The translations under genes and the position numbers were made by a program. From a candidate division FCPU426 bacterium (GTDB lineage: Bacteria > Oederibacteriota > PGYV01 > Palsa-1178), in NCBI GenBank assembly GCA_963840035.1, contig CAWIXE010000002.1, positions 1,568,001 to 1,632,000 on the forward strand: a DNA stretch of 64,000 nucleotides. Reading direction: 5' to 3'. Below, in pieces: positions 1 to 64,000 of the stretch (the stretch's first letter is position 1; each line of letters opens with the position of its first letter). Below the pieces are notes generated by a model. It ran no database searches. It was given only the letters and a program-made list of their open reading frames with translations, and was not told where the DNA came from.

Positions 1-1791
1 TATTTCAATAGCTTTTTTATAAGCTGAAACGCACTCCTCGCGCCTGCCTGCCATGTAATATATGTTGCCGAGGTTATTATACAAGGAAGGGTCAAGCGGG
101 TATTTTTCCAGGGCCTTTAGCAGGCATTTCGCCGCAGAATCATAATCGCGCAGGTTGTTATAATAAATATAGGCCAGTTCAAGCAGGGCCGGTTTTAAAT
201 AAGGGTCAATTTTAAGCATCTTTTTATATTCATCCACGGCATTTGCCGTATCCCCGGCAGCGTTATATATGGAAGCCTTCTTATAATGAAGCAGTACATA
301 GTCAGGCGCCAGTTTTTCAGTCTCCTGAAGCTGTTTTAAGGCGGCTGCCGCGTCGCCTGAATCGGAATACGTAGCCGCGAGGAAATATGAAGCCGTAATG
401 TTGTAACGGTTGGCTGATAAGGACTTTTTATACTCTGATATTGCCTCCGGCCACTGCCTGTTCTCGGAGAAGTTAATCGCATTTTTCAGAAAAATATCCG
501 AAACGTGGCAAAAGGACTGGTAAATTATAATTACAATTGCCAGGACAACAGCCGCGGCCGCGGCATGTTTCTTAAACCGCGACATGTCAACTGCCCTGTC
601 ATCCTTCTCCGCGGAAAATAAAAGTCCGCCATATACCGCAAGAAACATGGCAGACGGGGCGTAATTAGCGTCAATTCCAAAAAGATTAACGGTAAACAAC
701 CCGGCGAGCGCAATGGCGAAACCATCCGCGTCAAACTTCCATTTTTTTACCGCAAAAAAAGCCATTGCTATTACGATTATCAGCCCCGGGATTCCTGTTT
801 CCGCTCCCGCCTGGAGAAGGATATTTTCAGCTCCGGTAATCTCATAACTGTGCTCGGCAGACCACTTCATAATAGCCTCAGGCCTGAACGCCGGGAAATC
901 AAGATAGAAAGCGCCCGGGCCGCATCCGAAAAACCAGTTATGCTTAACCATTTCCAGCGCCCCTGCCCATGTGTTTGCCCTGAAAAACACAGACTCGTTT
1001 GCCATCCATGCAGCAGGGTCCAGAACCCGCGCCGCAGGCACTCCAAAGATAACAGGCAGAGAAATAATTCCGGCGGCAACAACCGCCGCAATCACGGAGG
1101 AAATAACGGCTTTGCCATTCTTATTATTTCTCAACGCGTATACAATCACCATTAAAATCTCCAATACCAGGGCTGCATAAGCGGCCTTTGACCCTGTCTT
1201 AATCAGGCAGTAAATTGCCGCGGCCCCAAGGACGCCATATATAATCCGGTTCCATGTTTTTGAATTAATGGAAGCCATTATTATGAGCGGGATGACAGCG
1301 GCTAAGTACGCGCCGAAGAAATTGGGGTTGCCCAGCGTCGAGGTAATTCTTGTCCCGAACGCCATAAGCCCCGGTGTAAACCCGGGTATTATTGCCTGGC
1401 CAAAACCTATAATGACAGGGATTGCCGCCGCTATGATAAAACCCGTGCGCAGGTATCCCCTGTCAAGCCCGCGCGCGTTTGCGACCGTAAAAAATAACAG
1501 GCAGGAGCCAAAAAGCGCGGATAATGCCGGAAATGACGCGAATGAATATTTGCTGAAAAACGCGGATACAACAGCCCACAAGAGGAAGGACGCGGGGATG
1601 AATGATTCCCTGCCGGCTTTAAAATCAGCGCGGCGGGCGGTAAATATAATTAAAGATATTATACCCGCTGTCAGGAATATATTTTTAATGAAAATCAGAT
1701 TATAGGACCGGGCAGAAAAAACAAGGGGAACGGCGAAAACAAGGAAAATCAGGGCCCTTTCCATGTTCCGGCGCGGAATATTATTTGCCAT
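1..1791 (-). CDS. O-antigen ligase (Wzy_C)-family membrane protein with C-terminal TPR repeats; 3' end runs off the window
   Basis: Not in the ORF track (no stop in window). Segments translated by hand from ATG 1791 give hydrophobic helices, RITSTLGNPNFFGAYL and ENILLQAGAETGIPGL, then TPR-like helices. Confidence 0.75.
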   Translation of the reverse strand, partial: MANNIPRRNMERALIFLVFAVPLVFSARSYNLIFIKNIFLTAGIISLIIFTARRADFKAGRESFIPASFLLWAVVSAFFSKYSFASFPALSALFGSCLLFFTVANARGLDRGYLRTGFIIAAAIPVIIGFGQAIIPGFTPGLMAFGTRITSTLGNPNFFGAYLAAVIPLIIMASINSKTWNRIIYGVLGAAAIYCLIKTGSKAAYAALVLEILMVIVYALRNNKNGKAVISSVIAAVVAAGIISLPVIFGVPAARVLDPAAWMANESVFFRANTWAGALEMVKHNWFFGCGPGAFYLDFPAFRPEAIMKWSAEHSYEITGAENILLQAGAETGIPGLIIVIAMAFFAVKKWKFDADGFAIALAGLFTVNLFGIDANYAPSAMFLAVYGGLLFSAEKDDRAVDMSRFKKHAAAAAVVLAIVIIIYQSFCHVSDIFLKNAINFSENRQWPEAISEYKKSLSANRYNITASYFLAATYSDSGDAAAALKQLQETEKLAPDYVLLHYKKASIYNAAGDTANAVDEYKKMLKIDPYLKPALLELAYIYYNNLRDYDSAAKCLLKALEKYPLDPSLYNNLGNIYYMAGRREECVSAYKKAIEI

Positions 1792-1814
1792 CACTGCCTT
1801 TTCCGTAATTTAAA

Positions 1815-2672
1815 TTAGAAACCTTTTAACTTGCCTGCCTTTAAAGCCTCAACCTCATCCCACAGCGGGCCGTTTAAAAACCGCACGGTAAGGTGGAGTT
1901 CCTTGTTAAAACCGAAAAACGCCGCTTCTATCCTTGTAACACCCACATTCCACCGCAGGTAAATATTGCTGGGTTGCCCGTCGCCTAATACCCCGCCCTT
2001 GATAACCGCGAGTTTTTTTACGAGTTCCATATTCTTTACGTCGTTTTTTTCAAATGAAGGGGCGCCAAACATCTTTTTAAATACGGCGCATATTCCCATG
2101 AACCTGCCATAAAGGATCTCTTCCTTGTCAGGCACCTTAAGGGTCTGGTTCTGGAAAGACTCATTCTCCCCGTATTCCATCTTAAAGGCATATATGCGGC
2201 CGTTATGCATCCCTAAGCTTAAAAAGTTCGCGTGAGGCATCGGGTACAGGAATTCAGACTGGGAAATCATTATTGATTTCTCAAAATCAGGGTCATTTGA
2301 ATCGTTCGGGTATTTATAAAGCTTTTTAATGTCTTCTTTTGTCATACCCCATGACAAACCCTGAAACTTAAAAGTTGTGGGGCTTATCCCCACAAAAACC
2401 CGCTCGTCAGCTGACGCGAATTTCTGTTCGTACTTGCTGACAACCCTTACCTTACTTACGCCTTCATACTGCGTGTATATCAGGTATCCGGCGAGTCCCG
2501 CGATAAATATCACTATAAACGCGGCGGTCCAGAACTTGCGCTCCGATTCAGCCTTGCGTTTTTCAGCCGCTAAGTCCCTCGGTTTTACAGCAGGCAGCGG
2601 CGATCCGCAGCTCCTGCAGAATTTTGCGTCTTCGCGGTTTGAAGCGCCGCACGCTTTACAAGCACGGTCCAT
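1815..2672 (-). CDS. Zinc-ribbon domain membrane-anchored protein
   Basis: N-terminal CKAC...CRSC double zinc knuckle, one TM helix, GGAGG SD upstream. Confidence 0.75.
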   Translation of the reverse strand: MDRACKACGASNREDAKFCRSCGSPLPAVKPRDLAAEKRKAESERKFWTAAFIVIFIAGLAGYLIYTQYEGVSKVRVVSKYEQKFASADERVFVGISPTTFKFQGLSWGMTKEDIKKLYKYPNDSNDPDFEKSIMISQSEFLYPMPHANFLSLGMHNGRIYAFKMEYGENESFQNQTLKVPDKEEILYGRFMGICAVFKKMFGAPSFEKNDVKNMELVKKLAVIKGGVLGDGQPSNIYLRWNVGVTRIEAAFFGFNKELHLTVRFLNGPLWDEVEALKAGKLKGF

Positions 2673-2693
2673 AACTACCTCCGGTTAATTTCG

Positions 2694-2773
2694 GATATTT
2701 GATATTGGATATTAGATATAGGCGTCAATAGCCCGGTCTTATATCTAATATCGCATATCAAATATCTAATATT
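2694..2773. repeat. Inverted heptamer array (GATATTn / nAATATC)
   Basis: GATATTT GATATTG GATATTA GATATAG ... TAATATC GCATATC AAATATC TAATATT around an ~18-nt spacer. Confidence 0.85.
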
Positions 2774-2776
2774 GTA

Positions 2777-5700
2777 TTAATTTCCCTTTCTTATCTTACG
2801 TATTCCATACCTTGTTATCTTAGCCGACGCCGCGCCCTTTGCTGTTACCTGATAGAGCACCATGCCGTCCTCGACTCCTGCCGAATCCCATACTGTGCTG
2901 TTATATATTTTGCCTTTCTTGCTCTCTTCTATGTTAGCCAGCGTCTTTCCCGACTCATTGTAGACCTTGATGGTTACAAGGCCGTCCTCGGGTATGTAGT
3001 AGTTAAACGTGATTTTCCCTGACGAGGCGTCATACATAGCGAAAATCTCGCTGGATATGTTCATGACTTTTTCCGGTTCGTCCGACTTAAGCTCCACGTC
3101 ATATATCATCTGCGGCGGGAGGTTCTTTGTCAGCACCTTAACTTTCACCTTGCCCACGGGAAGGTTGTCCACGGCAAAGTTTCCGTCCTTATCCGTGATG
3201 GATATGCCAAGCGTGGTTCCGTCTTCCTTCATAAGCTCCACTGTCGCGCCCGAGAGCGCCATGATGCCGTTTGACTGAGTGACTGTCCCTTTTACCGTGA
3301 CCTTGGTCTTTATCTTGACCTTAAAGTGCGCGGCCGTCTTTCCTATAACTCCCTCTTTGTCCACTGAGACCACATGGAAATACCAGATGCCGTCCGTCAG
3401 ATTCGTCATGCTTAAATTAGTGTCCATGGTCTTTGAGTTCTTGGGCCCCGGAACAGTCTTGTCAAAAGCATCCAGGACATAATAGTAGCCTATAATGTCG
3501 TTTACATAGTCCATCGGCTTCCACTGAAGCTTCACTGAAAGGTCCCTGTACCATTTTTCCTGCTCGGGATGCGACGATGAGAACACCAGCGGCGGCGGCG
3601 GGGTCATGGCCACATTTACCTGCATGTGGGATGGCTCGTCCGATATATTGCCCGCGTTGTCCTTGGCAATTACATGCAGGAACCATATGCCGTCAGGCAC
3701 GTCCACAAAAGATGCCATGGAACCTTTTGTCCAGCTCGCGGTGGCAATGTCGGGGATGGTGTTTTTTATCTGGTTGAATACATAGTAATAGCCTTCGATT
3801 CCGGCAGGATCAGCCGGAGTGGACCACGAGAAAGAAGGGGCGTTGCTGTTATACCACTGGTTAAAATCGCCGTGCGTAATCGAGGATATGACCGGCGGTT
3901 TCGGCCTGGTAACGTCGATATTTATCTGGTAATGCGTAGCTTCATCGGACATATTGCCCGCTTCATCCTTTGATATTATATGGAAATACCACGTACCGTC
4001 CGTCACATTCGGGAAACTTATTTCATTGTCCACGTACCAGTTGCCGGTCTTTATGTCCGGCACGGTGGTGGCTATCTGGTCAAAAATATAGTAGTAACCG
4101 GTTATTTTCGTGGCATCCTGCGGCGTGTCCCATATGAGCTTGATATTCCTGTTGTTGTACCACTCCATCTGCATGGGGTGGGTGATGGACCTGACTACCG
4201 GCGGCATGGCAAACCTGTCGCAAATGGCGAGCACCTGTTTGTTCCCGCTTTCCCTTTCATTTCCAACCTTATCAACGGCGCGCACGGTGTAATAATAAAT
4301 AATTCCGTCTTCCAGGTCCTTTGATTCGTCGGTAAACTTGGTGTCTGTCACCGCTCCGTCGTCATTTATCTGCATGCCAAGCTGTCCGGATACCGATGAC
4401 CTGTATATCCTGTAGAAATCAAGGCCTGATATGGAATCAGCCGACTTTGACCATTCTATGTTTATACGCCCTTCCTTAACCGGTTTTGCCACAAGCTGGC
4501 TTATCTGCGAAGGCGGCGATACGTCCACCGTGGTCCTTATGTTGTCGTGCTCAAAGTACTCGGACCAGTTACCGGCGTTATCCCTTGCTTTTGCCCTGAA
4601 ATAATAAGTGATGCCGTCTTCGCCCTTGAACACGGACGTCCTGGCCTTGGTTTCCTTAAGCCACGTTTTCCATTTTCCTTTTTCGCCTTCCCTGTACTCC
4701 ACATCAAAACAGTAAACCCCCGACTCCTTATCCTCGCCATTCCATGAAATGTCAAAATTTTCCGAATTCTGGTAGAGCTTAAGGTCGTCCATTTTAACGT
4801 CCGGCGGATTTGTCTCAATCTTGAACTTATAATGCGCCGCCTCGGTACCGATGTTTCCGGCCCTGTCTTTTAATATAAGGTGAAAATACCACTCGCCGTC
4901 ATCAAGGTTCTCGGATATCTTTATGGCGCTGTCTTTGGTAAACCTGGCTGTCTTCTTATCCGGCATGGTATCCGATACCCTGTCCACCAGGTAATAAAAA
5001 CCTTCCGGCCCGGATAAATCGTCCACGCGGTCCACAACAAATACCGGGTTAACCTGCGCGTAATACCGGTCCGGATTAGGGTGCGTAGATGAGACAACTT
5101 CCGGCGGGTCGGCTTTTAAGTCAACATTCGCCGCGTATATAAAAGGCTCTTCGCCCACGTTGCCCGCGTTATCCTCCGCCACTATATGGAAATAATATGT
5201 GCCTTCTTTTTCCACGGTAAACTCAACCTCGCGTTTGTCAGTCGCGGTCGATATCTCGGGGTTTAGCTTTAAATGCTTATCCTTTGAGAAAAGGTAATAG
5301 AAGCTCTTTATCTTAGATAAATCCTGCGGCACGTTCCAGCCGAGCTTTACAAGCGGCTGGTTATACCATATTGTTTCATCAGGGTGCGAGGCTGAAGTAA
5401 CCTTCGGCTGCTCCACATATGTATCGATCTTCAGCCTGAAATGGGTGGCTTCCCAGCCCACGTTTCCGGCGTTATCCTTTGAAATAATATGGAAGTACCA
5501 GGTGCCGTCCTTGACCTGCGGAAGCGTCAGCTGGTTGGATGACATCCACTCGCCGGTTTCCTTTGAAGGCACGGTGTTATGCTTTTCATCAAAAATATAA
5601 TAATAACCTTCAATACCCGCCAAATCCTCTGAAGTATCCCAGTGGAGCTCGGGCGTGGAGTTTGAGTACCATGTTTCCTGGTCAGGGTGCGTCTTTGAAA

Positions 5701-8317
5701 ATACTTTCGGCGGTTTGGCCACTGTATCTATGTTAAACCTGTGGTGTGACGCCATGGTGCCTATGTTGCCTGCTTTATCCTTTGAGACGATATGCAAATA
5801 CCATTCCCCGTCCTTAAGATCCCCCGAGAATATAGTATCTTTATCCGTCCATGTGGCCGACATATCCGGCACAGTCTTAGCCTCGTTATCAATGACATAA
5901 TAATAACCTTCTATGCCCGACATATCATCCGGTTTGCCGACCTTGAACTGCGCTTTTTTAATGTTATACCATTTATGCGTGTCCGGGTGCGTAACCGACG
6001 ACACGTTCGGCGGCAGGGCCTGCGTGTCTATGTTAATCCTGAAATGCGATGTATCCCTTGAAATGTTACCCGCAAGGTCCTTTGACTTAACGTGGATATA
6101 CCATGTCCCGTCCTGCCTGTCGGAAAGTTCAATGTCGCTTGTCGTCTTATAAATGCAGTCGTTCTCATGCGGTTCCGTATCGGGCCGCTGGTCAACCAGG
6201 TAATAAAATCCTTCAATGCCGGCCAGGTCATGCGGCTTGGCAAGGTGCGCTTCGGCTTTCCTCGCGTTGTACCATGATTTCTCATCCGGGTGCGTGCGCG
6301 AGGAAACGAGCGGCGGGAGCGACTGCGTATCGATGTTAATCCTGACATGCGCGGCCTTGCTTCCGGTGTTCCCGGCTTTGTCTTTTGTCACTATGTGGAA
6401 ATACTTTATGCCGTCCTCAAGCGCCTTCATTTTTACGGAAACAGCGTCAGTAAAAACCCCTGAACGCTCCGTAGGAAGGGTGCTGGGCATTTCATCTATG
6501 ATGTAGTAGTAGCCGTCAACGCCTGAGAGGTCCTGCGGCGCGGCCCACTGGAATACCGGCACGTTGTTTGAATACCATTTCTCCATATCAGGATGCGTGG
6601 TCGATACGGCCTCCGGCGGCGCGGCAACAGTGTCAATTTTAACCGGGAAGTGTGTGACTTCAGGGCTTATGTTTCCGGCTTTGTCTTCTATGAGCACATG
6701 GAAATACCAGACTCCGTCTTCCAGACTTTTAACCACAACGCCCTCTTTTACCGTCGCCGTGCATTTGTAATAATCAGGAACGGTATCCGGATTCCTGTCC
6801 ACCAGATACAAAAACTGCTTTACGTCGGGATGCACTCCCCATTCCACCGACACATCCGCCCTGTTATACCATTTTTCCGGGTCAGGGTGCGTTTTGGAAG
6901 TGATAGCCGGCGTGACCGCCGCTGATGTCGTAAATTTATAATCCTCAAGGATTCCCGAGAAGCTGCCCACATCGGAATATGTCAGTATCCTGAAATGGTA
7001 TTCTGTCATGGATTTCAGGTTGTTAAGTGTTATCCTGTGCTTGGATTCCATAGTTTCGTTGATAATATTATTGCCGTAGGCAGTGTCGTTGCCGTATTCA
7101 ATGATGGTGCGCGCTTCCCTGTCTGTCGCCCATGTAATCACGGCGCTATGGGAGGTTATCTCGCCCACATTTATGTCAAATATTCCCGGCGGCGGCGTGT
7201 TTGATACCGTGGTCCTGAATATCCTGCCTTTTGGTGAAGACCCGAAATATAAATATCCGTTAAAGAGCTTAAGCACCCTTATGTCTTCTTCGTCTGTCTG
7301 GAAGGCGAGCTCCCACTTCTTGCCGTCGACGGTCTTGTATATCCTGCCGTTATCGCCGCTGCCGACATACATGCCGTTGCCGAATGCCGCGAACTTGAAG
7401 AAGTTTACGTCCTTTTCAGAGAAGTAATTTTCCACCCAGTTGGTGCCGTCTTCCGTCATGAATATGAGGCCGCCCGTGGCCTTTGCGGTGGATATATAAA
7501 GCCTGTTTTTAAAGACATAAAAATCATTCACAAAACTCTGGTTTGTGTCAAAAACCTTCTGCCAGTTCACACCGTCCGACGTCCTGAAGACAAGGCCGTT
7601 GGGGTATGTGCCAGCGTAAAGGTATTCCCTGAAAAGCCCGAAGCATGTCACCGCAAGCTCGGACGTATTAAGCGCCACCACCCAGTTCGTGCCGTTGTAG
7701 CTGTAAATCTTGCCTTCCGTGGAAGTGCCCGCGAACAGCCTGCCCTTGAAAGCTTCCAGGCAGTGAATCCTCGCCTCTCCGCTGTTAAAGGAAAGCGACC
7801 AGTTCTTGCCGTCCAAAGTTTCATAAATGCCGCCGTTGGCGTTCGTGCCGCAGAATAATTTGGCCGTACCGAGGTCGTTAAACGACTTAAGACAGTACAC
7901 CTGCGGCGTGTAATCTCCGAGAGTCTCTTCGTCAAAGGTTTTTGTCTGGCCCACCGGCGGGTTAAAGTACGGGGAAAAAACATTGGCGATGCTGATTGTC
8001 TCCCACGCGCCCAGGTCCCCGGTATTTGTCCTGACAACCGAGTCCTTATTTGTGCAGGCGTAAAGTTTGCCGTTAAACTCCTCAAAATCATATATAATCT
8101 GGCTTATGGAATTGTCGTAAACGGGTATGAAGTTTTCCTTGGGGACATAACGCAGGTAAAGCGGCACCGCGGCCCTTATGTTCTTAATGACTTCGCTCTT
8201 GCTTTCTCCGCTGACCACCAGACCCGGCAAATCCCTGCACTGCCCTATAAACTTACCCTGGTCCTCTTTGATGGTAACTTCAAAATTAACTGTAATTTCT
8301 TTGCGGTCTTCCTTCAT
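2777..8317 (-). CDS. 1846-aa multidomain protein: HicB-like N-terminus, beta-propeller, FN3, ten ~100-aa Ig-like SxxHP..WY repeats, carboxypeptidase-regulatory-like and FlgD-Ig/T9SS-tail-like C-terminus
   Basis: Long ORF with AAGGAG SD; N-terminal GKFIGQCRDLPGLVVSGESKSEVIKNIRAAVPLYL; SxDGxxW propeller blades; repeated SKTHPD..WY...WYFHI..KDxAGN units. Confidence 0.8.
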   Translation of the reverse strand: MKEDRKEITVNFEVTIKEDQGKFIGQCRDLPGLVVSGESKSEVIKNIRAAVPLYLRYVPKENFIPVYDNSISQIIYDFEEFNGKLYACTNKDSVVRTNTGDLGAWETISIANVFSPYFNPPVGQTKTFDEETLGDYTPQVYCLKSFNDLGTAKLFCGTNANGGIYETLDGKNWSLSFNSGEARIHCLEAFKGRLFAGTSTEGKIYSYNGTNWVVALNTSELAVTCFGLFREYLYAGTYPNGLVFRTSDGVNWQKVFDTNQSFVNDFYVFKNRLYISTAKATGGLIFMTEDGTNWVENYFSEKDVNFFKFAAFGNGMYVGSGDNGRIYKTVDGKKWELAFQTDEEDIRVLKLFNGYLYFGSSPKGRIFRTTVSNTPPPGIFDINVGEITSHSAVITWATDREARTIIEYGNDTAYGNNIINETMESKHRITLNNLKSMTEYHFRILTYSDVGSFSGILEDYKFTTSAAVTPAITSKTHPDPEKWYNRADVSVEWGVHPDVKQFLYLVDRNPDTVPDYYKCTATVKEGVVVKSLEDGVWYFHVLIEDKAGNISPEVTHFPVKIDTVAAPPEAVSTTHPDMEKWYSNNVPVFQWAAPQDLSGVDGYYYIIDEMPSTLPTERSGVFTDAVSVKMKALEDGIKYFHIVTKDKAGNTGSKAAHVRINIDTQSLPPLVSSRTHPDEKSWYNARKAEAHLAKPHDLAGIEGFYYLVDQRPDTEPHENDCIYKTTSDIELSDRQDGTWYIHVKSKDLAGNISRDTSHFRINIDTQALPPNVSSVTHPDTHKWYNIKKAQFKVGKPDDMSGIEGYYYVIDNEAKTVPDMSATWTDKDTIFSGDLKDGEWYLHIVSKDKAGNIGTMASHHRFNIDTVAKPPKVFSKTHPDQETWYSNSTPELHWDTSEDLAGIEGYYYIFDEKHNTVPSKETGEWMSSNQLTLPQVKDGTWYFHIISKDNAGNVGWEATHFRLKIDTYVEQPKVTSASHPDETIWYNQPLVKLGWNVPQDLSKIKSFYYLFSKDKHLKLNPEISTATDKREVEFTVEKEGTYYFHIVAEDNAGNVGEEPFIYAANVDLKADPPEVVSSTHPNPDRYYAQVNPVFVVDRVDDLSGPEGFYYLVDRVSDTMPDKKTARFTKDSAIKISENLDDGEWYFHLILKDRAGNIGTEAAHYKFKIETNPPDVKMDDLKLYQNSENFDISWNGEDKESGVYCFDVEYREGEKGKWKTWLKETKARTSVFKGEDGITYYFRAKARDNAGNWSEYFEHDNIRTTVDVSPPSQISQLVAKPVKEGRINIEWSKSADSISGLDFYRIYRSSVSGQLGMQINDDGAVTDTKFTDESKDLEDGIIYYYTVRAVDKVGNERESGNKQVLAICDRFAMPPVVRSITHPMQMEWYNNRNIKLIWDTPQDATKITGYYYIFDQIATTVPDIKTGNWYVDNEISFPNVTDGTWYFHIISKDEAGNMSDEATHYQINIDVTRPKPPVISSITHGDFNQWYNSNAPSFSWSTPADPAGIEGYYYVFNQIKNTIPDIATASWTKGSMASFVDVPDGIWFLHVIAKDNAGNISDEPSHMQVNVAMTPPPPLVFSSSHPEQEKWYRDLSVKLQWKPMDYVNDIIGYYYVLDAFDKTVPGPKNSKTMDTNLSMTNLTDGIWYFHVVSVDKEGVIGKTAAHFKVKIKTKVTVKGTVTQSNGIMALSGATVELMKEDGTTLGISITDKDGNFAVDNLPVGKVKVKVLTKNLPPQMIYDVELKSDEPEKVMNISSEIFAMYDASSGKITFNYYIPEDGLVTIKVYNESGKTLANIEESKKGKIYNSTVWDSAGVEDGMVLYQVTAKGAASAKITRYGIRKIRKGN

Positions 8318-8336
8318 GGAACTCCTTTAAAACGTG

Positions 8337-8411
8337 CTATGTGGTAAGTGGTATGTGGTGCGTGCATGTCCGGCATATCGCCTTTCACATACCACATACC
8401 ACTTACCACAT
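8337..8411. repeat. Inverted heptamer array (GTGGTAT / ATACCAC)
   Basis: ATGTGGT AAGTGGT ATGTGGT ... ATACCAC ATACCAC TTACCAC between two CDS. Confidence 0.85.
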
Positions 8412-8412
8412 A

Positions 8413-8880
8413 TCACTTTTTTGGCCTCATCCTAAAAATCATCGCCGTCTCATCGCAGTGTTTCGGGTATTTCGCGCAGTTTATGCAGTCCGTCCACACT
8501 TTATGGGGCAGTTTTGCCCTGGGTAATTTTTTAAAACCGTAACGGGCAAAAAAATCAGGTATCTTTGTAAGGGCAAAGACTTTCTTTATGCCGATGCCGG
8601 CCGCTTCCTTTACCGCCGTTTCAAGCAGTTTTTCGCCCAGCCTTTTTCCCCTGTATTTTTTTTCTATGATGAAAGACCTTATCTCGCCCAGGTCTTCCCA
8701 GTACACGTGAAGGGCTATCAATCCCGCGGGTCTGCCCTTCTGGTCAAGGATGTAAAAATCCCTGATCTGGGCGAAAATCTCGGCCATGGGACGGACCAGC
8801 AGTTCCCCTTCGGAAGCGTATTTTTTCAGGAGGGCCTGGATCCTGTAAGCGTCCTTAACGTGCGCTTTTCTTATTTTCAT
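8413..8880 (-). CDS. argA: GNAT N-acetyltransferase, short ArgA-type (amino-acid N-acetyltransferase)
   Basis: LHVYWEDLGEIRS, YRGKRLGEKLL acetyl-CoA motif, LPHKVWTDCINCAKYPKHCDETAM tail typical of short ArgA. Confidence 0.75.
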   Translation of the reverse strand: MKIRKAHVKDAYRIQALLKKYASEGELLVRPMAEIFAQIRDFYILDQKGRPAGLIALHVYWEDLGEIRSFIIEKKYRGKRLGEKLLETAVKEAAGIGIKKVFALTKIPDFFARYGFKKLPRAKLPHKVWTDCINCAKYPKHCDETAMIFRMRPKK

Positions 8881-9431
8881 TATTTTTTTGCCGCCAGATT
8901 TTTTACAAAATCAAAGCCTTCCTTGAAAGCCGCCACATTTTTCTCTATCATCTCGCCGGCTTTTTTGCCCAGCATATCCATCATGACTATCTCCGCGTTC
9001 TCAGGCTTAAAAAGCCCCTTTGCCGCGATGTACGCGCCGGCTATGAGTATGTTCGTCACCTTAAGCGCCGAGAGGTTTTTTGCCATCTCGCTTGCGGGAA
9101 TGAGAATCTTATTATTTCTCCTGGCAATGTCATTTAATATAAGCGATACATTTTCAATAATGAGCGTTTTCTCATTAGCCTTCGGGAAATATGTCTCAAG
9201 CGCCCTCTGGTCAAATACTATGAGGGTGTCCGGTGTTTCCACGACAGGGGAAAATATCTCCTCGTCGGAGACAACCAGGTTGCAGAATGAAAATCCGCCG
9301 CGCTTCTCAGCACCGTATGACGGAAGCCATGTAACGTTCTTTCCCTCGTAAGCAGCGAGCCTGGCTAAATAAACACCCAGGGTCAAAACTCCGTGCCCGC
9401 CGGATCCCGCTATGATGATCTGTTCTGTCAT
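8880..9431 (-). CDS. 2-oxoacid:ferredoxin oxidoreductase gamma subunit
   Basis: IIAGSGGHGV, WLPSYGAEKRGG motifs; operon context. Confidence 0.9.
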   Translation of the reverse strand: MTEQIIIAGSGGHGVLTLGVYLARLAAYEGKNVTWLPSYGAEKRGGFSFCNLVVSDEEIFSPVVETPDTLIVFDQRALETYFPKANEKTLIIENVSLILNDIARRNNKILIPASEMAKNLSALKVTNILIAGAYIAAKGLFKPENAEIVMMDMLGKKAGEMIEKNVAAFKEGFDFVKNLAAKK

Positions 9432-9452
9432 TTAATTCACCTTTCAGTCTCA

Positions 9453-9522
9453 TGGCCCATGTCCCACGGCCCAAGTCTTTGACTTCGTTCACTTGGGTTT
9501 TGGGACTTGGGACCTGTGATTA
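9453..9522. repeat. Inverted heptamer array (CCCAAGT / ACTTGGG family)
   Basis: GGCCCAT GTCCCAC GGCCCAA GTC ... ACTTGGG TTTTGGG ACTTGGG ACCTGTG; same family as the 45.2-45.9 kb array. Confidence 0.75.
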
Positions 9523-10269
9523 TTAAATCGTATCCTTAAACTTCCCTACCGGATAATACTCCGCCACTTCTTCATCTATGTGCTTTATCGCCGCCACAGG
9601 GTCCATCTTCCAGTTTGCCGGGCATGCCGATAACACTTCGACCATTGAAAATCCCACATTTGTAAGCTGGTTCATGAAGGCCTTTTTTATGGCTTTCTTG
9701 GTTTTAATTATGGAAGCCGCGTCAGTGACTTTTACACGCTCTAAATACTTGACGCCCTGAAGCGGGGTAAGCAGCTCCAGCATCCTTATCGGGTATCCGT
9801 ATGTCTTAACATCCCTGCCTTTAGGCGACGTAGTGGTTACCTGCTGGATAAGCGTGGTCGGCGCAAGCTGGCCGCCTGTCATCCCGTAGTTGGTATTATT
9901 TATAAAAATAACGCTTATATTCTCCCCGCGGTTTGCGGTGTGTATTATCTCTGCCATGCCGATGGACGCCAGGTCGCCGTCGCCCTGATAGCAGTAAACC
10001 AGCTTGTCGGGGTGCACCCTTTTTATCGCGGTGGCCACAACAGGCGCCCTTCCGTGCGGGGCTTCAGTGGTATCAAAATCCCAGAAATCATAAGCGAATA
10101 CGGCGCAGCCCACGGGCGCCACAGAGATTACTTTTTCCCTCATGTCGAGCTCGTCTATAATCTCGGCGATGAGTTTATGGACTGTCGAGTGGCCGCAGCC
10201 CCAGCAGTAGGAAAAAACCTTATCTGTAAGGGCTTCGGGTTTCTTATATACGATGCGTTCTTTAGCCAT
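9523..10269 (-). CDS. 2-oxoacid:ferredoxin oxidoreductase beta (TPP-binding) subunit
   Basis: YCWGCGH, PVGC, YQGDGDLASIG...NNTNYGMTGGQ TPP motif. Confidence 0.92.
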   Translation of the reverse strand: MAKERIVYKKPEALTDKVFSYCWGCGHSTVHKLIAEIIDELDMREKVISVAPVGCAVFAYDFWDFDTTEAPHGRAPVVATAIKRVHPDKLVYCYQGDGDLASIGMAEIIHTANRGENISVIFINNTNYGMTGGQLAPTTLIQQVTTTSPKGRDVKTYGYPIRMLELLTPLQGVKYLERVKVTDAASIIKTKKAIKKAFMNQLTNVGFSMVEVLSACPANWKMDPVAAIKHIDEEVAEYYPVGKFKDTI

Positions 10270-11330
10270 TATTTCACCCTCCCTTTTATGAACTCAAAAA
10301 GTTCCTCGGAAGTTGGCACGCCGCCGCCGGGCCTGCCGTAAAACTCAATTTTGGACGCGGCTTCTGTGGCGAGTTTTACATCCTCCACCATCTGCCCCAT
10401 GTTCATCTCAAAGACAAATATTTTTTTAACGTTTTTCGCGGCTTCTTTCAATGCCGCGGAAGGATATGGCCACAGTGTTATGGGCCTGAAAAGGCCGATA
10501 TTCATGCCGGCCTTTTTGGCCATCTTAACGACGCCTTTTGAAATCCTGGCGCAGGTGCCAAAAGCGGCTATCAAATAATCCGGTTTTGATTCCATATTGA
10601 TAAGTTCATACCTTGTCTCTGCGGCTGTTATGGCATCATACTTTTCCTTAAGGTGCATGTTATGCTTTTCAAGGACTCCCGGCTGCATGAGCAGCGAAAG
10701 TATGCGCTGGCCTTTCCTTCCTTTGGCGCCTGTCAAAGCCCACGGTTTTGGCGCGTCTTTGAGCAGCGGTTTTCTCGTCCTGTTAAGCGCCACATTTTCC
10801 ATAAGCTGCCCTAAAAGCCCGTCCGCTAAGACCATCACCGGATTCCTGTATTTGTCGGCCAGATCAAAAGCGTCAAAAGTATAATCATACATTTCTTCTA
10901 TGGTGTGCGGCGCGAGCGTTATCATGCGGTAGTCGCCATGGCCGGGTTTTACCGACTGGAAATAGTCCGACTGCGACGGCGCGATGTTACCTAAGCCCGG
11001 TCCGCCCCTCATGACATTGACAATTACGCCCGGCAATTCGCATCCGGCCATGTATGAAATGCCTTCCTGCATGAGCGATATTCCCGGCGATGAAGATGTG
11101 GTCATGGCCCTGGCTCCCGCGACCGCTGCGCCGAAGACCATATTCACGGATATGAGTTCACTCTCAGCCTGTATGAATGTCCCTCCCGCTTCTATCATTT
11201 TACTGGACATAATCTCGGGTATTTCGTTCTGCGGGGTTATGGGGTATCCGGCGTAAAATCTGCATCCCGCATCGAGAGCTGCCTGAACAACAGCGGCGTT
11301 CCCTTTTATGAACTTCTTTTCGCCGTTCAT
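10269..11330 (-). CDS. vorB: 2-oxoacid (2-oxoisovalerate-type):ferredoxin oxidoreductase alpha subunit
   Basis: AGYPITPQNE, FIQAESE, TTSSSPGISLMQEG, RGGPGLGNI. Confidence 0.85.
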   Translation of the reverse strand: MNGEKKFIKGNAAVVQAALDAGCRFYAGYPITPQNEIPEIMSSKMIEAGGTFIQAESELISVNMVFGAAVAGARAMTTSSSPGISLMQEGISYMAGCELPGVIVNVMRGGPGLGNIAPSQSDYFQSVKPGHGDYRMITLAPHTIEEMYDYTFDAFDLADKYRNPVMVLADGLLGQLMENVALNRTRKPLLKDAPKPWALTGAKGRKGQRILSLLMQPGVLEKHNMHLKEKYDAITAAETRYELINMESKPDYLIAAFGTCARISKGVVKMAKKAGMNIGLFRPITLWPYPSAALKEAAKNVKKIFVFEMNMGQMVEDVKLATEAASKIEFYGRPGGGVPTSEELFEFIKGRVK

Positions 11331-11557
11331 TTTTTCACCTCTTCAATAATCTCTATTACTTCTATGGCGCAATCCGGGCAGACTATGGCGCAAAGCGTGC
11401 AGGCAGTACACCTGCCGGCGTTGCAAAATTCAACAACATTATAACCGTGTTTGTTTATCCTGTCGCTGGTCCTTATTTCCGTGTGTTTGCAGGCTTCTAT
11501 GCAGATAAGACAGCCCTTGCACCTGTTTTCATCAATACGAATTTTTCCCTTTTTCAA
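11327..11557 (-). CDS. 2x[4Fe-4S] ferredoxin (delta subunit)
   Basis: Two CxxCxxCxxxC motifs; TTG start with AGGAG SD. Confidence 0.9.
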   Translation of the reverse strand: MKKGKIRIDENRCKGCLICIEACKHTEIRTSDRINKHGYNVVEFCNAGRCTACTLCAIVCPDCAIEVIEIIEEVKK

Positions 11558-11711
11558 AATATTCTCCTTATTTGAAACGGCAAAATCAGGCTTTCGCCTG
11601 AAATGAAAATACCTATCCCGTCGGATTTCATATTACAACACAAAAACACTTTCCTTATTATATTATAAGAGGCATCTGATTACAACCCAAAATATGGGGG
11701 TAGAACCTGGT

Positions 11712-12922
11712 GGTAAGTTGCAAGTTTTAATGCACCACTCCCTGAATCCCACACATTTTTCTTGTAGCATTTTGAATTATCATGTCGTTGGCTGTTTTGT
11801 ATCCAAATATCCCTCTGGGATAGTTGTTTATCCAATTTTGGGCCTTTTTTACCGTTTCTACAGACACTTCCCCTATATCCGTCCCTTTAGGTACGAACCG
11901 CCTTATTATGCGGTTTGTATTCTCGTTGGTTCCTCTTTCAAAAGAACTGAAAGGATGCGCGTAATATAGCATGGTCCTTTTTGTCCCTGGCTTTAATTTA
12001 CTCTCTTCAAGGGTTCTCCAATCGAGAAACTCCGAACCGTTGTCTGCGGTTATCGTCTTGAATATCCTGGCAAACAAACCGCCATAAGTCCTTTCGAGTC
12101 CAGTCAACGCCTTGTCCACTTCTTCGACCTTGCAACAGTTCATCTTAATTATTATTTCCTGTCTTGTCATACGTTCGCTGATTGTCAGAAGACATGCTCT
12201 TGTCCATTTAATACCCTTAACAACATCTATCTCCCAGTGACCATACTCCGTTCTTTCGTTTGCCGCCTTTGGTCTTTCTTCTATGCTCTTGAAAAGCCTG
12301 CTTCTATTTACTTTTCCGACCTTCCGATACTTCTTTTTACGCCTTCCTCCATATACCAGTTCTGCTTCTCCAACACCTGCAAACACACCGGAATGTATAT
12401 AATTGTAAACTGTCTTTATGCACAGATATGTCTTAAACCCCAGCTTGGTTCGCATTATTTCGCCTATTACTGCTGCCGGCGAATACTTATCCTGCGTTAT
12501 CTTCCGTTCTATATGCCTGCTTAGTTCGTGGTCAAACCCGATCTTTAACGGGCGTCCTTTGTTCTTTTGTTTTTCATCATAGTCCAGCTGTCCATGATCG
12601 GCCCTATATACCAATCTCTCTTTGAGTTCCCAATCCGTCTGTATTACAGAACCTCTTTTTATCTCACGATTTATCGTGCTTGGGTCTCTTCCAAGTTGTT
12701 CGGCTATCTCACGCCCAGTACACTTCTTATCGCGCAGAGCCTCAATCTGGTACCGTTCTTTTAAACTTAAATACTTGTTTTTCCTGTCCCTTGTGGTAAT
12801 CTTGACTTGTCCCATCATTCACCTCGTGTTTTTTATGGTGTCTTCGCAAACAACATAATAACACAAGTGCTTGGTGGGACTTTTTATTTACTCAGATGGT
12901 GCATTTCATCTTACACTTTTTA
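11712..12922 (-). mobile_element. IS30-family insertion sequence, 26-bp imperfect IRs, 15-bp direct repeat GGGGTAGAACCTGGT (11697-11711, 12923-12937)
   Basis: Left end GGTAAGTTGCAAGTTTTAATGCACCA; right end revcomp TAAAAAGTGTAAGATGAAATGCACCA; identical 15-mer abuts both ends. Confidence 0.85.
11727..12818 (-). CDS. IS30-family transposase
   Basis: HTH (IAEQLGRDPSTINREIKR), GHWEID, TADNGSEF, ERGTNENTN..IRRF.PKG. Confidence 0.95.
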   Translation of the reverse strand: MMGQVKITTRDRKNKYLSLKERYQIEALRDKKCTGREIAEQLGRDPSTINREIKRGSVIQTDWELKERLVYRADHGQLDYDEKQKNKGRPLKIGFDHELSRHIERKITQDKYSPAAVIGEIMRTKLGFKTYLCIKTVYNYIHSGVFAGVGEAELVYGGRRKKKYRKVGKVNRSRLFKSIEERPKAANERTEYGHWEIDVVKGIKWTRACLLTISERMTRQEIIIKMNCCKVEEVDKALTGLERTYGGLFARIFKTITADNGSEFLDWRTLEESKLKPGTKRTMLYYAHPFSSFERGTNENTNRIIRRFVPKGTDIGEVSVETVKKAQNWINNYPRGIFGYKTANDMIIQNATRKMCGIQGVVH

Positions 12923-12978
12923 GGGGTAGAACCTGGTTTATAGACCAATAAATACAGCTTATTAAGGTTTATACATTG

Positions 12979-13255
12979 GTAGTCGCACCCCTTCGTCCCA
13001 TCGGGGTGCGTATGCTGGTATTTGTTCAGTTTGTGTCAGATTTTGTAGCGCCGCCGCTTGCATATGCCATGAGCCCTATAATATACTCATGCCATATACA
13101 TATCGAATGGCTGCGGCTCAGGGCAGGAATTAGATTTCTTATGCGCAGGCCTGAGTTCCATCGGCCTGCGCCTGTATCCGGTATTGAAGAACGCAAACGG
13201 ACGACGGGCCAAATCCCGCGTGCGCACCCCGATGAAACGTAGAGGGTGCGACTAC
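12979..13255. repeat. REPIN-like element: inverted GTAG-type REP pair with internal palindromes
   Basis: GTAGTCGCACCCCTTCGTCCCATCGGGGTGCG (12979-13010) and CGCACCCCGATGAAACGTAGAGGGTGCGACTAC (13223-13255); related units at 40920-41070. Confidence 0.7.
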
Positions 13256-13363
13256 AAAACTACCAACGTTGGAGCCGCAGCAATCCGTTTTCGCTGAAGC
13301 TTCAACGGACATGGGCGGCGGCTTTACAAAAGCCATTGGTAATTGGTCATTTGTAATTAGTAA

Positions 13364-15406
13364 TTATCTCTTCCTGCGGTCTGTCTTACGAACGTCCAGC
13401 ATGGTCTTAACCTTGTTCCTGCCGTCTTCCTTTGCCAGGTACAGCCCGTCATCAGCCTGTTTGAACATTTCCCTGGCGTCCTTGGCAAACTCCGGATATG
13501 AAGTCACGCCTATGGAAAGCGTAATCGGGCGCTTTTCCTTCTCATTTCCGCCTTTTAAGTTCTTTTCGCTGTATTCCCTGATCTCTTCGGCAATCTTAGC
13601 CGCGGCGTAAATATCGTAGTTTTCAAAGACAAACACAAACTCTTCCCCGCCATAGCGGGCGCAGTAGGTGTTCTCATATTTTTTCTCAAACGCGGTGAGC
13701 ATGCCGGCCATTTTTACAAGCACCCTGTCGCCTTCCTGATGTCCGAAACTGTCGTTAAATTTTTTAAAAAAATCTATGTCAAAGACGCAAAGCGAGACGC
13801 ACTGCAGTGCGCCCTTATTCTTCTTTTCCACGGATTCCCTGAGTTTTTCCTGGAATGTCAGGTGATTGTATAACCCCGTTAAACCGTCATGGAAAGCCTG
13901 TCTTTTTATCTTTTCATACAGTTTGGCGTTTTCAAGCATGGTAGTAATGCGCGAGAGCATGAGCTCAAGGGTTTTAACCTCAAACGGGCTGAAAACACAC
14001 TCTTTTTCCTTGTCAAGTTTTATAAAACCTAGCACGTTTTCCCCGCTTTTAAGAAGGCTTATGAAGTTCTTGTCAAGGTTCATACGCTTGAAATTAAGCG
14101 GAATATTCTTTTTTGAAGCGTCTTCTATTATCATCGGCTTGCCGGAATCAGCCACATAGCGCAGTATCTCGTTTTCCCTGGCTGTAAACTTCGTCCCCTT
14201 GACCGTGATGGGGTAATTAAAGCTTTCTGTTATCTCAAAAGTATTATCGTCATGGTTGTATTCCGCCAGGTACCCGCTGTATATGTCGAAGGACTTTATC
14301 TCCCCGAAAAAGTTTGCCATCAGCCCGCTCTTGCCCTCTAAAAGATTCAGTTTCTCGTTTATCTCATACATCCTTGAGACGCGCTGTTCCTTTGAGATGG
14401 CTTTGTAGTTTATGTCATATAATTCCATGATGCTGACAACCTCGCCGGATAAGTCCTTCAGCCTTTCCTTGATGGTTTCCTTTTCCGCTTCGATGTCCCT
14501 GTCAAAATCTATGGCTATGGCGCCTATTACCCTGTTTAATACCACAGGTATCACTGCCGCATTCTTCACATCAACCTTTCCGGAATAGTACGGCATACGC
14601 GCGCCTTTGACGTCAAAGGCAAAGAACATATTCTTATTGAGCGCGGCGCCCAGCAGTCCGTCCTTGGGCTCAAAGGCGTAATCTTTCATGACATCATTTT
14701 CCTTAAGCGACACGGAAATGGTCATGGCAAAAGCGCCGCCGCGGGTGTCATCCCTGATAAAAAGCATGATAGATACCGGCTTGAGTATGGTGTGATAAAG
14801 GGTGAACAGACTGTCTAATAGCCCTGATATTACATTTTTAAAATGGAGGCTTTCCTTGTCCGTTTCAATACGCTTGAGCGTTCCGTCGCCTGCAGGTTCC
14901 TTTTTCTTAACTCCTCTTAAGTAAACTGTCGCTCCAAGGCAAAGTACAGCGCCATAAGCAAAAATATCCGCCGGCGTTATGGCCGCGTAATCCTTTATAA
15001 AAGCGGTGCCGACCGCGCCGCATATTATAAATCCTGCAATCAGGTCCCCGGTAATAAAAAGGAATATCGCTGTAAATACAGGCGCCCATTTTAAAGGCGA
15101 CGCAATGCCTCCGGAGACGCACGCAAGGGTTATGTAAATAACGGCAAGGCCGTAATATATCCTGCTTGCGGCACGCTCGCCGAGGTTGTCCTTGAATTTT
15201 TCCAGGGAATACATGGAGGCAAACATAAGAAGATATAAAATAGCGTGAATTATGTAATGGAATTCGGTACGCGGGTAAAAACCCAAAATATCGGCAAGAA
15301 GAATGACTGCGGCTACGGTAATGACAGAGGTTTTAAAATCGAGTTTGAGAGGCTTTTCTTCGGAAGTTTTCCTGGAAGCAAACCTGCCTGACTGATTGTG
15401 CTTCAT
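13364..15406 (-). CDS. Membrane-bound GAF-containing diguanylate cyclase
   Basis: N-terminal TM helices, GAF-like regions, DGLTGLYNH, DIDFFKKFND.FGH..GD, RYGGEEF. Confidence 0.9.
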   Translation of the reverse strand: MKHNQSGRFASRKTSEEKPLKLDFKTSVITVAAVILLADILGFYPRTEFHYIIHAILYLLMFASMYSLEKFKDNLGERAASRIYYGLAVIYITLACVSGGIASPLKWAPVFTAIFLFITGDLIAGFIICGAVGTAFIKDYAAITPADIFAYGAVLCLGATVYLRGVKKKEPAGDGTLKRIETDKESLHFKNVISGLLDSLFTLYHTILKPVSIMLFIRDDTRGGAFAMTISVSLKENDVMKDYAFEPKDGLLGAALNKNMFFAFDVKGARMPYYSGKVDVKNAAVIPVVLNRVIGAIAIDFDRDIEAEKETIKERLKDLSGEVVSIMELYDINYKAISKEQRVSRMYEINEKLNLLEGKSGLMANFFGEIKSFDIYSGYLAEYNHDDNTFEITESFNYPITVKGTKFTARENEILRYVADSGKPMIIEDASKKNIPLNFKRMNLDKNFISLLKSGENVLGFIKLDKEKECVFSPFEVKTLELMLSRITTMLENAKLYEKIKRQAFHDGLTGLYNHLTFQEKLRESVEKKNKGALQCVSLCVFDIDFFKKFNDSFGHQEGDRVLVKMAGMLTAFEKKYENTYCARYGGEEFVFVFENYDIYAAAKIAEEIREYSEKNLKGGNEKEKRPITLSIGVTSYPEFAKDAREMFKQADDGLYLAKEDGRNKVKTMLDVRKTDRRKR

Positions 15407-15408
15407 CT

Positions 15409-15756
15409 TTACTTGAACTTTTTTACCGCTTCGTCGATGCTTTTGTAGTATTCGAGGATATTGGTAAAATCAAGAAGTTCAAATATTTCCATAACTTCGG
15501 GCTTCATGTTAACGAGCTTTAGGTCGCCCTTATTTTTCCTGATGTTCTTTATCTCGCTGATAAATATACCCCAGCCCGCGCTGGATATGTATTCCACCTC
15601 ACCAAGGTCAATGATTATCTTGTAGTTCTTGCCCTGCAAAAGCTCTGCCATCGATGATTCAAGCATTCCTGATGTAGTTGTATCTATGTAGCCTTTACAC
15701 TGCACTACTTTTATAGGTCCTTTATCAACGACGCTTACTGATAATCCCTCAGCCAT
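15409..15756 (-). CDS. STAS-domain anti-sigma factor antagonist
   Basis: GYIDTTT, IIIDLGEVEYISSAGWG. Confidence 0.9.
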   Translation of the reverse strand: MAEGLSVSVVDKGPIKVVQCKGYIDTTTSGMLESSMAELLQGKNYKIIIDLGEVEYISSAGWGIFISEIKNIRKNKGDLKLVNMKPEVMEIFELLDFTNILEYYKSIDEAVKKFK

Positions 15757-15772
15757 TTCACACCTCCGTAAA

Positions 15773-16264
15773 TCATACTTTCCATTTAGTTTTTATATAG
15801 CCGGCAGGTTCCTTAAAACCCTTTAACCATAAAGATATTATAGCATTTTTCACGTCAGGATAAAACAATAATTTGCGGAAATTATTCACGGAATAAAAAG
15901 CAGCGCCTTTGAGCACATGGTCAGGCATCAGTATGAAATTCGCGCTTTTCTTTGATTTTACGGCAAAATAAAGGTTAATAACATGCCTGGAACCGTCCGG
16001 GTAAATAGAGTCATTAGCTAAAAGAAGCTCCCCGACCTTTAAGTTTTTCATGGATAATTCCTCTTCAAATTCGCGTTTTAATGCCTGGTCAAGTGTCTCC
16101 CCGTGTTCAACACCGCCGCCCGGGAGAAGCCAGTAGGACTTGCCGTGCTTCTGGTGGTTGACAAGGAGGATTTCATTTTTAGAGTTGGTCAAAATACCCG
16201 CAACGCGGATGCGGATGGCGTGGTCTTCTGTGTTCGCTTTTTTTGTAATCGTTTTTTTTGCCAT
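15773..16264 (-). CDS. NUDIX hydrolase
   Basis: PGGGVEHGETLDQALKREFEEE Nudix box. Confidence 0.9.
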   Translation of the reverse strand: MAKKTITKKANTEDHAIRIRVAGILTNSKNEILLVNHQKHGKSYWLLPGGGVEHGETLDQALKREFEEELSMKNLKVGELLLANDSIYPDGSRHVINLYFAVKSKKSANFILMPDHVLKGAAFYSVNNFRKLLFYPDVKNAIISLWLKGFKEPAGYIKTKWKV

Positions 16265-16290
16265 TCTTTTGCCTCTGTTCTATATGGTTC

Positions 16291-16459
16291 TTCCCCTTCC
16301 CCCTCGAAGGGGCTCTTTTCAGTACCCCTTTACGGGGTAGAAGGATGGGATGGGGGTGCTGCAGCAGCTGAATATATATCACATCCTCGAGGGTTGCTTC
16401 GGCGGTTTTGCCGCTACATCACCCTCTCCCCGGCCCTCTCCCTTCGAGGGAGAGGGGGG
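16291..16459. repeat. CCCCTCTCCC/GGGAGAGGG-type palindromic intergenic element, copy 1
   Basis: Terminal hairpins; shares GGGTGCTGCAGCAGCTGA core and inverted end sequence with 34013-34140. Confidence 0.7.
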
Positions 16460-16487
16460 CTGCCTTTAAAACTTAATTCCAAATCGA

Positions 16488-17531
16488 CTAAAACAACTTC
16501 TCTTGGTCGCCGTTCTTCTTCTTTATCTTAAAATACTCATATGCCTTGTCAGTAACTTTCCGTCCCGACGGTGTCCTCTGTATAAACCCCGTCTGTATAA
16601 GGAAAGGCTCATAAACGTCTTCGATCGTATCCGGTTCTTCAGAAACGGCAGTGGCTATCGTATCTATGCCCACCGGGCCGCCTTTGAATTTCTCTATAAT
16701 GGTTGTTATTATTTTCTTATCCATATTATCAAGCCCGAGCTCGTCGACCTCGAGCATGGTCAGGGCTTCAATGGCTGACTGCTTGTTTATCTTTCCGTTG
16801 CCCTTTACCTGCGCGAAATCGCGGACGCGCTTTAAGAGCCTGTTTGCTATCCTGGGAGTGCCGCGGGAACGCCTTGCGATCTCGTGGATTCCTTCGTCAT
16901 CGGCTTTAACGCCAAGTATCTTCGCCGAGCGCGTGAGTATCTCAATTAAATCCTTAACCTCATAAAAATCAACCCTGTAAGTCGCGCCAAAGCGGTCGCG
17001 CAAAGGTGCCGCGATCATGCCAACGCGCGTTGTCGCGCCGATTAAGGTGAATTTAGGAAGGTCGATCCTGAATGTTTTTGCTGAAGGGCCTTTGCCTATA
17101 ACAATGTCCAAAGCATAGTCTTCAAGTGCCGGGTACATTATCTCTTCAACCGCCCTGTTGAGCCTGTGGATTTCATCAATGAACAGAATATCATTCTCTT
17201 CAAGATTTGTAATTATGGCTGCCAGATCGCCGGCTTTTTCAATGACAGGCCCGGCTGTCACCTTTATATTCACGCCCATTTCATTGGCTATGATGTTTGC
17301 AAGGGTAGTTTTACCAAGGCCGGGAGGGCCGTAGAAAAGTATATGCTCAGGGGCTTCTTTCCTGCCCTTTGCGGCATCGATTAATATCTTGAGTTTTTCC
17401 TTCACCTTTTCCTGGCCGATATAATCGGACAGCATCTTAGGGCGAAGGGATTTTTCCTCTATGAACTCCGGCCGCGAAGCCAGGGAATCAATTACGCGTT
17501 CGCTTTTGTTTTTGTCTTCCAATGTTTTCAC
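16488..17531 (-). CDS. ruvB: Holliday junction branch-migration helicase RuvB
   Basis: [35 protein letters not shown]. Confidence 0.98.
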
Positions 17532-17544
17532 CGTCTTTTTATTT

Positions 17545-17736
17545 GTAGGGGCGATTCACGAATCGCCCAACAACGCAGAACAATTCACAAGTTGCCACTT
17601 CAAGAACCAGCCTGGAGAGGCAGACAAGCCGCCTCTCTACAAAATCGTTCTAAATCCAACTCCCTGTAGGGGCCGACCTATGTGTCGGCCCGAAAGCAGG
17701 CCCTCGTGGCGGGCGGACACACAGGTCCGCCCCTAC
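17545..17736. repeat. Cluster of four GTAG-type REP hairpins
   Basis: GTAGGGGCGATTCACGAATCGCCC, GAGAGGC..GCCTCTCTAC, GTAGGGGCCGAC..GTCGGCCC, GGGCGGAC..GTCCGCCCCTAC. Confidence 0.85.
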
Positions 17737-17891
17737 GAGGGCTATTCACGATGTTAATTATAATATAACGGCATCCATTTTACACATGCTTTTTAATGCT
17801 ATTATTTAAAAAAACACACCCGTATATATTGCCTCCATAATCATCTCAAACCAGGTACAGCGTGGGCCACTGGTATACTCTCAACAAATAA

Positions 17892-18449
17892 TCAATCATA
17901 TTGAATATGCATGTCAATCCTTGAAATCCTATTATTATCAATATAAAAGGTTATCATTACACCAACAAATGACTGGAAATTATCACCAGGACCTGTAAGG
18001 TCGTAAATTTCAGCACCAGATTCGTCTTTTTTCCATCTATGTTCGGCTGGATAGGCTTTTAACAGACTTTCCAACGTATCCCCAATTTTTATTCCTAACG
18101 GCAGCTTATAATCAGTGCCAGTAAATGTTACTCTATCAATACTATATTCATTTTCGGACCCAACAAGCCGAAAACCAATTGTTTTGAAAGCAATCGATTT
18201 AAACCTCTTATCTTTCGATAACAATATTGAAACCGGTTTATCTTCCTGACAAAATGCTGCTATTTTTTCTTCAGCATCACCAATCATTATTTTACTAGAT
18301 CCGTTTGTGACAAAATAGTCGTAAGTGACCTGGGTTGGTTCCGGGGTGGGATTTAATTTAATACTTGTTTTACTTTTTTGTTTACAGGAAATGACCAAAC
18401 CAAAAGCTAAAATCATTAACATCAAGAAAATAACAAGATTTTTTTTCAT
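17892..18449 (-). CDS. Hypothetical lipoprotein (AT-rich)
   Basis: Signal peptide with lipobox-like VISC, PTPEPT linker. Confidence 0.7.
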   Translation of the reverse strand: MKKNLVIFLMLMILAFGLVISCKQKSKTSIKLNPTPEPTQVTYDYFVTNGSSKIMIGDAEEKIAAFCQEDKPVSILLSKDKRFKSIAFKTIGFRLVGSENEYSIDRVTFTGTDYKLPLGIKIGDTLESLLKAYPAEHRWKKDESGAEIYDLTGPGDNFQSFVGVMITFYIDNNRISRIDMHIQYD

Positions 18450-18462
18450 GTATTCCCCATTT

Positions 18463-19047
18463 TTACTTCCCCAGCCGTTTTATCGCTTCCTTTATGATTA
18501 CTTCTTTATCCGCGTCAATGCCCGCGGCCTTTACAGCCTGCCTTAATGCTTCCCTTGCCTTCTGGTAATTAAACCCCAGCGCCAGCAACGCCTGCAGATA
18601 TTCCTCGTCCGGCGTGAATTCATCCTCGCCGCCAACTCCTGCGTGCATTTTGAATTTGTCTTTTAATTCCACTATCATCCTCTGTGCTTTTTTAGGGCCC
18701 AGGCCCGGGACTTTTGTCAGGACCGCTTCATTTCCCGTGGCTATGGCTTTGCGCAGGGTGTCAGGGTTTATGCTGGATAATATGTTTGTGCCGGCTTTCG
18801 GGCCTATGCCTTCCACGCTTATTAATGCCATGAAGACTTCTTTTTCTTCGCGGCTGGAAAAGCCGTATAATGCCACGCCGTTATCGGAGACCGACAGGTA
18901 TGTGTAAACGCGGGCTATGCCCTCGTCTTTACGCAGGCGGTCGTAGGCGGCGGCTGTGATGGTGATGCCGTAGCCTGTGCCGTTGACGTTCAGGAGCAGG
19001 TGTTTTTCTGTGATTTCTTCTATGCTGCCTTCGAGAAAATCTATCAT
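18463..19047 (-). CDS. ruvA: Holliday junction DNA-binding protein RuvA
   Basis: MIDFLEG, VNGTGY, LYGF, LISVEGIGPK, VPGLGPKKAQRMIVELKDK. Confidence 0.97.
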   Translation of the reverse strand: MIDFLEGSIEEITEKHLLLNVNGTGYGITITAAAYDRLRKDEGIARVYTYLSVSDNGVALYGFSSREEKEVFMALISVEGIGPKAGTNILSSINPDTLRKAIATGNEAVLTKVPGLGPKKAQRMIVELKDKFKMHAGVGGEDEFTPDEEYLQALLALGFNYQKAREALRQAVKAAGIDADKEVIIKEAIKRLGK

Positions 19048-19182
19048 AAGTTCTCCTTAGAGTTTACGAGACAAGAGACTGGAGACAGGAGGAAGACAAA
19101 ACTGCTCCAAACCCTGAAAATCTAAATCCTGCCTTGCGCAGCCTGAAGGCTGCGGCTACCAAGAACAACAAATCCAACGTCT

Positions 19183-19220
19183 GGGCGATTCGTGCGAAGT
19201 CCCGTGGAAATCGCCCCTAC
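19183..19220. repeat. GTAG-type REP (36/38 identical to 44196-44233), overlaps ruvC stop codon
   Basis: GGGCGATTCGTGCGAAGTCCCGTGGAAATCGCCCCTAC. Confidence 0.85.
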
Positions 19221-19753
19221 AGAACCTTTGAACTCCCTTGTGCTTTGGACTTTGGGCTCTGGGCTTTCTTCCTTATCTCCGCCATTTTACTCCCGCTCGC
19301 GCACGTTATCGCTATAGCCAGCGCGTCTGCAACGTCATCCGGTTTTGGCGCTTCTTTAAGTCCCAGTATGGCCATGACCATCTTTAATACCTGGTTTTTA
19401 TCAGCCATGCCGTAGCCTGTTAATGCCATTTTAACGTCCATGGGGGAAAATTCCCTTATCTCAACTCCCGCCAGCTGTGCGCACAGCAGGATAACGCCCC
19501 TGGCTTCGCCTACGGTCATCGCGGTGGATACGTTCCTGCTGAAAAACAATTTCTCGACCGCCACCACATCGGGCTTGTGCTGTTTGATGGCCCTGGTGAC
19601 TTCGACAAATACAACCTCAAGCCGCTCGGCATGAGGACGGTCCTTGTCGCTTTCTATGAGGCCGTACGAGATTGTTTTGAGCTTATTGCCTTTTTTTTCA
19701 ATGACGCCGAGCCCGCAGCGGGCGGTTCCGGGGTCTATGCCGAGTATGATCAA
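19217..19753 (-). CDS. ruvC: Crossover junction endodeoxyribonuclease RuvC (likely TTG start at 19753)
   Basis: ILGIDPG, VAVEKLFF, EARGV, PDDVADALAIA; GGAG SD before TTG. Confidence 0.95.
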   Translation of the reverse strand: MIILGIDPGTARCGLGVIEKKGNKLKTISYGLIESDKDRPHAERLEVVFVEVTRAIKQHKPDVVAVEKLFFSRNVSTAMTVGEARGVILLCAQLAGVEIREFSPMDVKMALTGYGMADKNQVLKMVMAILGLKEAPKPDDVADALAIAITCASGSKMAEIRKKAQSPKSKAQGSSKVL

Positions 19754-19766
19754 GAATGCTCCGTTT

Positions 19767-19851
19767 GAATTGAAGGTTGTTGATTGTAGATTGCGGATTA
19801 ATAAACAAAACCGTCCATTAATCCGCAATCGTCAATCCACTATCTTCAATA
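19767..19851. repeat. Inverted heptamer array (GATTGnn / nnCAATC)
   Basis: GATTGTA GATTGCG GATT ... AATCCGC AATCGTC AATCCAC TATCTTC. Confidence 0.8.
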
Positions 19852-19852
19852 A

Positions 19853-21010
19853 TTATTTATAAATCCGCCTTACCCTGTCCGTTATCCCCGTGAATATCTC
19901 ATATGAAATCGTTCCCGCTGCCGTTGCCATGTCCTCAACTTTTATCTCAGACTTTCCTGATTTGCCGAATATCAGCACTTCATCGCCGACGTTTACTTTT
20001 CCTGAGGGTTTTACAACCACCAGGTCCATGCAGACCCTGCCGGCGACCGGTGCTTTTTTTCCGTTTATCATGACATGCCATTTATCAGTCAGGCAGCGCC
20101 TGAAGCCGTCGCCGTAGCCTATGGCCACGACCGCGACCGTCTCTTTTTTCTTCGCCTTATAAAGCCCGGCGTAACTTACAGCGTCGCCTTTTTCAAGATT
20201 AATCACATTTACAACCCTTGATTTTAAAGTCATGACAGGCCGCAGGTCCATGTGCTCCGCGCTGTACTCGTCGCAGCATGAGCCGTAAATCGCTATGCCC
20301 GGCCTTACAGCGTCAAAGTACGCCTCAGGGTACCTCGCGATTGCCGCGGAATTAGCGGCGTGACAAAAGACCCCCACGGGCGCGAGTCTGCGTACTGCCG
20401 CAAAACGCTCCGCCTGTTTTAATGTAAAGGAATCATTTTTCATGTCAGCGTTCGCGAAATGCGTGTAGACCGACCTTAACCTTATGTTCTTTGATTTTTT
20501 TATGAGATTGAAATAAGCAGGCGCTTCCTCCGGCTTTATACCGAGCCTGTTCATTCCTGTGTTTACTTTCAGGTGGACATCGATTACCACGTTTGCTTTT
20601 GCCGCGGCAGAGTTTAACGCCATGATTTCCCGCTTAAGAAAAACAGAAGGCTCGAGGCCGTACCTGATGATGTCGGGTATCTCGCCTTTAAAAAAGCCTC
20701 CGAGGATGATAAGGCTGACGCCTTTAATTCCGGCGCGCCTTAAGCCAACGCCCTCGATAACGCGCGCTACCCCGAAATTCTCTATTTCCATTTCAGCGGA
20801 CAGGAATTTGCAGAGCTCTTTGTCCCCGTGGCCGTAGGCATTGGCCTTTATGACGGGTATTATTTCGCTCCCGCCTGTCTTCTTCCTTATCTCAAGTATG
20901 TTGTGACGCAGGGCTTTTAAGTCAACTTCAGCCCACGTCATAAGGCCTGATGTCTTATATCCCTCAGCCAAATGAACCCTCGTCATTATCCAGCCCTGAA
21001 ACCTGTTCAA
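19853..21010 (-). CDS. alr: Alanine racemase (true start probably ~20940-20990)
   Basis: VIKANAYGHG, TGMNRLG, HAANSAA, GYGDG, GRVCMD, GTISYE. Confidence 0.96.
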   Translation of the reverse strand: MNRFQGWIMTRVHLAEGYKTSGLMTWAEVDLKALRHNILEIRKKTGGSEIIPVIKANAYGHGDKELCKFLSAEMEIENFGVARVIEGVGLRRAGIKGVSLIILGGFFKGEIPDIIRYGLEPSVFLKREIMALNSAAAKANVVIDVHLKVNTGMNRLGIKPEEAPAYFNLIKKSKNIRLRSVYTHFANADMKNDSFTLKQAERFAAVRRLAPVGVFCHAANSAAIARYPEAYFDAVRPGIAIYGSCCDEYSAEHMDLRPVMTLKSRVVNVINLEKGDAVSYAGLYKAKKKETVAVVAIGYGDGFRRCLTDKWHVMINGKKAPVAGRVCMDLVVVKPSGKVNVGDEVLIFGKSGKSEIKVEDMATAAGTISYEIFTGITDRVRRIYK

Positions 21011-22418
21011 AGGCTGTAAGTTCAGGTATAAAGGCCACCTGTTGCTCTTCTATGGGGCCGTTCCTGTTCTTGGCTATGATCAGCTTGCACTTTATTATCT
21101 GCCTGTCCACCCTCTCGCCGGATTCCAGCGTTTCTGTCGTGACGAGCGGGTCTTTTGATTCCCTGTGAATAAACAGCACGATATCCGCGTCCTGTTCGAT
21201 GGCGCCCGATTCCCTTAAGTCCGAAAGCCTGGGAGGCGACGCCTTATCCGCGGCTTTTTCCCTTTTTTCAACTTCGCGGTTAAGCTGGGAAAGCGCGATA
21301 ACCGGGAGCTTCATCTCGCTGGCAAGCATTTTAAGCGAGCGGGATATCTGCGATATCTGCTGCTCGCGCGGTATGTTTTCATTCGGCCGCACCAGCTGTA
21401 TGTAGTCCACTATTATAAGGTCGAGCTTCTTGCCTTTTTTCTGGAGTTCCGCTTTTAAAGTCCTGGTCTTAGCCTTCATGTCAAAAACATTATTGTCTTC
21501 GGTGTCTATGAATACGGAAGTGTTTGACAGCTCTCCCGCGACCCTCATCAGGCCGGCTTTGTCTTCGGAGTCAATCCTGCCGCGCCTGATCTTCTGGAGC
21601 GGCACGCGCGAACCCACGGCGAGCATCCTTCTTATAAGGTCAAAGTTGCTCATTTCAAAGCTGAATATGAGGACATTTTTCTTGTCATGCACGGCAAGCT
21701 TATACGCGATGTTGAGAACCAATGATGTCTTTCCGACGCCCGGCCTCGCGGCCACTATGACAAGCTCTCCCGGCTGAAGCCCCTGCGTACAGTCGTCTAT
21801 CTTCTGGAACCCTGTCGGAAGCCCGGTCATTACATCCGGTTCCTTTGATTTCTTTATTATCTGGTCGAATACATCGCCGACATCCTCGCTGACTTCCTGG
21901 AACGAATCGCGTTTCTTGCGGTGCGCGACCTTATATATCATGGATTCGGCGTCGACTAAAATCTCGTCAACCGTCATATCTTCCTTATAAGCGGCTTCAA
22001 CTATGCCGGTGGATAAGCCTATCATGTTTCTTTTGATGGATTTATCGACTACAATCTTCGCGTATTCAGTGGCGTTTTCATATGAAGGGATGGAGTCGGC
22101 AAGCGATGACACATACGACGCGCCGCCCGTGGTGTCAAGTATGCCCTTTGTCCCGAGCAGCTCGCAGACTGTCAGCGAATCTATGGCCTTGCCCTCGCTG
22201 TTTAACTGCTTCATTATCATGAATATGTTCCTGTGCCTGGGCTCGTAAAAATCCTCTTCGGTTACCAGCGCGGCCACGGAGTCAAACATCTCGTGGTTTA
22301 AGAGTATGGCGCCCAAAAGCGACTGTTCCGCCTCTATGCTGTTGGGCGGGACTTTTCCTTTTATCTCTGATTTGTACTGTTCAAGCTTCGGGCCCTGCGG
22401 CCCTTTTTTAAATGCCAT
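20964..22418 (-). CDS. dnaB: Replicative DNA helicase
   Basis: PPNSIEAEQ, AARPGVGKT, IVDYIQL, LSQLNR, LRESGAIEQDAD; no intein. Confidence 0.97.
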   Translation of the reverse strand: MAFKKGPQGPKLEQYKSEIKGKVPPNSIEAEQSLLGAILLNHEMFDSVAALVTEEDFYEPRHRNIFMIMKQLNSEGKAIDSLTVCELLGTKGILDTTGGASYVSSLADSIPSYENATEYAKIVVDKSIKRNMIGLSTGIVEAAYKEDMTVDEILVDAESMIYKVAHRKKRDSFQEVSEDVGDVFDQIIKKSKEPDVMTGLPTGFQKIDDCTQGLQPGELVIVAARPGVGKTSLVLNIAYKLAVHDKKNVLIFSFEMSNFDLIRRMLAVGSRVPLQKIRRGRIDSEDKAGLMRVAGELSNTSVFIDTEDNNVFDMKAKTRTLKAELQKKGKKLDLIIVDYIQLVRPNENIPREQQISQISRSLKMLASEMKLPVIALSQLNREVEKREKAADKASPPRLSDLRESGAIEQDADIVLFIHRESKDPLVTTETLESGERVDRQIIKCKLIIAKNRNGPIEEQQVAFIPELTAFEQVSGLDNDEGSFG

Positions 22419-22864
22419 TATTTATCCTTTACTATCCACACTTTTATTTTTGCCTCTATGTCGTGCCTTAAGCGCACGGTCACGTTCTTCATGCCGAGTT
22501 CCTTGATATGCCCTGAAAGCGCGATGGATTTCTTATCAAGATTGTAATTTAATTTTTTGAGTTCGTCCACTATATCCGACTCAGATACGGAGCCGAATAA
22601 CTTGTCGTCTTCAGCGGCTTTTTTCTTTATGGTCACTTCCACGCCGTCTAGCTTGCTGGCGAGCTGGCGGAGATACTGTTCTTCCTCGTGCTTTTTTTCC
22701 GTCTTCTGATCAGCCTGCAGTTTGATATTCTTTATGGCTCCAGGAGTGGCCTCCACGGCCTTTTTTCCAGGAAACAGAAAATTCCTCGCGTAGCCTTCCG
22801 ACACCTTTACTACCTGGCCTGCCTTGCCGACCCCTTTAACGTCCTCCTTAAGAATTACTTCCAT
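22418..22864 (-). CDS. rplI: 50S ribosomal protein L9
   Basis: MEVILKEDVKGVGKAGQVVKVSEGYARNFL, KLFGSV; GGAGG SD before ATG 22864. Confidence 0.97.
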   Translation of the reverse strand: MEVILKEDVKGVGKAGQVVKVSEGYARNFLFPGKKAVEATPGAIKNIKLQADQKTEKKHEEEQYLRQLASKLDGVEVTIKKKAAEDDKLFGSVSESDIVDELKKLNYNLDKKSIALSGHIKELGMKNVTVRLRHDIEAKIKVWIVKDK

Positions 22865-23628
22865 ATGGAACCTCCCTTTTCTATTTTTCTCCAGTTGAAC
22901 CATGTATCCAGGACGCCTACCATCATTATCATGACGGACAGGAACATCCACGCTATTATCATGAAAATTATAATAAACTGGAGTATCGCCGGTACCTTAT
23001 GTTTTTTAAATAGGAAAGTTACTACCGAAAACCCTATCAGAAAGTACAGGTTCCCGAGTATAATGGCCGCGTTTAAGGACGTAACAAATGCGCCCTTCCA
23101 CGGTATCTGCTTGTAGAACATGAGCCCGGCCAGCGCCGCTATGAGTATCCACACAGCGCCTTCGTTCAAATGCCATAGCTCAAATGACGCCATCTGATTC
23201 TTAATGCCGTATTTTTTTACAGCGTAGAGCCTGGTGACAAAATAATTGAGGAATACCAGGAAAAGCGCGCTTATGGTAAACCAGGCAGGCAGGGCCTTTA
23301 TGATAAGGGTGTCCGCCTGCTCCCTTGTCCTTGCGATCGACGCCGCGTCCGCGCCGTTTGTTGCCGCGGTTTTCAGCGCAGCGTCCAGGCTGGCGTTGAG
23401 CTCCCCTGTCATGTAAACGATAATGTCATGGCCGAGGGCTTCTTTCAGCCCTATGTATACCCCAAAAAAAACAACCGCGAGGTACGCCATCCCCGCGGTT
23501 ATTATGGTTATCCATTTGTAATTTTTTTTGATCATGAAAAGCATTATAAGGTCCAGTATGCCGAAAAAAACCGCAAGGACCATCAGTTCTGTCAAAAGAC
23601 CCGCAATGATTTTCAGCGGCATATGCAC
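22855..23628 (-). CDS. DUF2232/YybS-family membrane protein
   Basis: Multiple TM helices, C-terminal GVLDTWFNWRK, conserved position between rpsR and rplI. Confidence 0.8.
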   Translation of the reverse strand: MHMPLKIIAGLLTELMVLAVFFGILDLIMLFMIKKNYKWITIITAGMAYLAVVFFGVYIGLKEALGHDIIVYMTGELNASLDAALKTAATNGADAASIARTREQADTLIIKALPAWFTISALFLVFLNYFVTRLYAVKKYGIKNQMASFELWHLNEGAVWILIAALAGLMFYKQIPWKGAFVTSLNAAIILGNLYFLIGFSVVTFLFKKHKVPAILQFIIIFMIIAWMFLSVMIMMVGVLDTWFNWRKIEKGGSIWK

Positions 23629-23655
23629 TGCCTTTACATTATTATTTTTTTATAC

Positions 23656-23922
23656 TTATTCCGCGACAAAGGGCAGTATGGCCGCTTCGCGCGCTTTCTT
23701 GATGCATTTTGTTACCATGCGCTGGTGTTTCGCGCAGTTACCCGTTACTCTCCTGGGAATGATCTTGCCTCTCTCAGTGATAAAGTTCTTCAGGTAGTCC
23801 TCATCTTTATAATCCAGGGCCTTGATCCTGCCCGTGCACATTTTGCAGCGTTTTTTCTTTATCCTTTTAAATCCGAATCCCTTGCCTCTGCTTGGTCCGC
23901 CTTCACTTTTGTTAGGGTACAT
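23656..23922 (-). CDS. rpsR: 30S ribosomal protein S18 (zinc-binding type)
   Basis: [33 protein letters not shown]. Confidence 0.97.
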
Positions 23923-23934
23923 TAAACTTCCTCC

Positions 23935-24351
23935 TTAAAATGGAGCGTCTTCCGGTGGTGCCGGAGGCGCATCTGGTCCTTCTTCAGCGGCCGGCTCGGT
24001 CCCGGTCTCGCCTTCTTTCTTCTTTTTATCCAGAAACTGCACCCTGTCAGCCACTACTTCGAGGACATTTTTCTTTTCCCCGCTCTCGGCTTCCCAGGTC
24101 CTGTACTGCAGCCTTCCTTCGACAAATATCGAAGAGCCTTTCCTTAAGAACGTGTGGCAGCTCTCCGCCTGCTTGCCCCACACAACTACCGTGACGTAAC
24201 AGACTTCTTCTTTTTTCTCGCCTGACTGCGTCGTATATGTCCTGTTAACGGCAAGCCTTAAGTTTGTGACAGGCTGCCCGTTCTTTCCGTATTTAATTTC
24301 CAGGTCCCTTGTGAGGTTCCCCATGAGAAAAACCCTGTTCAAATTAGCCAT
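23935..24351 (-). CDS. ssb: Single-stranded DNA-binding protein
   Basis: NRVFLMGNLTRD, VEGRLQYRTW, acidic ...EDAPF tail. Confidence 0.97.
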   Translation of the reverse strand: MANLNRVFLMGNLTRDLEIKYGKNGQPVTNLRLAVNRTYTTQSGEKKEEVCYVTVVVWGKQAESCHTFLRKGSSIFVEGRLQYRTWEAESGEKKNVLEVVADRVQFLDKKKKEGETGTEPAAEEGPDAPPAPPEDAPF

Positions 24352-24377
24352 TATCCGCCCTCAATCGCCAGGTAAGT

Positions 24378-24824
24378 TTAAGCCTGTGTTTCTTTGGGTG
24401 TTGTTTCTGTATCCGCTGCCGGAGCAACCGGAGCTTCTTCTTTTTTCTCAGAAGGAGCTGTAACAGCAGCTGCAGCAGCCGCGGCTGCGGCTTCAACAAC
24501 TTTCCTCTTTTTGGGTTTCTCAGGTTCCCTGATTGTAACGCCCGCCTGCGCGAGTGTGAACCTGTTGATGTCTTCGATGAGCCTTATCTTAGCGTTGAGC
24601 TCATTGGCTTTTGACGCGTCAAGGCCGAATTTCATGAATACATGAAATGCCTCGCGTGTCTTTTTTACGATAAAAGGAAGGCGCTTTTTGTTTGGCTGTC
24701 TTTCTTCCACGATCTCGCCCTTAGCGTCCGCTATTAAGACCTTTATCTTTTTAATGCAGTTGTCTACCTCTGCTTCGGAAAGCGTCGGCTTCAGAAAAAT
24801 AATACCGTCATACATTCTTTTCAT
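24378..24824 (-). CDS. rpsF: 30S ribosomal protein S6 with Ala/Glu-rich tail
   Basis: YDGIIFLKPTLSE...KKRLPFIVKK; position upstream of ssb; AAGGAG SD. Confidence 0.88.
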   Translation of the reverse strand: MKRMYDGIIFLKPTLSEAEVDNCIKKIKVLIADAKGEIVEERQPNKKRLPFIVKKTREAFHVFMKFGLDASKANELNAKIRLIEDINRFTLAQAGVTIREPEKPKKRKVVEAAAAAAAAAVTAPSEKKEEAPVAPAADTETTPKETQA

Positions 24825-25049
24825 AAACTGTAAATCTCCTTTCAAAATTGAAATAATTATTGCTTTTTAGGATAGTAATATCCCATCCTGCAAAAGGCCG
24901 CAGTGAAATGATAGATTATCATAATTTGAAAATCAATGCAAGTATTTTTATGGGCAAATAACGCTTTTATGGATTTCATCAATAAAATATGGTAGTATTA
25001 TTACGGTTTAGTAACAGGAACCGCCAATCCAAATATTTGAAAGGCTTAA

Positions 25050-26012
25050 ATGGAGATAAATCACGATTTCCTCAATAAATTCAAGGGTTTTTCAGGACAA
25101 AAAGGCCCTAAAAAGCGGTTCAACGAACTGCCAGGTGAGGTCATATCCAGGAATAACACCAAATTCCTGATAACCACCAACTCCCGGGACTTTAAGTCTT
25201 TTTTCCTGCCTGAGCCCGAATTCTTCAAAGAAGCCTATAACAACACCCTTGAACTTTTATACGGTATAAGGGACAGGAAAGCGCAGAAAATAATTGAATG
25301 CGGCATCAAGGACTTAAAAAGCGCCTCCGGCCATGAGAAATACGGGAAAGAGGCGTGCCATATCCTCTCGGCTCTGGATAAGGACTTTCACTCCATTAAA
25401 AGCGTCCTCTCTTCCAGGTTTTCCCCTTCGCACAGGCTCTTCTTTCTGCTTTCGGCTTTCTTTAAACCCGAGGAACTTCTCTTTGTGGATATAGAGACCA
25501 AGTCGCTGTTCTTTGAGACCTCTATAATAGAGATAGGCGCGGGTTACTTTGAGGGGAAGACTTTTACAGTCAAGCAGTTTACCTGTTTATCCGACGCTGC
25601 AGAATATGAAATACTCGAGGAATTCGGAAAACTCCTCACCGGCAAAAAAGCTTTTGTGACATTCAACGGCAGGACATTCGACATACCATTCATCGACGGC
25701 AGAATATCCTATTACGGCGGCATCAGCTCGACCGTTGATTTGATGGAACTTCACAACTTTGACCTGCTTCACTTCTCCAGGTGCTGCTATAAGGAGGAGT
25801 TTGACTCCTACAGGCTTAAATCCCTTGAAGTAAATGTGCTCGGCAAGGAACGCGAGGGCGACATAGACGGCGCCGAGGTGCAGGTTTACTTTGAGAACTT
25901 TGTGAACACCGGCGACCCGAAATACATAGAGCCCATCATCTACCATAACATGGAGGATATTTACGCCATGGTGCAGCTGATGGAAAGGCTGATGGCAAGA
26001 TGGACAGAATAG
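25050..26012 (+). CDS. YprB/MrfB-like RNase H-like (DEDD) exonuclease
   Basis: FVDIET, TFNGRTFDIPF, YHNMEDI; overlaps the helicase start. Confidence 0.85.
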   Translation: MEINHDFLNKFKGFSGQKGPKKRFNELPGEVISRNNTKFLITTNSRDFKSFFLPEPEFFKEAYNNTLELLYGIRDRKAQKIIECGIKDLKSASGHEKYGKEACHILSALDKDFHSIKSVLSSRFSPSHRLFFLLSAFFKPEELLFVDIETKSLFFETSIIEIGAGYFEGKTFTVKQFTCLSDAAEYEILEEFGKLLTGKKAFVTFNGRTFDIPFIDGRISYYGGISSTVDLMELHNFDLLHFSRCCYKEEFDSYRLKSLEVNVLGKEREGDIDGAEVQVYFENFVNTGDPKYIEPIIYHNMEDIYAMVQLMERLMARWTE

Positions 26013-28219
26013 AGAAATTCATAGCCGGCATAAACGGCAAACTTTTTTACAACCACCAGATATCATCGGTCATACGCTTAGACGGAATTAACGCCGTCAA
26101 CGCGGAGGGCATGGAATTCTCCCCTGCCATCGCGAGGTATTTAAAATCCTGCGGCATTGAAAACCTATACACCCACCAGGCAGAGGCAATCAGGCATGTC
26201 AGGGCGGGAAAGAACGTGATAATCACGACACCTACGGCTTCGGGCAAGACACTAGGCTTTAATATCCCTGTATTTGAAAAAATACAGGAAGATAAGGAAA
26301 CAACCGCGCTGTATATTTACCCTGCCAAGGCGCTCTCAAACGACCAGTACAACAACATCAAAGAAATGAAGGCCGCTTCAGGCATAGAAATGGAAGCCGG
26401 CATCTACGACGGCGATACGGAAGCGCAATTAAAGAAACATCTGCGCGAAGAAGCGAACATAATAATAACAAACCCCTACGAGCTTCATCAGGTGCTTCCC
26501 TTCCACCCAAAGTGGAAGAGCTTCTATAAAAACTTAAAATTCGTCGTCATTGACGAGGCCCACAGGTATAAAGGCATCTTCGGGTCCAACATAGCCTTCC
26601 TTCTGCGGCGCTTAAAACGCGTGCTGAAAGTTTATAAGGCAAACCCGCAGTTCATCGCCTCGACCGCGTCAATTGCCAACCCCCTGGAATTCATGGAAAA
26701 ACTTACAGGCGAAGACTTCACAGTTGTTGACAACAACGGCGCGCCATCCGGCGAGAAGCACCTCGTGCTGTGGGACCCGTCAACGTATCCGGAGAAATCA
26801 GTGCATACGCAGACCAAGGATATACTGCTGCACTCAGCCAAATCAGGCTTCCAGACACTCGCGTTTGTGACATCCAGGCGCTTAGCAGAGCTGATCCGGC
26901 GCTGGGCAAACCAGGAGGACCGGGGCGTTGAAATACTTTCCTACCGCGCAGGCTACTCACCCGAGATAAGGCGCGACATTGAGGCAAAATTAAAATCAGG
27001 CGAATTAAAAGGAGTGGTTTCCACAAACGCCCTTGAGCTGGGCATTGACATAGGGCAGCTGGATGTCATCATTATATCCGGTTACCCGGGATCAATTTCA
27101 TCCTTCTGGCAGCAGGCAGGACGTGCCGGGCGCAAGATGAAAGATTCAGCCGTATTCTATATCCCCCACGAAGACGCCATGCAAAAATACATATTAAACC
27201 ACCCGGACATACTGACCTCAAAGAACTTTGAAAACGCTGTTATTTCAACGGAAAACCCCAATATAATAAACGGCCACGTGCTGTGCGCCATATCCGAGGT
27301 AATGGCTGAGAATACAAGGATATTCCCCGACATTGACACGGAGCCATTCATGGAAACGCTCATAGACAAAGGGCTGGTTACAAAAACGCCGCGCGGCCTG
27401 ATTTACGCCGGCTCCAAAAGGCCGCAGGACGTTGTCGGGCTCGATTCCATCGGGTCTAAAAACATCAAGATCAAGATAGATGGCAGGATTCTCGAAGAGA
27501 TATCCGTCACCCGCGCCTATGAAGAAGCGCATAAAGGCGCAGTTCATCTTTTTAACGGTGAGACATATGTCATACAGGAATTGAACCTGGAAGAGGGCGT
27601 GGCAATAGCGGCCAAGGAAGAAGTGGAGCATTACACCGAGACTATGAAAGACGAGGATGTTAAGATACTAAAAATAATGAAATCAAAAGAATACGCGAAC
27701 TTCAAGCTCTTCTTCGGCAATGTTTCAGTCACGGAATTCTATAAATCTTATAAGACCAAAAAAGGCGGCAAGGTCCTTTCCTACGACGACCTCTTCCTGC
27801 CGCCGCTTACGTTTACGACAGAAGCAGTCTGGTTTGAGCTTGACCCCGGCATAAACCGCAAAGTTTTAAAGCAGGACCTCGACTTTGACGGTTCCATCCA
27901 CGCCGCGGAACACGCGCTGATTGCCCTCGCGCCGCTGTGGGCCATGTGCGACAGGAACGACATAGGAGGCAGGTCATACCCGGTATATGAGGACGGAAAC
28001 TCGGTGATTTTTATATACGACGGATACGACGGCGGTATAGGGATATCGGAAAAACTATACGACATATTCCCGTCGCTGGTGACGAATACGCACGACATGG
28101 TAAAGACATGCACGTGTGAGACGGGGTGCCCCTATTGCGTATATTCGCCAAAGTGCGGTAATAATAACAACCCGATAGATAAGGCCGGGGCTGTAGTTAT
28201 ATTGAAGGAATTGTTTTGA
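26000..28219 (+). CDS. DEAH-box helicase with DUF1998 (MrfA/SftH/Hrq1 family)
   Basis: TPTASGKT, IDEAH, STNALELGIDIG, QQAGRAGR, HAAEH, MCD...CTCETGCPYC. Confidence 0.92.
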   Translation: MDRIEKFIAGINGKLFYNHQISSVIRLDGINAVNAEGMEFSPAIARYLKSCGIENLYTHQAEAIRHVRAGKNVIITTPTASGKTLGFNIPVFEKIQEDKETTALYIYPAKALSNDQYNNIKEMKAASGIEMEAGIYDGDTEAQLKKHLREEANIIITNPYELHQVLPFHPKWKSFYKNLKFVVIDEAHRYKGIFGSNIAFLLRRLKRVLKVYKANPQFIASTASIANPLEFMEKLTGEDFTVVDNNGAPSGEKHLVLWDPSTYPEKSVHTQTKDILLHSAKSGFQTLAFVTSRRLAELIRRWANQEDRGVEILSYRAGYSPEIRRDIEAKLKSGELKGVVSTNALELGIDIGQLDVIIISGYPGSISSFWQQAGRAGRKMKDSAVFYIPHEDAMQKYILNHPDILTSKNFENAVISTENPNIINGHVLCAISEVMAENTRIFPDIDTEPFMETLIDKGLVTKTPRGLIYAGSKRPQDVVGLDSIGSKNIKIKIDGRILEEISVTRAYEEAHKGAVHLFNGETYVIQELNLEEGVAIAAKEEVEHYTETMKDEDVKILKIMKSKEYANFKLFFGNVSVTEFYKSYKTKKGGKVLSYDDLFLPPLTFTTEAVWFELDPGINRKVLKQDLDFDGSIHAAEHALIALAPLWAMCDRNDIGGRSYPVYEDGNSVIFIYDGYDGGIGISEKLYDIFPSLVTNTHDMVKTCTCETGCPYCVYSPKCGNNNNPIDKAGAVVILKELF

Positions 28220-28237
28220 GCCGGATGCCAAGCGCCA

Positions 28238-28468
28238 TTATTTCCAGGTATGCGGTTTTATCTGCAGTTGATATCCAGAGGCATAAACAATCGCAAAAAA
28301 TTCCTCAAGCGTCATTTGCCTCCAGCCCTGTCCAGCCTTTTCAGCCCTTTTTTTGGTTCTCTTTGCTTTTTCATCGTCCTTAAGAAATAAAGAATAACTT
28401 GACTTCATGAGTTTCTTTACACGTCTTGTACCTTTTGTTGTTTTGATATGTACCTTTTTTGTTTTCAT
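28238..28468 (-). CDS. Small basic hypothetical protein
   Basis: AAGGGGG SD before ATG 28468; 76 aa; co-oriented with the transposase operon. Confidence 0.5.
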   Translation of the reverse strand: MKTKKVHIKTTKGTRRVKKLMKSSYSLFLKDDEKAKRTKKRAEKAGQGWRQMTLEEFFAIVYASGYQLQIKPHTWK

Positions 28469-28563
28469 ACATTCCCCCTTAATTTTTATAAACCCGATCC
28501 TTTTCGGCGTCCGGCAGGACAACAAACCATCATTTAAATCCGGTGCCCTGCCGGCTAAAGCAA

Positions 28564-28782
28564 TCAGTACCCATTGGATTTTGTGCTGTCCACTCCCTTA
28601 TTTTCCGTTTCCTCCTGCACGTCGCCTGCGAGTGCCTCTTTTCCGCCTTCGCTCTCCAGCTCCCTGACCAGAGCCCTTTCCGCGAACTTGCTTATCTTCA
28701 ATCCCTGTCCGTCACAAAACTTCCTGATCTTATTCCTCAGACTTTTTTCAAGTGTAATCACAAGTTGGGCCTTGTTTTCCAT
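28564..28782 (-). CDS. Ribbon-helix-helix (CopG-like) DNA-binding protein
   Basis: AQLVITLEKSLRNKIRKFCDGQGLKISKFAERAL RHH pattern; AGGAGG SD. Confidence 0.7.
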   Translation of the reverse strand: MENKAQLVITLEKSLRNKIRKFCDGQGLKISKFAERALVRELESEGGKEALAGDVQEETENKGVDSTKSNGY

Positions 28783-28884
28783 TATCATCCCCTCCTTTCT
28801 GATTTGTGCGTTTTTACACACGCTGCCATATTTAGAACGCCAACCGGCTTTAAAAGCCGGGGGATTTCACCCCCCGGCACATGC

Positions 28885-30048
28885 TCACTTTCCCCGGTTA
28901 AGCCGTTTCTTTTTTATCTTTTCAAAAAGCTCCTTAAGCGGGCTCCTTTCCCTTTCCTCCCTGGCTGCGTCCAAAGGGTCCGCGTCCGGGCTGAACCTGT
29001 CGTAACCCGGCGCCGCCTTTATGTCGAGCTTGCGCCTTTTGAGTATCGCGTGTATGCTCAATTTGGGTATTTCCACGTCAGGAAGCTGGTTGTTTATGTA
29101 CACAAGACCGGCATTTACCGATGTTTTCACACCGGCTTTACGCGCGGCGTCCAAAACATCCATCCGTTTCTTCCTCCTTGCCCAGATTTTCCTGAATTCC
29201 TTTACCACGCGTTTTGCGTGACGCTTCCTTATCGCCCTGCTTACAAATCCCGAGTGGTAGTAGACTGTATCGCTTGTATTGCCGTTGAATATCCTCCACG
29301 GATATTCCTGATTTAACTGCCTTTTGACCTCGTCAATTGCGGTCTGGGTCTCTTCAAAGGACAACACACCCTTGTGTTCCAGCGCGCCCTTTATCATCTT
29401 GTTTATCCTCTCAAGCTTGCCGTTAAAACCCGGATACCTCCTCGGGCTTGGCAATGGCGTTATGCCTTCCTTTAAAAGAAGGTCGAGGACATCCGAATTA
29501 TTGAACTCGCTTCCCCTGTCAAATTTGAGATTTACAGGTACTTCCCCTAAACCATAGATGGTATCCCGGATAACCCTTGCGGCTGTTTCACCGTCAATTT
29601 TCGGGCACAACCTGGATGCGAGTATGCTGCGCGAACGCTCGTCAACTATCAGAATGAGGTATGCCCTTCCTTCTTTGACTTTCACATACGTAGTGTCTAT
29701 GGCCCAGCATGAGTGGATATGCTTCCAGTGCACATATTTCGGTTTGCGTTTTATCGCGGATTCCTTCTTCACATTATCCTTTTTTTCCCAGTCTTCTTTC
29801 CTTATCCTCCTTGCCTCACTTTCAGAAACCCCGGCAAACTTCCCCAAAGCATAGTTGGAAATCCTACCGTTATAATGGTCCAGGTATGCCTTTACTTTTT
29901 CCACCGTAATCCATCCGAGGTAATAAACGCCGCCCCTTCTTCTCCCCGGTGTTTCATATTTAAGCTTCCCGGTCAACCGCCTTTTTTCCCAGTCATAAAA
30001 CACGCTGCGCGGCACCCCTGTGGCGGAACAGAAATCCGAAACGCTCAT
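28885..30048 (-). CDS. DDE (rve) transposase, IS3-like OrfB; probably fused to OrfA by -1 frameshift
   Basis: WAIDTTY, LIVDERSR, KFDRGSEF, GKLERIN; frame open back to the A9 run at 30115-30123. Confidence 0.85.
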   Translation of the reverse strand: MSVSDFCSATGVPRSVFYDWEKRRLTGKLKYETPGRRRGGVYYLGWITVEKVKAYLDHYNGRISNYALGKFAGVSESEARRIRKEDWEKKDNVKKESAIKRKPKYVHWKHIHSCWAIDTTYVKVKEGRAYLILIVDERSRSILASRLCPKIDGETAARVIRDTIYGLGEVPVNLKFDRGSEFNNSDVLDLLLKEGITPLPSPRRYPGFNGKLERINKMIKGALEHKGVLSFEETQTAIDEVKRQLNQEYPWRIFNGNTSDTVYYHSGFVSRAIRKRHAKRVVKEFRKIWARRKKRMDVLDAARKAGVKTSVNAGLVYINNQLPDVEIPKLSIHAILKRRKLDIKAAPGYDRFSPDADPLDAAREERERSPLKELFEKIKKKRLNRGK

Positions 30049-30074
30049 GCCTTTCTTTCCAGCGCGCCTGGAAC

Positions 30075-30554
30075 TTAAAAGAAGTACTTTTCTAAGACGC
30101 GCTCCATTTTCCCGTTTTTTTTTGGGTCAAGCCCCTCTTTTTTAAAGAACGAGTACGCATGTGCCAGCATTTCCTTCTGCCTGTTCATCTCATTAATCAC
30201 TGCCTGGAGCCTCGTGTTTTCCATCTTTGTTGTTCTCAGTTGGCGTTCCGACGCTTGCAGGGTTTTCCGTACTTCCGCGTCCCGGACATAGCCCTTCTCC
30301 TTCCTGCCTCTCCGGTTGGATTCCAGGGCCAATATCGCCCCTTCCTGAAACTTTCTGCTCCACTCCCACACCACTTCCCTCGTCACCCCCGCCTGCTTTG
30401 CCGCCTCCTTCACCTGTGTCCTGCCGCAAAGAACTTCCAGTACCGTCCTGAACTTTGTCCTTGCCTGTATCTTCTTGTGAAACCTGTCTTCCGGCGCCTC
30501 TATCTCCGGCATCCTGTTGTTTTCCTCCGGAGCTGCCTGCAATAACTTCGTCAT
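30075..30554 (-). CDS. HTH plus coiled-coil protein, IS3-like OrfA
   Basis: AAAGGAGG SD; VKEAAKQAGVTREVVWEWSRKF HTH; heptad-like C-terminus ending near an A AAA AAA slip site. Confidence 0.8.
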   Translation of the reverse strand: MTKLLQAAPEENNRMPEIEAPEDRFHKKIQARTKFRTVLEVLCGRTQVKEAAKQAGVTREVVWEWSRKFQEGAILALESNRRGRKEKGYVRDAEVRKTLQASERQLRTTKMENTRLQAVINEMNRQKEMLAHAYSFFKKEGLDPKKNGKMERVLEKYFF

Positions 30555-31965
30555 GTTTCTCCTCCTTTGATATATTTTCAAGCGTCTTTCCCGGCCCGTC
30601 CACCGTCATCGTTCCTTCCCTGGCTATTATCCTTATCTCCTTTCCGCCGGCTTTTCCGATGAAGTAAACAGGCTCATTTCCCTGTCTTGGGTCGGCTGCC
30701 ATGGAATCCCTGACCATTACAGCTCCTTTTTCCATGATGTCGCGCATGCCGTCGTCGACCCCAAAAAAACGGTCTGCCGGCACCAGCCCTCCTATCCCCT
30801 GGTGCGGCCGCTTGAAATTATACCACTGTATCCACGCCTTTATTTTTTCTTCGGCGTCTTCAAAGCTGTTCATGGGTTCCTTGCTCAGCAGTTCCTGGTA
30901 CATATTGCGCCAAAGCGATTCTATCTTGCCGAGCGTCTCAGGATGGTACGGCCTGCTCCTTGTATGTTTTATCCCGCTTTGCACGAGGAACTTCTGAAAT
31001 TCGCTTGTCCCGCGCCACGTATAAAACTGCCTGCCGTTGTCGGTCAGCATTTCCTTCGGCATGCCGTATCGCTCTATGGCGGCGCGGAGCACATCCAGGC
31101 ACCTGTCCGTAGTCTGCCTGCGGAACAGGCCAATACTCGCCACAAACCTCGAGTAGTCATCAAGACAGGCAATCACATATACCCTGTAAAGGCCTTGCAG
31201 GAAAAAGGTCATGATGTCCATCTGGTACATCTCACGGGGGTTGGAACGTTCAAAATGTTGCGGTTCTTTGCCGCTGTTGCCATGCCTGAGTTTTTTCTGT
31301 TTTTCCATTAAAGAAACAGTACGGGGATTTTCATTCAATATCTTCCTAATGCGCAGGGCCCCAATCCGCACGAATTTGTTACGGTAAAGCCAGTCAGATA
31401 TCTTCCGTGATCCGATTCCCGGGTTTTCAACTTTAATCCTGATAATTTCGGCTATTATTTCTTGCGGTATCTCCTGATGTTTTTTCCCACATCTTCGGTC
31501 AGCGAGACCCTGTTCCCCATTCTTCCGGAACTTGTCATACCACCCCCTGAAAGTATAAATACCAATGCCATACCATTTACAAAACATTCCTATAGGAGCG
31601 CCTATAGATTCAAATTCTTTTATAAGTTTAAATTTTTCCTCTACACTATAGAACCGGCTCCTCGAAAATGATTGTTTTTGTTTATTTGCACGGCCCAACT
31701 TTTTCGCAAACTTTTTCGTAAAACTTCCGGGATTGTTGCGGATATTTCCGGCGAATAATCCTTGTTCCTGCAAATTCTTTTTATTAGACGAATTTGATGA
31801 ATAAAAATCCCGTTGATATGTTTTTGATTGTATGTTGGCCTTGAGATTTTGGCCGGGGAATTCCAGATTGTATGTTTTCTTTTGTCTCGGATAGTTTCTT
31901 AGCTGTTTTTTCGTCATGTAGCGTGAATCGTCTTCAAAATCGGGTTGTCTTTTCTGGTAAGCCAT
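30193..31965 (-). CDS. IS481-like DDE transposase/integrase with low-complexity C-tail overlapping OrfA
   Basis: AGGAGG SD; HTH; YQMDI, CLDDYSR, LTDNGRQF, GKIESLW, RPHQGIGGLVPADRF. Confidence 0.9.
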   Translation of the reverse strand: MAYQKRQPDFEDDSRYMTKKQLRNYPRQKKTYNLEFPGQNLKANIQSKTYQRDFYSSNSSNKKNLQEQGLFAGNIRNNPGSFTKKFAKKLGRANKQKQSFSRSRFYSVEEKFKLIKEFESIGAPIGMFCKWYGIGIYTFRGWYDKFRKNGEQGLADRRCGKKHQEIPQEIIAEIIRIKVENPGIGSRKISDWLYRNKFVRIGALRIRKILNENPRTVSLMEKQKKLRHGNSGKEPQHFERSNPREMYQMDIMTFFLQGLYRVYVIACLDDYSRFVASIGLFRRQTTDRCLDVLRAAIERYGMPKEMLTDNGRQFYTWRGTSEFQKFLVQSGIKHTRSRPYHPETLGKIESLWRNMYQELLSKEPMNSFEDAEEKIKAWIQWYNFKRPHQGIGGLVPADRFFGVDDGMRDIMEKGAVMVRDSMAADPRQGNEPVYFIGKAGGKEIRIIAREGTMTVDGPGKTLENISKEEKHDEVIAGSSGGKQQDAGDRGAGRQVSQEDTGKDKVQDGTGSSLRQDTGEGGGKAGGGDEGSGVGVEQKVSGRGDIGPGIQPERQEGEGLCPGRGSTENPASVGTPTENNKDGKHEAPGSD

Positions 31966-31998
31966 GATATATTACCTCCTGAAGAGATTTCAGGGGCT

Positions 31999-32053
31999 AA
32001 TATGTTAGGCAATTAAATACGGGAAGGTGTCTAATTATTCATGAATTATAACA
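31999..32053 (-). mobile_element. Putative transposon end A (TGT-N19-GACA...TTTAATTGCCTAACATATT on minus strand)
   Basis: Upstream of the transposase; truncates ORF 32039-32224; subterminal 19-mer matches end B at 18/19. Confidence 0.65.
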
Positions 32054-32224
32054 ATTAAACAAAGGAATAAAATTTGTTCCATCATCATTGCAGTTTCCTA
32101 AAACAATAACAACATCGGTTAGCGAACAAGTGCCAAATTCCACTTTTTCATTTAGAGCATATACAAAATTATAAACAAAAAATATAAAGAATGTTATAAT
32201 GAAAAATTTGAAGAACCTTTTCAT
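32039..32224 (-). pseudogene. Truncated secreted protein (signal peptide plus short stub)
   Basis: Signal-peptide-like N-terminus; frame ends just after crossing the TGT of end A. Confidence 0.55.
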
Positions 32225-33264
32225 GATTTAATTGCTCCATTAGAATATTTAATAATTAAACCTGAGTTTTTGCCTAACCACAACTGGAAAATATTACCAT
32301 CTTTACTTATATATATATCTTTGCGTGGTTTATAAGTAAATTCTTTCCTTAATTTTACGATATTAACAATATTTCCTTTTTTATTTATAACCATAATCAA
32401 TCTCTCTTGTTTTGCTGATTCATAAAATTTATTCTCGGGTTTCATTAATTCCCATAACAAATATATAGTTCCATTTTTATCAATTCCAGAAAGAGAATCC
32501 TTAGCCAAATAATATTCGCTGTTAATATCATTTACTAATGAATTTATGTTTAATTCAATCCAATCGTAACAATTTCCACTAATACACTTTTGTATTATTT
32601 TTTTACTGTTGTTTTTAGCCGCATCTACAGGTATTATGATTTTATAATCTAATTTATCATCATTGTTATAATATCTTTCTTTTGTTTGTCTAACTTTATT
32701 GCTTATTTCTTCGATTTCATTTTTTTCTTTTAACTTTTTGATTTTATTTTGTTTTTCTGTAAATAAATTATATGATTCCTTTTCGGTAAGTTTACGACTT
32801 TTAATTTCAAAATCTGAATATGGTTTTACAACTACGATATTGCCATCATTTGTATCAATCAGATCATTACCATATCGGTCCCCTTCAAAATCAATTGGAA
32901 AATTCTGACTTGTTTTTTCTTTGCTAATTTTTACAATACGACTATTAACGCTGTCCAATATATACATAGCATTATCCTTAACAATAAATGCGCTTGGACA
33001 AAAACTTCCACCCTTTACCCCCAATTCATTTTCTTTGGAACCATATTGTATTTCTGCAACTATAACACCTTTATCCTTGGCGTTTTCTTTGATCTTATTT
33101 ATTACAATTTTGGAAATATCAAGTTTGCTAACGGTGTTTTCATTGTTTGATTTAATGTTAGAATTTTCTTGTGCGTTGTTATATTGTGCTAAAACCAAAA
33201 TTAAAATAGAACAAATTAAGCATTTCTTCATCTTCCCCTCCATTATTTTTTCACCTTTATCCAT
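32221..33264 (-). CDS. AT-rich secreted hypothetical protein, beta-propeller/NHL-like segments
   Basis: Signal peptide from MKKCLICSILILVLAQYNNA; PSAFIV..MYILDSVNSRIV and DIYISKDGNIFQL blades. Confidence 0.65.
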   Translation of the reverse strand: MDKGEKIMEGKMKKCLICSILILVLAQYNNAQENSNIKSNNENTVSKLDISKIVINKIKENAKDKGVIVAEIQYGSKENELGVKGGSFCPSAFIVKDNAMYILDSVNSRIVKISKEKTSQNFPIDFEGDRYGNDLIDTNDGNIVVVKPYSDFEIKSRKLTEKESYNLFTEKQNKIKKLKEKNEIEEISNKVRQTKERYYNNDDKLDYKIIIPVDAAKNNSKKIIQKCISGNCYDWIELNINSLVNDINSEYYLAKDSLSGIDKNGTIYLLWELMKPENKFYESAKQERLIMVINKKGNIVNIVKLRKEFTYKPRKDIYISKDGNIFQLWLGKNSGLIIKYSNGAIKS

Positions 33265-33313
33265 GTAAAGGCTGCTGGTTGGTTTATCGCTACATTACTA
33301 ATTTTTGTATTTG

Positions 33314-33367
33314 TGTATTGAGCGCGATTTGTTTGGACATTTTACCCCTTTAATTGCCTTACATATT
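33314..33367 (+). mobile_element. Putative transposon end B (TGT-N19-GACA...TTTAATTGCCTTACATATT)
   Basis: Same architecture as end A, inverted orientation. Confidence 0.6.
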
Positions 33368-33755
33368 TTAACCCTCTGTTAATTCAAATTATAGCAGACA
33401 ATTCTTCTCTTTTCAACCCGAAAGATAAATTATTTTAAAAATTTTGAAATTTAACCGGAATTTTTGCATTCATTTCAAAAATTCACAAATTTTCCCGGAG
33501 TTCAGGGGCCTTATGCTCCTATAAAAATTTATAAATATCGTTTTTTCTATAAATAATTCTATAATTTTATGAAAAGCTGATAGACCCGGGGACAATTTCT
33601 GTACATTATAGCGCTATGCTAAACAATAAACGCAAATAATTGGAAAACCATGCGCGGAATGGATATTGATTTTTTTACATCACTTGCTTGATAATCTAAA
33701 CAGGTTCACGGTATATTTACATTTTGAAAACATTTTCAAATAACGATTTATTTCC

Positions 33756-33808
33756 CCGCTTTACTTCACCACAGAGGCGGTCTGGTTTGAGCTGAGCCCC
33801 GGCATAAA
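33756..33808 (+). repeat. Diverged direct copy of mrfA-like helicase segment 27803-27855
   Basis: 43/53 nt identical; encodes PLYFTTEAVWFELSPGI versus PLTFTTEAVWFELDPGI. Confidence 0.85.
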
Positions 33809-33827
33809 GATTGGATTTCCCTGTCGC

Positions 33828-33976
33828 GGGCGAGCCATCGGCTCGCCCCTACGAACCTAAAATTAATCTCACCGTTGCGGGCCGCCACATGGGGCGGCCC
33901 CTACAGGGGTTGTAAATATTTATGACAACACAAAAACAAATCCAACCTTGCGGGCGGACACATATTCCGCCCCTAC
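33828..33976. repeat. Three GTAG-type REP hairpins (...CCCCTAC)
   Basis: GGGCGAGCCATCGGCTCGCCCCTAC, GGGCCGCC..GGCGGCCCCTAC, GGGCGGA..TCCGCCCCTAC. Confidence 0.85.
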
Positions 33977-34012
33977 GGGGTTAGTAATTTTGGTTTGTAC
34001 TTCCGGCTTCAT

Positions 34013-34140
34013 CCCCTCTCCCTCGATGGGAGAGGGTGCTGCAGCAGCTGATACCTTGGCAATACCTCGAGGTTGTGCCGCAGGGATAGCCGCTACAGCA
34101 CCCCCCATCCCATCCTTCCCCCTTGAAGGGGGAAGGGGAA
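34013..34140. repeat. CCCCTCTCCC/GGGAGAGGG-type palindromic element, copy 2
   Basis: Homologous to 16291-16459. Confidence 0.7.
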
Positions 34141-34160
34141 GATCTGTTTAAATCTAAAAT

Positions 34161-34190
34161 AAAAAGGCGGGGTTTATCCCCGCCATTTTT
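34161..34190. terminator. Intrinsic terminator, possibly bidirectional
   Basis: AAAAA-GGCGGGG-TTTAT-CCCCGCC-ATTTTT downstream of the 34213-35037 gene. Confidence 0.7.
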
Positions 34191-34212
34191 ATTTTTTGTA
34201 AATAGCAAATTT

Positions 34213-35037
34213 CTACTTTATTACAACATCAAACGATATACTGTCCTGTATGGCAAATCCCCCGTCCGGGTGGTTGTAGTAGGCCCTGACTTCGTATTTG
34301 CCGGCTGCCTGTCCCGGGACCGGGAAGACTCCGTCTTTTGCCCCGTTTATGTACTGCCAGTTCCCCCAGTAATTTGCAGGCACGCCTGCAGGTACCACGC
34401 TTATCCAGTCTGACTGGTTTCCCGGCATGTCATGGAACCTCACGCTGAAGCCCTCGCCCACTTCATATACTTTTTTATCCAGTTCAAAATGTTTGGTCCA
34501 GAGCCCTTTTTCATGGCCGTGATTTTCCCTGTGCTGCGGAGCCTGCTCTACGCGTTCCCCTGATTGACCGCCGATGGTTAAATCCCTCTGCTTTTTTGCC
34601 TGGAACTTTACCGACCACATGGTGCCGCCTTCCTCATACACTGTCATCTTTATGTACGCGTCAATTTCGGCGTCTTTCCACAAAAGCGGTATCTCGCCTT
34701 TAAAATCCTCTTCGCCGTCCTGGGACAGTACTACCTTTGCGCCGACAGGCTCTAAAATCTCAACCTTCGGGTAAGGAAAAAGAGCCTTATTGTAACTTAC
34801 CGGGATTACCCTGCCGTCTGATAATTCTATCCCGTCCTCGGCCATAACCGCCTTTAACGTTTTCCAGCCCTTTGAAACCTGTTTCTTAACATGCTTTTTC
34901 TGTACCGGCCGGTCCTCCATCTGAAGCGCGCTGTCCATTCCTTCCACTCCAAGGTTCATGTTGATGCTTACCTGCTTTCCGTACGAAAACACTGCCAGAG
35001 CTACTGATAAAACAACTGCAATTCCGGTCTTTTTCAT
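34213..35037 (-). CDS. Secreted hypothetical protein with C-terminal Ig-like domain
   Basis: Signal peptide, AAGGAGG SD, C-terminal DWISVVPAG...GKYEVRAYY beta-sandwich. Confidence 0.7.
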   Translation of the reverse strand: MKKTGIAVVLSVALAVFSYGKQVSINMNLGVEGMDSALQMEDRPVQKKHVKKQVSKGWKTLKAVMAEDGIELSDGRVIPVSYNKALFPYPKVEILEPVGAKVVLSQDGEEDFKGEIPLLWKDAEIDAYIKMTVYEEGGTMWSVKFQAKKQRDLTIGGQSGERVEQAPQHRENHGHEKGLWTKHFELDKKVYEVGEGFSVRFHDMPGNQSDWISVVPAGVPANYWGNWQYINGAKDGVFPVPGQAAGKYEVRAYYNHPDGGFAIQDSISFDVVIK

Positions 35038-35075
35038 CTTCGTCCTCCTTTAGTATATTGAAAACCTATATTTCA

Positions 35076-35092
35076 TTTTACCGGTAAAACAA
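35076..35092. promoter_or_regulatory. Putative LacI-family operator TTTTACCGGTAAAA
   Basis: Perfect 14-bp palindrome ~40 nt upstream of the 35037 start; 16-mer repeated at 36204-36219. Confidence 0.7.
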
Positions 35093-35154
35093 AAGCTTAA
35101 AAAAAACATTTTTATTGCTCTTATATGATTAGACGCTTAGCCCGGCTAATTTGT

Positions 35155-36183
35155 TTACGCTGATTCCCTTACTATTAATTCAGGATTAAAAACAACATCT
35201 TTATCCTTATCCAGCCCGCCGTCTATGGCGGCTATGGCTATGTCAAAAGCCTCCCTGCCCATCTGAATTATAGGCTGCTTAACGGTCGTTAAAGCCGGCT
35301 TCACAAGCTTTGAAAAAATAAGGTCGTCATACCCGATAAGTGAAATATCTTTTGGTATCTTTACACCGCGCGCGGCCGCCTGCTCCATGAATCCCAGCGC
35401 AGTCATGTCGCCCGCCGGACAGAAAACCGCGTCAGGCTTTAACCCGCGGTCAAGATAGCTGTTCAGCGCGTCCTTACCTTCCTCATACGAAAAAGTATGC
35501 GCGGGCATGAGAAGCGCCGGGTCGTGCTTTATACCGTAATCCTTTAACGCCTTCATGTACCCGTCATAGCGCTCAGCAGCTGACGTATAAACTTCTACAT
35601 CCTCAAACATCGGCGTTAAATCCGCGGAAATCAGCCCTATCCTTTTCTTTCCCTTTTTTATCAGGTACTCCGTGGCCTTATATGCCCCCGCAAAACTGTC
35701 CGTTTTTATGGAATGGGCGCCTTTCACCTTTTGTTCAACAACAATCATGGGAACGCCTTTATTCTTAAAATCCTTTACCATACTTTCAGATGGCTTTATA
35801 CCAAGCAAAATTATGGCCCTTGCCTGCTTTCCGTAAAGTATTTCCTCGAGCATGTTTTCACCTACCCGCGGGGATTTTCTTGTGGATACCGGCTCTATGG
35901 AGTAATCATACCTGTTTAAATCATATGCCTGGGTTTCAATGCCTTCGAGTATACCCGAAATAAACGGCGAGACAAGCATAACGCTGACCACGCTAATGAC
36001 ATTTGAACTGCCTTTAGCAAGCCCGCGTGCCGCGGCGCTCGGATGGAAATTCATGTCCTTAATGACCTTCGTGACTTTATCGCGTGTCTCAGGGGTGATT
36101 CGCGGGTCATTATTAAAAACCATGGAAACGGTGGTATGTGATACACCGGCTTTTTTTGCCACATCCCTGATTGTAATTTTCAT
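35155..36183 (-). CDS. LacI-family transcriptional regulator
   Basis: TIRDVAKKAGVSHTTVS HTH, PSAAARGL hinge, IGYDD, PALTTVKQP. Confidence 0.95.
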   Translation of the reverse strand: MKITIRDVAKKAGVSHTTVSMVFNNDPRITPETRDKVTKVIKDMNFHPSAAARGLAKGSSNVISVVSVMLVSPFISGILEGIETQAYDLNRYDYSIEPVSTRKSPRVGENMLEEILYGKQARAIILLGIKPSESMVKDFKNKGVPMIVVEQKVKGAHSIKTDSFAGAYKATEYLIKKGKKRIGLISADLTPMFEDVEVYTSAAERYDGYMKALKDYGIKHDPALLMPAHTFSYEEGKDALNSYLDRGLKPDAVFCPAGDMTALGFMEQAAARGVKIPKDISLIGYDDLIFSKLVKPALTTVKQPIIQMGREAFDIAIAAIDGGLDKDKDVVFNPELIVRESA

Positions 36184-36203
36184 TTTTTCTCCCGCTTTTT
36201 ATG

Positions 36204-36219
36204 TTTACCGGTAAAACAA
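36204..36219. promoter_or_regulatory. Putative LacI-family operator (autoregulatory copy)
   Basis: TTTACCGGTAAAACAA, 20 nt upstream of the LacI ATG. Confidence 0.7.
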
Positions 36220-36300
36220 CAATTCAAAAAAAAACTTAAACCATAAAATTTAGACGCAATTGACTCAAAAAAGTTACGCATTAATTTTGCGCCGTATGCC

Positions 36301-37536
36301 CTATTGCACTTTGGGTTTCCTTCCAAAGAAATTGATTACCCCATATAAAACCAGCGCCAGGCCGGCTATCAGCATCACGTCTTCTTCTATCATGAACTTT
36401 ATGAGGAACCCGGCTATGGCCGAGGCTATGAGCGGGCCGATGTTTCTGAATATGTAATATGAGGAAAATATCCTGCCCCTCATGTCTTCGGGCGTGTCCC
36501 TCTGGACCACGGTCTCCGCAATGCTTAAAAGCATGACTCCTGCCATACCGCCCAGAAACGCGCAGCACAAAAGGTAATAGTAATTATTAAAAAAGTACAA
36601 TCCCACTATAAAAAACCCCATCACCGGGAACACTGTCCTGATCAGGACAGTATCGGATACTTTTTTCAGCACTTTTTCTATGACTATCACTCCCAGCACA
36701 AGCCCCAGGCCGAGCGCGCCCTGCATAAACCCGAGTGCCGTGATTGTTTTTATGCCTATTTTGCTCGCCTTCATTATCTGCTCCAGCACGCCGCCGGTTA
36801 AACTTATGTAGAAGACTATGACGCTTATCATCATGATGAACACCCTGCGTGTTACGAACATCACACTTTCCTGCTTCCACATGAACTTAAAACCCGTAAC
36901 CAGCTCCTCGATAATCTTGCCGAAAGACTCTATCTGCTTGCGCTCCACCAGCGTTTCTTTGGCATTAATAAATATTATAAAAAGCGTGGCGGGCAGGTAA
37001 AGAATGGCGGAAAGTAAAAGCACGCTGTCCGCGTCAAATTCCGCGATAAGCAATCCTGCAACCGCGTATGAAAGTATCTGGGTGATTATCATTGCCGTGG
37101 CTGATATGGAGTTCGCGCGCACAAGATCCTCTTTGTTGCCGACGACATCCGGGACATATGATGATTTCGCTGGTATAAAAAACTGCGTGGCAAAAGACTT
37201 CATAAAAACAAGAGCGTAAAGAACGGGCATCCTGCCCGGTTCATGCAGGAAAAGAAATATGAAAAATATGAATGAACCCTTCACTGCGGTCGCTATCATG
37301 AGAAGGTTTTTCCTCCTGAACCGGTCTATGATGACCCCTGAAAACGGGGCAACGAGGATGATGGGTACGCCAATCCAGAAAAGCAGGATGGTCATGTTTG
37401 TGGTGGAGGAGTGTGCGCCCGGCATGGCCATAACCCAGGCAATCAAAGCCATCAGCGTTAAGCTGTCGCCTATCTGCTCTATGGTCTGTACAAGCATTAA
37501 AAACGAAAAGTTCCTGTTAATAAGAGGGTTTTTCAT
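36301..37536 (-). CDS. MFS transporter (DHA3/MefA-like)
   Basis: About 12 TM helices, SGVIIDRFRRK motif A, PEDMRGRIFS. Confidence 0.9.
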   Translation of the reverse strand: MKNPLINRNFSFLMLVQTIEQIGDSLTLMALIAWVMAMPGAHSSTTNMTILLFWIGVPIILVAPFSGVIIDRFRRKNLLMIATAVKGSFIFFIFLFLHEPGRMPVLYALVFMKSFATQFFIPAKSSYVPDVVGNKEDLVRANSISATAMIITQILSYAVAGLLIAEFDADSVLLLSAILYLPATLFIIFINAKETLVERKQIESFGKIIEELVTGFKFMWKQESVMFVTRRVFIMMISVIVFYISLTGGVLEQIMKASKIGIKTITALGFMQGALGLGLVLGVIVIEKVLKKVSDTVLIRTVFPVMGFFIVGLYFFNNYYYLLCCAFLGGMAGVMLLSIAETVVQRDTPEDMRGRIFSSYYIFRNIGPLIASAIAGFLIKFMIEEDVMLIAGLALVLYGVINFFGRKPKVQ

Positions 37537-37624
37537 AGTTTCCCTTCCAAAAAGTTTTATACTTTCCGTTCGAGAATAATATCATATAAATGGTAATATA
37601 TCCATATTATTTTGATTTTGACAC

Positions 37625-38467
37625 TTAAACGGTGTATTTTGCTATGGATATTATTGTTGAAAGCAGGAGCGAGACAAAAAGGTATATGCTGATTGCGTAA
37701 CCCACGTCAGAGAACATTTCCTTCCTTATTTTTAGCCTGGCATTAAGTATCTTGTCCAGAAAAAGCGGTATTACCACCACAAAGGCCGTGCCGCACACTA
37801 TAAATGCCAGCCATGTAAGGAAAATGGATTTCTCAAGCCCCGCCGGCAGTTTTGGAAGCAGCGGGTAAATGACAACATTGCTTAATATAATGAAAACAAT
37901 TATTGAAACAGGCAGTATGAGGAAAAAGTACAGTTTTTTAATTATCGTCTTGTTCGCTTTTTTCGCGTCGACTATGGAATCGGCCGAGCCGGTCCTGTTT
38001 AAGGATTTATACTGCTTTAAAAAGAGGTTTGTCGCCCATATCTCAAACTTTATAAATGTCCCTGATACTTCGTTATACATATAAACCCCGTAAGCCACAG
38101 CCCAGAAGAACAGCCAGAAATAATCCTTCAACACCCAGGCTGAGTGGGCAAATATCACGGTGGCGATGGAAACGCAGAATAATATGACCGTGTCAACCTG
38201 GGTTAAGTATACGGAGATCCTCTCGCAGAAGCGGTAAAAAACATACTGGCCCATGATGTCCTCAAGTTCCTGTTTCTGCTTGTTTAAAGTCTTAACCAGC
38301 AGTTCATCCTGCCCGTAGATGGCGGAGTCAGTGGTGTAGCGCTCAATCCTCTCGGTGATCCTGTCATAATAGCCCCAGAACCCTTCCTTGAGGTGGTCAA
38401 AAACACCCATAATAATCTCGTATATCATTATGAAGAGAAGCCAGAGAAGGAAAAAATAAACCGCCAA
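37625..38467 (-). CDS. Hypothetical membrane protein
   Basis: 280-aa ORF with about six hydrophobic segments. Confidence 0.65.
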   Translation of the reverse strand: MAVYFFLLWLLFIMIYEIIMGVFDHLKEGFWGYYDRITERIERYTTDSAIYGQDELLVKTLNKQKQELEDIMGQYVFYRFCERISVYLTQVDTVILFCVSIATVIFAHSAWVLKDYFWLFFWAVAYGVYMYNEVSGTFIKFEIWATNLFLKQYKSLNRTGSADSIVDAKKANKTIIKKLYFFLILPVSIIVFIILSNVVIYPLLPKLPAGLEKSIFLTWLAFIVCGTAFVVVIPLFLDKILNARLKIRKEMFSDVGYAISIYLFVSLLLSTIISIAKYTV

Positions 38468-38483
38468 TTTAAAACCCCTTGTT

Positions 38484-38568
38484 GATTTTCAATTCTGAAT
38501 TTTCAATTTTCAATTAAAATCGAAAAATACCGGCTTCAATTGAAAATTCAAAATTGAAAATAGAAAAT
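38484..38568. repeat. Inverted heptamer array (AATTTTC / GAAAATT)
   Basis: GATTTTC AATTCTG AATTTTC AATTTTC ... AATTGAA AATTCAA AATTGAA AATAGAA. Confidence 0.85.
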
Positions 38569-38886
38569 TTACTTACACGGCACATCATATAAATCCCTTA
38601 AATACTTCACAGCCTTTACCCGTTCTTCTTTTGTGGCTTTTTCCATGTAGCATACCGCCACCGCTACCGTTCCTATGCCGTGGCATCCTTTGGTCCAGCA
38701 CACCACATTTTTGCTTGTCGTCGCGTGCGTCATGACTTTGTCAGACTCCTGCACATCAAGCAGATAGTACCTGGCGTCAACTTTGATATCCTTGCATAAT
38801 ACTATGTAAACGCCCGCCATATCGCGCATCTGCCTTGTAGAGCTGTATGGGCCTTCAAAATCGTAAGTTCCGAATTTTAATGACAT
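38569..38886 (-). CDS. Small hypothetical protein, degenerate GIY-YIG-like
   Basis: FEGPY...AGVYIVL...LLDVQES pattern. Confidence 0.5.
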   Translation of the reverse strand: MSLKFGTYDFEGPYSSTRQMRDMAGVYIVLCKDIKVDARYYLLDVQESDKVMTHATTSKNVVCWTKGCHGIGTVAVAVCYMEKATKEERVKAVKYLRDLYDVPCK

Positions 38887-38898
38887 TTTATCCCCCGC

Positions 38899-39312
38899 CT
38901 ATTTGATCTTTCCCCTTAAAAATACGGCCAGCCTGCTGTCCGTAACCTTCATGTGTTCAAAAAACACTTCAGCTACCTTATTGCTTTCCTCATATACTTC
39001 GGAGGCTTTTATCTTGCCTTCGTTAAAAAGACCCCTGACACGCGCCATATCAGTCATGATAGCGTCGTGTATTTTCTTGTGGTTTAAGTACTCCGGGTAC
39101 CTGTAAAGCGTCATGTATCCCTCTTCCGTCTTAAAGTGTTCCTCGGAATAGACCTCAAAGAACTTTATCGCTTCTATTATTTCTTCCTTTGACTTTTTCG
39201 CCTCCACAGCCTCGCCTATCTCATTTATCTTCCTGATCATCTTCCTGTGCTGTACATCTATCTCCCCTATGCCAACCGAGAGGTCCGGCGTCCATTCCAT
39301 ATGCATGTACAT
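38899..39312 (-). CDS. Bacteriohemerythrin
   Basis: W..DLSVG..EIDVQH, HFKTEE, H..IH, H...D iron ligands. Confidence 0.92.
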   Translation of the reverse strand: MYMHMEWTPDLSVGIGEIDVQHRKMIRKINEIGEAVEAKKSKEEIIEAIKFFEVYSEEHFKTEEGYMTLYRYPEYLNHKKIHDAIMTDMARVRGLFNEGKIKASEVYEESNKVAEVFFEHMKVTDSRLAVFLRGKIK

Positions 39313-39316
39313 ATCA

Positions 39317-39766
39317 TCACTCCTTGAATTTTCTTAAAAGCCTGTAGCCTGTAAAAGGCATGTCCGAACTGTTCAGCGACGACACAGTATAACCGCCCTT
39401 TCCGTCGCTTGAAAGGGTTATTTTCTGGTAGGTAATACCGGTGTCAAAAAGCACGCTGTAAAACACCTCAATATCACGGGAGCCGCCGTCAAAAAAATAG
39501 GCTTCCGGCTTGACACCCTGGAATTTTCCATATTTTTTAATAAGGGTCATCTGCTGCTTTTTCAGCAAACCCTCTTCCGTGTGCTTCCTGTAATTTTCAT
39601 TTGTCATGCGGTAACACGCGTCAAAATCCTGGATCCTGTAAAGGTACGCGAAGAAATTATCCGCTGTCTGCCTGGCTTTTTCCGGGTTGTGCATGAATAT
39701 CAGCCCGCAGCCCGCGATTAAAAAACACAACAGCGCTATGATGCCCGTAGTTATTGTCCGTACCAT
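39317..39766 (-). CDS. Hypothetical lipoprotein
   Basis: Lipobox IAGC; overlaps the Kelch gene. Confidence 0.65.
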   Translation of the reverse strand: MVRTITTGIIALLCFLIAGCGLIFMHNPEKARQTADNFFAYLYRIQDFDACYRMTNENYRKHTEEGLLKKQQMTLIKKYGKFQGVKPEAYFFDGGSRDIEVFYSVLFDTGITYQKITLSSDGKGGYTVSSLNSSDMPFTGYRLLRKFKE

Positions 39767-40755
39767 ATGTCCCTCTTTATCTTTCTTTCATCCCTGCCGC
39801 AGATGAACCATATTTTTTCCTGAAACGCCACGGCGGCGTGCCCGTACCTCGGCCCAAACTCCGCCTTTGCCGTGGTTGAAACCCAGTAATAACCGTTCAC
39901 GCTCCACCACATATCGGAAAAAGGCCTGCCCTTGTCGTCCATTCCGCCTGAGACCCACATCCTGTCCTTATAAACAAACGGCGTGAAATCATATCTGGGG
40001 GTTATGCCAGCGTTTACCGTGGCCGCGCTCCAGTCAACGCCGTTATCGGAATTCCATACGTCAGTCCTTAATTTTCCGTCCTTATCCTTGCCGAAGAAGA
40101 CCCACATTTTATTCTTGTAATAAAGCGCCCCATGTCCGCTGCGCGGCGTCCATCCTTTATCATTATCTTCCTTTAACTTTTTCCATGCCTTTCCATCCTT
40201 TGAAGACCAAACGTCATTATGAGGTTCCTTCATATCACTGCCGCCCGTGGCAACAATAGCCGCATTTCCCACAAAAATTCCCGCGCCCGACCTGCCGCCG
40301 TAAGGAAGCGCCGCAGCTGCGGTCCAGCTTACAGCGTCGGCGGAATACCATACGTCGTCAAGGTAGCCAACAGTTTTATCAAATTCACCAATACCGCCAA
40401 AAATCCAGAGCTTTTTATCATATTCAAAGACGGAATGATTTGACCTGGCTTTAAACGGCATTACCGCCTTTACATTTTTCCAGCGCTCGCAGTCATCGGT
40501 ATACCAGACGTCGTTTGCCGTCCCTGAAACGGTCATGCCGCCGATGACATATATCCTGTTATTAAACGCCGCAGCGCCGATATCATACCGGGGTGAAAAA
40601 TCACAGTACCTCTCGCCCTGTGTAAACACGGACATCTCAGGAGCCGGAGTAGGAACAGTACCGACATAACTGTTAGCCTGTGTGGGGTTATTAAGCTTAG
40701 AACACCCGCAAGCCACAAGGCAGAGTAAGGCTATTATGTATATGGTTTTTTTCAT
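39751..40755 (-). CDS. Kelch-repeat beta-propeller lipoprotein
   Basis: Lipobox LVAC; repeated R..H...vf.nkiwv.GG...DVW.S.DG..W. Confidence 0.85.
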   Translation of the reverse strand: MKKTIYIIALLCLVACGCSKLNNPTQANSYVGTVPTPAPEMSVFTQGERYCDFSPRYDIGAAAFNNRIYVIGGMTVSGTANDVWYTDDCERWKNVKAVMPFKARSNHSVFEYDKKLWIFGGIGEFDKTVGYLDDVWYSADAVSWTAAAALPYGGRSGAGIFVGNAAIVATGGSDMKEPHNDVWSSKDGKAWKKLKEDNDKGWTPRSGHGALYYKNKMWVFFGKDKDGKLRTDVWNSDNGVDWSAATVNAGITPRYDFTPFVYKDRMWVSGGMDDKGRPFSDMWWSVNGYYWVSTTAKAEFGPRYGHAAVAFQEKIWFICGRDERKIKRDIWYGQ

Positions 40756-40817
40756 AGTGATGTATTATATAACAATTAACTACAATTGGCAATTGTCGAT
40801 TGCACCTTAGGGTTTTA

Positions 40818-41121
40818 GTAGAGAGGGGGCTTGCCCCCTCTCGCCTTTCAACGTAGAGAGCCAGCAAGCCGACTCTCTACAAAAACCAGCACCGGAACAT
40901 ACAGGTTAACTCAGTTTTAGTAGTCGCAGGCCTGCGTTTTACCGGCCTGCGCCTAAAGACGGCATTCATCGTAACAAACCTTCGACAGTTCGCTCGAGGG
41001 TGCGTCAATGGTATGCTTGCAGGCAATCCTTATATAGGCGCACCCCGGTGGGGCGAAGGGGTGCGACTACGAAAGACCAATCAACCGCCAACCTCTGAGC
41101 CGCAGCAAGCAGCGGCTCTAC
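40818..41121. repeat. Cluster of GTAG-type REP hairpins / REPIN
   Basis: GTAGAGAGGGGGC..GCCCCCTCTC, GTAGAGAG..CTCTCTAC, GTAGTCGCAGGCC..GGCCTGCG, CGCACCCC..GGGGTGCGACTAC. Confidence 0.8.
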
Positions 41122-41162
41122 GAAAGGTTAAGAGCAGGATTTTTTTGGGATATGTGATTGCC

Positions 41163-42875
41163 TTAAACCTTTTCGAACTCAAACCCCTTCTCTTTCAGCA
41201 ATTCCTGGCATATGTCCACCACTTCCGCGTCAAACTGTTTCCCCCTTTTGCCCACAACCTCTTCCAGCGCCTTGTCTATGCCAAAGGCGGCCCTGTATGG
41301 CCTGGCGAATGTTATGGCTTCCACTACGTCAGCCACCGCCAGAATCCGCGACTCAAGATATATTCTGTCTTCTTTTAACGCGTACGGGTATCCTGAGCCG
41401 TCGAGCCTTTCATGGTGCTGGAGTATGATGTCGGCAATCGGCCAAGGGAAATCTATGGTCTTTAAGACCTCATACCCCGCTTCGGGGTGTTTCTTTATGA
41501 TATCGTATTCTTCAGCCGTGAGCGGGCCAAGTTTATTCAGGATGGAGCCTGAGACAAATATCTTGCCTATGTCGTGTATCAACGCCGATATATAGATGCA
41601 GTTTACCTGCTCGGGCGGCAGCCCCATTTCCTGCGCTATGGCCTTTGCCAGCTGGGCTGTCCTGTGCTGGTGTCCCACGGTATAAAGATCCTTCTTTTCC
41701 ACAAGTTTTTCCATGGCGTTTATGATGCCATCCATGACTTTCTTAACCACCGCATTGCTCTTCCTGGCTTCTTCCTCGATTTTTTTCCTCTCCGTTATGT
41801 CGCGCACGGTTACTATGGCGCCCTTTATTTCGCCGGAAGCCCCGCGTAACACCCTGGCGCTCGCCTCCCCTGTCATCTTTTCCCCGCTGTACCTTAAAAG
41901 GCTGAATTCCTGCCCATGCATGACGCCTTCGGTAAAAACGCGGTTGAATAATTGTGTTGTTTTTTCCCTGTCAGCGGGCGTGATAAGGTCAAAAACCGAC
42001 CTTCCCACGAACAGATCCAGGCTCGGCGCCCCGTTCATTTCAAGGGCTCTGTCAGAGGCGTATATTATCCTGCCTGATGTATCCATGACAAAAACCGCGT
42101 CCGGAGAAACATCAATCAGGCTGCGGTACATTTCTTCCGATTCCTTCAGCTCATTTTCGGCTTTTTTGCGCCGTGTTATGTCCCGCGCAATCGAAACCGC
42201 AACGGTCATCCCGTCAAGTCCGATGCTGTGGGAACTTATCTCACAAAGCAGTTTGTCTCCATTTGACCTTATCAGGCACGATTCATAAACGGCGTGCTTT
42301 TCTTTCCGGAGTTTTTCCTGCGCTTTTATGTCAATATCCCTGCATTCAGGGGATTCAATATCCGAAAGCCGGAATGAAAGCAATTCATCCTTGGAGTATC
42401 CCATCATAGAACATGCCAGGTTATTGACCTCGATGAATTTTCCCGGTACGCCGTCGCCCATGGAGTGGATAAAAATGGCGTCATTCGCGTTGTCAAAGAG
42501 TATCCTGTACTTATCCTCCGTGATTTTCAGCGCGGACTCGGTGAACTTTGATTTTGTTAGGTCCCGTACAGCGTACATGACGGCCGAAGGTTTTCCCGAC
42601 GGTGTTTTTATTATGGTCGCGCTTATATCCCCGTAGAACCTCGCTCCGCCGAGCTTAAGGAATTTATACTCTACATTATTCACAAAGCCTTCAGATACGG
42701 CCCTTTTGAAATAGCCGAGGGCTTTTTCCCTGTCCTCGGGCGCGATGAATTCTATCAGGTTCCTTCCGGTAAAATCGCGCTGGCTCTCCCCGCCGTGCAT
42801 TTCCACAGTGTGTTCGGAGACATAGGTAATATTTGCGTCAAGGTCGGTTATGGTTATGGCTTCTTTAGAGGCCAT
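41163..42875 (-). CDS. Triple-PAS HD-GYP c-di-GMP phosphodiesterase (5' end possibly frameshifted)
   Basis: Three PAS/PAC units, HDIGK, HHERLDGSGYP. Confidence 0.92.
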   Translation of the reverse strand: MASKEAITITDLDANITYVSEHTVEMHGGESQRDFTGRNLIEFIAPEDREKALGYFKRAVSEGFVNNVEYKFLKLGGARFYGDISATIIKTPSGKPSAVMYAVRDLTKSKFTESALKITEDKYRILFDNANDAIFIHSMGDGVPGKFIEVNNLACSMMGYSKDELLSFRLSDIESPECRDIDIKAQEKLRKEKHAVYESCLIRSNGDKLLCEISSHSIGLDGMTVAVSIARDITRRKKAENELKESEEMYRSLIDVSPDAVFVMDTSGRIIYASDRALEMNGAPSLDLFVGRSVFDLITPADREKTTQLFNRVFTEGVMHGQEFSLLRYSGEKMTGEASARVLRGASGEIKGAIVTVRDITERKKIEEEARKSNAVVKKVMDGIINAMEKLVEKKDLYTVGHQHRTAQLAKAIAQEMGLPPEQVNCIYISALIHDIGKIFVSGSILNKLGPLTAEEYDIIKKHPEAGYEVLKTIDFPWPIADIILQHHERLDGSGYPYALKEDRIYLESRILAVADVVEAITFARPYRAAFGIDKALEEVVGKRGKQFDAEVVDICQELLKEKGFEFEKV

Positions 42876-43055
42876 GGTGAGTTTTTTATAAATTTCCTCT
42901 GATTTTTTAAGGCCTATAAGCGCGGCTTTAAGCTTTTTCCCGCCGGGGACAGCAGCCTTTTACGGGCCGGCGCTTTAGCAACCTTCTCTGTTTTTTTCTT
43001 TCTTTTTAAAGGCTTCAAAAAAACCTCCGGATACGACTCTGAATTTTAAGTTTTT

Positions 43056-43117
43056 GTAGGGGCGATTCATGAATCGCCCGCCTTCCGACGTTTGGGCAAT
43101 TCGTGAATTGCCCCTAC
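43056..43117. repeat. Inverted GTAG-type REP pair
   Basis: GTAGGGGCGATTCATGAATCGCCC ... GGGCAATTCGTGAATTGCCCCTAC. Confidence 0.85.
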
Positions 43118-43159
43118 AAGTACCGGGCACAATAGCTTTCAACTAAAACCATGTTACAT

Positions 43160-44089
43160 CTATCCAATTGTAACATTATTCCTTCCATTATCCTTGCTCA
43201 TGTACATAAGTTTATCCGCCCGCTTTACGAGCTCATCTGCGTCATCTTCCCTTTTGGCCATTGTGGCGCCTATGGAAATGGTCACGTTTAAATTTTCATT
43301 TTCCACTGTCAGATCCGACTTCTCCACCAGGTTCCTCAGTTTTTCGGCTATTGCATAAAGCGACTTGTTGTCCACGGATGAAACAAGGGCCACAAACTCC
43401 TCGCCGCCCCATCTTCCTATAAAATCTTCCTCACGTATATTTGACATGATAGTCTTTGCCACCATTTTCAGGACCTTGTCACCGATGTCATGTCCGTGCT
43501 TGTCGTTAAAATCCTTAAAATGGTCCACATCCACAAACAGTACGCCAAAAGGCTCGACCCAGGCGTACCTGCTCATCTCAGCCAGTTTTCCGCCCAGCTT
43601 TATTTCGGTATAACGCCTGTTGCCTACGCCGGTTAAAGCGTCGATAAATGCCAGCTGCTCAAGCTTTTCTATCTTCTGGAAGGCTGAAAGCCTGGATGAA
43701 TTGTCGCTGAATATTTCCACAGCGCCTATTATTTTTCCCGTGTCATCCTTAATTGGGGATATCCTGGTCACAACAGGAAGCCTGTAGCCGTCCTTGTGCT
43801 TTAAGTATACTTCCTCTTCCACAAGTTTTTGTTCCTTCATGGCCCTCATGGCGGGACAGTTCTCGGACTTACAGAGGTTTTCGCCTTTTGAATTGGTGTG
43901 GGTGAGGATATTTGCCCAGCAGTGGCTTCCTATGATCTCTTCCTTTTTATACCCGGTGAGTTTTTCGGCGGCTGTGTTCCAGTATGTGATCTTGCGCGTC
44001 CAGTCGCAAAAGTAAACGCCTTCATACAGGTTGTCCAGTATGTTTTTGTAAAAATCCTTTTCGTATTTATTGGTTTCGTCTTCGGGCAC
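43160..44089 (-). CDS. PAS-GGDEF diguanylate cyclase
   Basis: PAS, DALTGVGNR, REED I-site, RWGGEEF. Confidence 0.93.
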   Translation of the reverse strand: MPEDETNKYEKDFYKNILDNLYEGVYFCDWTRKITYWNTAAEKLTGYKKEEIIGSHCWANILTHTNSKGENLCKSENCPAMRAMKEQKLVEEEVYLKHKDGYRLPVVTRISPIKDDTGKIIGAVEIFSDNSSRLSAFQKIEKLEQLAFIDALTGVGNRRYTEIKLGGKLAEMSRYAWVEPFGVLFVDVDHFKDFNDKHGHDIGDKVLKMVAKTIMSNIREEDFIGRWGGEEFVALVSSVDNKSLYAIAEKLRNLVEKSDLTVENENLNVTISIGATMAKREDDADELVKRADKLMYMSKDNGRNNVTIG

Positions 44090-44195
44090 CGGCGCGACCT
44101 TCCTTGTCTGTTTTATTTATTATACCTTAATAAACACATCAGTCAAGGAGGTTAAAAAACATGACAGGATAGGAAGCATATGGCAGAGGCAGGGC

Positions 44196-44233
44196 GGGCG
44201 ATTCATACGAAGTCCCGTGGAAATCGCCCCTAC
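44196..44233. repeat. GTAG-type REP, near-identical to 19183-19220
   Basis: GGGCGATTCATACGAAGTCCCGTGGAAATCGCCCCTAC. Confidence 0.85.
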
Positions 44234-44258
44234 AAACACCGTAGTGAATTCAACAACG

Positions 44259-45074
44259 TTAAAACAGCGGCCCGCCGGAAACCGCGTCATTGCATTTTAC
44301 GCAGGCAGGGTCCCCGCAGTGTGTTGTGTCTGGCCTTGTAATAATAATATTGGAAGTAAGCGTCAGGAATTTACGGGCCGGAAATATGCGCCAGAGACTG
44401 CGTCCCACAACCGCATTTTTCTCCACCTTCCAGTAAAAAGCATCAAACCTTTCAAAACCCCTGTTGTAATTGAATATTTCAACCATCAGGGGTTTTCCGC
44501 TTATGTCCCTGGCCCACCTCACAAAAAGATTCCTGCCGGCCAACTGCTCCGCGTAACCCATGGCAGCCATTTTATCAAGGCCCGTGCCCATCAAAAGCAG
44601 GTATCCGTCAAACTGTATGAGGTTTTTTATAGGCGCGAATGTATCCATGGACTGCTGGGTCATTATAAGGTCCCCGGCGAACGGGCCTATGCCGGCGAAG
44701 GAACACAACTGGTGCTTTCCCCTAACCCGGCCTTCCCTGCTTAATACTTCCCGGGAAATCGCGCCGGCGTCATCATCCACGTCATTTTCCAAAGGGTCAA
44801 AAACCGCGTTAGCGGCTTCAGGATTTATAAAAATTTTCGAATAATCAAGGCCGTTATTTTTAGGCCTGAATTTTTCAGGAGGGGTAACCATGTATTTAAA
44901 TGAAAATGCCGGCGTTATGATGGTGCATCCGGCTTCCAAAAAGGCGTCAACAACGGTTTTAGCCCCGCCATCCACGGTGCCAAACGACTTTAATGAGGCG
45001 TGCATGCATACACATTTCTTGCTGAGGCCTGCCATATCAATGGCGGCTATTATCTGATTTTTTGTTACATCCAT
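44259..45074 (-). CDS. AAC(3)/Antibiotic_NAT-family protein, paralog lacking the catalytic His
   Basis: MHASLKSFG, PAFS, GAISR; AAMGYAE in place of TxxHxxE. Confidence 0.85.
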   Translation of the reverse strand: MDVTKNQIIAAIDMAGLSKKCVCMHASLKSFGTVDGGAKTVVDAFLEAGCTIITPAFSFKYMVTPPEKFRPKNNGLDYSKIFINPEAANAVFDPLENDVDDDAGAISREVLSREGRVRGKHQLCSFAGIGPFAGDLIMTQQSMDTFAPIKNLIQFDGYLLLMGTGLDKMAAMGYAEQLAGRNLFVRWARDISGKPLMVEIFNYNRGFERFDAFYWKVEKNAVVGRSLWRIFPARKFLTLTSNIIITRPDTTHCGDPACVKCNDAVSGGPLF

Positions 45075-45140
45075 ATATACCCCCTTACTGCGACATACAT
45101 AGTATATACGTGGTTTTTGTTAAAAGCAAGTTGGGGGAAT

Positions 45141-45895
45141 TAATCACAAGTCCCAAGTCACAATCCCAAATCACAATTCCCAAATCACAATTCCCAAAAC
45201 AAGACAATATATTATCAGTCAAAATCCTAATTAGGATTTGGGACTTGGGACTTGGGCTTTGGGACTTGGGCTTTGGGACTTGGGCTTTGGGACTTGGGCT
45301 TTGGGACTTGGGCTTTGGGACTTGGGCTTTGGGACTTGGGCTTTGGGACTTGGGCTTTGGGACTTGGGCTTTGGGACTTGGGCTTTGGGACTTGGGCTTT
45401 GGGACTTGGGCTTTGGGACTTGGGCTTTGGGACTTGGGCTTTGGGACTTGGGCTTTGGGACTTGGGCTTTGGGACTTGGGCTTTGGGACTTGGGCTTTGG
45501 GACTTGGGCTTTGGGACTTGGGCTTTGGGACTTGGGCTTTGGGACTTGGGCTTTGGGACTTGGGCTTTGGGACTTGGGCTTTGGGACTTGGGCTTTGGGA
45601 CTTGGGCTTTGGGACTTGGGCTTTGGGACTTGGGCTTTGGGACTTGGGCTTTGGGACTTGGGCTTTGGGACTTGGGCTTTGGGACTTGGGCTTTGGGACT
45701 TGGGCTTTGGGACTTGGGCTTTGGGACTTGGGCTTTGGGACTTGGGCTTTGGGACTTGGGCTTTGGGACTTGGGCTTTGGGACTTGGGCTTTGGGACTTG
45801 GGCTTTGGGACTTGGGCTTTGGGACTTGGGCTTTGGGACTTGGGCTTTGGGACTTGGGCTTTGGGACTTGGGCTTTGGGACTTGGGACTTGTGAC
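45141..45895. repeat. Heptamer array with 45 perfect tandem copies of GGGACTTGGGCTTT (45247-45876) plus a short inverted arm (45141-45197)
   Basis: 630 bp of exact 14-mer repeat; upstream arm CACAAGT CCCAAGT CACAAT CCCAAAT is its imperfect reverse complement. Confidence 0.97.
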
Positions 45896-46713
45896 TAAAG
45901 CAGTACCGGCCCGCCCGCCACCGCGTCATTACAGCGCAGGCACTTTACGTCGGCGCAATGCGTTATTTCTGGTTTTAGCTGTATCACCCTTGCCGCCTGT
46001 TTTAAAACTTTATTCACGGGAAAAGCCCGCCAGACGCTCTCGCCGCACTGTTCTTTTTTATCAAGGTGGTTTATGTACGGGTCCAGATTCACAAATCCGG
46101 CCGAATCGCCTCCAACCTCTGCCGTAATTATTTTACCCGTTGAGTCCATTGCCCAGCGGACAAACATGTTCCTTCCGGCCATCTGTTCCGCAAGGTGCAG
46201 TGCCGTCATTTTATCAACACCTACGCCCATGAGCAGCACATGCCCCTGAAACAAAGCGAGTTCCCGCAAAGGCGCGTATACATCCATTGGCGACTGGGAT
46301 TTTATGAGTTCATGCGCGTATGGGCCGATGGCTGTGAAAGAGCAAAGCGGGTGATTACCCCGGACGCTGTTATTTTCCGCGAGCACGGCCAGTGGCAGCG
46401 CCCCCATGTCGTCGTCTATTTCCTTTGAACCCGCCGTGAAAACCGCGTCACCCGCGTTTTTTATCCATGATAAATCCGCGTAATCAACACCATTCCTCTT
46501 AAACCTCATGCCCTCCGGCGAAAACACGGCGTATGAAAATGAAAACGTCGGCACCATTACAGTGCACCCCGAATCAAGGAACGCTTTTATGACGGTATCA
46601 GCCCCGCCTTTTATCCCGCCAAAGGAACGCAGCGAGGAATGGATGCAAACCGATTTTTTAACAAGCCCGGCTTTTTTAATGGTTTCTGATATGTCTTTGA
46701 CGCTGACTGTCAT
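45895..46713 (-). CDS. AAC(3)/Antibiotic_NAT-family N-acetyltransferase
   Basis: IHSSLRSFG, MVPTFS, HPLCSF.AIG, TALHLAE. Confidence 0.9.
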   Translation of the reverse strand: MTVSVKDISETIKKAGLVKKSVCIHSSLRSFGGIKGGADTVIKAFLDSGCTVMVPTFSFSYAVFSPEGMRFKRNGVDYADLSWIKNAGDAVFTAGSKEIDDDMGALPLAVLAENNSVRGNHPLCSFTAIGPYAHELIKSQSPMDVYAPLRELALFQGHVLLMGVGVDKMTALHLAEQMAGRNMFVRWAMDSTGKIITAEVGGDSAGFVNLDPYINHLDKKEQCGESVWRAFPVNKVLKQAARVIQLKPEITHCADVKCLRCNDAVAGGPVLL

Positions 46714-47405
46714 TGTTTCATTTTCTCCTTAACGCGGATCCTGGCGCGTATCTTCTCATTTAGAAGCTCCCTTATAGCGTCAGCCGCAATCCAGCGCGCG
46801 GACTTTGAATTGATGCGGGCTATTTCTCGCGCCGTCTTGAGCGCCTTCGCGTTTAACTTCATGGACTTTTTGCCTATGTTTCGCAGCGCCCAGTTAACGG
46901 CTTTCCTGACAAAGTTCCTTTCATCCACCGAGTATTTCTTTATTACCGGAAGGAACTTTTCAATTTCCGCGTCTGTCCTTCCCTTGCCAAACCAGCCTAT
47001 CATTGCCATAAGCGTAAAACCCGCGCGCCTGACAAATTCTTCCTTCCTTTTCGCCCACTCAAAGGCTTTTTTATAGGCGAACGGAGTATCGGATATCAGG
47101 TTATCACATACCTGGTCGCAGACATCCCACGAATCAAACCCGGATACCCAGCGCTCAAGCTGCGCGTCCGTTATCTTATCCTTTTCATCCACCATGGACG
47201 CGAGTATTCTCGCTTCGTGTATCCCTGAATCCCATAACCGCGCGGCAAGGCTGTGGTTGGGGGTCAGGCTTTTTGCCATGCCCCGGAGCGCCGGTATGGA
47301 AACGCCGATAGCCCGGTCTGCGCGTATGCCAAAACGCTTCATGGCTGAAACGTGTTTTTTGTCGGATTTGGATTTGAGCGCTTTCATCAGGGAGGAAAAA
47401 GTCAC
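46710..47405 (-). CDS. DNA alkylation repair protein (AlkD-like HEAT repeat); start uncertain
   Basis: LWDSGIHEARILA, FDSWDVCD, EFVRRAGF, DERNFVRKAVNWALRNIGK. Confidence 0.88.
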   Translation of the reverse strand: MTFSSLMKALKSKSDKKHVSAMKRFGIRADRAIGVSIPALRGMAKSLTPNHSLAARLWDSGIHEARILASMVDEKDKITDAQLERWVSGFDSWDVCDQVCDNLISDTPFAYKKAFEWAKRKEEFVRRAGFTLMAMIGWFGKGRTDAEIEKFLPVIKKYSVDERNFVRKAVNWALRNIGKKSMKLNAKALKTAREIARINSKSARWIAADAIRELLNEKIRARIRVKEKMKQ

Positions 47406-47437
47406 AGCCGCCTGCTTTCGTTTTTCATTTGAGGAAT

Positions 47438-48610
47438 TTATTGGGGCAACAGGATGCAGAAAACAGAGCCTTTGTTCTCGCCTTCGGATGAGGCCCACAT
47501 CACACCGCCATGCGCGTTGATGATGTTTTTCGCTATAAGCAGCCCCAACCCTATGATTTTCTGGGGCGGAGGTACGCTTATTTCAGAACTAAAGAATGGA
47601 TTAAATATGGACTTTATGACATCCGGCGATATTCCCATGCCGGTGTCTTTTATTGAAATCAGCGCGTATTTCCCGCCTGCAGGGCTGGCGGAAACCGCGT
47701 ATGCCGGGGCTCCGGCAGGAGCTTCCGCGCGGTTCTCAACCGAGACAAATATATCGGACTTTTCCCCGGAAAACTTTACCGCGTTAATCAGCAGGTTTGT
47801 TACCGCCTGTGATAACCTGTAAAAATCAGCCTGAGCGAAGACGTTGGCGCCTTCCGGCGCATAATTAATCCGGACCTGTTTTTCATCCGCAAAAGCCGCT
47901 GTGTCGGCTATGTCCCTTGTCATCAGCCTGGTTATGTCACAGTCTTTTTTCTTCACCAGAAAGTTTCCGGCTTCAATCTCTGATACGTTTATAAGGTCGT
48001 CAAGAAGCGTAAAAAGCTTTTGTGTGTTATTTTTAATTATTTCAGAATATTTCATGTCGCCTTTAAAGCCGCTTTGCGCACGGCTTTTGTCTATGAACGA
48101 AAGGGCGCTTTTGATTGATGACGCCGGTATTAAAAGCTCGTGAAATACCATGAGTATAAAGTTATACTTGATCCTGTCCTGCATCTCCAGTTTTTCTTTC
48201 TTGTCCTCTATCTCAAACTTAAGCCTGTTCCTCTCTATGCCGTAAAGCAGCGCCCTTTTTAAAAGGTCAGAATCTATGCGCCCCTTTACGAGGTAGTCCT
48301 GCGCGCCTTCCTTTAACGACTTCATGGCTGTCATTTCATCGTCCAAGCCGGTTAAAATGACTATGGGCACGTCAGGCGCCTTATCGCGCACCCTGTTTAA
48401 TGTGTATATCCCGTTTGAATCGCCCAGGCTTAAATCAAGGAGTATTACGTCGGGTTTGTCCTTTGTAATCGCGTTTAATCCGTTTAAAAGGGAATCCGCC
48501 ACATTAAGGTAGAACGGGGAATTCCTTACTTCCGAAAGTATTTCCCAGATAAGCCTGACATCCCCAGGATTATCCTCTATGAGAAGGACTTTAATATGCG
48601 ACTTTCCCAT
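47438..48610 (-). CDS. Hybrid receiver-histidine kinase
   Basis: REC (EDN, LLDL, GAQDYLVKG), HELLIP H-box, NLLINAVKF, DTGMGI. Confidence 0.88.
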   Translation of the reverse strand: MGKSHIKVLLIEDNPGDVRLIWEILSEVRNSPFYLNVADSLLNGLNAITKDKPDVILLDLSLGDSNGIYTLNRVRDKAPDVPIVILTGLDDEMTAMKSLKEGAQDYLVKGRIDSDLLKRALLYGIERNRLKFEIEDKKEKLEMQDRIKYNFILMVFHELLIPASSIKSALSFIDKSRAQSGFKGDMKYSEIIKNNTQKLFTLLDDLINVSEIEAGNFLVKKKDCDITRLMTRDIADTAAFADEKQVRINYAPEGANVFAQADFYRLSQAVTNLLINAVKFSGEKSDIFVSVENRAEAPAGAPAYAVSASPAGGKYALISIKDTGMGISPDVIKSIFNPFFSSEISVPPPQKIIGLGLLIAKNIINAHGGVMWASSEGENKGSVFCILLPQ

Positions 48611-48619
48611 GTCCCCGCC

Positions 48620-49063
48620 TTATTTTGATTTTTGTATTATTGTAAACCAGAAATCTTCTATGGACTGAATGGTCACCACAAATCTGTCTAAGTCTATCGG
48701 CTTGGTAATGTAACAGTTGGCGTGGTTGGCGTACGCGCTTGTGATATCATCCTCGGAAGCAGAAGAAGTCAGCACTATGACAGGTATGGACTTAAGATCG
48801 TCATTATTTTTAATCTCTTTGAGCACTTCAAGCCCGCCTTTTTTCGGAAGCTTAAGGTCAAGCATGATAATATCGGGTTTGGATACTCCCGCAAAATCCC
48901 CTTTCTTCATAAGATAATTCAGCGCCTCTTCGCCGTCTTTGGCTATGTTAATATTATATTCTTTTTTGCCTTCCTTTAATGTCTCGACGATAAGACGCAC
49001 GTCTCCGGGATTATCTTCAACGAGCAGAATATTCAGCTTTCCCGACGGCCCTGTTTGAATCAT
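48620..49063 (-). CDS. Single-domain response regulator (Rcp1-like)
   Basis: LLVEDNPGD, MLDLKLPKKGG, ANCYITKP, IEDFWF. Confidence 0.92.
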   Translation of the reverse strand: MIQTGPSGKLNILLVEDNPGDVRLIVETLKEGKKEYNINIAKDGEEALNYLMKKGDFAGVSKPDIIMLDLKLPKKGGLEVLKEIKNNDDLKSIPVIVLTSSASEDDITSAYANHANCYITKPIDLDRFVVTIQSIEDFWFTIIQKSK

Positions 49064-49187
49064 TTTTTCCTCCTCATATCATGAAACATATTATATTACA
49101 GAAAATCTTTTTTTCAAGGTATTTCATTGCCCCGAAAAAAGCCTGAAGCCGCATGCAATCCTCGCCGCTATTAATGCGCGAGCGGGG

Positions 49188-49637
49188 TTATTCGCCCGGA
49201 AGTTTTACCACGCTCAGCCAGAAATTCTCGATTGACATGACTATCTTTATAAATTCATCAAGCCCCACCGGCTTTGTCACAAAGCAATTTGCGTTTAAGT
49301 CATAAGACTTCATAATATCGCTCTCCGAATCCGATGTGGAAAGGACCACAACAGGGATCCGTTTTAAGCTTTCTACGGAGCGTATTTCCTGAAGTACCTC
49401 AAACCCGCTTTTTTTCGGCAGGTTCAGGTCAAGCAGCACCACATCAGGACGCGGCGCGTCCGCGTACTTGCCCTCCCTTTTCAGGAAAGCCACGGCCTCA
49501 GCCCCGTCAACAGCCACGCTTAAGTTGTTTTGTATCTTAAAATCCTTAAATGTCTCCCTGATAAGGCGCACATCGGCGCTGTTATCCTCCACCAGCAGTA
49601 TCTCCACAGTTTTAACGCCGTCCTTTGATGCGATCAT
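49188..49637 (-). CDS. Single-domain response regulator (Rcp1-like)
   Basis: LLVEDNSAD, LLDLNLPKKSG, ANCFVTKP, IENFWL. Confidence 0.92.
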   Translation of the reverse strand: MIASKDGVKTVEILLVEDNSADVRLIRETFKDFKIQNNLSVAVDGAEAVAFLKREGKYADAPRPDVVLLDLNLPKKSGFEVLQEIRSVESLKRIPVVVLSTSDSESDIMKSYDLNANCFVTKPVGLDEFIKIVMSIENFWLSVVKLPGE

Positions 49638-49656
49638 ATCCGCCTCCCATACTTTT

Positions 49657-52600
49657 TTATGCCGGAATACTGAAGTAAAAAACAGAGCCCCTGCCCTCTT
49701 CAGACTCCACCCACATTTTACCGCCGTGTGTCTCTACAATTTTTTTGCATATGGCAAGGCCTATCCCGGTCCCCGGGTATTCGGCGCTGCCGTGAAGCCT
49801 CTGGAATATGACAAATATTTTTTCATGATACTGTTTATCTATCCCGATGCCATTATCCTTTACAGAAAACACCCACATGCCTTTTATTTTTTCCGCGCCT
49901 ATTTCCACCTTCGGGGGTTTACCTTCAGTCCTGAATTTAATGGAATTGGCAATGAGGTTCTGCAGAAGCTGCCCCATCTGAAGCTCGTCCGCCTGGATTA
50001 CCGGCAGTTTTCCGCATGATATCTCAGCGCCAGTCTCAGCTATAACCGGCTGCAGGTTGTTTTTTACAGCTTCCATTACTTTTCCCATGTCCACATCGGC
50101 GTTTTCTTTTTTCTTGGTACCCACCCGCGAAAATGCCAGCAGGTCCTTAATGAGCTTTTGCATCCTGTCAGCCCCGTCAACCGCGTAACCTATAAAATCA
50201 TCAGCATCTTTACCCAGCTTGCCTTCGTACCGCTTCTTTAAAAGCTGGACATAACTTGACACCATTCTTAATGGTTCCTGCAGGTCATGCGAGGCCACGT
50301 ACGCAAACTGCTCGAGCTCTTCATTAGACCTCTTCAGATCGCCTATAGTCAGCCGCAGTTTTTCCTCTGTTTCCTTCAGTTCCGTGATATCCGCTTCTGT
50401 CATAAAATCAGCCGGTCTGCCATCATAAATAATTGACTTCGCGTAAACGTCCACCCATATCACCCTGCCGGCCGGCAACAACATCCTGCACTGGTAATTT
50501 TTTTCGTTTCCTTCCGCCCCGGACTGCCGTTTTTTTGCCATTTCCATTACCATTTCCGCGTCGTCAGGGTGAATAAACCTGACGAACTCGCCGGGTTTCC
50601 ATGAAAGCACATCCTCCCTGTCGCATCCGTTAATCTTAAGGAATGCCGAGTTAAAATACTTAAAGACGCCGTCCTGTATGATGCCGATTCCCAGCAATGA
50701 CTGATCTGAAAGCGTCCTGAATTTTTCCTCTGATTCCTTCAGGGCGTTTTCCGACTTTTTCCTGTCGGTTATGTCCTTCATGACACCTATGAACTTATGG
50801 GCCTTTCCGCTTTCGTCCGGCAAAAACACGCCGGTATCCTCTATGTACGCGTATAAACCGTTTTTCAGCCTGAACCTGTACTCCGCAAAAAACGCGCCGC
50901 ATTCTTCCTGGGCTTTTTCCATGGTGTCAAATGTTTTTTTCCGGTCGTCAGGATGTATCATCTGCCCCCATATGTCAATACTTACTTCCCTGTTAAACTC
51001 GTCCTCAGTAAAGCCGGTTATCTTGTATACCGCGCCGCCCCAGGTTATAACGCCGGTATTGATCAAATGCTCGTATACTAAAAGCCCTGTCTGGCTGACA
51101 ACGCTTCTGTACCGTTCCTCGCTTTCCTTCAGCGCCTGCTCTGCCGCGTGCCTGGCAGTGACATCCCTTATAGTGGCAATAATGGATTTGGGCCTGCCTT
51201 TAGCGTCCTTAAGCATTGAAGAATTTATTTCCGCGGTGAACTTAGTTGAATTCCTTTTTCTCGCGGTATATTCCCTCGCCGCCGCGGTATCACCGGTGTC
51301 AAACCCCGCCAGGTTCCTGGCTATGGCTTCCCGTGACTCGGCGGCGACAAAATCATAGATGGACATGCCAATAAGCTTTGAGCCGTTTTCATACCCGTGT
51401 ATGCGCGCCATCCTGTCCGAGGCAAAAATAATTTCACCGTCCAGGCTCACCATAATTACCGCGTCCGGGGAAGTGCTGACAAGCGTCCTGTAAAGCTCTT
51501 CCGACTCTATGATTTCATTCCTTGATTTTATCCTCTCCGTAATATCCCTCATGACCGTAAGGACGATAGGCTTTCCCTTCATCATGAATTTATGCGAATT
51601 ATTTTCAACCGCTATTTTCACCCCGTCCTTCCTTAACAGTTCCTGTTCATAAGTTGCTTTCCCAGTTTCGGCAAGCGACCTTCCTATCCCGGGATAAGTT
51701 TCCAGGAACTCTTTTGTTGACAGGTCTCTCGGGGTCATGCGGGTAAGTTCATTCCTGCTATATCCCGTAATCCTGCACGCCATTTCATTCAGTTCAATAA
51801 ATCCCTGTATCCTTCCTTCGCCGTCCATTTCGTTTATAAAAACACCGTCATTCATATTGTTATAAAGTTCCCTGTATTTTTCCTCGCTTTCCTTCAGCTC
51901 CTGCTCCGCCTTAGCCCTGAAGGAAATATCCCTTGCCACTGAAAGGATGAAAGTCTTTTCCTCAAACCTGAAGATTCTGGTCCTTAATTCGGCCGTTATT
52001 TTTTTCCCTTTTTTAGTTGTCATCTCAAAAATATCCGAGGAGGCTTCGGCAGCGCCGGCTTTTGCCATCATGCCCCTGATGCGTTTCATGCCGCCTTCTC
52101 CAACGAACTCATCAAGCCTCGTTTTAAACATTTCCTTCCTGGATATCTCGAACATTTCACATGTTACGTCGTTGAAGTCAACTATTCTGGCAAACGGCGG
52201 GCCTTCAGCCGGTTTTTTTTCCATTTCCATCAGAACGACCGAATCATTTGAGTTGTTAAAAAGCTCCCTGTAGAGTTTTTCGCTCTCCTCTATCTTCTTC
52301 TCGGCCTTTATCCTCGCCGTTGTCTGTGAAATGATATTCGCAAGGTCCAGAATAATCGCCTTTTTGTCGTTGTCAAAACCTTTAAACCCGGCGTTTACCG
52401 CTTCGACATCCATTGAGAGCACGCCTTCTATCCTGCCGTCTATGAACACCGGCATGGCAATGACAGACCTTAACCCGAATTTTTTTATGAGATCCTCAAG
52501 GATACCGGACACAACACCCTGCACGGCTACGGGAATAAAATCCACCTTAATCTGCCCGCCAAACTCGTAGAAAGCCCCTTTTTTCATAAAATTAAGGAGC

Positions 52601-54063
52601 ATTGACGGCACGGTATACTCCCTGCTCGGCTTTACCCCGGTATTATTCCATTGGTTGCGGGACACAATATTCTGTCCGTCAGAAACACCATAGGACGCCC
52701 TGCTGACGCCAAACTGCGGCCCTATCCTTTCAAGCAGCCTTTGTATCATTACGGATTCATTTTTTCCGCTTTCAGCGGCTATTTTCCATATGTCTGCGCG
52801 GAGTACATCAAGCATGTTTTTCATGACTTCTTCGTCGGCAGCTGCTTTCCTGTATGAAATATCCCTGACAGTCCAGAGAATTGCCCGCTTTCCTTTATAC
52901 TCCATATGGCTGGCGTTTACCTCCGCGTAAACCTTTCTGCCGTCCTTTGTTATTAAAATATCCTCATAAACTCTGGATACTGCTTTTACGTTCTGCCTGA
53001 CCTTCTTATTCTTTGGTTTTTCTTTTATCAACTCCAGCCCTTTTTCAAGCAGTTCCTGCCTGGAGTAGCCGAGCATTTCGCACGCAGTTTTATTTACCTC
53101 AAGCAGCCGCATGGGCGAGCCCAGCACTGAAATTTCCATCAATAAAACCGCGTCATTTACCCCTTCAAAAAGCGCCCTATATCTGGCTTCACTTAACGCT
53201 ATTTCAGCCTCAGCCTGTCTGCGTTCTATGCTGTTTGATATTATCTGGGCCGCTTCCAAAACCAGCTGTTTTTCCACGTCAGCCCATTCTTTTTTATCAC
53301 CTGCGGGGGTACACATTATAATCCCCTGCCTTACTCCGTGGATAAAATACGGGGTCATGAGCGAGGGTTTGTCGCCATACCGCGCCGCGATGAGCTTTAG
53401 CACGGGAGCCAGCAGGAACCTGATCATTTTAGGCGCGTCCTGTATAACGGAGGACATAGTCACAACCTTCTGGCTTTCTATTTTATAATTATCAAAAATA
53501 TCCTTGGGGAAAGTAAATCCCTTGAATTTTCTTAATCCGTCAGCCTTCCACTCATGGGTGATCATGAATTTATCCGACGCCGCGGGAGCCCCGTAAGATA
53601 CGCGCTCCGCCGACATTGCGGGCCCTATTTTTTCCAAAAGTCCCTGAATGAGCTGCTCCTGGGTAATTGACGCGTCCGAGGCTATCTTCCATATTTCCGC
53701 CCTTGCAACCCCTATAACAGCCTGCTTGCGTTCCTTTTCATCCCTGCGCCTCATTTCAGAGATATCGCGGGAATTTGACAGAACCGTGGGCTTTCCGCCG
53801 TAATTTATGAGGACAGCGTTAACTTCAACGGGTATCCTCCGGCCGTCTTTTGTAATATGCACTGTTTCCAGCCTGACCCTGCCTTCCTTCATAATCGTTT
53901 TGACCGCGTTTACAGGGTTCTGCCTGGCTTCCGGCGCGTTAATGTCAACAAGTTTCAGTTTGAGGAACTCTTCCTCCGTATACCCGAACCTGTCGCAGGC
54001 AATTTTATTTACCGCAATAATCCGGCCGGGTTTTCCGCCCTGATCAGGCTGGTGCGCTATCAC
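49657..54063 (-). CDS. Multi-PAS/GAF sensor histidine kinase, 3' part (Cph1-type kinase core)
   Basis: Many PAS/PAC units, ELEQFAYVASHDLQEPLR, DNGIGI, FQRLH, GTGIGLAIC; frame stays open upstream to ~54183. Confidence 0.92.
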   Translation of the reverse strand: MIAHQPDQGGKPGRIIAVNKIACDRFGYTEEEFLKLKLVDINAPEARQNPVNAVKTIMKEGRVRLETVHITKDGRRIPVEVNAVLINYGGKPTVLSNSRDISEMRRRDEKERKQAVIGVARAEIWKIASDASITQEQLIQGLLEKIGPAMSAERVSYGAPAASDKFMITHEWKADGLRKFKGFTFPKDIFDNYKIESQKVVTMSSVIQDAPKMIRFLLAPVLKLIAARYGDKPSLMTPYFIHGVRQGIIMCTPAGDKKEWADVEKQLVLEAAQIISNSIERRQAEAEIALSEARYRALFEGVNDAVLLMEISVLGSPMRLLEVNKTACEMLGYSRQELLEKGLELIKEKPKNKKVRQNVKAVSRVYEDILITKDGRKVYAEVNASHMEYKGKRAILWTVRDISYRKAAADEEVMKNMLDVLRADIWKIAAESGKNESVMIQRLLERIGPQFGVSRASYGVSDGQNIVSRNQWNNTGVKPSREYTVPSMLLNFMKKGAFYEFGGQIKVDFIPVAVQGVVSGILEDLIKKFGLRSVIAMPVFIDGRIEGVLSMDVEAVNAGFKGFDNDKKAIILDLANIISQTTARIKAEKKIEESEKLYRELFNNSNDSVVLMEMEKKPAEGPPFARIVDFNDVTCEMFEISRKEMFKTRLDEFVGEGGMKRIRGMMAKAGAAEASSDIFEMTTKKGKKITAELRTRIFRFEEKTFILSVARDISFRAKAEQELKESEEKYRELYNNMNDGVFINEMDGEGRIQGFIELNEMACRITGYSRNELTRMTPRDLSTKEFLETYPGIGRSLAETGKATYEQELLRKDGVKIAVENNSHKFMMKGKPIVLTVMRDITERIKSRNEIIESEELYRTLVSTSPDAVIMVSLDGEIIFASDRMARIHGYENGSKLIGMSIYDFVAAESREAIARNLAGFDTGDTAAAREYTARKRNSTKFTAEINSSMLKDAKGRPKSIIATIRDVTARHAAEQALKESEERYRSVVSQTGLLVYEHLINTGVITWGGAVYKITGFTEDEFNREVSIDIWGQMIHPDDRKKTFDTMEKAQEECGAFFAEYRFRLKNGLYAYIEDTGVFLPDESGKAHKFIGVMKDITDRKKSENALKESEEKFRTLSDQSLLGIGIIQDGVFKYFNSAFLKINGCDREDVLSWKPGEFVRFIHPDDAEMVMEMAKKRQSGAEGNEKNYQCRMLLPAGRVIWVDVYAKSIIYDGRPADFMTEADITELKETEEKLRLTIGDLKRSNEELEQFAYVASHDLQEPLRMVSSYVQLLKKRYEGKLGKDADDFIGYAVDGADRMQKLIKDLLAFSRVGTKKKENADVDMGKVMEAVKNNLQPVIAETGAEISCGKLPVIQADELQMGQLLQNLIANSIKFRTEGKPPKVEIGAEKIKGMWVFSVKDNGIGIDKQYHEKIFVIFQRLHGSAEYPGTGIGLAICKKIVETHGGKMWVESEEGRGSVFYFSIPA

Positions 54064-54169
54064 CGCGTCAAGGGAACTTTCAAAGAGTGTCTTGTATTTG
54101 GACTCGCTTTCCTGTATCTCCTCTTCCCACCGCTTGTATTCAAAAGCCTGGGCTATTATATGCGCGGCT

Positions 54170-56074
54170 TCAAGTACGAGTCTTCTTTTCTTCCGTCCAC
54201 ATACCCCGCCTGCTTAAAACACAGGTTATCGCGGAGAACTTCCTGCCTCCCACAACCACATTTGTTGACAGCGCTTCCTTGTCCGGGCTTGCTGTTCTGC
54301 GGAGCAGTTCGGCAATAACGCCTGTCATAACACCCTTTTTGACTTTAGGCAAAAACGACATTATGTTATCCCTGTTAATTACTTCCTGTTCAAAAAACTC
54401 AAAAGCATTAAAGAGGTCCAGGGGCAGTTTAACGCCAATGGAGCTGCCTTTCACTCCGGCCGCCCTCCATTCAAACTCCGCGGTCATGCTTTTGTCTTTA
54501 ACGGAACTGTAAGCCACCCTTTCCGCGCCAAGGGCTATGCCAATCTTTTCTATAAGCCCGGAAATAAGCCCGTGTTCCGTGATGTTTTTATCCGCCGCCA
54601 TTTTCCATATCTGCGCGCGCAGCTCTTTGTACCTGCCCTGCTGTTTTACCAGCTCCAGCGCCCTGTGGCGTTCTATAGCGCCGGAAATAATATTGGCCAC
54701 TTCAAGGACAAGCTGTTTTTTTTCGTCCGGCCAGTTTCTTACCGAATCGCCTTCACAGACGCAACTGACCAGCCCTTCCTGCCTTCCGTTTATGACGCAC
54801 TGGGTCACAAGCGCGGAGTTCTCCCCGATAAGCCTTATCAATAAGCCCGCTATATTTTTAGCCATTTTCCTGTATTTTTCGGCAACCAGGGATAAAAACA
54901 GTTCCTTGTCCAGCACTGACTGACTCATGAACTTAATTCCCCTGAAAAACTCCTCGGGCACGCCGAAACCCAGGACCGACCCTTTTGCAGAACTGCCTTT
55001 CCACTCATACAACCCGGTAAATTTCCCGTCCTTTACCGCGCTGTATACCGTGCGCTGGCATTTGAACGAAGCGCCCAGGGCTTCCAGCAGCCCTTTTATA
55101 AGTTTTTCTTCGTTAAAACTTTTTTCAGCAGCCAGCTTCCAGATCTGGCCGCGCAGTTCCTTATATGACAGCTGTTCCCGCTGGAATTCCTCGGATTTTT
55201 TCCTTTCGCTGATGTCCCTTGCTGACACTATTATTGTATGCTTTCCCCTTAGCTCAAAAACGTTCGCAGTTATCTCAACAGGAAGCAGAGCCCCGTTTTT
55301 TGCCCTGTGAAATGTCTCAACTTTAACATTTTTGTTTTTTCCGACATCCCTTACCGACTTACGCACTATTTCCCTGTCCTGCGGGCTGTGGATGTCCTCG
55401 GGTGTCATCTGCATCAGTTCTTCCCTGGTATAGCCCAGCCTTTCGCACGCTACGCGGTTGACTGCGATGAATTTTCCGGGTTTCCCGGGCTTTATGACAG
55501 GAAATACAAAAACAGCGTCATTTGTAGAGTTGAACATGACGCGGTACTTTTCCTCGCTCTCGCGAAGCACCGTCTCCATGTAGTTCCTCTCAGTTACGTC
55601 CTCAAGAACAGATATTGTCCTTAAAAACCTGCCGTTTTCATCCCTGACCGCCGCGGAACTTACGACAACATCAATTATCTTTTTATCCTTTGTTATCATT
55701 TTATATTCCCCGCCGTACGCATAACCCTTCTTCTTAACAATACCGATCTTTGTCACCGCCTGGATATAAGACTCCGGCCTCATGATCTTCATCATGCTTT
55801 TGCCAAGCATTTCCGTCCTGTTGATGCCGAACAATTCAGCTGCGGCCTTATTGTATTCTATGATTTTACCGTGTTCATCCACTGAGGCAATCGCGCTTAA
55901 GGCAGCGTCAAAAGTGGCGGCATACTTTTCCTGGCTTTGTTTGAGGAGTTTCCGGAGCTCATCGACTTCCGCTGCGGCATTATTGTATGACGGATTGTTT
56001 TTAGGCTCAGGAATAGACGCAGGCTGCTTTTTGTTATTTATATTGGTAGTTTTATTAGTTTGATTAAATTTCAA
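54170..56074 (-). CDS. Multi-PAS/GAF protein; 5' part of the same kinase, separated by a frameshift near 54180
   Basis: Two PAS plus two GAF-like repeats paralogous to those downstream; ends mid-domain. Confidence 0.85.
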   Translation of the reverse strand: MKFNQTNKTTNINNKKQPASIPEPKNNPSYNNAAAEVDELRKLLKQSQEKYAATFDAALSAIASVDEHGKIIEYNKAAAELFGINRTEMLGKSMMKIMRPESYIQAVTKIGIVKKKGYAYGGEYKMITKDKKIIDVVVSSAAVRDENGRFLRTISVLEDVTERNYMETVLRESEEKYRVMFNSTNDAVFVFPVIKPGKPGKFIAVNRVACERLGYTREELMQMTPEDIHSPQDREIVRKSVRDVGKNKNVKVETFHRAKNGALLPVEITANVFELRGKHTIIVSARDISERKKSEEFQREQLSYKELRGQIWKLAAEKSFNEEKLIKGLLEALGASFKCQRTVYSAVKDGKFTGLYEWKGSSAKGSVLGFGVPEEFFRGIKFMSQSVLDKELFLSLVAEKYRKMAKNIAGLLIRLIGENSALVTQCVINGRQEGLVSCVCEGDSVRNWPDEKKQLVLEVANIISGAIERHRALELVKQQGRYKELRAQIWKMAADKNITEHGLISGLIEKIGIALGAERVAYSSVKDKSMTAEFEWRAAGVKGSSIGVKLPLDLFNAFEFFEQEVINRDNIMSFLPKVKKGVMTGVIAELLRRTASPDKEALSTNVVVGGRKFSAITCVLSRRGMWTEEKKTRT

Positions 56075-56175
56075 AATACACCCCTTAATTCCCTTGAAAT
56101 TATATCAAAATAAGTATATATCAGTAAAATTGTCATGTAAAGTGAATTTTGTTTTAATTACAATCAAAAATAGTA

Positions 56176-56218
56176 AAACCCGGGTTTGTCCCGCCAAGCG
56201 GCACAAAACACCCGGGTT
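56176..56218 (-). terminator. Probable terminator hairpin
   Basis: AACCCGGGT...ACCCGGGTT stem followed on the minus strand by a T-rich tract. Confidence 0.5.
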
Positions 56219-56237
56219 CTAAAACAAGCGTATTATA

Positions 56238-56831
56238 TTACTTCATCTTCTTTACCGGATACCTGATAATAGTCATGTATTTTTGCGGGTCGCCTTTACC
56301 AAACATACCCGGGCCTTTTAAATATATCTCTTCATGGGCCCCGTTAATCTTATAACCTTCCGCTTTTATAAAGCTCTTTAATTTATCCACCGTAGGCGTC
56401 TCGCCTTCGTAAGGCCCTTTGTAAAGTATTTCTGCCGTGTCTCCATACTCCCAATAACCGATCTTTACATCCACCGCGGTTTTTTTCTTCATTTCCGGAA
56501 GGACTGTGACGGATTCAGGTATTTTTATCCCGAATACGCCTTTCCAGGTGGTGCCTTCTTTTGGTATTTCAGCCGGCCAGCGTCCATGGGGCGGCTCCAT
56601 CAATTTTCCGCTGAACTTCAGGCCGAAATAAACCTGATAAAGCGACATGATGCAATCCCCTGATATTTTTTCTGGTGTCCCTGACGCTTCGGCAACAAGC
56701 ATCTTCTGTTTCGGAAGGTTAATGATATGCGGTTCTTCAGAAAGGCTGTAGGACGTGTCAGGCTTCATGCACCCCGACAGCATCACAACAAGTACCGCCG
56801 TAAAAATACACGCCAACTTTTTCATACCCAC
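56238..56831 (-). CDS. GyrI-like small-molecule-binding lipoprotein
   Basis: Lipobox LSGC; ILYKGPYEGE, HEEIYL.GP...TIIRYPV. Confidence 0.85.
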   Translation of the reverse strand: MGMKKLACIFTAVLVVMLSGCMKPDTSYSLSEEPHIINLPKQKMLVAEASGTPEKISGDCIMSLYQVYFGLKFSGKLMEPPHGRWPAEIPKEGTTWKGVFGIKIPESVTVLPEMKKKTAVDVKIGYWEYGDTAEILYKGPYEGETPTVDKLKSFIKAEGYKINGAHEEIYLKGPGMFGKGDPQKYMTIIRYPVKKMK

Positions 56832-56880
56832 CCCCCATCACGATTGAAAATATAAAATTCAAAATTGAAAATTATTTTTA

Positions 56881-57582
56881 TCACCAGCTTCCGGCAGCGC
56901 CCCCGCCAAAACCTGACGGCTGCGCCGGTGCCGTGTTCTTTTGTGTACTCTTCTTTTCCGCGGGCGCTTCTGAAATTGCCCGCGCTTTTCCCTTAACCCT
57001 GATTTGCAACATTAATAAAACCGCAGCAAATATAACCAGCGCACCGAACAGTATCCATAAGAACGGCCCGGAGAGCAGTGAGTTCTTTGTTTCCATCATT
57101 TTCGACATGGCCCTGGCGCCCTCATAAATACCCCGGGAATAATCGCCCTCCCTGAACTGCGGGATGATTTTTGACTTTACCACATTCTTCATGATATCGT
57201 CATAAACCCCTGATTTGGCCTGTCCCAGTTCAAGCGCTATCTGCCTGTCATTTATGGAAATTAAAAGCAGCATCCCCCTGCCCGCCTTTGAGCCTATGCC
57301 CCACTGGGAAAAAAGCCCGGAAGCAAATTCCTCAATGTCCACACCGGGGAAAAAATCATTTACAGAACTTATACATACAACCTGTATCTCCGCTTTCTGG
57401 TCATAGTCTATCTTACGCAACATTTCCGCAATGGATGTCCTGTCGGTATTTTTAAGTATTCCGGCGTAATCGTTTACATACTCGTCAACCTTCACCGGGA
57501 AAGCGCCTTCGGCGCATATGGCGACAACAGATAATACAAGGACAGCCGCAGTCATAAAGATTTTTTTCATATTATTCCTCAA
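56881..57582 (-). CDS. TPM-domain protein (YgcG-like)
   Basis: Signal peptide, YVNDYAGIL, LFSQWGIG, TM helix, GFGGGAAGSW tail. Confidence 0.88.
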   Translation of the reverse strand: MRNNMKKIFMTAAVLVLSVVAICAEGAFPVKVDEYVNDYAGILKNTDRTSIAEMLRKIDYDQKAEIQVVCISSVNDFFPGVDIEEFASGLFSQWGIGSKAGRGMLLLISINDRQIALELGQAKSGVYDDIMKNVVKSKIIPQFREGDYSRGIYEGARAMSKMMETKNSLLSGPFLWILFGALVIFAAVLLMLQIRVKGKARAISEAPAEKKSTQKNTAPAQPSGFGGGAAGSW

Positions 57583-58012
57583 AAGTAAGCGCTTCAGGAT
57601 TTTCTTTCAGTTCTATCTTCTCGTCAGGGTAGCTTTCAGCCAGCCTTTCAGCCACCATGTTTATGCCGCCGATTAACCCTATCGCATACTGTTTTTCCTT
57701 AAACTTAACCGTGACAGCCTCTAAAACGCGCGTCCAGAAAGGCTGCCCGACTTTATCATTAATGCCGTCGTCGCCGATAATCGCGAGTTTCCTGTCAAAA
57801 ATCGAGACATAAAAAAGAACGCCGTTTTGCATGGGATTTTCCCTCATGCCGAGTTTCATAAAAGCATTACGCGCGGCTGTTAAGGCATCGCGGCCGGCTT
57901 TACGCTCAAAACGCACCCGTATCTCGCCGGTGGTCTTGTAGTCAGCGTTTAACATGGCGCTTTCAATCTCTTTTTTATCATTTTCGCTTATGAAGTCCCT
58001 GATATCCGCCAT
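57572..58012 (-). CDS. TPM-domain protein
   Basis: TTGEIRV, NGVLFYV, AIIGDDGINDKV..FW. Confidence 0.88.
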   Translation of the reverse strand: MADIRDFISENDKKEIESAMLNADYKTTGEIRVRFERKAGRDALTAARNAFMKLGMRENPMQNGVLFYVSIFDRKLAIIGDDGINDKVGQPFWTRVLEAVTVKFKEKQYAIGLIGGINMVAERLAESYPDEKIELKENPEALTFEE

Positions 58013-58119
58013 AATTCTCCCCGTAATATATTTGTAAGATTATAGCATAAAACAGGATAATTCAGTTTAAAGTTTTAAGTACAGTGTACTTATAATATGT
58101 TTTGTTTGCATTTTTATGC

Positions 58120-58236
58120 TTGTCATTGCGAGGAGGCGTTTTTGTTACTTGCCGACGAAGCAATCTCGCTGTTCCAGAAGGAGAAAACGAGATTGCTTCG
58201 TCGCCATAAACCAACTGCGGCTCCTCGCAATGACAA
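58120..58236. repeat. Nested palindromic element (GTCATTGCGAG type)
   Basis: Perfect 16-bp outer IR TTGTCATTGCGAGGAG/CTCCTCGCAATGACAA; inner IR CGAAGCAATCTCG/CGAGATTGCTTCG. Confidence 0.9.
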
Positions 58237-58321
58237 ACTGTAAACACATCTTCTTAAAAGCACAAGTACCGGAATTGTCCGCTTTCCGCCACACACTACC
58301 CACCACCCACTACACACCATC

Positions 58322-58783
58322 TTAAAAACCGGATTTTTTACCTGTCATTGAGCTCAATTTTATTCTTATTATCTTTATTGCCTCAACCTTGGACTCGCGG
58401 AACTTATTAAAGAGCTTTCCGGTTGCCTGCTTCATTATAGCCTTCAGGGCCTTTATTTTTTCAGCCCGGTTATCAACTATAGAGGCCTTTCCAAAAGCCA
58501 CAACACTCTTATACCGGAACCCGTATTCGCACGGCTCCTGCGCCTCCACAAGAGAACCCTCCGTGTCTATTTCAACGGCCACAAGCGGATTCTTTCTTAT
58601 AATTTCCAGTTTTCTGCCTTCAGCCGCGCAGTGGATGTAAACAAACCCAGCCTTATAGCCGTAATTAAAGGCAAGCACATATGGCTGATTTCCATCCGCA
58701 AAACCTATCCTGCATACTTTCGCGGCCTTTATGATGTTTTCGATCTCTTTTTTGCTTTTGATTTCCTTGTCGCTTCTTCTCAT
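58322..58783 (-). CDS. Pyridoxamine 5'-phosphate oxidase-family (NimA-like) flavin-binding protein
   Basis: MRRSDKEI, PYVLAFNYGY, HCAAEGRKL...NPLV, YKSVVAFG. Confidence 0.88.
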   Translation of the reverse strand: MRRSDKEIKSKKEIENIIKAAKVCRIGFADGNQPYVLAFNYGYKAGFVYIHCAAEGRKLEIIRKNPLVAVEIDTEGSLVEAQEPCEYGFRYKSVVAFGKASIVDNRAEKIKALKAIMKQATGKLFNKFRESKVEAIKIIRIKLSSMTGKKSGF

Positions 58784-58791
58784 ATATTCCC

Positions 58792-59436
58792 CTACAGTTT
58801 GAAGAGTTCTGCCTGGCCGCCTTTGATTTCCTTTTTCGGAGCCACTTTGCCTTTTTCGCCCTTTTCCGCCTTTACAAGCTGGTCGCCTTTTACAATGGCG
58901 TGCATCTTCGAATCACGCACTTTACCTGAAAAGGTCACAATGCTTTTCCTCAGTATTCCTTCATATTTCATCCCCGCTTTTACCAGGACCTTTGCGGAAG
59001 CCTTATTTTCAACATCACAATATGCCTCAACCCTGTTCGCGTCGAGTTCCTTAAAGGCAAATTCCACGATTTTAATTACGGCTTCAGTAGTCAGCCCCTG
59101 GTTCCAGTAGTATGGCGAAATCGCGTAGCCCAGCGTGGCGCATTTGTCCTGGCCGTTGAATTCCTCTATACCCGCGGTTCCGATCATCTTTTTATCTTTT
59201 TTATGCGATATCGCCCATGATACCGGGAGGCCTTTCTTCATACGCGAGACGGCAAACGCCAGGAATTTTTTTGTTTCTTTTACGGACCTGTGAAAGTCCC
59301 AGATCGTGTATTGAGTGACTTCAGGCCGCGAGGCGTATTCAAACATCTCATCAGCGTCGGTTAACTTCAAAGGCCTTAAAATAAGACGCTTTGTCTCAAG
59401 CTTGGGAAGGTGTTTAAATATCTTTTCTGTTGTCAT
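58792..59436 (-). CDS. RimJ/RimL-family GNAT acetyltransferase
   Basis: LETKRLILR, LGYAISPYYWNQGLTTEA, N.ASAKVL.KAGM.YEG. Confidence 0.92.
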   Translation of the reverse strand: MTTEKIFKHLPKLETKRLILRPLKLTDADEMFEYASRPEVTQYTIWDFHRSVKETKKFLAFAVSRMKKGLPVSWAISHKKDKKMIGTAGIEEFNGQDKCATLGYAISPYYWNQGLTTEAVIKIVEFAFKELDANRVEAYCDVENKASAKVLVKAGMKYEGILRKSIVTFSGKVRDSKMHAIVKGDQLVKAEKGEKGKVAPKKEIKGGQAELFKL

Positions 59437-59557
59437 ATAAAACCTCCATTAATTTCTTATTCCTGATTTCCGATTCAACGACAGACCGCCTTACGCAACC
59501 TGAAGGTTGCGGCTGCCAACATCAGTCCGCCACCCACCACTCACTACCCACCACCCA

Positions 59558-60196
59558 CTACTCTTCCCCTTCTGTTTCCATATCCAGCCTTTTAAAAAAC
59601 GCCTCCATATAATCATGCCGTTTTTTTGCCAGCCTTTTTCCCTCTTTTGTCAGCATCCTTGACCTTACATGCCTTAACTTTACCATATATTCCCTGTACG
59701 CGGTGTCTTCCTCCGTATACGGTTTTGTTTTTGATATGTCAACGCCCTTATTGTGAAGCTTCGCGCCGACTTCACCCGCGAAGAGAAACGCCCTGCCTAT
59801 ACCCACCGCGCCTATGGAATCCAGTTTGTCGGCGTCAAACAATACTTTAGCCTCCGGTGACTTTGGTCTTAATTTTCCCCTGAACCTATGGGTCTCAATA
59901 CAGTGGCATACCTGCGCTGTTTTATCACTACTTAAGCCAAGGCTTATTAAGATACCGAAGGCCATTTTACCGCCTTCCAGGGCGTGGTCAATCTTACCTC
60001 CGGATTTATCCTCAATACCGCGGGCGATGTCGTGAAGGTACGCGGCTATGCTAACTATTTCAGCCTGAACTTTTTCTTTTTTTGCGATATGAACCGCGAG
60101 CTTATACACCCTGCCGGTATGCTCCCAATCATGCGAGCCTTTTGAAGAACCATGTATATGCATCGCTTCTTTTTTAACTTTTTCAAGTATCCCCAT
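59558..60196 (-). CDS. HD-domain phosphohydrolase
   Basis: SHDWEHTGRV, LHDIAR, H, DADKLDSIGAVGI; GGAGG SD before ATG 60196. Confidence 0.9.
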   Translation of the reverse strand: MGILEKVKKEAMHIHGSSKGSHDWEHTGRVYKLAVHIAKKEKVQAEIVSIAAYLHDIARGIEDKSGGKIDHALEGGKMAFGILISLGLSSDKTAQVCHCIETHRFRGKLRPKSPEAKVLFDADKLDSIGAVGIGRAFLFAGEVGAKLHNKGVDISKTKPYTEEDTAYREYMVKLRHVRSRMLTKEGKRLAKKRHDYMEAFFKRLDMETEGEE

Positions 60197-60357
60197 ATTG
60201 CCTCCATTAAATAGTAAAGGGCGGGTTTTCACCCGCCCAGCATTATAATATTTCAATTAACAATTTACAATTAAGAATTATTGAGCGCTGTTGCGCTTTT
60301 TATTATAATATTGCAAGGGCCGACGTTTTACCGGCCCGCAGCAATTTGCCCTTAGCC

Positions 60358-60918
60358 CTACAAAGCCCACTCTATTTCATATCTTGTATGCGCGTCCCTG
60401 TTAAGCAGCGACTTAGCCACCTTAATTTCAACCTTTTTACACCCGCATATTTCCAGGGCTGCTTCCATCCATCCCGCTATCCTGTGCTCAATGACTTCAC
60501 TGTATTCTTCAAATTCGGTTATATAAACAACAAACTTGTTCTTCTCCGCTTCCTCGCCTTTCATTGAACTGGGTTTATAATATGTGGGGAGTATTGTGCC
60601 TGCTTTACCCAGGATAAACTGCGGCGATCCGAGTTTTACAAAAAGTTTATAGATCCCGCGCAGGCCGTGCTCCGCGCTGTGGCGGCCCACATCACGGTAG
60701 GCTTTTTTGTCGCCATTGTAAAGGACCCTGGCTATCTGAATGCATGGTTCTGTAAGCATCATTTTAAGGTCATACCACTGATTTGTAAGAATCGCCCCGC
60801 CGTACAGGTTCTTTGCAGCCGGAGAAAGCGACGCTATCCACTTCGCCAGGCCCGGTTCCCCGAACTTTGACTTAACAAATTCCCTGGTCGCCATTATAGC
60901 AGTGCCTTTTACATCCAT
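60358..60918 (-). CDS. Hypothetical protein (DUF2378/V4R-like fold)
   Basis: VKGTA...FG..G..W, WY, GWMEAALEICG pattern; GGAGG SD. Confidence 0.6.
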   Translation of the reverse strand: MDVKGTAIMATREFVKSKFGEPGLAKWIASLSPAAKNLYGGAILTNQWYDLKMMLTEPCIQIARVLYNGDKKAYRDVGRHSAEHGLRGIYKLFVKLGSPQFILGKAGTILPTYYKPSSMKGEEAEKNKFVVYITEFEEYSEVIEHRIAGWMEAALEICGCKKVEIKVAKSLLNRDAHTRYEIEWAL

Positions 60919-61011
60919 GATAATACCTCCGTTTAGATAATGTATCCCCTAATGTAAATATTATACATTATATAAACGCAATATCAAGTTTTATCCGACC
61001 GGAATTCGGTT

Positions 61012-61416
61012 TTACGCGAAAAAGTATTTTTTCATAGGCTTAAAATAGTAATCAACCCAGCCTTTTTTATACCCGGCCGCCTGGCCGTCCGGGATGTTTG
61101 TATGCGTAATAGATACCAGTGTCCCTCCTTTTGCCTTTCTAAACGTAACAACAAGTTTTGAATCCGCCGCGTCTTCAGGAAATTCAGTGGTTCTCCACGC
61201 CTGGACAATTTTTTTACCCGGAACCATTTCCAGGTTTGTGCCGGTTATATATTTGTCCCATGCCGAGAATTTTGCCCCGGCTTTTGCAGTGCCTGACGCG
61301 CCTGCTCCTGTCATTTTCGAGTGTTTTTTTCCGTCAAGCCAGGAAGCGTAAATTTCACCGGGTTCTGCCGGGATGATATCTTTTACCACGCATTTTTCAG
61401 CCATTTTACCCTCCAC
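61012..61416 (-). CDS. SRPBCC/AHSA1-domain protein
   Basis: IYASWLD..HSKMTG, PGKKIVQAWR, GWVDYY. Confidence 0.88.
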   Translation of the reverse strand: MEGKMAEKCVVKDIIPAEPGEIYASWLDGKKHSKMTGAGASGTAKAGAKFSAWDKYITGTNLEMVPGKKIVQAWRTTEFPEDAADSKLVVTFRKAKGGTLVSITHTNIPDGQAAGYKKGWVDYYFKPMKKYFFA

Positions 61417-61420
61417 ATTT

Positions 61421-62575
61421 TTAAAAAACTTTTTCTCCGGCTTTATAAACCATTAAAACCTTCAGCCCGGGGTCAAATACCGTAAAATCAGCCAGCGCCC
61501 CGGTTTTTATGACGCCGATATCCCCGCGTTTCAGGACTGCCGCCGGGTTTGATGTAACCATCCTTAATACTTCCGTCTTTTTTGCGCCCGTCCACTTCAT
61601 ATAATTCCTGCACATTTGCGGCAGAGTGACAGCGCTCCCTATGAGCCTGCCTTCCTTAAAATACGCCGCGCTGTTTTTTATGAAATACGCGCCAATTACC
61701 TTATCATGGTAACTTCCGTCCGCTGCGCCCAGCTCAGGCACGGAATCGGTTATCAGCACGATCCTCCCGCTGCCTATGTCCTTATGCGCGGTTTTAATTA
61801 CATCCTGAGGGACATGGCTTCCGTCAGCGATAATTTCAACACTGGTGATTTTTGATTCAACTATGGCCCGATACGGGCCCGTCACCCCGTGAAGTGATTT
61901 GTCCATTGCATTAAAAAGATGGGTTACATGAACGACTCCTGCCTTCAGTATTGCTTTTGCCTGCTTATACCCCGCAAGCGTGTGCCCAAAGGCGGCTATG
62001 ACCTTGCTTCCGGCTGCTTTTTTTACGATACGCATGGCCCCGGGCAATTCCGGGGCTATGGTCATGATCTTCAGGATTCCCGGTATTTTTAAAATTTCAC
62101 CGGCAACCGCTCCCGGTTTTAAGACATATTTACTGTCAATCATTCCTCTTTTTTGAGTATTTATAAACGGCCCTTCCAGGTAACAGCCCGCAGGCACGGC
62201 GCGCAGCCCCTGCCTTTTTATAAATTTTTTCAACGATGAAGCCCTGTTTAAAAATGTTTCGTCGTAAAACGAAGTTAAAAGCACAGTGGTTACTCCGGTT
62301 TTCAAGTATGCTTTTGAGATTTTTGAGAATTGCGCGGGGGTTAAAGCTTTCATGGTATTTATGCCGGCGGCGCCGTGGGTATGTAAATCAATGAGACCCG
62401 GTGAAAGCAGCGCGCCCTTTAGGTCATGTATCACAACTCCGCGGAAATCCCGCAGGCACGCGCTGCCACGGGCTATTTTTTTTATTATTCCATTTTCAGA
62501 ATAGACATAACCGGTTCCGAGAAGATTAATGCCGTTGAATATGCCGGTGTTAACTAAAAGCAGCTTGCTTCCCAC
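61421..62575 (-). CDS. nagA: N-acetylglucosamine-6-phosphate deacetylase (likely GTG start at 62575)
   Basis: PGLIDLHTHG, LEGPF, TIAPE, GHT, THLFNAM, IADGSH, LITDS. Confidence 0.88.
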   Translation of the reverse strand: MGSKLLLVNTGIFNGINLLGTGYVYSENGIIKKIARGSACLRDFRGVVIHDLKGALLSPGLIDLHTHGAAGINTMKALTPAQFSKISKAYLKTGVTTVLLTSFYDETFLNRASSLKKFIKRQGLRAVPAGCYLEGPFINTQKRGMIDSKYVLKPGAVAGEILKIPGILKIMTIAPELPGAMRIVKKAAGSKVIAAFGHTLAGYKQAKAILKAGVVHVTHLFNAMDKSLHGVTGPYRAIVESKITSVEIIADGSHVPQDVIKTAHKDIGSGRIVLITDSVPELGAADGSYHDKVIGAYFIKNSAAYFKEGRLIGSAVTLPQMCRNYMKWTGAKKTEVLRMVTSNPAAVLKRGDIGVIKTGALADFTVFDPGLKVLMVYKAGEKVF

Positions 62576-62585
62576 ACCACACCCG

Positions 62586-62951
62586 TCAGTCCTGGCCAAC
62601 CAGCCATTCTTTTGCCTCATCAACAGAATTTTTAGCGATTAAGTTCTTACGGCCAGTGAATTTGATAATGGCCGACATAATTATTCCTTTTACTCCTTCG
62701 ACGCCGACAACCGCAGTCATTTTCATAAATGGTTTATTGTGCTCGGAAAACGCCTTAAGTGAATCCGCAAGCTGTTTGTCAAAACTCGATTTGCTTACAT
62801 CGACAAGCCCGAGGATAGAAAGCGGAGGCTGCTGATCTATGACCTTTGCGGCTTCTTCGATTGCCTTTAATACGTCCTCTATCTGCGAATATGAAAAATC
62901 CATCAGAAAAATCTTTTTCCCCTTATGTTCGATGAATTTGCATGAAGCCAT
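62586..62951 (-). CDS. Hypothetical protein (STAS/SEC14-like)
   Basis: FIEHKGKKIFLMDFS...AVVGVEG...EAKEWL; AGGAGG SD. Confidence 0.65.
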   Translation of the reverse strand: MASCKFIEHKGKKIFLMDFSYSQIEDVLKAIEEAAKVIDQQPPLSILGLVDVSKSSFDKQLADSLKAFSEHNKPFMKMTAVVGVEGVKGIIMSAIIKFTGRKNLIAKNSVDEAKEWLVGQD

Positions 62952-62968
62952 AGCCGCCTCCTTATGAT

Positions 62969-63397
62969 TTATACTATCGCCACGAGCTGAATTTCAAAAG
63001 TAAGGTCTTTACCGGCCAGCGGGTGGTTTCCGTCGAGGGTTACCTTAGTTTCCGTCACATCGACCACCGACACCATCATGGGCACGCCGTCAGGAGTCAT
63101 TAACTGGAGCATGAGCCCTTTTTCAGGTTTTATGTGAGGCGGTATCTCAGCCTTTTCCACGCTGATTATATTCTCTTCCATTTTTGGGCCGTATGCTTCG
63201 GCAGAAACTATTTTTACCGTTTTTTTATCACCTGCGTTTAATCCCACAACCGCGGCTTCAAAACCGGGGATTATCATTCCGGCGCCAAGCGTGAATTCCA
63301 GCGGGTCTTTTCCTTCCGATGTATCAAAAACACTTCCGTCATCAAGGGTACCCTTGTAATGAACTTTTACTTTATCGCCGTTTTTTGCCTGCGCCAC
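62969..63397 (-). CDS. FKBP-type peptidyl-prolyl isomerase (SlyD/SlpA-like, no His-rich tail)
   Basis: VKVHYKGTLDDGSVFDTS, IPGFE, EAYG, DGNHPLAGKDLTF. Confidence 0.93.
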   Translation of the reverse strand: MAQAKNGDKVKVHYKGTLDDGSVFDTSEGKDPLEFTLGAGMIIPGFEAAVVGLNAGDKKTVKIVSAEAYGPKMEENIISVEKAEIPPHIKPEKGLMLQLMTPDGVPMMVSVVDVTETKVTLDGNHPLAGKDLTFEIQLVAIV

Positions 63398-63459
63398 GAA
63401 TGGCCTCCTTTTTTGCCCGTATATTGACCGGGAGTCAAATTATAGCATGACTTATGGCA

Positions 63460-63590
63460 AGTTTAAAGTTTAAAATTGAAAACTTAAAGTTGAGTCATAA
63501 AAACCCACTTGTTTAAATAAAACGTTGTAATATAATAAATTACGGCACACGCACAGCTTTAATTTTAAAATTTCAACTTTAAATTTTAAG
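63460..63590. repeat. Inverted heptamer array (TTTAAAG / CTTTAAA family) around a probable promoter region
   Basis: AGTTTAA AGTTTAA AATTGAA AACTTAA AGTTGAG ... CTTTAAT TTTAAAA TTTCAAC TTTAAAT. Confidence 0.7.
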
Positions 63591-63609
63591 TTGCCTTCCC
63601 GGGGGTCCC

Positions 63610-64000
63610 ATGAAATGCACAGCCTGCAAAAAAAATGATTTAAAACAGGTCCTGACAAAGAACGGCGTAATGATAGATTACTGCCCAGCCTGCAGGGGCA
63701 TATGGCTGGATAAAGGCGAAATATATTATTTCACCTCCAAGCCGGAACTGCTGAAAAACGAGATTTCTTCCGCGCTTGGCAGGTCAAAGCCGTCACTGCG
63801 TTTAAACCCGAAAACCGGCGATACCCTCGTGGAACTTGCCCTGTTCTCGGGAAACCTTGTCATAGATTATTGCGCCAAAAGCGGCGGCATATGGCTTGAT
63901 GCCGGCGAACTTGAGGCCATCTCCTCCATGTCAGGCACGGGAATCTCGATAAAAATTGACAGGCCTTCCGCGGAAACTGATGAAAACAGCGGGAAAAAGG
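63610..64000 (+). CDS. zf-TFIIB-domain protein (two repeats, second degenerate); runs off the window
   Basis: Hand translation: MKCTACKK...IDYCPACRGIWLDKGE ... IDYCAKSGGIWLDAGEL; no stop to window end. Confidence 0.8.
   Translation, partial: MKCTACKKNDLKQVLTKNGVMIDYCPACRGIWLDKGEIYYFTSKPELLKNEISSALGRSKPSLRLNPKTGDTLVELALFSGNLVIDYCAKSGGIWLDAGELEAISSMSGTGISIKIDRPSAETDENSGKK

Follow-up and report, generated by a model that had tools for sequence, protein, structure and literature searches.

An apparently undescribed insertion sequence family that probably keeps two different DDE transposases within one pair of ends, and its inside-out member in a candidate division FCPU426 bacterium

The locus lies on contig CAWIXE010000002.1 of assembly GCA_963840035.1, within a stretch of 64,000 nucleotides (the window) whose coordinates are used below, and its features are on the minus strand unless stated otherwise. 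Its five co-oriented ORFs were recovered as an earlier note on this DNA had described them. The first, tnp1 (30193..31965), encodes a 590-aa IS481-like DDE transposase (Pfam rve, E 1e-18, together with rve_3 and HTH_32/HTH_28) that carries an N-terminal extension common to P0012, P0013, and P0016 and a low-complexity tail overlapping orfA. The frame of orfA (30075..30581; 168 aa from a TTG, with an alternative ATG and SD at 30554) is overprinted on this tail, which bears out the interlocking of frames noted earlier, and its product combines a weakly matched HTH with a coiled coil. The second DDE transposase, encoded by tnp2/orfB (28885..30048; 387 aa; Pfam rve, E 4e-14), has an integrase-like fold, is 20% identical to Tnp1, and ends in a C-terminal tail of ~60 aa, also seen in P0002, P0003, and P0007, which occupies the place where a right end normally overlaps the tnp2 stop. 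Both enzymes retain their D-D-E residues. At an A9 run (30115..30123) tnp2 lies in the −1 frame relative to orfA, and a −1 shift at this run would yield an OrfA-Tnp2 fusion (predicted OrfAB, 556 aa); a hairpin is predicted 3′ of the run (−15.7 kcal/mol as bare folding energy). The IS3-like frameshift proposed in the earlier note is thus found as a sequence signal, as are its intact catalytic residues and its four SD sites, since SD-like sequences precede tnp1, orfA, and the two small ORFs, while the SD of tnp2 is weak. Scanning of the locus proteins returned DDE and HTH families only and no XerD-like tyrosine recombinase.

The two small downstream ORFs were examined as candidate parts of the system. 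The 85-aa ORF (28564..28821) is a passenger or neighbour; it has no Pfam RHH match, and in the ESM Atlas RHH clusters appear at 0.92 but rank behind unnamed phage clusters, so its RHH identity is likely but serves as a lead only. The 77-aa basic ORF (28238..28471) is without family match. Neither was matched in any of 105 other loci, and among 24 genomes from the order 18 have RHH relatives at unlinked sites, which rules both out as dedicated parts; the regulator of the earlier note therefore keeps its likely identity but loses its membership, and the small basic ORF drops out.

The left end (31994..32053) carries a TGT tip at 32053 and an inner TT(A/G)GACA box at positions 20–26, with the tnp1 SD and ATG after it. 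The right end (33314..33373) lies upstream of the left end, with its ACA tip at 33314 pointing into the cargo, so that both window ends have TGT at the tip, and its tip-to-box spacing equals that of the right ends of a paralogue in the same genome and of the metagenomic locus L042. This right end falls outside the range covered by the earlier note (28238..32053), in which the paralogous element was also not noticed. The window copy is thus inside-out, with right and left ends facing each other across 1,260 bp of foreign-looking cargo (32054..33313; 26.9% GC). The cargo contains a gene at 32221-33264 encoding a secreted protein of 340–347 aa, probably a beta-propeller (an Atlas lead, with recognition below 2300), together with the 5′ portion of the following gene (32054-32224), which is cut at the left end. 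A sigma70-type promoter consensus at 33388..33416 (TTGAAA-17-TATAAT with TG, 11/12), the best of 16 sites in 28200-33800, would drive transcription across the right end towards the cargo. On the plus strand, a 53-nt segment at 33756..33808 repeats a helicase gene segment at 27803-27855 with 81% identity and mostly synonymous differences; this duplicate is possibly a scar from integration of the 5.95-kb block between both copies.

The window genome (G000) holds three modules of this subtype, in which 3/3 right ends and 3/3 left ends are paired inside-out, with spacers of 1,260 bp (window), 436 bp, and 1 bp. The module on contig C1 is a 1-bp right-left junction, empty of cargo (G000:C1:1106218-1106220), and has the promoter at the same position (10/12). 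The module on contig C3 (slot at C3:165595-166030), where no promoter was called, holds an Imm-NTF2-2 immunity gene (E 6e-11), antisense to the promoter direction, and the tail of a cut upstream ORF. The window and C3 cargo are bounded exactly by the tips and cut mid-gene, and neither slot holds an array: one gene and one cut gene in the window, one gene in C3. Across the three modules the tips and inner box of the ends are kept, while positions 4–19 have diverged. The GC content of the cargo (27–30%) falls in the lowest 0.1–0.5% of genome windows; no nucleotide copy of the cargo was found elsewhere in the genome, nor did 23 other genomes from this order yield any relative. Both G000 and a second genome, G010, have a single copy of the subtype, whose two enzymes each bear lineage-specific extensions. 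The G010 left end is preceded by AT-rich cargo, and no right end was found by pattern, BLAST, or matrix search (the last over about 20 kb), so the complete inside-out order is seen in one genome only. Unlike the canonical two-DDE layout, neither the window copy nor that of G010 has a right end at the tnp2 stop, and the two form a derived subtype of the family.

Whether the two transposase genes belong to one element is answered by the paralogue, of which three identical 2,765-bp copies, each with one end pair around both genes, lie between unrelated flanks; copy A connects a giant gene, truncated at 1,621 aa, with the region upstream of ribH, and relatives of that gene have open frames of about 3,900–7,000 aa where contigs allow. 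The same two-enzyme layout was found in 21 complete metagenomic relatives. Of 42 metagenome loci whose sequence extends 1,200 bp or more upstream of tnp2, 35 contain tnp1, and a search starting from tnp1 found tnp2 downstream at 21 of 27 places. All 26 full loci carry two DDE genes with all six catalytic residues invariant, an ORF overlapping the tnp2 start, and an A6–A9 run at that place; tnp2 lies in the −1 frame of this ORF in 8 and in the +1 frame in 18, which takes in the majority of the distant relatives. Purifying selection acts on both genes (dN/dS over 10 pairs, 0.11–0.23 for tnp1 and 0.13–0.52 for tnp2), with Tnp2 evolving about twice as fast as Tnp1. The tnp1 and tnp2 trees share 11 of 23 splits, whereas 2,000 label shuffles never gave more than 4; they disagree in the L051-L097 group, where tnp2 dN/dS is highest. 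These observations of one end pair, 21 relatives of the same layout, and congruent trees indicate that the unit is one element and not two nested insertion sequences (ISs), in agreement with the earlier note, which had found no IS ends between the genes. That finding also stands: in 27801-31950 nothing rises above background, the best end-like site scoring 15.1 (at 28444) against 33–50 for true ends.

Solitary occurrence was found for one enzyme only. At L042 a relative of Tnp1 is found by itself, enclosed by similar ends of its own, so that Tnp2 may be dispensable; this is part of what the earlier note had named as counting against a single element. The same short tail recurs in about 11 of 75 Tnp1 homologues, compared as proteins, and tnp2 was never seen by itself next to a left end belonging to it. 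Where an inverted partner end could be placed, relatives other than the window subtype are canonical. Among the 21 relatives, the left tip reads TGT (8), TGG (7), TGC (5), or TAT (1), and 19 have a TGT right tip. Local alignment of ends gave no clear partner for L230, L056, or G010, and for loci of the phylum Planctomycetota a first end scan gave no match and an anchored search mostly noise. For L235, the local alignment gave an upstream match. A search for further near-clade members gave 3 of 99 genomes of the phylum, none of them new, and 3 loci in the genome collection; the viral collection held no family member by protein and one chance DNA match, and plasmids gave only IS3-type matches of 26–31% among the 15 listed of 51 records. 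The family is widespread and apparently undescribed; a literature search of mostly open papers, outside ISfinder and TnPedia, found neither a two-DDE IS nor an inside-out capture module.

Direct repeats at the 21 complete elements measure 0 bp in 15, 1 bp in 5, and 2 bp in 1, like mismatched-flank controls, so that no element, near-identical copies included, has a target duplication of more than 2 bp. When the comparison was extended up to the flank ends, neither exact target duplications nor any of 80% likeness or more appeared, although the short flanks of several contigs might hide very long ones; the flanks of G000 copies A and B are unique, and none of the three paralogue copies has a target duplication. 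Absent duplications can also stem from later adjacent deletions or inter-copy recombination, according to the accessible part of PMC11708052. The 1-bp right-left junction recurs in the tandem at L066 in assembled DNA.

Taken together, we assign a probability of roughly 0.6 to the joint reading that the locus is a member of an IS family with two different intact DDE transposases in one end pair, that the family makes no target duplication, and that the inside-out order stems from a joined-ends intermediate. Judging from these sequences, the most likely route is copying out via such an intermediate, with each end joined to a separate target site. One end would attack the other, one base away, and form an IS3-type copy-out junction. 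Tnp1, conserved and able to stand alone, would bind the inner box common to both ends, and OrfAB, likely made at a low level via slippage, would act as the second catalytic partner. The ends would then likely be joined to two separate target sites and not to one staggered cut, which would give deletion-type joints without duplication. The inside-out order likely arose because the copy descends from a joined-ends intermediate fixed in the chromosome; the same reaction on such a chromosomal junction would place new DNA between the ends, and the 436-bp and 1,260-bp spacers likely arose in this way. The modules may accordingly be relics of joined-ends junctions or, more doubtfully, working gene-capture slots.

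An explanation that we hold possible at somewhat short of even odds is that the modules are inert, left by deletions in tandem or nearby two-DDE (or tnp1-only) copies, the window holding a decayed canonical 3.6-kb transposon that ends at 28444 with the RHH gene as passenger, and the upstream promoter and right end deriving from another copy. The normal 3′ end of the solo L042 element indeed consists of a promoter-like stretch and, after it, a right end, tandem junctions such as that at L066 occur in the family, REP arrays adjoin the C1 and C3 modules, and AT-rich toxin-immunity regions flank canonical copies too. The candidate decayed right end (28444..28495) sits at the normal right-end position and matches each of three right ends at 27 of 52 bases; however, it lacks both the TGT tip and the inner box, 13–176 genome positions score equally high, its alignment score is reached by 79 of 1,000 shuffles, and in G010 a downstream end is also absent. 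This explanation further needs three independent losses of both outer parts with no unpaired end left, and tnp1, orfA, and tnp2 are all intact in the window.

A more tentative proposal is that the long-tail subtype has become sessile and that its enzymes work on their own facing ends and also, in trans, on both modules that lack enzymes; they would exchange pieces of foreign DNA, here orphan immunity and secreted-protein genes, for expression from the promoter, like an integron or rAID on DDE chemistry. In such a case a heteromeric DDE transposase might join chromosomal ends to separate foreign sites and install gene-sized pieces without cassette sites. Consistent with this are the inside-out pairing of all three end pairs around differing, tip-bounded spacers, one of them empty, the conservation of tips and spacing in otherwise diverged ends, the promoter at the same place in two of three modules, the low-GC cargo with no copy elsewhere in the genome, the immunity gene and cut ORF tail in C3, and the single-copy state and enzyme extensions of the subtype in both genomes. 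Against it stand the single cargo per slot without arrays, the antisense orientation of the C3 cargo, the G010 locus without a right end, the restriction of the complete arrangement to one genome, and the weak downstream end at 28444.

It is unlikely that Tnp1 alone transposes the element, with Tnp2/OrfAB kept but non-essential or regulatory and duplications lost by frequent adjacent deletions. The solo L042 element, the Tnp1 homologues with its short tail, and the faster evolution of Tnp2 would fit this view, but the Tnp2 triad is invariant in 26/26 loci at about 20% identity, tnp2 dN/dS is below 1 in 10/10 pairs, and the lack of duplications extends to all 21 elements and to near-identical copies. 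Two nested or adjacent independent ISs, suggested by the best profiles (IS481 for Tnp1, IS3/IS481 for OrfA-Tnp2), are ruled out by the three identical paralogue copies in a single end pair, in agreement with the overprinted frames and congruent trees.

In IS3 elements, OrfA (HTH and coiled coil) overlaps a DDE OrfB at an A-rich slippery site, and one catalytic transposase produces a 3–4-bp duplication. The two-DDE family resembles this group (IS911, IS2, IS150; NF033516) in its OrfA/OrfB overlap and slippery site, but differs in the extra full transposase upstream, the 1-bp junction spacer, the missing duplication, the +1 frame of tnp2 in the majority of distant relatives, and NF033516 scores below the cut-off of 160 bits (Tnp2, 81.9–85.4; Tnp1, 141.7; enzymes scored singly, unfused). 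The heteromeric TnsA+TnsB transposase of Tn7 likewise places two catalytic proteins in one element; TnsA, however, does not belong to the DDE/RNase H enzymes, and transposition of Tn7 depends on the TnsC ATPase and creates 5-bp duplications, whereas no ATPase gene was seen in the two-DDE elements. A joined-ends junction belongs to copy-out-paste-in transposition, and IS481 has TGT tips, as stated in the accessible sections of 10.1101/2022.12.17.520857. Tnp1 resembles IS481 (NF033577) as an HTH and rve DDE enzyme, and IS481 of SBW25 has inverted repeats of ~50 bp, as does the two-DDE family (PMC11708052, accessible text). The IS481 examples compared, as far as the available sources describe them, span 1.0–1.3 kb with one gene and 4–6-bp duplications, in contrast to 2.8–3.5 kb, two DDE genes, no duplication, variable left tips, and NF033577 scores of 201.9 (window) and 218.7 bits (paralogue), both below the cut-off of 224. 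The IS movements of Ngan et al. 2024 also leave an element where unrelated DNA is joined, without duplication, but in the available portion of that paper (PMC11708052) this is a minority outcome of single-enzyme ISs, as opposed to 21/21 elements here. For the inside-out modules only, there is a functional likeness to rAID-1 and integrons, in which, from the accessible part of 10.1101/471110, a tyrosine recombinase gene lies by low-GC immunity-type cargo that a promoter can read, with repeated intergenic sites and multi-gene arrays. The inside-out modules differ in having DDE enzymes, transposon ends as sites, and one mid-gene-cut piece per slot. Integrons are also recognised by their attI and attC sites and by the attC hairpins of their cassettes.

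To our knowledge, the accepted picture of a bacterial DDE insertion sequence has a single catalytic enzyme and a single staggered cut in the target. Two diverged active sites in a family that makes no duplication would allow a direct test of how transposases can join unrelated DNA, a question posed for occasional events in the accessible text of PMC11708052, and the empty 1-bp C1 junction is a ready-made test substrate. If the capture reading were true, it would amount to integron-like acquisition for which the incoming DNA needs no cassette sites. Should the inside-out modules be functional, they would mark a path from a selfish transposon to a device for gene capture that does not depend on a recognition site in the DNA taken up, and would offer a compact enzyme pair that replaces DNA instead of inserting it.

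All five minus-strand ORFs that the earlier note had claimed in the window are present. Pfam rve is matched by both Tnp1 (590 aa; 31965-30193) and the second, dissimilar DDE protein Tnp2 (387 aa; 30048-28885), and HTH matches to OrfA (30581-30075) are weak. Each transposase falls below its curated IS-family threshold (Tnp1, 201.9 against the IS481 cut-off of 224; Tnp2, 81.9 against the IS3 cut-off of 160); their profile alignment identity is 20%, and the predicted Tnp2 structure (mean pLDDT 80.6) resembles retroviral integrase cores. An A9 run (30115-30123) sets tnp2 in the -1 frame of orfA, with a predicted fusion of 556 aa. The window Tnp2 extends into a ~60-aa tail common to the homologues P0002, P0003 (from G010, a genome with a close relative of the element) and P0007. 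GC-rich hairpins resembling IS200/IS605-type end remnants directly follow tnp2 in both long-tail copies (window 28845-28880; L037:10921-10950 and 5460-5490), and REP-like hairpin repeats, abundant genome-wide, cluster at 33810-34140.

We place the window element in a family carrying two DDE enzymes with a probability of about 0.95, which upholds the earlier reading of one element with two such enzymes. In the source genome (G000), a canonical paralogue (identity to the window proteins 66% for Tnp1, 28% for OrfA and 31% for Tnp2) occurs as three identical 2,765-bp copies with left tip TAT (C2:829726-832490, C1:589168-591932 and C1:341298-344062), both transposase genes lying inside one pair of imperfect ~50-bp inverted repeats. 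A metagenome scan with the Tnp2 alignment returned 77 loci. Sequence of 1,200 bp or more upstream of tnp2 is available for 42, and 35 of these have tnp1; the other seven comprise five 5'-truncated copies (L064, L092, L095, L108 and L119, with L092 and L095 being one and the same site), a contig that begins inside the tnp1 tail (L117) and an unrelated match (L116). Conversely, querying 401 genomes (the phylum of G099) with Tnp1 located 27 places in 24 genomes, 21 of them with a second DDE gene downstream; four others have too little adjoining DNA, one is a truncated copy and one, L042 (1-1464), carries tnp1 alone between its own ends, which are built like those of the family. About 11 short-tailed Tnp1 homologues may share this tnp1-only class.

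Across 26 two-gene loci (both genes present, near-duplicates excluded), none of the six catalytic residues varies and the tnp2 start carries an A6-A9 run; dN/dS over 10 pairs is 0.11-0.23 for tnp1 and 0.13-0.52 for tnp2. The Tnp1 and Tnp2 trees have 11 of 23 splits in common against a shuffle maximum of 4, bearing out the congruence proposed as a check, though close relatives are placed differently in the two; the evolutionary rate of Tnp2 is about double that of Tnp1. It is likely that both enzymes are needed catalytically. The RHH protein and small ORF, counted earlier as parts of the system, have zero matches in 105 other loci; RHH relatives are present in 18 of 24 genomes of the order, and no transposase match was found at the seven such loci examined.

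The TGT tip of the window left end, which precedes tnp1, is at 32053. Relatives have their right end across the tnp2 stop or closely after it; in the window it is found at 33314, upstream of the left end and directed towards it. A genome-wide matrix scan of G000 found six ends of this long-tail subtype, three right and three left, all as right-spacer-left pairs: the window module (spacer 1,260 bp), the C3 module (C3:165594-166031, 436 bp) and the C1 module (C1:1106218-1106220, 1 bp), with leave-one-out scores of 33-50 against a background below 20. Tip and inner box are kept in all, whereas at positions 4-19 same-type ends agree at only 6-12 of 16 bases, so the module ends are diverged relatives and not recent copies. 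The modules have in common ~130 bp ahead of the right end, as well as the stretch from the left end down to the tnp1 SD and ATG; transposase genes are absent from the C1 and C3 modules. The C1 module (C1:1105990-1106330; L005:5000-5330) reads promoter, right end, 1 bp, left end, SD-ATG, is edged by REP-like hairpins and sits upstream of rpsO-pnp-like genes. An 11/12 promoter consensus, the best in the region, lies just upstream of the window right end, with a consensus at the equivalent place in C1 and no promoter called in C3. All three right ends (33314-33345 in the window) contain an SD-like run, together with an ATG that lies nine codons from the tip in a frame open to the spacer; this may be a by-product of the inner box. 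The full inside-out order is known from this one genome.

The cargo has a GC content of 27-30%, the lowest 0.1-0.5% of genome windows, and is truncated mid-gene at the left tip. The window cargo gene encodes a secreted, probably beta-propeller protein (an Atlas lead); the C3 module (C3:165450-166140; L004) holds an Imm-NTF2-2 immunity gene of NTF2 fold, oriented against the promoter, and the tail of a cut ORF. In G010 an AT-rich secreted gene precedes the left end, together with a truncated gene that we take from its Pfam domains to be IS1182-type; searches there revealed no right end. Several near-clade copies have RHS-type tips, immunity-like genes or a giant RHS-like gene as neighbours (L003:3918-9621, L038:2672-3472, L001:8461-13326), and at G000:C1:635100-639000 (L006) another IS3-like element forms a tandem pair with an RHS-core-like region after it.

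At 28444-28495 a weak site, placed and oriented like an ordinary right end, may be a decayed one. It matches each of three right ends at 27 of 52 bases, without tip or box; equal scores occur at 13-176 genome positions and in 4-30 of 8,819 SD-ATG windows, and shuffled sequences match or exceed its gapped score 79 times in 1,000. Because a non-coding promoter-like stretch also precedes the right end of the solo element L042, where it is normal, the window upstream module could be what is left of such a copy. Elsewhere, two left ends lie 654 bp apart in direct orientation (L056:6310 and 6964), of which the first leads into a decayed tnp1 start, and two decayed tnp1-start remnants without recognisable ends surround AT-rich DNA at L172:1-560 (G005:C40).

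Both ends could be placed for 21 metagenomic elements; among them, the longest direct repeat abutting the element was 0 bp in 15, 1 bp in five and 2 bp in one, the same as in mismatched-flank controls, and no target duplication was found at the three paralogue copies or at four copies in G227 and G298. The flanks of the paralogue copies are unrelated. Copy A links a giant gene that breaks off at 1,621 aa with the ribH upstream region; this gene's relatives have open frames of up to about 3,900-7,000 aa in seven of the nine full-scoring places listed from other genomes, and a search of G000 for the missing middle found nothing. Copy C, judging by motifs, presumably sits between a uvrD-like fragment and an RHS-type tip. 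Such flanks fit a reaction in which each end is joined to a site of its own; deletion of neighbouring DNA after insertion yields the same picture, as described in PMC11708052.

The element works like an IS3/IS481-type copy-out element and lies outside both families, with enzyme number, profile cut-offs and duplication all disagreeing. Copy-out would pass through a joined-ends intermediate, with the second catalytic partner produced through slippage and the two ends joined in an uncoupled manner. Right-left junctions of 1 bp occur in C1 and in a tandem at L066, and 10.1101/2022.12.17.520857 describes joined-ends circles for the IS1202 family. A 53-nt MrfA-type helicase repeat (27803-27855 and 33756-33808; 81%, differences mostly synonymous) hints at a 5.95-kb circle integrated by host recombination; a 198-nt uvrD-like piece, 89% identical to the resident gene, lies in the left flank of copy C (L003), so that helicase gene fragments adjoin two different copies.

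For the modules, inert relics are a serious possibility short of probable. Were a junction fixed in the chromosome, the same reaction could replace the DNA between the ends, and working capture slots of this kind are a tentative reading; once-active intermediates take the remaining share. The modules resemble rAID-1 clusters in cargo and differ in having no tyrosine recombinase or arrays (10.1101/471110). According to PMC9330008, IS ends with complete outward promoters are known, and ISEcp1 and ISCR capture adjacent DNA, holding it inside the mobile unit, unlike the inside-out modules. The IS481 elements shown in PMC2516522 and PMC3196728 are one-gene only. A literature search, with ISfinder and subscription journals outside its scope, found no published description of a two-DDE IS or an inside-out module. 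A categorically new gene-capture system is less likely than not, and the three identical paralogue copies are the best experimental starting material.
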